Virus record (IMG/VR): IMGVR_UViG_3300042559_001081
Span: 118,700 to 138,699 of that record
Length of the DNA: 20,000 bases
Source of the DNA: an uncultured virus (IMG/VR IMGVR_UViG_3300042559_001081)
Taxonomy: Duplodnaviria; Heunggongvirae; Uroviricota; Caudoviricetes
Direction: 5' to 3' (one strand)
How positions within the stretch are numbered: the first letter of the stretch is position 1; every line of letters begins with the position of its first letter. Below are positions 1-20,000 of the stretch, in pieces. The notes under the pieces are model-generated. The model was not told where the DNA came from, did not search any database, and saw only the letters and a list, made by a program, of their open reading frames with translations. A program made the translations under genes and the position numbers.

Positions 1-839
1 TAAGAATTACCAAGTTCGTTTACATCTGTATTAAATGACGCACCTGTAGGTGTCGATATTATTCTTGTAGAATTACCGTTATTAGGAAAACTTATAATAT
101 ATCGATCTCCAGTTTTTTGATTTTTTTGTGCGGCAGCAGCTAGACCTGGGTCAACAGTGCCTTCGCCGTATCCTACTGGAATTATTTCTCTTCTGTTAAG
201 TTCGTTTGCCAAACTATTCTCAGCAGAACTTAACATTTCACCAACTGTTGTTCCTTTAATAGATGTAGTCTTCTTTAATCTTGATATTTCATCCGTATAC
301 GCAAGATGATTGTAAGAAATAGCACTTACGTTATAAATTGTGCCGCCGGCGTCAACTTTAAAAGTAACATTTGTTAACTTTATAACAAAGCAGCGTCTTG
401 AAACAAATTTTTCAATATTATTTTCTGAATCCCATCCTATAAAATCTAAAGATAACAAAAATGGTGCTTCGATATAATTTTTATAACCAGCTGCATCTGC
501 TGCAACAAACAAAGACTGAAAAAACAATCCAACGCTGTATGGCTCAGTAACTGTAAATTCCATTGTCGTAACTGTAGTAACCCCAGTACCTGGGTTAGGA
601 GAAACCAATGACGAAATCATAACATCGTCAATAAAATACTCTACATTTATTCCTAAGCTAGATTCTATTGCTGTCTTGGTTGGTTTATCTGGAAGACCCC
701 CTGACCTTATTATAGGCAAATTTCCTCCAGTAGATCTATACAAATCAGGATTGTTAAGTTCGTCTGGTCTAAGCGGTCCAAAAGTCCACCGATAGTTGTA
801 AGATCTAAACTTACTTAACTCGTTTTTTTGTACAGCCAT
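1..839 (-). CDS. Baseplate hub / tail protein (gp27-like position), partial, runs off the left edge
   Basis: Not in the ORF track. ATG at 839-837 lies 1 nt after the stop of the gp53-like gene. Reads MAVQKNELSKFRSYNYRWTFG...EYFIDDVMI...MEFTVTEPYSVGLFFQSL...NYIEAPFLLSLDFIGWD and appears open to position 1. Product inferred from position in the baseplate cluster. Confidence 0.6.
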   Translation of the reverse strand, partial: MAVQKNELSKFRSYNYRWTFGPLRPDELNNPDLYRSTGGNLPIIRSGGLPDKPTKTAIESSLGINVEYFIDDVMISSLVSPNPGTGVTTVTTMEFTVTEPYSVGLFFQSLFVAADAAGYKNYIEAPFLLSLDFIGWDSENNIEKFVSRRCFVIKLTNVTFKVDAGGTIYNVSAISYNHLAYTDEISRLKKTTSIKGTTVGEMLSSAENSLANELNRREIIPVGYGEGTVDPGLAAAAQKNQKTGDRYIISFPNNGNSTRIISTPTGASFNTDVNELGNS

Positions 840-840
840 A

Positions 841-1143
841 TTAAATCCCTATAACAGTAGTAAGTGTTGATTTTTTAGGCAAGTATATTTGAGTTCCTGC
901 AACAAAGTCAAATATAGGATCTTTAATTACTTCGATGTTTCTTACTGAAAATACCCACCAAAGTTTAGAACTTCCGTATAAGTCAAATGCTAACAAGTCA
1001 GGTCTATATGTGTATTGTGGTTGTATAGAATACACAATGTCATCTGCTTGTGGCGGTATTGATCTTTTAACATAAAAATCTAAATAGTTACCAATATTTA
1101 CTTTTGTATTTGCCCAAGGACTTGATTTTGAATACACCGACAT
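841..1143 (-). CDS. gp53: Baseplate wedge subunit, T4 gp53-like (LysM-like)
   Basis: Motif YRPDLLAFDLYGSSKLWWVF...N...DP is typical of gp53/LysM-like baseplate proteins. Coupled to the upstream gene by a TAATG overlap at 1143. Confidence 0.75.
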   Translation of the reverse strand: MSVYSKSSPWANTKVNIGNYLDFYVKRSIPPQADDIVYSIQPQYTYRPDLLAFDLYGSSKLWWVFSVRNIEVIKDPIFDFVAGTQIYLPKKSTLTTVIGI

Positions 1144-2075
1144 TAAATAAATCCTTTATTTGTTGTACTTTGTTGACCTATATAACCACCTTGTGCAAAT
1201 TCATCAAGGTTAAATTTGCTAACATCGTCTCTGCTGTATATTGGTTGGAGTGTTACGTTTAGATTACTTAAAACCGGAACATAAGAATAGGACGACGAGT
1301 TGTTGTCTGTTGAAAAACCGCCATTTATAGGAACTTTAATATAGTCAACGTCGTTTCTTAAATCTAATGTAAATAATTTTACGACACACGGTACTTTGTT
1401 AAAAATAAAATCTCCGTATCCACTCAAATAAACAATAGGTGGCGGTGCTCCTAGGTTTGTTGAGCTTCCATAAAACATTTTTGTTATAGATCTTAAAAAA
1501 TGAACCGATGCAATCCAGTAGCGTCCATCCGATTCGTTCTCAACTGGAAACTCGCCAGTTATAGTGATATCTTCAACTGCCGAGTTTTGGTATTGTAAGA
1601 ATGGATAATTTGTATGTGTCGGCGATAATGTATTATAATTTGCCGAGTGTGCAACAGTAATTTGAGGAGTAGTTGGCCATACCATTGCATTACCCGAAAA
1701 TTTCAATGGTGCAAACATAGAAGAATTTAAAAATTCAGGAGTATTAGGTAAACTTAATCTAACACGCCAATCAGCACCTGATGTTTGTGATGCTGCACTG
1801 TATGATCCATACGCTCTAGTTTGTTCTGTATATTCTGCACCGGCGGGCAAATTTCCAAGTCTGATTTGAGATATATATGTTACAGGATTAGAAATATTTT
1901 GTATATTAGATGTAAAATTTCCTTGTCTTACGTTACTAAATGTATTTTGAAAATTATTTTGTAAATTTTGAAAACTATCAACTACTCCGCCAACGGTGTT
2001 AGCAAAAGAACTTATTCTATTTGCTGTAGAACTAATACTTTGTGTAATTTGTGTTAACTTTGTTAAAAATCCCAT
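1143..2075 (-). CDS. Baseplate/tail-tube junction (tube initiator) protein, gp48/gp54-like
   Basis: C-terminal part WPTTPQI...ANY...THTNYP...ITITGEF...HFLRSITKMFYG...GAPPPIVYLSGYG...VPCVV resembles tube-initiator folds. Start moved from 2090 to ATG 2075 because GGAGA (2088-2084) lies 8 nt upstream of it. Confidence 0.65.
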   Translation of the reverse strand: MGFLTKLTQITQSISSTANRISSFANTVGGVVDSFQNLQNNFQNTFSNVRQGNFTSNIQNISNPVTYISQIRLGNLPAGAEYTEQTRAYGSYSAASQTSGADWRVRLSLPNTPEFLNSSMFAPLKFSGNAMVWPTTPQITVAHSANYNTLSPTHTNYPFLQYQNSAVEDITITGEFPVENESDGRYWIASVHFLRSITKMFYGSSTNLGAPPPIVYLSGYGDFIFNKVPCVVKLFTLDLRNDVDYIKVPINGGFSTDNNSSSYSYVPVLSNLNVTLQPIYSRDDVSKFNLDEFAQGGYIGQQSTTNKGFI

Positions 2076-2093
2076 GACACCATTCTCCATATA

Positions 2094-2101
2094 TATTTAG
2101 T
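2094..2101 (-). promoter_or_regulatory. T4-type late promoter variant (ACTAAATA) for the baseplate operon
   Basis: NNTAAATA box just upstream of the RBS of the structural gene; the T4 late consensus is TATAAATA. Confidence 0.6.
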
Positions 2102-2129
2102 TGACAAAATTATATACGTATATTAAAAT
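2101..2129 (+). promoter_or_regulatory. Sigma70-type promoter for gp55
   Basis: TTGACA (2101-2106), 17 nt, TAAAAT (2124-2129), followed by AGGAG RBS and ATG 2153. Confidence 0.75.
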
Positions 2130-2152
2130 AAAGTAATTTCCTAGGAGAAAAA

Positions 2153-2977
2153 ATGAAAAAAGTAAACTATCTTAATAACAAAGACATGTTATTAGAAATA
2201 CACAAGTCAAAGAACACGTTTTCAAGCTTTGTTGACCCCGATTATGTTGATTATGATCTAATTTTGCCTGATCTAGACAAGATTAATATAAGAACTATTG
2301 CAGAAGCAAAGAAAAATAGAGCAAAAAAACTTACTTTAAAAAAGTACGAAGAAGAAAAACTTCTAAATAATAAAACAAAGTTATCTGAAATAGAGATAGA
2401 CTATAAAAAAATAGAAAAAACTGACTTAATTTTTAGAATTATGACATACGATCACATACCAGAAGAAGCAGGTCGTAAAAAAAATCCAAAAAATGTTGCA
2501 GACACTAAAGTAAAATTAAATTTTCCACCATTTCAACATTGGAAATTTGATGAAAATGACAATCTTATATGTGTTGGAAAAAGTCATTGGCAAGGTGGCA
2601 TGGAAAACGGGCATTTTTCTAAAGATCACGGAAAAGCAACAAACAAGCTTGCACTTATGTGGATGAAATTATGTGATCGTTATGCTACTCGTGGTAATGT
2701 TCGTGGTTATACCTACAACGACGAAATGAAGGGACAAGCAATACTACAGCTAGCACAAATAGGGTTGCAGTTTGATGAGTCAAAAAGTCAAAATCCATTT
2801 GCCTATTACACAGCCGCAGTTACTAACAGTTTTGTAAGAGTTATTAATTTAGAAAAACGTAATCAAAATATTAGAGATGACATTCTCGAAATGAACAACT
2901 TGAATCCTAGCTTTACTCGTCAAAGTGCTGGTGAATTCGAAGCTGGCTTAAAAAGATTCAATGATAGCCATGATTAA
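2153..2977 (+). CDS. gp55: Late-transcription sigma factor, T4 gp55-like
   Basis: N-terminal NYLNNKDMLLEI and C-terminal NVRGYTYNDEM...QFDESKSQNPFAYYT...NSFVRVINLEKRNQ are gp55 motifs. Located immediately before gp47-gp46. Confidence 0.88.
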   Translation: MKKVNYLNNKDMLLEIHKSKNTFSSFVDPDYVDYDLILPDLDKINIRTIAEAKKNRAKKLTLKKYEEEKLLNNKTKLSEIEIDYKKIEKTDLIFRIMTYDHIPEEAGRKKNPKNVADTKVKLNFPPFQHWKFDENDNLICVGKSHWQGGMENGHFSKDHGKATNKLALMWMKLCDRYATRGNVRGYTYNDEMKGQAILQLAQIGLQFDESKSQNPFAYYTAAVTNSFVRVINLEKRNQNIRDDILEMNNLNPSFTRQSAGEFEAGLKRFNDSHD

Positions 2978-2984
2978 TTTATAG

Positions 2985-3013
2985 TTGACATTTGTTATCT
3001 TATCATTTATATT
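2985..3013 (+). promoter_or_regulatory. Sigma70-type promoter for the gp47-gp46 operon
   Basis: TTGACA (2985-2990), 17 nt, TATATT (3008-3013); GGAG RBS before GTG 3038. Confidence 0.7.
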
Positions 3014-3037
3014 ATATAGAGTTACGGAGTTATCTTA

Positions 3038-4048
3038 GTGTTTAAGAAAGCAGCAGTGTTTACGGACCTTCATTGTGGTATGAAGGGTAATTCAAAAATT
3101 CATAATCAGGATTGTGAAGATTTTGTTGATTGGTATATCGAAACTGCCCAAAAAAATGGATGCGATACTGGAATCTTTTGCGGTGATTGGCATCACAACA
3201 GAAATAGTTTAAATTTAACAACTATGGATACCAGTATTAGATGTTTAGAAAAACTTGGAAAAGCTTTTGACCAGTTTTTTATGTTTGACGGCAATCACGA
3301 TCTTTATTATAAAGACAAAAGAGATGTAAATTCTACAGCATTTGCAAAACATATACCTGGAATTACAACTATTAACGATATTTACGTTAAAGACGACGTT
3401 GCTCTTATACCTTGGTTAGTTGGCGAAGAATGGAAACGCATTCCTAAGATAAAATCCAAGTATATGTTTGGACATTTTGAATTACCAAGCTTTTATATGA
3501 ACGCAATGGTGCAAATGCCCGATCACGGAGAACTTAAAAGTGAGCATTTTGTAAATCAAGACTATGTTTTTAGTGGACACTTCCACAAAAGACAGAAGCA
3601 AGGCAAAATTCACTACATAGGCAATGCATTTCCGCACAACTACGCCGATACATGGGACGATGATAGAGGAATGATGATCCTCGATCGAGAAAACAATAAA
3701 GAACCAGAGTACATTAATTGGGCAGATGCTCCTAAATATCGAAATGTTATGCTTTCTCAGTTGATAGACAACAAAGATACTTTAATAAAATCAAAAATGT
3801 ATCTTCGAGTAACATTAGATATTCCTATTTCCTACGAAGAAGCAAATTTTATTAAAGAAACGTTCATGGAACAGTACGAATGTAGAGAGATTACTCTAAT
3901 TCCACAAAAGCAGATTGAAGAAATTAGCACTGACCTTGATATAGGACAGTTTGAGAGTGTTGATCAGATTGTTAGCAATGAAATTTTAGCTATCGACAGT
4001 GAAAATTTTGATAAATCTCTTCTATTAAAAATTTATAGTGAATTATGA
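3038..4048 (+). CDS. gp47: Recombination nuclease subunit, Mre11/SbcD-like (T4 gp47)
   Basis: Metallophosphoesterase motifs DLH, GDWHH, GNHD, GHFE and GHFH. GTG start with GGAG RBS. Confidence 0.93.
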   Translation: MFKKAAVFTDLHCGMKGNSKIHNQDCEDFVDWYIETAQKNGCDTGIFCGDWHHNRNSLNLTTMDTSIRCLEKLGKAFDQFFMFDGNHDLYYKDKRDVNSTAFAKHIPGITTINDIYVKDDVALIPWLVGEEWKRIPKIKSKYMFGHFELPSFYMNAMVQMPDHGELKSEHFVNQDYVFSGHFHKRQKQGKIHYIGNAFPHNYADTWDDDRGMMILDRENNKEPEYINWADAPKYRNVMLSQLIDNKDTLIKSKMYLRVTLDIPISYEEANFIKETFMEQYECREITLIPQKQIEEISTDLDIGQFESVDQIVSNEILAIDSENFDKSLLLKIYSEL

Positions 4049-5832
4049 CAATAAAAATTAAAGACTTATCTGTTAAAAACTTTATGAGTGTGGGTAATGT
4101 TACTCAGGCTGTCGACTTTAATCGAGAGCAACTCACTCTAGTGCTTGGCGAAAACTTAGATCAAGGAGGTGACGATTCTGGTTCCCGTAACGGTACAGGC
4201 AAAACCACTATTATTAACGGTTTATCATATGCCCTGTACGGCCAAGCACTTACTAATATTAAAAGAAACAACCTAATTAACAAAACTAACAGCAAAGGTA
4301 TGTTAGTTACGTTAAATTTTGAGAAAAATGGGGTTGAATATAGAGTTGAACGTGGAAGATCACCTAATATTCTAAAATTCTTTGTTAACGGTGTTGAAAA
4401 GTCTAGTGAGATCACTGACGAAAGTCAAGGTGATAGTAGAGAAACTCAAAAAGATATCAACGAGTTACTAGGACTTAGTCACAATATGTTTAAACACATT
4501 GTTGCTCTCAATACATACACCGAACCATTTCTTAGTTTAAAGACCAATGAACAAAGAGAAATTATCGAGCAACTGTTAGGCATTACACTACTTTCGGAAA
4601 AAGCAGAATCTCTTAAAGAACAAATAAAAGTAACAAAAGATATTATTACAGAAGAAACTTTAAAGATTAATGCCATTCAAGCAAGCAATGAGAAGATAAA
4701 AGCCAGCATAGATCAGCTTGTTAGTCGTCAACGTGCATGGGAAAGTAAGAAAAAGCAAGATGCTGAGCATTTGCAAAAAGCTATTACCGAACTTGAGCAC
4801 TTAGACATTGATTTAGAACTAGAACTTCATGAAAAATTAGTTAATTGGACACAATTAAACAACGAGATCTCTGGTTTAAACAAAGAAAAGTCAACTTTAG
4901 AAACTGCAATGCTACGTGCAAGCAATTCTGTAAAAAAGATCGAAGACGATATTAACAATTTAGATGATGCTGTTTGTTTTACATGCGGTCAAGCGTTACA
5001 CAAAGATAAAAAAGAAAAAATATTAGCTGAAAAAGAAAAAGAACTAGCAGATGCTAACGCATACAAAGACGAAGTTGATTCAAAACTTCAGATTGTTCTT
5101 AAGTCGTTGAGTTCTATCGGTGATATTAACGGAAAACCTGTTACATTTTATGAAACAGCTAAAGAAGCATACGAACATCGTAGCAATGTCGATAATTTAA
5201 AAGTATTATTAAAGAATAAAGAACTAGAAGAAGACACATACCAAGATCAAATAAACGATTTAAAGACAACTGCGTTACAAACAGTCGACTGGTCTACAAT
5301 TAACAAGCTAACTTCACTAAAAGAACATCAAGAGTTTCTTTTAAAGCTGTTAACTAATAAAGATTCTTTTATTAGAAAAAAAATTATAGATCAAAACTTA
5401 AATTATCTAAACAATAGACTGACTTATTACTTAGATAAACTAGGATTGCCTCATCAAGTAGAGTTTTTAAACGATCTAACTGTTCAAATTACACAGTTAG
5501 GTCAAGATTTAGACTTTGACAACTTGTCAAGAGGCGAAAGAAACAGACTTATACTTGGATTAAGTTTTGCATTCCGCGATGTTTGGGAATCTTTGTATCA
5601 ATCAATCAACTTATTGTTTATAGACGAGTTAATTGATAGTGGAATGGACACCGCAGGTGTAGAAAATTCCTTAGGTGTACTTAAAAAGATGGGTCGTGAA
5701 AGAGATAAAAATATATTTTTAATATCTCACAAGGATGAATTGATAGGAAGAGTTAATAATGTTCTTAAAGTTATTAAAGAAAATGGGTTCACATCCTATC
5801 AACCTGACTTAGAAGTTACAAGTATAATTTAA
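4045..5832 (+). CDS. gp46: Recombination ATPase subunit, Rad50/SbcC-like (T4 gp46)
   Basis: KNFMSVG N-terminus, Walker A NGTGKTT, coiled coil with CFTC zinc hook, signature LSRGE, Walker B LLFIDE, ISH H-loop. ATGA overlap with gp47. Confidence 0.95.
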   Translation: MTIKIKDLSVKNFMSVGNVTQAVDFNREQLTLVLGENLDQGGDDSGSRNGTGKTTIINGLSYALYGQALTNIKRNNLINKTNSKGMLVTLNFEKNGVEYRVERGRSPNILKFFVNGVEKSSEITDESQGDSRETQKDINELLGLSHNMFKHIVALNTYTEPFLSLKTNEQREIIEQLLGITLLSEKAESLKEQIKVTKDIITEETLKINAIQASNEKIKASIDQLVSRQRAWESKKKQDAEHLQKAITELEHLDIDLELELHEKLVNWTQLNNEISGLNKEKSTLETAMLRASNSVKKIEDDINNLDDAVCFTCGQALHKDKKEKILAEKEKELADANAYKDEVDSKLQIVLKSLSSIGDINGKPVTFYETAKEAYEHRSNVDNLKVLLKNKELEEDTYQDQINDLKTTALQTVDWSTINKLTSLKEHQEFLLKLLTNKDSFIRKKIIDQNLNYLNNRLTYYLDKLGLPHQVEFLNDLTVQITQLGQDLDFDNLSRGERNRLILGLSFAFRDVWESLYQSINLLFIDELIDSGMDTAGVENSLGVLKKMGRERDKNIFLISHKDELIGRVNNVLKVIKENGFTSYQPDLEVTSII

Positions 5833-5834
5833 AA

Positions 5835-6101
5835 ATGACTAGAAAAACTTATCCTTTAAAAGTACACATTGATGATACACACGACAAACTAGCAAAGGCG
5901 TATCTCGAATATTTCAAAGCAAACGAAATATTCGAGCAACGTCCATCTGAACCAAAACGCCGTATAGTTCGAAAATGGCTTCAAGAGATAAGACATTATG
6001 CTAAATTACGTAGAGTAGAGGTAATTGAGTCTCATCTTAACAAGCAAGAAAGATACAAACGCGGTGGCAAGCAAAAGCAAGACAAAGGGGAAGGGGTTTG
6101 A
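5835..6101 (+). CDS. Small basic hypothetical protein
   Basis: 88-aa ORF starting 2 nt after the gp46 stop; helical and basic; no recognisable family. Confidence 0.6.
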   Translation: MTRKTYPLKVHIDDTHDKLAKAYLEYFKANEIFEQRPSEPKRRIVRKWLQEIRHYAKLRRVEVIESHLNKQERYKRGGKQKQDKGEGV

Positions 6102-6579
6102 AAGAGAAATTGCAAACTTCTTATCAGAACTCTACGAAGATTCTTTTACTAGAGTACCTGATTCGGGTGCATTTACCGGAGGCAAAAACGCTCATAGACG
6201 AGATAAGCTCACTGAAGGTCAAATTAGATCCCATAAAGGCGACATCATTCCACCCGACGACTGGAAAAAATTTAACGCAGAGTGTAAAAACTATGCGGAA
6301 TTCCCGTTTCACCAATTAATTTCTTTAGGCCACATACCTTTACTCGAAGGTTGGATTTCACAAACACTAGAAGCAGCAGACCAAGGCGACATTAATATTA
6401 TCTTTATGAAGTTTAATCGTAAAGGCAGATATGTTTTATTTCAAAAAGAAAACGACTTTCAAACTTACAGGCACGTCGACTATCAAGATAAATCAGGCAA
6501 CTACTGGCGATTTACAAGCTTTGACGATTTCTTTTCCTTAAACAAAGATTTATTTCAAAAAAACTGCACAGGCATTTAA
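6064..6579 (+). CDS. Holliday junction resolvase, PD-(D/E)xK fold
   Basis: SKSKTKGKGFEREIA...RVPDSGA...GDII...NAECKNY matches Hjc-like resolvases. GTG 6064 (MASKSK...) is a more plausible start than 6025, although its RBS is weak. Confidence 0.82.
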   Translation: MASKSKTKGKGFEREIANFLSELYEDSFTRVPDSGAFTGGKNAHRRDKLTEGQIRSHKGDIIPPDDWKKFNAECKNYAEFPFHQLISLGHIPLLEGWISQTLEAADQGDINIIFMKFNRKGRYVLFQKENDFQTYRHVDYQDKSGNYWRFTSFDDFFSLNKDLFQKNCTGI

Positions 6580-6599
6580 GGCTAACATCAAACAGCACA

Positions 6600-7000
6600 T
6601 AAGGTTGGCGGGCCAGTTTATAATACCGCTGTGGAAAAGTCGGCTTGATACCCGAACACGTGACATGTTGAGACATTGCCGGTAGTAGGCTCTAAGTATT
6701 GACATTGAATGATTGCTGTCATTCAAAAACACCGCATACTCCTAAACACTTAAGGATTGAGGAACGAGCTTAAGACAGGCAGTGCAGCGTAAACAGTACA
6801 TTGAAAAGTGTATTGTTTATGACGCATTGCCTGGGTCGACGCAGGTAGGGAAAAGGTTAGAGTCCCTGGAGTTGGTGTATAAACAAAAAACCTGCTTCCC
6901 GTGTCTCGGCTAGTGCAACTCACATGAAGTCAACGACGACGGAACCTTAAAACAGGTTCCGTCTGACCAGATTAATCTACATGAAGTATTTCACTTCGTG
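6600..7000 (+). ncRNA. Candidate large structured non-coding RNA, family not recognised
   Basis: Gene-free and visibly GC-richer than the flanks, with nested stems: 6667-76/6901-10, 6686-92/6766-72, 6705-12/6719-26, 6776-85/6824-33 extended by a 15-bp stem capped by GAAA (6803-06), 6841-46/6890-95 enclosing 6847-51/6863-67, 6938-47/6954-63, and 6980-87/6993-7000. The G-U wobbles pair only on the + strand. Confidence 0.7.
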
Positions 7001-7023
7001 CTTAATATTATTTAGAAAAGAAA

Positions 7024-7065
7024 TGTGTTGAGCGATAGCGAAACACAGATGAACGTAGTTCATCT
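7024..7065 (+). other. Two adjacent hairpins with GNA/GNNA mini-loop signature
   Basis: TGTGTT-GA-GC(GATA)GC-GA-AACACA at 7024-7047 and AGATGAAC(GTA)GTTCATCT at 7047-7065. Confidence 0.6.
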
Positions 7066-7067
7066 TG

Positions 7068-7075
7068 TATAAATA
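7068..7075 (+). promoter_or_regulatory. T4-type late promoter TATAAATA
   Basis: Exact consensus, 28 nt upstream of ATG 7104, with an AAGGA RBS between. Confidence 0.85.
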
Positions 7076-7103
7076 ATATTAACAACTCTAAAGGATTTCT
7101 CTT

Positions 7104-7919
7104 ATGAAAATATCTTCTATTATCGCAGAACAAGAAAAAACAAATGAAGGCCCACTAAGAAATATAATGCCTGCATTTACTAAAACACAAAAACTAAGAA
7201 AGGCAGCTGGTAAAGCTGCCGCTGGTGCTACTAAAGATGAAATTCGACAAATGGAAGTTGAATTATTAACTTATATGGAATACTCGGGTCAAAAAAGAGC
7301 AACACCTGACGTATTAAAAAATTACTTTAAACAAAAAGGTCTTGGGAACGTAGGAACATCCGTAGTAGATGCATTTGTAGCATCTAAGAGACCAGCAGCA
7401 CCTCCTAGTGATGCTGCTGGTGCTGGTGCTGCTGGTCTAGGTGGTAATCCGCCAGCTAATCCACCAGCAAGTAGTGGACCAACACCTCCAACTGGTAATC
7501 CTCCACCTGCTCCTCCAACAGCACTTCCGCGTGGAACAAAAGCTAAATTAGCATCTGGAGAAGAATTCACTTGGCAAGGTGCTCAATGGAAGAGCAATCA
7601 AACTGGTCGTGTGGCTAGTAAAGCACAAAAGCAAGAACTTAATCAAGCTGCTGGTATGCAAACTAACAGCATGTACGAAGCTGCTGATCCAAATGCTTTA
7701 ACCAAGGGCGAAGTTAGAAAAATTATTCAACAGGTTGTACAAAAAGCATACGGTGGTGCAGCAGGATTTAGTCAAAGTAGATTTGCAGAACCTGGACAAG
7801 CCAGTGCTGCTGGACCAAGTGGTGGTTCCGCTGGCGGTGCAGGCTTACCTGATTCAATAACAAATGCTGTTAGTGGATTAACACCTGCTCAAAAAGCTGC
7901 ACTAAAGGCAATGCTCTAA
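7104..7919 (+). CDS. Late hypothetical virion protein with Pro/Ala/Gly-rich linkers (probable internal head protein)
   Basis: Late promoter and RBS. The N-terminus MKISSIIAE resembles protease-cleaved leaders ending in I/L-x-E. Low-complexity PAG tracts flank a small FTWQGAQW module. Confidence 0.65.
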   Translation: MKISSIIAEQEKTNEGPLRNIMPAFTKTQKLRKAAGKAAAGATKDEIRQMEVELLTYMEYSGQKRATPDVLKNYFKQKGLGNVGTSVVDAFVASKRPAAPPSDAAGAGAAGLGGNPPANPPASSGPTPPTGNPPPAPPTALPRGTKAKLASGEEFTWQGAQWKSNQTGRVASKAQKQELNQAAGMQTNSMYEAADPNALTKGEVRKIIQQVVQKAYGGAAGFSQSRFAEPGQASAAGPSGGSAGGAGLPDSITNAVSGLTPAQKAALKAML

Positions 7920-8150
7920 TTACCAGAACGGCTGTCCGGTTTTCTTAGCAGTATCAAGATTCTCTTTAATTAGGTGGGCTATAATTTCTCTTTCGTCAGG
8001 ACTTAGTTCGTAAGCTTCTGAGAGACTTAGCCCACCTCTCATATACCAACATAATCTTGTTAAGTCAAACTTGATTTGCTTAGTTTCGTTTTCAAGGACC
8101 TCAACTTCTTCAAGTATTTTTTCAAGAGGCCAAGTTGAGATCCTTATGCG
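7920..8150 (-). CDS. gp51-like / P2 gpE'-like chaperone extension, probably expressed by -1 frameshift from the gp26-like gene
   Basis: Not in the ORF track. 76 codons, RIRISTWPLEKILEEVEVLENETKQIKFDLTRLCWYMRGGLSLSEAYELSPDEREIIAHLIKENLDTAKKTGQPFW*, in the -1 frame of gp26. The first ATG is only at codon 37 (8042). Its stop (7922-7920) abuts the stop of the convergent gene. Confidence 0.75.
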   Translation of the reverse strand, partial: RIRISTWPLEKILEEVEVLENETKQIKFDLTRLCWYMRGGLSLSEAYELSPDEREIIAHLIKENLDTAKKTGQPFW

Positions 8151-8159
8151 AAAAAATTT
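8094..8159 (-). promoter_or_regulatory. -1 ribosomal frameshift signal (slippery site plus stem-loop)
   Basis: A_AAT_TTT_TTC at 8159-8150, followed by AAGGATCTCAACTT (8145-8132) pairing with AAGTTGAGGTCCTT (8107-8094): 13 Watson-Crick pairs and one G-U. Confidence 0.75.
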
Positions 8160-9022
8160 GATTGATCAAACGAAATTGGAACGTCTAGTTCTTCTGGTGA
8201 CCCGTTTGCTATATCTTCTTCTGAAAACTTTACCTTTAAAGGTTTAATAGAAAACTTTTTACGTTGTGTGTCGATATGATTAACAACATTTTTGTAAACA
8301 GTTTTGTCTGCGTTTGAAAAGAATTCAATAATATAGTTTTTATTTGTTACAGGATCTTCATTGTTGAATTGAACAGCAACTACACTGTTAACAATGGTGC
8401 TGATATTCATATCTGTTATTCTATTAAAGCTTTCGTTGAACTTTTGTAGCTTTTGTTCTTCTGATAGCTCATCATCATTTATTACTTTGAACAATCTCTG
8501 CTCTTCAAATGTTTTCATTGCAACTTCAGTAAATTGTTTATAATTCATTGGTGCGATTTCAAATTTAAAATCGCCTGTATCAAAAACATTTTCGTATATG
8601 TTTGCTGTTAGATAATCTAATACTGTTCGTAAATCAACTTCGTATGTTCTTTCTTCGTAAAAAGTTTTGCCATCTTCTTTTTTAAACGGAACATTGATGT
8701 TAATGTCCATCTTCTCACCGTAAGTAGCAATTCTAATAGCTACTAATATAGCATCGACGTCGATGCTAGGAATATTCCAAGCATTTTTAATATTAGGAAA
8801 ACAACTTTGAATAACGCTGGTTGTTGATTGTCCGTTTAACAGTGCATCTGGAGTTTTAAACATTAATTCGTCCTTTGCAGTCATTGCAAGAACGGGATAC
8901 TCGCCTGTGTCAGATATTTCTATAGATCCTTTAGGATAAAAATTTCCGTTGCTTGGCAATTTGATGTAAAGTTTGGGCTGTCTAAAGTGTTTTGCTAACG
9001 GGTTCATTGAGGGAGTGTTCAT
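8144..9022 (-). CDS. gp26: Baseplate hub assembly chaperone, T4 gp26-like
   Basis: IKLPSNG...VLAMTAKDELMFK...IDVDAILVAIRIATYGE and a terminal ...NFF match gp26-like proteins. GGAGA RBS. Divergent from the tape measure gene. Confidence 0.8.
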   Translation of the reverse strand: MNTPSMNPLAKHFRQPKLYIKLPSNGNFYPKGSIEISDTGEYPVLAMTAKDELMFKTPDALLNGQSTTSVIQSCFPNIKNAWNIPSIDVDAILVAIRIATYGEKMDININVPFKKEDGKTFYEERTYEVDLRTVLDYLTANIYENVFDTGDFKFEIAPMNYKQFTEVAMKTFEEQRLFKVINDDELSEEQKLQKFNESFNRITDMNISTIVNSVVAVQFNNEDPVTNKNYIIEFFSNADKTVYKNVVNHIDTQRKKFSIKPLKVKFSEEDIANGSPEELDVPISFDQSNFFA

Positions 9023-9037
9023 GTATATTTTTCTCCA

Positions 9038-9045
9038 GATAAATA
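9038..9045 (+). promoter_or_regulatory. T4-type late promoter variant GATAAATA for the tape measure-portal operon
   Basis: One mismatch to TATAAATA, in the divergent intergenic gap, 54 nt upstream of GTG 9100. Confidence 0.65.
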
Positions 9046-9099
9046 CTATAACTATATATCTAGATATATTTTATACGCATTTAATTTGGAAAAATAACA

Positions 9100-11787
9100 G
9101 TGGCCGATCCGGTAGAAATTCAAAATGTAGGAGGTCTTAGAGGAGTAGCTTCAGAAGCTACTATGCTTGAGCTTCGCGACGCTATGAGAGAACTTAATAG
9201 AAGTGGATCTTCTAATAGAAGCTCTAATACATCTGCTAGAATTCAAGATTTATATAATAGATCCGTTAAAGAATCTACTAAAAGCAACTGGCTTGCTAGT
9301 AAAGCAAACGCTGCATTAGATACAAAAACCGGAAGACTTATTACGTCATTTGCTAAGGGTGCAACTACACTAAGTGATTTTTCTAATGCAGTATTTGGTG
9401 CTGAAAGTTCTCTAACTAAATTAGCCAGCTACATTGATAGTAATATAACCACTTGGAGAGAGTTGTCCAGTGTTGGTGCAAGTTTTAATAATTCTATTTT
9501 TGATATGATAAGTTCTGCTGCAAACAGTGGAATGGAACTTGATGATTATTCAAAAATGATTATGCGAAATTCTGAACAGTTAGCAAGATTTGGTGGAACA
9601 GTTACAAATGGTGCTAAGTTTGTTGGAGAGTTTTCAAAAACTTTTAGAAGAGACCTTGGTTCAAGATTTTTTGAAATGGGTTTTACTATCGAAGATATAA
9701 ACGAGAGTTTGATTGGTTTTATGTCTTTGGAAAGTAGAAGATCTGCTAACGGATTAAGAGACGATAGAAAAACTCAAGCTTCTGCGGAAAATTACATTTT
9801 ACAACTTGATAAACTAGCAAAGTTAACTGGCGAAGAAAGAAAACAGCTAGCAGATCGTATCTCTCAACAACAAACAGATGCTGGTATTGCTGCAAGAATT
9901 AATAGTTTACAAGGAGCCCAACAAGAAAATCTACAAAGTGCTATAGCATTCTTTGATAGTCAGCTTCCTGGTGTGTCCGATGGATTCAAAGACTTAATGG
10001 ACGGTGTTGCACAAACTGATCTAGGCAAAGCATTAGAAACAGCAATTCCAGGAATTGGCCAGTACATGCAACAAGTATTTACAGGTGAAGAAGATATTAA
10101 TGAAGTACTTTCAGCATTACAAAATAGATTTGGTCCTGCATTAACTAATTTTTCTAGCGGATTTGGAAAAGCACAGATAGATGCAATGAGAACGCAAGGC
10201 GGCGTAACAGGTGCGTTAGCTGAGTTAATGGACTCTTTGTATCAGTTTAATCAAGTTTCTCAATTAAGTGCTGAAGAAATGGAAGAAGAACAAAAAAGAA
10301 GAAACGCAGTAACTTCTGCCTTTGGAAAATTTGAACAAGCAGTTATTGATCTAAGACGAATGTTTGTAGATTTTTTCTATGATTTTTCCATGGAAGAGGG
10401 GGGTCTATTTGACGCATTCTCTGGTTTAGGCGACGCTGTTGGCGAATTATTTGGCTCTGGTACAAAAAGTCTAAAAGGAGCAGGAATATCAATTACAGGC
10501 TGGATAAAAGACTTAATGCGTGGATTATTTGGAAAAAATGGATACGTTACACAAGGAATTAAAACATTTACAGATTGGATAAAAAGCGACAACTTTAAAG
10601 TATATGTAAATGATCTAAAAGAATCATTTACAGCCGTTTCGACATGGATGTCTGAACTAGCCACCGATATTAAAGATAATGGATTCTGGAATACATTTAA
10701 AGAAAGATTACTTGACTTAGGTAATTGGATCAAAGAACTTTTCATGGGATCAACAGTTACAGAAATGACGCCGGCTGGTCCACAAGAAGTACGTAAAGAG
10801 GGATTGTTAGAAAAACTACAAGAATTTATATTCGGTGACGAATTATCCAGACCGGGTGATTCTTTGTACAGTCGTTTTGTAGACTGGGTTGGATTAAACA
10901 GTAGATACGACGAATCGTTGTTGTCTCAAGTTTATAATAAAATTCTCGATGCATTCCTTGGCAAGGAAATTATGGTTGGCAGAGGAGACGACAGACAGCT
11001 AGAACGTCAAGGTGGATTACTTGAAACTATGGCAGATGCTTTTACTAACTTCTGGGAAGGCCCAACTGGAACTAGTTTAGCAAATACTATTTCTAACTTT
11101 TTTGAAAAGTTAGTTGATAATATTATTTTAAGTGTAAATCAAAATACAGGAGGAATGTTTTTTGGAGAAGCTGCTGCAAATATATTATCTGAACAACAAG
11201 CAGCTGGTAAGATACTAACTCCAGAACAACAATCGACAGTAAAAGAACAGCAATACGAAGATCGTGCAAGCTTAGTCGATGAAGCTGCTTTAGGTATAAC
11301 CGGTCTCGGACTTTCGGCTGTTGATCTTCTGTTTGGATCAGAATTAAATAAAAGATTTTATGATTGGTCAAGAAGTAAAGAAGGAATGTCGTCTATGGGG
11401 ATTGGCGACAGTGATGCAGCACAAGAAGGCTTCCGCAGTCAACACCTTCAAGAATTTGCAAATGGAACAAACGGTTTCCAAGATTTTGGAAAAGGATCTT
11501 TAGCAATGCTTCATAACTCCGAAGCAGTTGTTCCACGAAAGTCTTCTGCTGGTGACTTATTACAATCATTTTATGATTTTCAAAATAAGAAAACTGGTTC
11601 AGCCGTTGTTTCAACACCAACATCAACAGATACAAGTCAAAGTTCTCTAATTAAAAAGGTAGAAGAATTAAATACTACTATGATGCGAGTTGCAGAATTA
11701 TTACAAAATAGTGTTGGATTGCAGGAAAAAACTGTTAAAGGAGTTAAAGGCCTAGGCTCCGATTATTATAGAGGAATTGGTAGATAA
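9100..11787 (+). CDS. Tail tape measure protein
   Basis: 895 aa, helical and Ala/Gly/Ser-rich, with periodic W/F residues in the centre. C-terminal FANGTNGFQDFGKGSLAMLHNSEAVVP motif is typical of TMP ends. Adjacent to the chaperone gene. Confidence 0.75.
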   Translation: MADPVEIQNVGGLRGVASEATMLELRDAMRELNRSGSSNRSSNTSARIQDLYNRSVKESTKSNWLASKANAALDTKTGRLITSFAKGATTLSDFSNAVFGAESSLTKLASYIDSNITTWRELSSVGASFNNSIFDMISSAANSGMELDDYSKMIMRNSEQLARFGGTVTNGAKFVGEFSKTFRRDLGSRFFEMGFTIEDINESLIGFMSLESRRSANGLRDDRKTQASAENYILQLDKLAKLTGEERKQLADRISQQQTDAGIAARINSLQGAQQENLQSAIAFFDSQLPGVSDGFKDLMDGVAQTDLGKALETAIPGIGQYMQQVFTGEEDINEVLSALQNRFGPALTNFSSGFGKAQIDAMRTQGGVTGALAELMDSLYQFNQVSQLSAEEMEEEQKRRNAVTSAFGKFEQAVIDLRRMFVDFFYDFSMEEGGLFDAFSGLGDAVGELFGSGTKSLKGAGISITGWIKDLMRGLFGKNGYVTQGIKTFTDWIKSDNFKVYVNDLKESFTAVSTWMSELATDIKDNGFWNTFKERLLDLGNWIKELFMGSTVTEMTPAGPQEVRKEGLLEKLQEFIFGDELSRPGDSLYSRFVDWVGLNSRYDESLLSQVYNKILDAFLGKEIMVGRGDDRQLERQGGLLETMADAFTNFWEGPTGTSLANTISNFFEKLVDNIILSVNQNTGGMFFGEAAANILSEQQAAGKILTPEQQSTVKEQQYEDRASLVDEAALGITGLGLSAVDLLFGSELNKRFYDWSRSKEGMSSMGIGDSDAAQEGFRSQHLQEFANGTNGFQDFGKGSLAMLHNSEAVVPRKSSAGDLLQSFYDFQNKKTGSAVVSTPTSTDTSQSSLIKKVEELNTTMMRVAELLQNSVGLQEKTVKGVKGLGSDYYRGIGR

Positions 11788-13526
11788 TGAGTTGGAAAAA
11801 GTACTTCACTCCTGTACAAACAAATATGAATTCAAACGGAAGTTATAGTCCTTTTTCGTTTGCAAGAGGAACAGGACTTGGACCAGCTGCCGCAAATTAC
11901 AGTAGCCATTTGCCAGACGTTTATGTTGGAAATCCTAATCGTATTGAACGATACGGTCAATACAATACTATGGACAACGATAGTGAAGTTAATGCCGCAC
12001 TAGATATTCTTGCTGAATTTTGTACTCAAAAAAATAAAGAAAACAATACACCTTTTAAGATACAGTTTAACAATGCAGCTACTAATAGTGAAATTCAAAT
12101 TCTTGGACAGTATCTAAAACAATGGTGCAAGATAAACGAGTTTGAAACTCGCATGTTTAAAATTATTCGTAATATTTTTAAATACGGAGATCAATTCTTT
12201 ATCAGAGATCCTGAAACTAAAAAATGGTTTCATGTTGATCCAGCAAATCTTACAAAAATTATTGTTAACGAAAGCGAAGGAAAACGCCCGGAACAGTATA
12301 TTATTAGAGACTTAAACATTGCATATGAAACATTAAGTGCAACAAAAATTAATACAACTAATGCGTATGGCCCAGGCGGCAATCAACCAGGGTACCAAAC
12401 ATTAGATCAAAAGTTTATGACTGGTAGAACTCCGGATGCTTCAACCAGCAGATTTATGAATGAGTCAAATGAAACTGCTATAAATGCAGAACACGTTGTT
12501 CACATTTCTTTAAGCGAAGGACTTGACAACAACTTCCCATTTGGTAACAGTTTGCTTGAAAGTATTTTTAAAGTTTATAAACAAAAAGAATTATTAGAAG
12601 ATGCTATTATTATCTATCGTGTACAAAGAGCACCGGAACGTAGAGTATTCTATGTTGACGTAGGTAATATGCCTAGTCACCTTGCTATGCAGTTTGTGGA
12701 AAGAGTAAAAACAGAAATTCACCAACGACGTATTCCTAGTAAAACCGGTGGCGGCACAAATGTAATTGATAGTACATATAATCCTCTTTCGATTAACGAA
12801 GATTACTTCTTCCCTCAAACAGCAGAAGGTCGTGGATCAAAAGTAGAAACTTTGCCAGGCGGAACAAATCTAGGAGAGATTGATGATTTACGATACTTCA
12901 CTAATAAGTTGGTACGCGGACTACGTATCCCAAGTTCGTACCTTCCAACTGGTGCTGATGACAGTGCAAGTCAATATAATGATGGCCGCGTTGGAACAGC
13001 ATACATTCAAGAACTACGTTTCAACAATTACTGCGAACGTCTGCAAAGCTTAGTATCAGAAGTTTTTAATAATGAATTTAAACTGTATCTAACAGACAAA
13101 GGCATAAACATTGACGTTTCGATGTTTGACTTAAAATTTCAGCCTCCGCAAAACTTTGCAAGCTATCGTCAAGCTGAACTAGACAGTAATAGAATTAATA
13201 CTTTTACAGCAATGCAACAAATTCCATTTATATCAAATCGTTTTGCATTACAGAGATTTTTAGGTCTTTCAAAAGAAGAAATTGCAGAAAATGAAAGACT
13301 CTGGAAAGAAGAAAACGACGAAATGTTTGAAGGAATGGAGCAAGATGCTTCTGCACAAATGCGTAGTGCTGGAATCACAGGAGCAGATATAAGCAACGAC
13401 TTAGGAGCAGCCGAAGGTGAGATATCTCCTGATGTTGAAGCAGACGTATCCGGTGATACTAGTCCGATCGGCGGAACATCTGCACCTGCTCCAGCATCTC
13501 AGAGTAATCAACCATTTGGAACATAA
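11787..13526 (+). CDS. gp20: Portal protein, T4 gp20-like
   Basis: LLEDAIIIYRVQRAPERRVFYVDVGNMP, EDYFFP...GRGSKVETLPGGTNLGEIDDLRYF and ELRF are gp20 hallmarks. Confidence 0.96.
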   Translation: MSWKKYFTPVQTNMNSNGSYSPFSFARGTGLGPAAANYSSHLPDVYVGNPNRIERYGQYNTMDNDSEVNAALDILAEFCTQKNKENNTPFKIQFNNAATNSEIQILGQYLKQWCKINEFETRMFKIIRNIFKYGDQFFIRDPETKKWFHVDPANLTKIIVNESEGKRPEQYIIRDLNIAYETLSATKINTTNAYGPGGNQPGYQTLDQKFMTGRTPDASTSRFMNESNETAINAEHVVHISLSEGLDNNFPFGNSLLESIFKVYKQKELLEDAIIIYRVQRAPERRVFYVDVGNMPSHLAMQFVERVKTEIHQRRIPSKTGGGTNVIDSTYNPLSINEDYFFPQTAEGRGSKVETLPGGTNLGEIDDLRYFTNKLVRGLRIPSSYLPTGADDSASQYNDGRVGTAYIQELRFNNYCERLQSLVSEVFNNEFKLYLTDKGINIDVSMFDLKFQPPQNFASYRQAELDSNRINTFTAMQQIPFISNRFALQRFLGLSKEEIAENERLWKEENDEMFEGMEQDASAQMRSAGITGADISNDLGAAEGEISPDVEADVSGDTSPIGGTSAPAPASQSNQPFGT

Positions 13527-13529
13527 ATA
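13522..13529 (+). promoter_or_regulatory. T4-type late promoter CATAAATA overlapping the portal stop codon
   Basis: One mismatch to consensus; ends 4 nt before ATG 13534. Confidence 0.65.
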
Positions 13530-13533
13530 CATT

Positions 13534-13785
13534 ATGATATTGCGTGAACTATATTACTTTGACAAAAAAACAATGGAGCCTGTTGAAGACAATCGCTTCG
13601 ATGCGAAGCACGATCAATCTATAGTCGACCTTGATGATACAAGAAAAACTAGACTAACATTAAAAGATATAAATCGTGCAAGAAGAGCAGACGATATGCA
13701 TAGAAAAGAAACAAACAAAGATCTTTCTCATATTCGTTCTATGTATGGAATAGCTGCTCAAGCACAAGCACAACCTCCTATGTAA
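13534..13785 (+). CDS. Small head-module hypothetical protein (83 aa)
   Basis: MILRELYYF...DDTRKTRLTLKDINRARRA...MYG. Start revised from 13417, which would overlap the portal gene by 110 nt. Confidence 0.75.
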   Translation: MILRELYYFDKKTMEPVEDNRFDAKHDQSIVDLDDTRKTRLTLKDINRARRADDMHRKETNKDLSHIRSMYGIAAQAQAQPPM

Positions 13786-13796
13786 CCGGGTAGTTT

Positions 13797-14522
13797 ATGG
13801 TTAAAGAATATATTCCTAACGAAACTAAAGACGAACGTCGTTTTAGAAAGTTATTACAAAAACAACAAAAATTATCAAGCAAATTGCCACAGGATGAAAT
13901 AATTCATCCTGTAGTTGCACAAGATAGTTCTGTGGCATTTGTTTTAGGCAACGGCGTAAGCAGAAAACCTATAAAGCCATACGATTTAAAACCTTATGGT
14001 AAAGTATATGGTTGTAATGCATTATACAGAGAATTTATTCCAGATCATTTAGTTGCAGTTGATGCAAAAATGATTAAAGAAATTACTGCTACTGGATATC
14101 ATTTAAAAAATAAAGTATGGACTAATCCTAGTAGGTTCACAAGAGAAATACATGGCTTAAATCTTTTTAATCCTAACTTAGGATGGAGCAGCGGTCCTAG
14201 TGCATTAAATTTAGCAAGTGAACATGAATATAGTACCATTTATATTTTAGGATTTGACTACGAAGGCACAGGAAAGAAAAAAGAACTAGTCAACAACGTA
14301 TATGCCGGAACGCTGAATTATAAAAAAACTGATGACCGTGCAACTTATTTTGGTAACTGGACTCGACAAACATCAACATGCATAAAAAAGTATACAAAGA
14401 TTAAATACATTAGAGTTATTGAAAATACAAACAGCTTTGTGCCAGATGTATTAGTTGGAATACCTAATTTAACTCACATAACAGTAGAAAGTTTTATAAA
14501 AAGGTTTAATTTAGATAACTAA
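13797..14522 (+). CDS. Maf/DUF115/MptE-like (sialyltransferase-type Rossmann fold) protein
   Basis: AFVLGNGVSR, YGCNALY, DHLVAVD, SSGPSALNLA and IYILGFD motifs are characteristic of this superfamily. Confidence 0.65.
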   Translation: MVKEYIPNETKDERRFRKLLQKQQKLSSKLPQDEIIHPVVAQDSSVAFVLGNGVSRKPIKPYDLKPYGKVYGCNALYREFIPDHLVAVDAKMIKEITATGYHLKNKVWTNPSRFTREIHGLNLFNPNLGWSSGPSALNLASEHEYSTIYILGFDYEGTGKKKELVNNVYAGTLNYKKTDDRATYFGNWTRQTSTCIKKYTKIKYIRVIENTNSFVPDVLVGIPNLTHITVESFIKRFNLDN

Positions 14523-14530
14523 AGTATAAA

Positions 14531-14550
14531 ATAGGCTCGTTTGAGCCTAT
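14531..14550. terminator. Hairpin, possible terminator or processing signal
   Basis: ATAGGCTC-GTTT-GAGCCTAT is a perfect 8-bp stem. The + strand T-run is 10 nt away; on the - strand a T-rich tail follows directly. Confidence 0.45.
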
Positions 14551-14574
14551 ATCTACGCACTTTTTTAAAAAAAA

Positions 14575-14582
14575 TGTAAATA
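14575..14582 (+). promoter_or_regulatory. T4-type late promoter variant TGTAAATA for the head operon
   Basis: One mismatch to consensus, upstream of AGGAG RBS and ATG 14615. Confidence 0.7.
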
Positions 14583-14614
14583 TAACTGACAGCCTTGACA
14601 TATAGGAGAAAACA

Positions 14615-15622
14615 ATGACTGATCGCAACAAGTTTGAAGAAATGCTTGAGCGTCTTGTAAATGAAGACCGTGCTGGAGCAGAAGAACTATTCCACGAAAT
14701 CGTAGTGGAAAAGTCACGTGAAATTTATCAATCAATTATCGAATCAGAAGAAGACGACGAAGAAGTCGAAGAAGCTGCTGAAGAAGACGATGAAGAAGAG
14801 CTAGACGAAGCTGCTGAAGAAGACGACGAAGAAGTTGACGAAGCTGCTGAGGAAGACGACGAAGAACTCGACGAAATGTTTGGGTTAGACGAATTTGCTC
14901 CAGGCGACGGCAGCGACGCAGCTATGGGCATGATAGGCGGTGACAGCACCGACGACATGATGGGCGACATCGGCATGGACGACGGCGAAGAAGGCGACGA
15001 CATGGGCGATGACATGGATGACCGTGTTGCAGATTTAGAAGATGCTTTAGAAGAACTTAGAGCAGATTTCGAAGCACTAATGGCCGGCGAAGAAGATGAG
15101 CCAGAGCACTCAGACATGGACTTCGATAACGACGACGAAGGCGACGACGATAGCGAAGAAGACGACGAAGAAGATAGCGAAGAAAAAGAATCTTTTGCTT
15201 TTGAAGCAAAAAAAGATCACAAAAAAGATGACAAGAAAAACAAGTCTGCTGGTGAACAAATGCGTGAATACGTAGAAAAAGTTAATGGTGGATTTGGAGC
15301 AAACATTGGCGGCGACAACGGTGCAAACTCAAAGTCAACTGTAGCAGGCAAAAACGACATGGGCGGTAGTGCCCAAAATATTGTTCGTGGTGACACAGAA
15401 GCTGGTGTAGAAGCAAACAAAGGACAACTAAAAGGTTCAAGTTTGATCAAGCAAAAGCCACAGGACATGAAAACTGGTAACGTAAATGTACCAGGGGGTA
15501 GTGCTTCTAAGTCATGGAAGAACAACCCAAAAGGCCACGGTGCTGAGAAAAAAGGTGCCGGTGAGACTGCCGACAAAGGCGCAGGTAGCATGTTAAACGG
15601 TGCTCCTAAGAGAGCCAAGTAA
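14615..15622 (+). CDS. Highly acidic prohead core protein (gp67/gp68-like position)
   Basis: Strong RBS and late promoter; D/E-rich first two thirds and G/K/N-rich tail; lies between portal and protease. Confidence 0.7.
   Translation: MTDRNKFEEMLERLVNEDRAGAEELFHEIVVEKSREIYQSIIESEEDDEEVEEAAEEDDEEELDEAAEEDDEEVDEAAEEDDEELDEMFGLDEFAPGDGSDAAMGMIGGDSTDDMMGDIGMDDGEEGDDMGDDMDDRVADLEDALEELRADFEALMAGEEDEPEHSDMDFDNDDEGDDDSEEDDEEDSEEKESFAFEAKKDHKKDDKKNKSAGEQMREYVEKVNGGFGANIGGDNGANSKSTVAGKNDMGGSAQNIVRGDTEAGVEANKGQLKGSSLIKQKPQDMKTGNVNVPGGSASKSWKNNPKGHGAEKKGAGETADKGAGSMLNGAPKRAK
14747..14875 (+). repeat. In-frame imperfect tandem repeat (33-36 bp, ~3.5 copies)
   Basis: Encodes EEDDEEVEEAA / EEDDEEELDEAA / EEDDEEVDEAA / EEDDEELDE. 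Confidence 0.85.
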
Positions 15623-15639
15623 GGCAGAAAAAAGGACCA

Positions 15640-16266
15640 ATGATGAACTACTTAAGAGAGAGTTTGAGTTTCGATCAGGCCAGGATGATTGTAGAGACTG
15701 CTGAAGAAGGCAAAAATCTTTACATGAAAGGTATTTGTATTCAAGGCGGAGTACGCAACGCAAATCAGCGTGTCTATCCCGTTAATGAAATAAGCAGGGC
15801 TGTCAACACTCTTAACGATCAGATTACTGGTGGTTATTCAGTTCTCGGAGAAGTAGATCATCCTGAAGGTCTTAATATAAACCTTGATCGTGTAAGCCAT
15901 ATGATTACAGAAATGTGGATGGATGGCCCTAACGGTTATGGAAAGTTGAAAATACTACCAACTCCGATGGGACAACTAGTTAGAACAATGCTTGAAAGCG
16001 GCGTAAAGCTAGGTGTTTCATCGCGAGGTAGCGGAAACGTTTCCGAAGACGGTAGTGGACATGTTTCAGAATTTGAGATAATCACTGTAGACGTTGTAGC
16101 ACAACCAAGTGCTCCAGGTGCTTATCCTACACCAATATATGAACACCTAATGAATACAAGAGGTGGATATAAGGCAATCCTTACTAGTAAGGAAGTTCAA
16201 GGCGATAAAAAGGCACAAAAATACATTGCAGAGAGCTTATTAAAAATAATAAGCGGACTCCGATAA
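15640..16266 (+). CDS. gp21: Prohead protease, T4 gp21-like
   Basis: IQGGVRNANQRVYP, GEVDHP (catalytic His), LGVSSRGSG (catalytic Ser), DVVAQPSAPGAY. The start may be the second ATG at 15643. Confidence 0.95.
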   Translation: MMNYLRESLSFDQARMIVETAEEGKNLYMKGICIQGGVRNANQRVYPVNEISRAVNTLNDQITGGYSVLGEVDHPEGLNINLDRVSHMITEMWMDGPNGYGKLKILPTPMGQLVRTMLESGVKLGVSSRGSGNVSEDGSGHVSEFEIITVDVVAQPSAPGAYPTPIYEHLMNTRGGYKAILTSKEVQGDKKAQKYIAESLLKIISGLR

Positions 16267-16278
16267 AAGGAAAAGACC

Positions 16279-17367
16279 ATGGATATATTAAGAGCCCTTT
16301 TAGAGAGTGATGCAATTACTGAGCAAACAAAATCTGAAATTCAAGAAGCGTGGGATGCTAAAGTTGTAGAAAACCGTCTTGCGGTAACTACAGAGCTTCG
16401 TGAAGAATTTGCTAAGAAATATGAACACGATAAAGGTGTTATGATCGAAGCAATTGACGCTATGATTGGTGAAAAACTTTCGGAAGAAATGGAAGAATTT
16501 CACAATGATCGCAAACAACTAGCCGAAGCGAAAGCACGATATGCTATAGCAATGAGAGAAAATACAAAACTATTTAAAAAGTTTGTAACTGAATCTCTGG
16601 CTAAAGAAGTTTCAGAACTACATGAAGATCAAAAAGAAATGGCAGCAAAATTTTCCGTTCTTGAAGAATTCATTGTAGAACAACTTGCAAAAGAACTTGC
16701 AGAATTCCAAGAAGATAAAAAAGACTTAGCTGAAACAAAAGTACGTTTAGTACGTGAAGCTAAAGACCATATAGCAAAAGTCAAAAAAGACTTTATTGCT
16801 AGAAGTGCAAAAGCAGTTCAAGAAACAGTTGCTAAAGGACTTAAGTCTGAAATTAGTCAACTTAAAGAAGACATTGATGTTGCACGTAAAAACGATTTTG
16901 GTCGCAAAATTTTTGAAGCATTCGCCGGTGAATATCTAAATAGTCACTTAAATGAAACTTCAGAAACTAAAAAGTTACTTAAATTAATTACAGCAAAAGA
17001 CAAACAACTAGCTGAAGCAAAAGCAATTACTGCAAAAGCTATGAATCTTGTTGAATCAAAAAAATCAGAAGTTAAACGTCTGGTTGAATCACAAGAGCGT
17101 CAAAAAGTTCTAAACGAACTTGTTGCACCTTTAAGTAAAGATCAAAAAACGATAATGACAGATTTACTGGAAAGCGTTCAAACTAACAGACTACGTTCTG
17201 CGTTTGAAAAGTATCTACCGGCAGTTATTGACGGTAACAGTCCAGCGAAGCAGAAGGCAATACTATCAGAAGGCAAAGAAATTACAGGCAATAGAGAAAA
17301 TAGTTCGATTAAGTCAGCAACCGACAACAATGTGATTGACATTGTGCGTTTAGCTGGATTGAAATAA
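16279..17367 (+). CDS. gp22: Prohead core scaffolding protein, T4 gp22-like
   Basis: Long coiled coil between protease and major capsid genes; GRKIFEAF motif; multiple L-x-E sites. Confidence 0.85.
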   Translation: MDILRALLESDAITEQTKSEIQEAWDAKVVENRLAVTTELREEFAKKYEHDKGVMIEAIDAMIGEKLSEEMEEFHNDRKQLAEAKARYAIAMRENTKLFKKFVTESLAKEVSELHEDQKEMAAKFSVLEEFIVEQLAKELAEFQEDKKDLAETKVRLVREAKDHIAKVKKDFIARSAKAVQETVAKGLKSEISQLKEDIDVARKNDFGRKIFEAFAGEYLNSHLNETSETKKLLKLITAKDKQLAEAKAITAKAMNLVESKKSEVKRLVESQERQKVLNELVAPLSKDQKTIMTDLLESVQTNRLRSAFEKYLPAVIDGNSPAKQKAILSEGKEITGNRENSSIKSATDNNVIDIVRLAGLK

Positions 17368-17377
17368 GGAGAAAAAT

Positions 17378-18556
17378 ATGTCAGAACTACTAGAAAGTCG
17401 CTGGCAGGAGACAAAAAACGCCCTTCTTGAAGGCCTACAAGGCAACAAAAAAGCAGTTATGGCCACTACTCTTGAGAATACTCGCAAGTATCTCTCAGAA
17501 AGTGCAACTGCTGGTGCTACTTCTGCTGGTAATATCGCAACTCTTAACAGAGTTATTCTTCCGGTTATACGCCGTGTAATGCCAACTGTTATTGCTAACG
17601 AATTGGTTGGTGTTCAACCAATGACTGGTCCAGTTGGTCAAATTCACACTCTAAGAGTACGTTACAGTGATTCGTTCACTGATAGTACTGGCGGAAGTGT
17701 TACTGCTGGTGAAGAAGCACTATCACCATTCAAGATTGCTGAAGGTTACTCAGGTAACGTTACAAACTCTTACACTGCTGCTGGAACTGCTGTACTCGAA
17801 GGTACTGCTGGTAACAGACTAAGCATCCAAATCTTGAAGCAAACTGTTGAAGCTAAGTCACGTAAGCTCTCAGCTCGCTGGACATTTGAAGCTGCTCAAG
17901 ACGCACAAGCAATGCACGGCATTGACGTCGAAGCAGAAATCATGGCAGCTCTTGCACAAGAAATTACTGCTGAAATCGACCAAGAAGTTATCCGTAGCTT
18001 AACTACTCTTGCAGGTAGTGCCGTTGAAACATACGACCAAGCTGCTGTTAGTGGTACTGCAACATTCGTTGGTGACGAACACGCTGCTCTAGCTGTTCAA
18101 ATCAACCGTGTTTCAAACTTGATCGCTCAGCGTACACGCCGTGGTGCTGGTAACTGGGCAGTTGTTTCCCCAACTGTTCTAACTCTTCTACAGAGTGCAA
18201 CTACTAGTGCTTTCGCTCGTACAACTGAAGGTACTTTCGAAGCCCCAACTAACACTAAGCTAGTTGGTACTCTAAACAACGCAATGAAGGTTTATGTTAA
18301 CACATATGCTTCAAGCGACAACGTTCTAATCGGTTACAAAGGTTCATCAGAATCAGACGCAGCCGCTTTCTATTGCCCATACATTCCGTTGATGAGCAGT
18401 GGTGTTGTTCTTGATCCGTCAACATTCGAACCAGTAGTTAGCTTCATGACTCGTTACGGTTATGTAGAACTAACTAACGCTGCTTCGTCGCTAGGTAACG
18501 CTGCGGACTACCTAGGTGTTGTCGGTGTAACAACTGCAAACCTAAGCTTCAGCTAA
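17378..18556 (+). CDS. gp23: Major capsid protein, T4 gp23-like
   Basis: RRVMPTVIANELVGVQPMTGPVGQI, VEAKSRKLSARWTFEAAQD...HGIDVEAE, FYCPYIPL and FMTRYG motifs. AAGGAG RBS and strongly biased codon usage. Confidence 0.97.
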   Translation: MSELLESRWQETKNALLEGLQGNKKAVMATTLENTRKYLSESATAGATSAGNIATLNRVILPVIRRVMPTVIANELVGVQPMTGPVGQIHTLRVRYSDSFTDSTGGSVTAGEEALSPFKIAEGYSGNVTNSYTAAGTAVLEGTAGNRLSIQILKQTVEAKSRKLSARWTFEAAQDAQAMHGIDVEAEIMAALAQEITAEIDQEVIRSLTTLAGSAVETYDQAAVSGTATFVGDEHAALAVQINRVSNLIAQRTRRGAGNWAVVSPTVLTLLQSATTSAFARTTEGTFEAPTNTKLVGTLNNAMKVYVNTYASSDNVLIGYKGSSESDAAAFYCPYIPLMSSGVVLDPSTFEPVVSFMTRYGYVELTNAASSLGNAADYLGVVGVTTANLSFS

Positions 18557-18570
18557 TAACTGAAACATAT

Positions 18571-18601
18571 AAAGAATAGGCCCTACGGGGCCTATTTTTT
18601 T
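18571..18601 (+). terminator. Rho-independent terminator after the major capsid gene
   Basis: AATAGGCCC-TACG-GGGCCTATT with a cUACGg tetraloop, followed by a T-run. The A-rich 5' side could make it bidirectional. Confidence 0.9.
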
Positions 18602-18612
18602 GAAATTTTTTC

Positions 18613-18640
18613 TTGACTTATGTGTGTGTTGTGTTATGTT
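18613..18640 (+). promoter_or_regulatory. Sigma70-type promoter with extended -10
   Basis: TTGACT (18613-18), 16 nt, TATGTT (18635-40), preceded by TGn. Confidence 0.6.
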
Positions 18641-18668
18641 GTTAGAAACAATACAAAGGAATAGCACA

Positions 18669-19232
18669 ATGAAAGTTTCACTGAGAAAAGCAAACGCACT
18701 ACAAGCAGCAATTGTTGATATGGTTGCTACATTTGAATTAGTAACAGATATTTCTATTAACGAGTTTGAAAATGCTTCAACAAAAATTAATGAAGCAAAA
18801 AACAAATTTGAATTTAATTTAAACAATCGTTCTACACTAATGGGAGTTCAATACGAAATCCGTCGTGCTGTTAGCATTGCTAATGCACAATCAGGAATTA
18901 ACAATTTTCTTGCAGAAGTAGCAATGATCGAAAAAGAAATTGCTCTTTACTCTAAGCTTTCAAAAGTACGCCCGGCACTCGAGGATGGAGTTATTTCTGG
19001 TAAACTCGAAAAGATTAAACATCGTAGCGAAGATCAGTTTTACGGTAGAGAAGATCAAGTTCAAACTTCGATCTTTGACGAATTTGAAATTAAAGAATTT
19101 AAATCTAGACTTGCTTCTTTGAAAAAAGAAAAAACTCGTTTGCAAGATCAGTTGCTTGAACTTAACATTAAAACAGAAATTGAGTTAAGTATAGATTCTG
19201 TAAACTTGCTAGCACAAGCAGGAATTATCTAA
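18669..19232 (+). CDS. DIP1984-like helical coiled-coil protein (187 aa)
   Basis: AAAGGA RBS before ATG 18669; the 18600 start in the track lies in the terminator. The pattern MKVSLRKA..L / IRRAVSIANAQSGI / LQDQLLELNIKTEIEL resembles the DIP1984 family (recognised by eye). Confidence 0.65.
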   Translation: MKVSLRKANALQAAIVDMVATFELVTDISINEFENASTKINEAKNKFEFNLNNRSTLMGVQYEIRRAVSIANAQSGINNFLAEVAMIEKEIALYSKLSKVRPALEDGVISGKLEKIKHRSEDQFYGREDQVQTSIFDEFEIKEFKSRLASLKKEKTRLQDQLLELNIKTEIELSIDSVNLLAQAGII

Positions 19233-19237
19233 GTTTT

Positions 19238-19501
19238 GGTAGTATAGCCTACTTGCTTTAGGTGAGTAGGCAAACTACCCGGTAGTAGGAAAGAGAAGAG
19301 GATAGGTTACTGTTTCCTTGAAAGAAACATATGTCCGTAATAAGACTCCGGTTTTATTAACCCTGATTGTGTGCTCTAGCGTTTTATTATACCCTTGTTG
19401 GTCTGCATTTTGCTCGCTAGAAATAAACATTCCGTTGCACATTGTGGGTTGCACTTTGTTTTTTGCAAGTTGCTTTACTTATTACTCACTTTCCTACACT
19501 G
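19238..19501 (+). ncRNA. Candidate structured ncRNA with a 7-nt periodic UUGY array
   Basis: Hairpin 19238-19279. Long-range closing helix GTAGGAAAG (19285-93)/CTTTCCTAC (19489-97), extended by 19280-83/19498-501 and 19298-307/19477-87. Internal stems 19311-29, 19338-59 (cUCCGg tetraloop) and 19375-81/19415-21. Confidence 0.72.
19435..19476 (+). repeat. Six tandem TTGY-NNN heptamers
   Basis: TTGCaca TTGTggg TTGCact TTGTttt TTGCaag TTGCttt. Confidence 0.85.
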
Positions 19502-19508
19502 TTATAAT
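19500..19508 (+). promoter_or_regulatory. Extended -10 sigma70 promoter (TGtTATAAT)
   Basis: Perfect TGnTATAAT 12 nt upstream of ATG 19521, with an AAAGG RBS between; no good -35. Confidence 0.55.
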
Positions 19509-19520
19509 CAAAGGTTTAAT

Positions 19521-19763
19521 ATGAAACAAAAACCTTGGGAATCAAAGATTCCTCAAAATCCTAAAAATAAAAATCGAAAACGTTGCTATAGAATTTGGAC
19601 CAAGCTAACTAACTCATCACGTGCAGGCGGTAAAATTGTATGGCTAACAGATAAACAAAAAACTTTTTATCTTGTTAAATATCCAAATAAAATATTCGAA
19701 GAAGAACTTGACAAGGATACAAAAGAGTATTATAAAAAGTATCTACATCAAACAGTAGATTGA
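19521..19763 (+). CDS. Small basic hypothetical protein (80 aa)
   Basis: AAAGG RBS and ATG 19521 (MKQKPWESK...). The 19395 start in the track lies inside the RNA structure. Confidence 0.65.
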   Translation: MKQKPWESKIPQNPKNKNRKRCYRIWTKLTNSSRAGGKIVWLTDKQKTFYLVKYPNKIFEEELDKDTKEYYKKYLHQTVD

Positions 19764-19771
19764 GGGCTACC

Positions 19772-20000
19772 GTGGAAGAAGATACCTTTTGGCAAGATTC
19801 TATGAATACTTTAAAAACATGGCGTAAGGAGCATCGCGGATATGCTCCCCAGATTTATAAAATACAAAAAACATTTGAAGAAATGCGTATTCAATATCAA
19901 AAGAATATGCAGCAACACTTTCAAAAACGTTCTGTCGGTTCTTTAGAAAAAGCAAATAAAATAAAAGAAGAAGCAGAACAGATATTTAAAAAAATCTCTA
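19772..20000 (+). CDS. Hypothetical protein, partial, runs off the right edge
   Basis: GAGGG RBS and GTG 19772; MEEDTFWQDSMNTLKTWRKEHRGYAPQIYKIQK... is open to the end of the window. Confidence 0.65.
   Translation, partial: MEEDTFWQDSMNTLKTWRKEHRGYAPQIYKIQKTFEEMRIQYQKNMQQHFQKRSVGSLEKANKIKEEAEQIFKKIS

Follow-up and report, generated by a model that had tools for sequence, protein, structure and literature searches.

The 20,000-nt stretch of an uncultured Caudoviricetes genome analysed here (the window) carries a structured, plus-strand RNA of ~400 nt, whose multi-helix fold is maintained by compensatory changes among its relatives. Sequence comparison indicates that this RNA is a divergent paralogue ("group A") of a widespread RNA family in giant T4-like lake phages, a family that is large but barely described. 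The members share a 3′ domain with two identical short boxes and are referred to below as twin-box RNAs. We tentatively favour, with a likelihood judged a little short of even, a reading in which the window encodes a compact stand-alone RNA, the diverged second copy of its kind, whose twin boxes serve to recognise a partner.

A conserved multi-helix fold in a gene-free gap

The RNA lies in a gap of 524 nt (6580-7103) between a PDDEXK_15 nuclease gene and a gene for a 271-aa protein (7104-7919). The gap was described as gene-free when the sequence was first read on its own, and this is borne out, as the open reading frames inside it, on either strand, are only 34-60 aa long. Moreover, relatives carry indels of 1, 4, 8, and ~46 nt in this region, which is hence non-coding. 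In the relatives' contigs, conserved blocks extend from 6596 to 6985. The 5′ boundary of the RNA is ~17 nt past the stop codon of the upstream gene, which is on the same strand; the nuclease gene itself is context and outside the RNA. The recombination genes gp46/gp47 adjoin the locus, and a baseplate hub gene is positioned downstream on the minus strand (8144-9022). The genome has a GC content of 35%, with no skew signal at the RNA locus. A scan of the window placed sigma-70-like promoters at about 2100 and 2983 and found none between 5800 and the RNA, and the sequence is compatible with release or processing of the RNA from the upstream operon transcript. Among sequencing runs recorded as RNA, none contained the stretch. 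Two candidate promoter motifs, AGGCTAWMW (one copy in the window vs 1.5 expected) and TATAAATA (one copy, at 7068, vs 2.0 expected), provided no evidence of such a role.

The plus strand folds at -163.9 kcal/mol, compared with -126.4 +/- 6.3 kcal/mol for 100 shuffled sequences (z -5.95), while the minus strand has a z of -3.42. In an alignment of 10 distinct group-A sequences, that is, the window and nine other uncultured-phage contigs (alignment A5), 91.1% of the cells are paired vs 35-40% when the partners are slid. Changes on both sides were detected for 31 of the 91 proposed pairs; the slid controls gave 7-9 and shuffles a mean of 15.7, and none of 500 shuffles reached the observed number. 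Pairing is kept by compensatory changes in at least nine helices, and G-U pairs are many on the plus strand, both in this alignment and in 82 canonical relatives. Collectively, these data show that the ~400-nt multi-helix fold is real, with compensatory changes in P1-P6 and P9 [Table 1]. A large multi-domain plus-strand RNA of this size had been proposed in the sequence-only reading, which named syntenic homologues, covariation, and folding beyond shuffled controls as its checks; the homologues, the covariation, the fold statistics, and the lack of an Rfam match all support the proposal. A custom all-pairs covariation screen was too noisy for use. Our first covariance model carried no base pairs, since RNAalifold gave none on the alignment used (A3), and it served as a sequence profile only.

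Table 1. Features of the twin-box RNA and its surroundings (window coordinates).
Feature	Position	Strand	Remarks
Upstream gene, PDDEXK_15 nuclease ("RusA-like resolvase" in PHROGs)	6025..6579	+	Pfam PF24608, E 1.1e-25; phrog_244
Structured RNA (twin-box RNA, putative divergent group-A paralogue)	6596..7001	+	Extent from conservation; alignment A5; fold z -5.95
P1 hairpin GGCGG/CCGCU, loop GCCAGUUUAUAAUA	6607..6630	+	100% paired; one compensatory pair (AGUGG/CCACU in L038)
Proposed closing helix, 5′ strand GUGGA	6631..6635	+	With UCUAC 6976-6980 (inside box 2); RNAalifold consensus
P2 hairpin UCGG/CCGA	6640..6655	+	2/4 pairs compensatory; outer pair UA 4, CG 3, GC 3
P3 helix AUGUUGA/UUGACAU, closing a variable-length insert	6665..6705	+	3/7 pairs compensatory; 95.7% paired
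P4 hairpin GAAUGAU/GUCAUUC, loop conserved	6707..6724	+	95.7% paired; one compensatory pair
ACACC, long-range pairing	6729..6733	+	With GGUGU 6874-6878; 76.6% of cells paired as aligned
Single-stranded CUCCUAAACA	6739..6748	+	Invariant in 10/10 sequences
P5 helix CUUAAG/CUUAAG around conserved GGAACGAG (6761-6768)	6749..6774	+	4/6 pairs compensatory
P6 long GAAA-capped hairpin, variable length	6776..6833	+	10/18 pairs compensatory
GGUCG	6834..6838	+	Proposed partner UGACC 6964-6968 (RNAalifold); 96% paired, one-sided changes only
P7 core hairpin AGGGA[11 nt]UCCCU	6847..6867	+	Invariant in 10/10; putative counterpart of the family hairpin RGGG-UACCGNNNAACCG-CCCY
Box 1, CUCA + CAUGAAGU	6919..6930	+	
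P9 hairpin GACGGAACCU/AGGUUCCGUC, then conserved UGACC	6938..6968	+	100% paired in group A
Box 2, UCUA + CAUGAAGU	6976..6987	+	
ACUUCGUG, complementary to box	6993..7000	+	GAAGU/ACUUC kept in 9-10/10; 96% paired, no covariation
Two hairpins, GUGUU-GAGCGAUAGCGAA-AACAC and GAUGAAC-GUA-GUUCAUC	7025..7064	+	Compensatory changes

Three unpaired stretches are invariant: CUCCUAAACA, GGAACGAG, and the loop of P7. The two strands of P3 (6665-71/6699-6705) enclose an insert that ranges from ~17 to ~55 nt across relatives, and P5 appears in relatives as CUUGAG/CUCAAG or CCGUUGUC/GACACGG. The GAAA-capped hairpin of ~25 bp noticed in the first reading is real and has compensatory changes; it is regarded as a variable peripheral stem (P6), because its distal part is missing in L171. 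The pseudoknot suggested at the same time between ACACC and GGUGU also held up in the alignment, and the pairing reads GCACU/AGUGU, by eye, in L036 and L169. In the 82 canonical relatives, the stem of the core hairpin is 98.3% paired, with one of its pairs being GC in 53, AU in 17, CG in 4, and UA in 4 sequences. The window hairpin AGGGA-AAAGGUUAGAG-UCCCU is found at the same place and is of similar size, with a loop sequence unlike the canonical UACCGNNNAACCG. The equivalent of P9 in these relatives is 92.2% paired, and five of its seven pairs show compensatory changes.

The long-range helix that the first reading placed at 6667-75/6902-10 as the closure of a multibranch domain did not survive. 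None of its nine pairs shows changes on both sides, 81.7% of its cells are paired, two of the 10 relatives compared lack part of its 5′ strand, and it competes with the local helix P3, in which three of seven pairs are compensatory. The alignment favours instead a putative closing helix between 6631-35 and 6976-80. This helix is invariant in all 10 group-A sequences and thus unproven; analogous closing pairings are seen by eye in L006 (CCGUCAAG/CUUCAUGG) and L016 (CCUUGA/UCAGGG). In the relatives' contigs, the two hairpins at 7025-7064 fall into a conserved block of their own (7029-7076), and other lineages have the same motif downstream of the RNA. They are probably a separate cassette outside the RNA core.

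Relatives, gene neighbourhood, and Rfam motifs

A pattern scan of IMG/VR returned at least 120 family loci, and in nearly all of those listed the context is, by eye, the same (L137 and L055 are doubted); 84 family sequences remain at less than 96% identity. The family is abundant in giant lake phages, with more than 120 contigs and two or more diverged copies in each genome. A 330-kb genome that is near-identical to the window holds a second, canonical copy elsewhere, and in G001 and G002 the second copy has no nuclease gene beside it. The neighbours were compared for 53 loci (52 representatives and the window; the Pfam assignment of nucleases was made on a sample). The upstream gene encodes a GIY-YIG nuclease in 30 and a PDDEXK nuclease in five, the rest being other genes; the relatives' upstream position is occupied by a SegE-type GIY-YIG nuclease. 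Downstream, an opposite-strand baseplate hub gene is present in 18 of the 53 loci and unrelated genes otherwise. The window has this arrangement of a nuclease gene upstream and a hub gene downstream on the opposite strand, which is typical of the family, not universal.

The link between group A and the rest of the family was approached with a sequence-only model of the 3′ domain (R1), built from 30 relatives outside group A. Its top match in the window is the cognate site, 6909-6989, with an E-value of 0.012 and 10.8 bits, a weak match under a rough calibration. The model also ranks the cognate site first in L004 (E 0.0045), L005, L036, and L041. Together with synteny and motifs recognised by eye, these weak matches (10.8-13.2 bits, with roughly calibrated E-values) point to homology of group A with the other members.

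Searches outside this set gave little. Neither blastn of the window gap and two canonical relatives against cultured phages nor the 3′-domain model in PA5oct produced a match, and nhmmer with a three-sequence profile recovered group A only. Salicola phage SCTP-2 was rejected as a carrier (3′-domain model match at E 0.158), as was a match in Vibrio phage 2.275.O (E 0.0065), which by eye is coding sequence without family features. The latter phage has no gap at the corresponding place: between an annotated P-loop NTPase gene, probably the counterpart of gp46, and a baseplate gene there is only an opposite-strand open reading frame of 68 aa. The core pattern was also scanned for in genome contigs (596 Gb), where the 120 matches listed are about what chance predicts and do not allow a host to be named; only one of these 120 (L277) is matched by the wider family profile outside the motif itself.

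The Rfam comparison called for in the first reading was carried out. The window RNA matched none of 4227 Rfam 15 families at the gathering threshold, and positions 6400-7250 gave no match to RF01718 at E-values up to 10; the best permissive match, to mir-503 (E 0.085), is a hairpin look-alike. Covariance models for GOLLD, ROOL, HEARO/omega RNA, raiA, OLE, and other large Rfam RNAs did not match, nor did those for group I and group II introns, RNase P RNA, tmRNA, and tRNA (ARAGORN was applied as well for the last two). Rfam 15 likewise returned nothing on 17 relatives' loci and no match at E up to 1 for the canonical second copies L294 and L295. In c3-type relatives, RF01718, the Polynucleobacter-1 motif, scores far above its gathering score of 37 (110.6 bits in L054, 96.8 in L059, and 92.4 in L079), at ~115-250 nt upstream of the core hairpin. 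In this one sub-lineage, RF01718 is the 5′ domain of the family RNA. The window RNA is connected to these RNAs through the shared 3′ domain, where the model has its top match. The idea of a new class put forward in the first reading stands insofar as no Rfam family is matched; it does not stand as a lone class, as the RNA appears to be a divergent paralogue in a family of which part corresponds to RF01718.

Polynucleobacter-1 and the window RNA both occur in fresh water and share, by eye, the motif CUnUCC...GGAMCGA and a GGCC..AUA loop on the first hairpin. In contrast to the window RNA, Polynucleobacter-1 is 141 nt long and stops short of the core hairpin and the twin boxes. The family shows that this Rfam motif, described in 2010, covers only the beginning of a much longer RNA, which changes how it should be modelled and searched for. 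In the literature text covered by our search, Polynucleobacter-1 is named only in PMC2864571 and there is no description of a twin-box RNA. The large RNAs GOLLD and ROOL (10.1101/2024.12.08.627333) resemble the twin-box RNA in being large, intricately folded, borne by phages or prophages, and found by comparative genomics. The twin-box RNA differs in its smaller size (~400 nt), the lack of an Rfam match, and in that no self-complementary loop pairs were identified. For the identical twin boxes, we know of no counterpart.

Identical boxes in the 3′ domain

The 3′ domain consists of two parallel modules, each with a helix end, UGAC, a short spacer, YYYA, and a purine-rich box of 7-9 nt. Both boxes are present in the window, where UGACC is located at 6964-68 and module 1 reads UGCA without a spacer. 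Within a given RNA, both boxes have the same variable sequence, which changes from lineage to lineage and from one paralogue to the other in a single genome. In 75 of 94 sequences (10% of shuffles), the expected offsets hold an exact direct repeat of at least 7 nt, and the distinct strings number 36. The identical boxes are kept at a fixed spacing of 49-68 nt, with a conserved hairpin between them. A repeat of ACATGAAGT at 6922 and 6979 had been pointed out from the sequence, and these are indeed the sole two copies in the near-identical 330-kb genome, which contains no other copy or complement of YYYA+CATGAAG. The similar CACATAAGGT that had been noted at 6596 is situated where the conserved block begins on its 5′ side and is not a third box.

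No complement of the box was detected at a consistent place inside the RNA in 74 sequences. That the two boxes change together without a complement in the RNA points to programmable recognition or to an RNA-primed origin. Box 2 is not wholly single-stranded, given the predicted pairing of UCUAC with 6631-35. Moreover, a box could pair with the ACUUC that lies downstream; a terminator-like hairpin formed by ACUUCGUG with box 2 came up in a scan. The boxes could, in principle, be kept identical by gene conversion, and they could act in cis on DNA. CsrA-type GGA sites, sigma-70 promoters (with a spacer of 11-12 nt), and mini-ORFs were each considered at the boxes and dropped, as all are inconsistent across lineages.

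Possible roles of the twin-box RNA

In the reading that we favour, the conserved core would be a scaffold on which two identical boxes are displayed in single-stranded form, and these boxes would constitute the working end of the molecule. Their partner would be outside the folded RNA and either present twice or symmetric: a dimeric protein, or a nucleic acid rich in pyrimidines with which the boxes base-pair. The molecule would act alone, probably after release from the 3′-terminal part of the gp47-gp46-nuclease transcript, and would be neither the leader nor the trailer of any one gene. Its independence of the neighbours is suggested by the variation in upstream and downstream genes and by the second copies in G001 and G002 that have no nuclease gene. 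A broader proposition, which we regard as doubtful though worth stating, is that the twin-box RNAs represent a new functional class in which a pseudoknotted scaffold presents two identical, fast-evolving specificity boxes of 7-9 nt with targets particular to each paralogue, such that the RNAs would be bivalent guides or decoys or programmable origin primers. If so, the class would have no described counterpart, and the Polynucleobacter-1 motif would represent no more than a fragment of it. Large RNAs whose tertiary-style architecture is conserved are, to our knowledge, rare, and new biochemistry has come from each of the well-supported ones.

An origin transcript acting in cis offers a fairly unlikely alternative, in which the RNA fold would place box 1 so as to anneal to the template strand of the identical box 2, and the persistent RNA-DNA hybrid so formed would prime DNA synthesis. 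In ColE1 RNA II, an upstream G-run pairs with the template and a persistent RNA-DNA hybrid primes replication, and the T4 origins oriF and oriG use R-loops. The twin-box RNA would be similar to these in being a transcript that acts on its own template, with an AT-rich stretch and hairpins downstream. Identical boxes without a complement in the RNA are what pairing between RNA and template requires, and the boxes are purine-rich, purine-rich RNA on pyrimidine-rich DNA being the most stable kind of hybrid. The AT-rich spacer after box 2, the 11-nt periodic repeats upstream in several lineages, the two copies per giant genome, and the proximity of gp46/gp47 also fit a pre-primer. However, intergenic DNA of a phage with this base composition is AT-rich anyway, and the locus lacks a skew signal. 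T4 origins work without an elaborate conserved RNA fold, and the twin-box core is far more elaborate than such an origin requires; invariant loops and a pseudoknot-like core across many lineages would be unusual for a primer, which also leaves the systematic difference between CUCA and UCUA before the boxes without a role. We consider it unlikely, somewhat more so than a primer, that the RNA is a cis-regulatory or stabilising untranslated region, that is, a 3′ trailer protecting or controlling the nuclease mRNA, or the 5′ leader of the downstream gene. Such a role agrees with the short distance and shared strand with respect to the upstream gene, the lack of a promoter between them, the small nuclease gene upstream in 35 of the 53 loci, and the entry "cis-reg y" for Polynucleobacter-1 in the table of Weinberg et al. 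2010 (PMC2864571). The varied neighbours of the family argue against that entry: the upstream genes encode two unrelated nuclease folds or non-nucleases, and the downstream genes are unrelated and often convergent, as is the minus-strand hub gene. In addition, the size and invariant core are beyond those of a usual trailer.

That the locus functions as DNA, with direct repeats bound by a protein or as a recombination or packaging site, is very improbable. Direct repeats and hairpin-forming inverted repeats are DNA features as well, and the minus strand too folds better than its shuffles, but the plus strand folds far better, the compensatory changes and the many G-U pairs (plus strand only) speak for RNA, and the boxes are absent elsewhere in the genome. 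Quite improbable, though less so than a DNA element, is an RNA processed by itself or by an enzyme, with the boxes as twin cleavage (and ligation) sites from which a hairpin segment of ~57 nt is released or circularised. Identical sequences at a fixed spacing around a conserved hairpin, the conserved YYYA before both boxes, and the nuclease gene that is often adjacent would suit this scheme. On the other hand, no known self-cleaving ribozyme in Rfam 15 was matched, no internal guide is complementary to the box, and the adjacent nucleases have DNA-type folds and are dispensable. Finally, contigs of one run, guessed to be RNA, have joints from 6620 to 6941 and from 6638 to 6936, and what these leave out is the middle of the RNA and not the segment between the boxes.

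The RNA gene and its secondary structure

The stretch 6596-7001 (+) is a real RNA gene. Its product belongs, as a divergent paralogue, to a family that is widespread and essentially undescribed, with its front part already in Rfam. The sequence-only reading had proposed a large structured RNA, possibly a new class; the RNA gene stands, whereas a new class of its own gives way to membership in this family. In the surrounding gap, 6580-7103, both strands carry ORFs of 34-60 aa only, and the indels among relatives are not multiples of three. The + strand folds as RNA at -163.9 kcal/mol vs -126.4 +/- 6.3 kcal/mol for shuffles (z -5.95), hence better than the shuffled controls that the same reading had named as a check; the - strand gives z -3.42. 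Rfam 15, which it had also proposed to consult, holds no family match for the window RNA at gathering thresholds and yields chance-level hairpin matches only at E up to 10. ARAGORN found nothing in the window RNA.

Relatives were collected with the nuclease protein (34 viral loci), a 26-nt core motif (8 viral loci) and a 23-nt version of it (7 metagenome loci). After removal of duplicates, group A, i.e., the window RNA and its close relatives, comprises 10 distinct sequences with 70-93% identity over the aligned parts. The group A model has 91 pairs in 17 helices, and 91.1% of its cells are paired vs 35-40% after sliding the 3' partners by 1-3 columns. Both sides change in 31 of the 91 pairs vs 7-9 in the slid versions (shuffle mean 15.7; 0 of 500 shuffles reach 31), and the covariation score is 0.258 vs 0.06-0.08. 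Syntenic homologues and covariation, on which the earlier proposal had been made to depend, are thus both present.

The distal part of P6 is absent from one group A relative (L171), and P6 is therefore a peripheral, length-variable stem. The pseudoknot ACACC/GGUGU, predicted from the single sequence, is kept in most group A sequences; it is counted at only 76.6% because the MAFFT alignment offsets the strands of L036 and L169, which by eye read GCACU/AGUGU. The long-range helix that had been suggested to close a multibranch domain (6667-75/6902-10) fares worse: it shows zero compensatory changes, L004 and L167 lack part of its 5' strand, and P3 is a competing helix.

Features of the RNA and its neighbouring genes (window positions; support from the group A alignment)
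Feature	Position	Strand	Support
PDDEXK_15 nuclease gene	6025-6579		
P1	6607-30		compensatory
P2	6640-55		compensatory
P3	6665-71/6699-6705		compensatory
P4	6707-24		compensatory
P5	6749-54/6769-74		compensatory
P6, long hairpin	6776-6833		compensatory
Predicted closing helix	6631-35/6976-80		invariant, so covariation cannot test pairing
Predicted core hairpin P7	6847-67		invariant, so covariation cannot test pairing
Predicted P9	6938-63		invariant bar one pair varying on one side only
Two hairpins	7025-7064		compensatory
Baseplate hub gene	8144-9022	-	

The wider family, its twin boxes and its paralogues

In most of the 34 viral loci, the nuclease gene is followed by a gap of 500-650 nt. The gap sequences fall into several groups, which blastn connects only partly, and a hairpin with the loop UACCGNNNAACCG is common to all non-A groups. 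Searching with this hairpin pattern gave at least 120 viral loci; by eye, nearly all matches listed have the same flanking context. Among the matches listed, 84 are <96% identical and fall into clusters of 42, 13, 11 and 8 plus 10 singletons, two of which (L137 and L055) were judged doubtful and excluded, leaving 82 of the 84 sequences in alignment A2. Here, the core stem is 98.3% paired (one pair, for example, being GC in 53, AU in 17, CG in 4 and UA in 4), and pairing in the 3' hairpin reaches 92.2%, 5 of its 7 pairs being compensatory. Three helices taken from the largest cluster reach only 59-70% pairing over all clusters.

When 16 loci were scanned against Rfam at permissive thresholds, RF01718 (Polynucleobacter-1 RNA) matched at 110.6 (L054), 96.8 (L059) and 92.4 bits (L079). 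The matches precede the core hairpin by ~115-250 nt; in these loci, RF01718 thus constitutes the 5' domain of one long RNA that also includes that hairpin. In Rfam scans, its model did not recognise the other clusters, group A or the second copies described below. Polynucleobacter-1 is listed by Weinberg et al. 2010 (PMC2864571) with 'y' for RNA, 'y' for cis-regulatory and 16 representatives, which come from Burkholderiales and from freshwater or estuary samples.

The 3' domain of every lineage consists of two parallel modules (alignment A3; group A alignment), each running from a helix 3' strand through (R)UGAC and 5-7 nt to CUCA (module 1) or UCUA (module 2) and then the box. Within one RNA the two modules carry an identical box, and boxes vary from RNA to RNA, examples being CAUGAAGU (window), GAUAAUG, GAUGAAG, GGUAAAG, GGGAAAUAG, CCACAGG and CGAAAU. 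At the expected offsets, 75 of 94 sequences contain an exact repeat of at least 7 nt vs 10% of 1880 shuffles, with 36 distinct strings. The repeat already noticed at 6922 and 6979 coincides with the twin boxes and, since twin identical boxes recur across lineages, is a defining feature of the family. In a set of 74 sequences, no position within the RNA consistently holds a complement of the box, and YYYA+CATGAAG occurs on either strand of the 330-kb genome G001 only at the two boxes. "Short-gap" relatives also have a twin-box domain (locus L017 3771-3866, also L018-L022; E 2.6e-10; boxes GCAUGAUG); as it underlies an ORF called on the opposite strand there, that ORF is probably spurious.

A 3'-domain profile was built from 30 non-A sequences and is sequence-only, RNAalifold having proposed no pairs; on group A its scores are low and its calibration rough. 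It found the cognate site in L004 (E 0.0045). With filters off, this site ranks first in the window (6909-6989, E 0.012), in L005 (E 0.028) and in L041 and L036 (E 0.11), and was not reported in the fifth source, L038. By eye, group A shares CUCC...GGAAC, and GCUAGUG ahead of box 1, with the rest of the family. Collectively, placement, synteny, module layout and these motifs agree with group A being part of the family, at low profile scores.

Applied to entire records, this profile also revealed a second copy in G001, which is near-identical to the window's genome (311,625-311,710, E 1.6e-5; locus L294, G001:C1 ~311,300-311,900), and in a 382-kb relative, G002, the genome of L005 (E 4.4e-6; locus L295, G002:C1 ~25,500-26,100). 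Judged by eye, each of the two is a complete, canonical member of the family and has boxes of its own (AGAUAGA and AGAAAAAG); hence, either genome contains two or more diverged copies whose boxes differ. A search of the window's own record, which is incomplete, gave no second copy.

Neighbouring genes and the possible role of the boxes

Neighbour counts cover the window and 52 representative loci whose flanks are complete (n = 53). The upstream same-strand gene belongs to a ~145-aa protein cluster in 30/53 and is PDDEXK_15 in 5/53, including the window; Pfam on a sample identifies the ~145-aa proteins as SegE-type GIY-YIG nucleases with little beyond the catalytic domain. Downstream, an opposite-strand baseplate hub is found in 18/53, the remainder being unrelated or unknown genes. 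No nuclease gene lies near the second copies in G001 and G002. Because the neighbours vary and the second copies lack the nuclease, the RNA is independent of any one neighbour. This speaks against its being a dedicated leader or trailer, or part of an obligate RNA-nuclease machine.

As to function, the analysis establishes a conserved scaffold together with two identical, fast-evolving, purine-rich boxes that lack a partner within the RNA. From this combination we infer that the boxes may do the recognising in a stand-alone RNA, making it a potential bivalent platform that binds either nucleic acid or a dimeric protein. The strongest alternative is an origin transcript acting in cis, whose box 1 would hybridise to the template strand of box 2. 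This scenario accounts elegantly for the identity of the two boxes and fits the AT-rich spacer, yet it leaves the elaborate invariant core and the conserved CUCA/UCUA difference unexplained. A UTR element, twin-site processing of the RNA and a pure DNA element are weaker candidates than either. With the binding platform as the preferred reading, the function of the twin-box RNA family is worth bench work.

The PDDEXK_15 position is occupied by the ~145-aa SegE-type GIY-YIG protein in most relatives (L041, L047, L050, L054 and others), L041 being a group A member; this looks like non-orthologous replacement of a small nuclease. In the cultured Vibrio phage 2.275.O (locus L293, record 303,998-306,777), an annotated P-loop NTPase, probably the putative gp46 counterpart, is followed by a 68-aa opposite-strand ORF and a baseplate gene with no gap, and neither a small nuclease gene nor the RNA lies between the NTPase and baseplate genes. 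Lineages thus differ by insertion or deletion of the nuclease-plus-RNA block.

Transcription, flanking elements and the phage

Sigma-70-like promoters (AGTTGACA -35 box plus -10 element) are positioned at ~2100 and ~2983, ahead of the gp55-type sigma gene and the gp47-gp46 operon, and suggest early host-polymerase transcription of the operon running into the RNA. No promoter was found between 5800 and the RNA, in line with the earlier impression that a dedicated one is not visible; co-transcription with the operon followed by processing is plausible.

In the 40-60 nt directly upstream of the RNA, 11-nt periodic tandem repeats occur in six relatives (L016, L026, L028, L009, L012 and L014), the types being CTAACAC x3, TAGGCA/AAGGCAC x3-4 and AACTAACATTT x3; the window has one or two degenerate units only (GGCTAACATCAAACAGCACA). 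These repeats may be promoter elements or iteron-like sites. On the 3' side, 7025-7075 contains a conserved pair of hairpins: one has tandem G-A pairs plus a GAUA loop (GAGCGAUAGCGAA), and the other is capped by C(GUA)G. Next comes TATAAATA, at 7068-7075, 29 nt ahead of the ATG at 7104; it occurs once in the window vs 2.0 expected by chance. The same hairpin pair lies 3' of the RNA in other lineages, even with a convergent next gene.

The window is the final 20 kb of a 138.7-kb IMG/VR record with an estimated completeness of 39%, and its source is an uncultured giant T4-like phage. Further genes include the gp55-type late sigma factor, the gp47/gp46 nuclease subunits, a T4-type portal, a prohead protease and the gp23 capsid protein, the capsid being 67-71% identical to those of Vibrio phage 2.275.O, Sinorhizobium phage Phosso and Pseudomonas phage PA5oct. 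The public sequencing runs that contain the stretch are lake-water and riverine metagenomes. Between convergent genes, a 225-nt gap (7919-8144) holds a long inverted repeat, GGTGGGCTA ... TAGCCCACC, probably a bidirectional terminator, and a 160-nt intergenic stretch at 19225-19400 has the inverted repeats GTAGTATAGCCTACT ... AGTAGGCAAACTACC.
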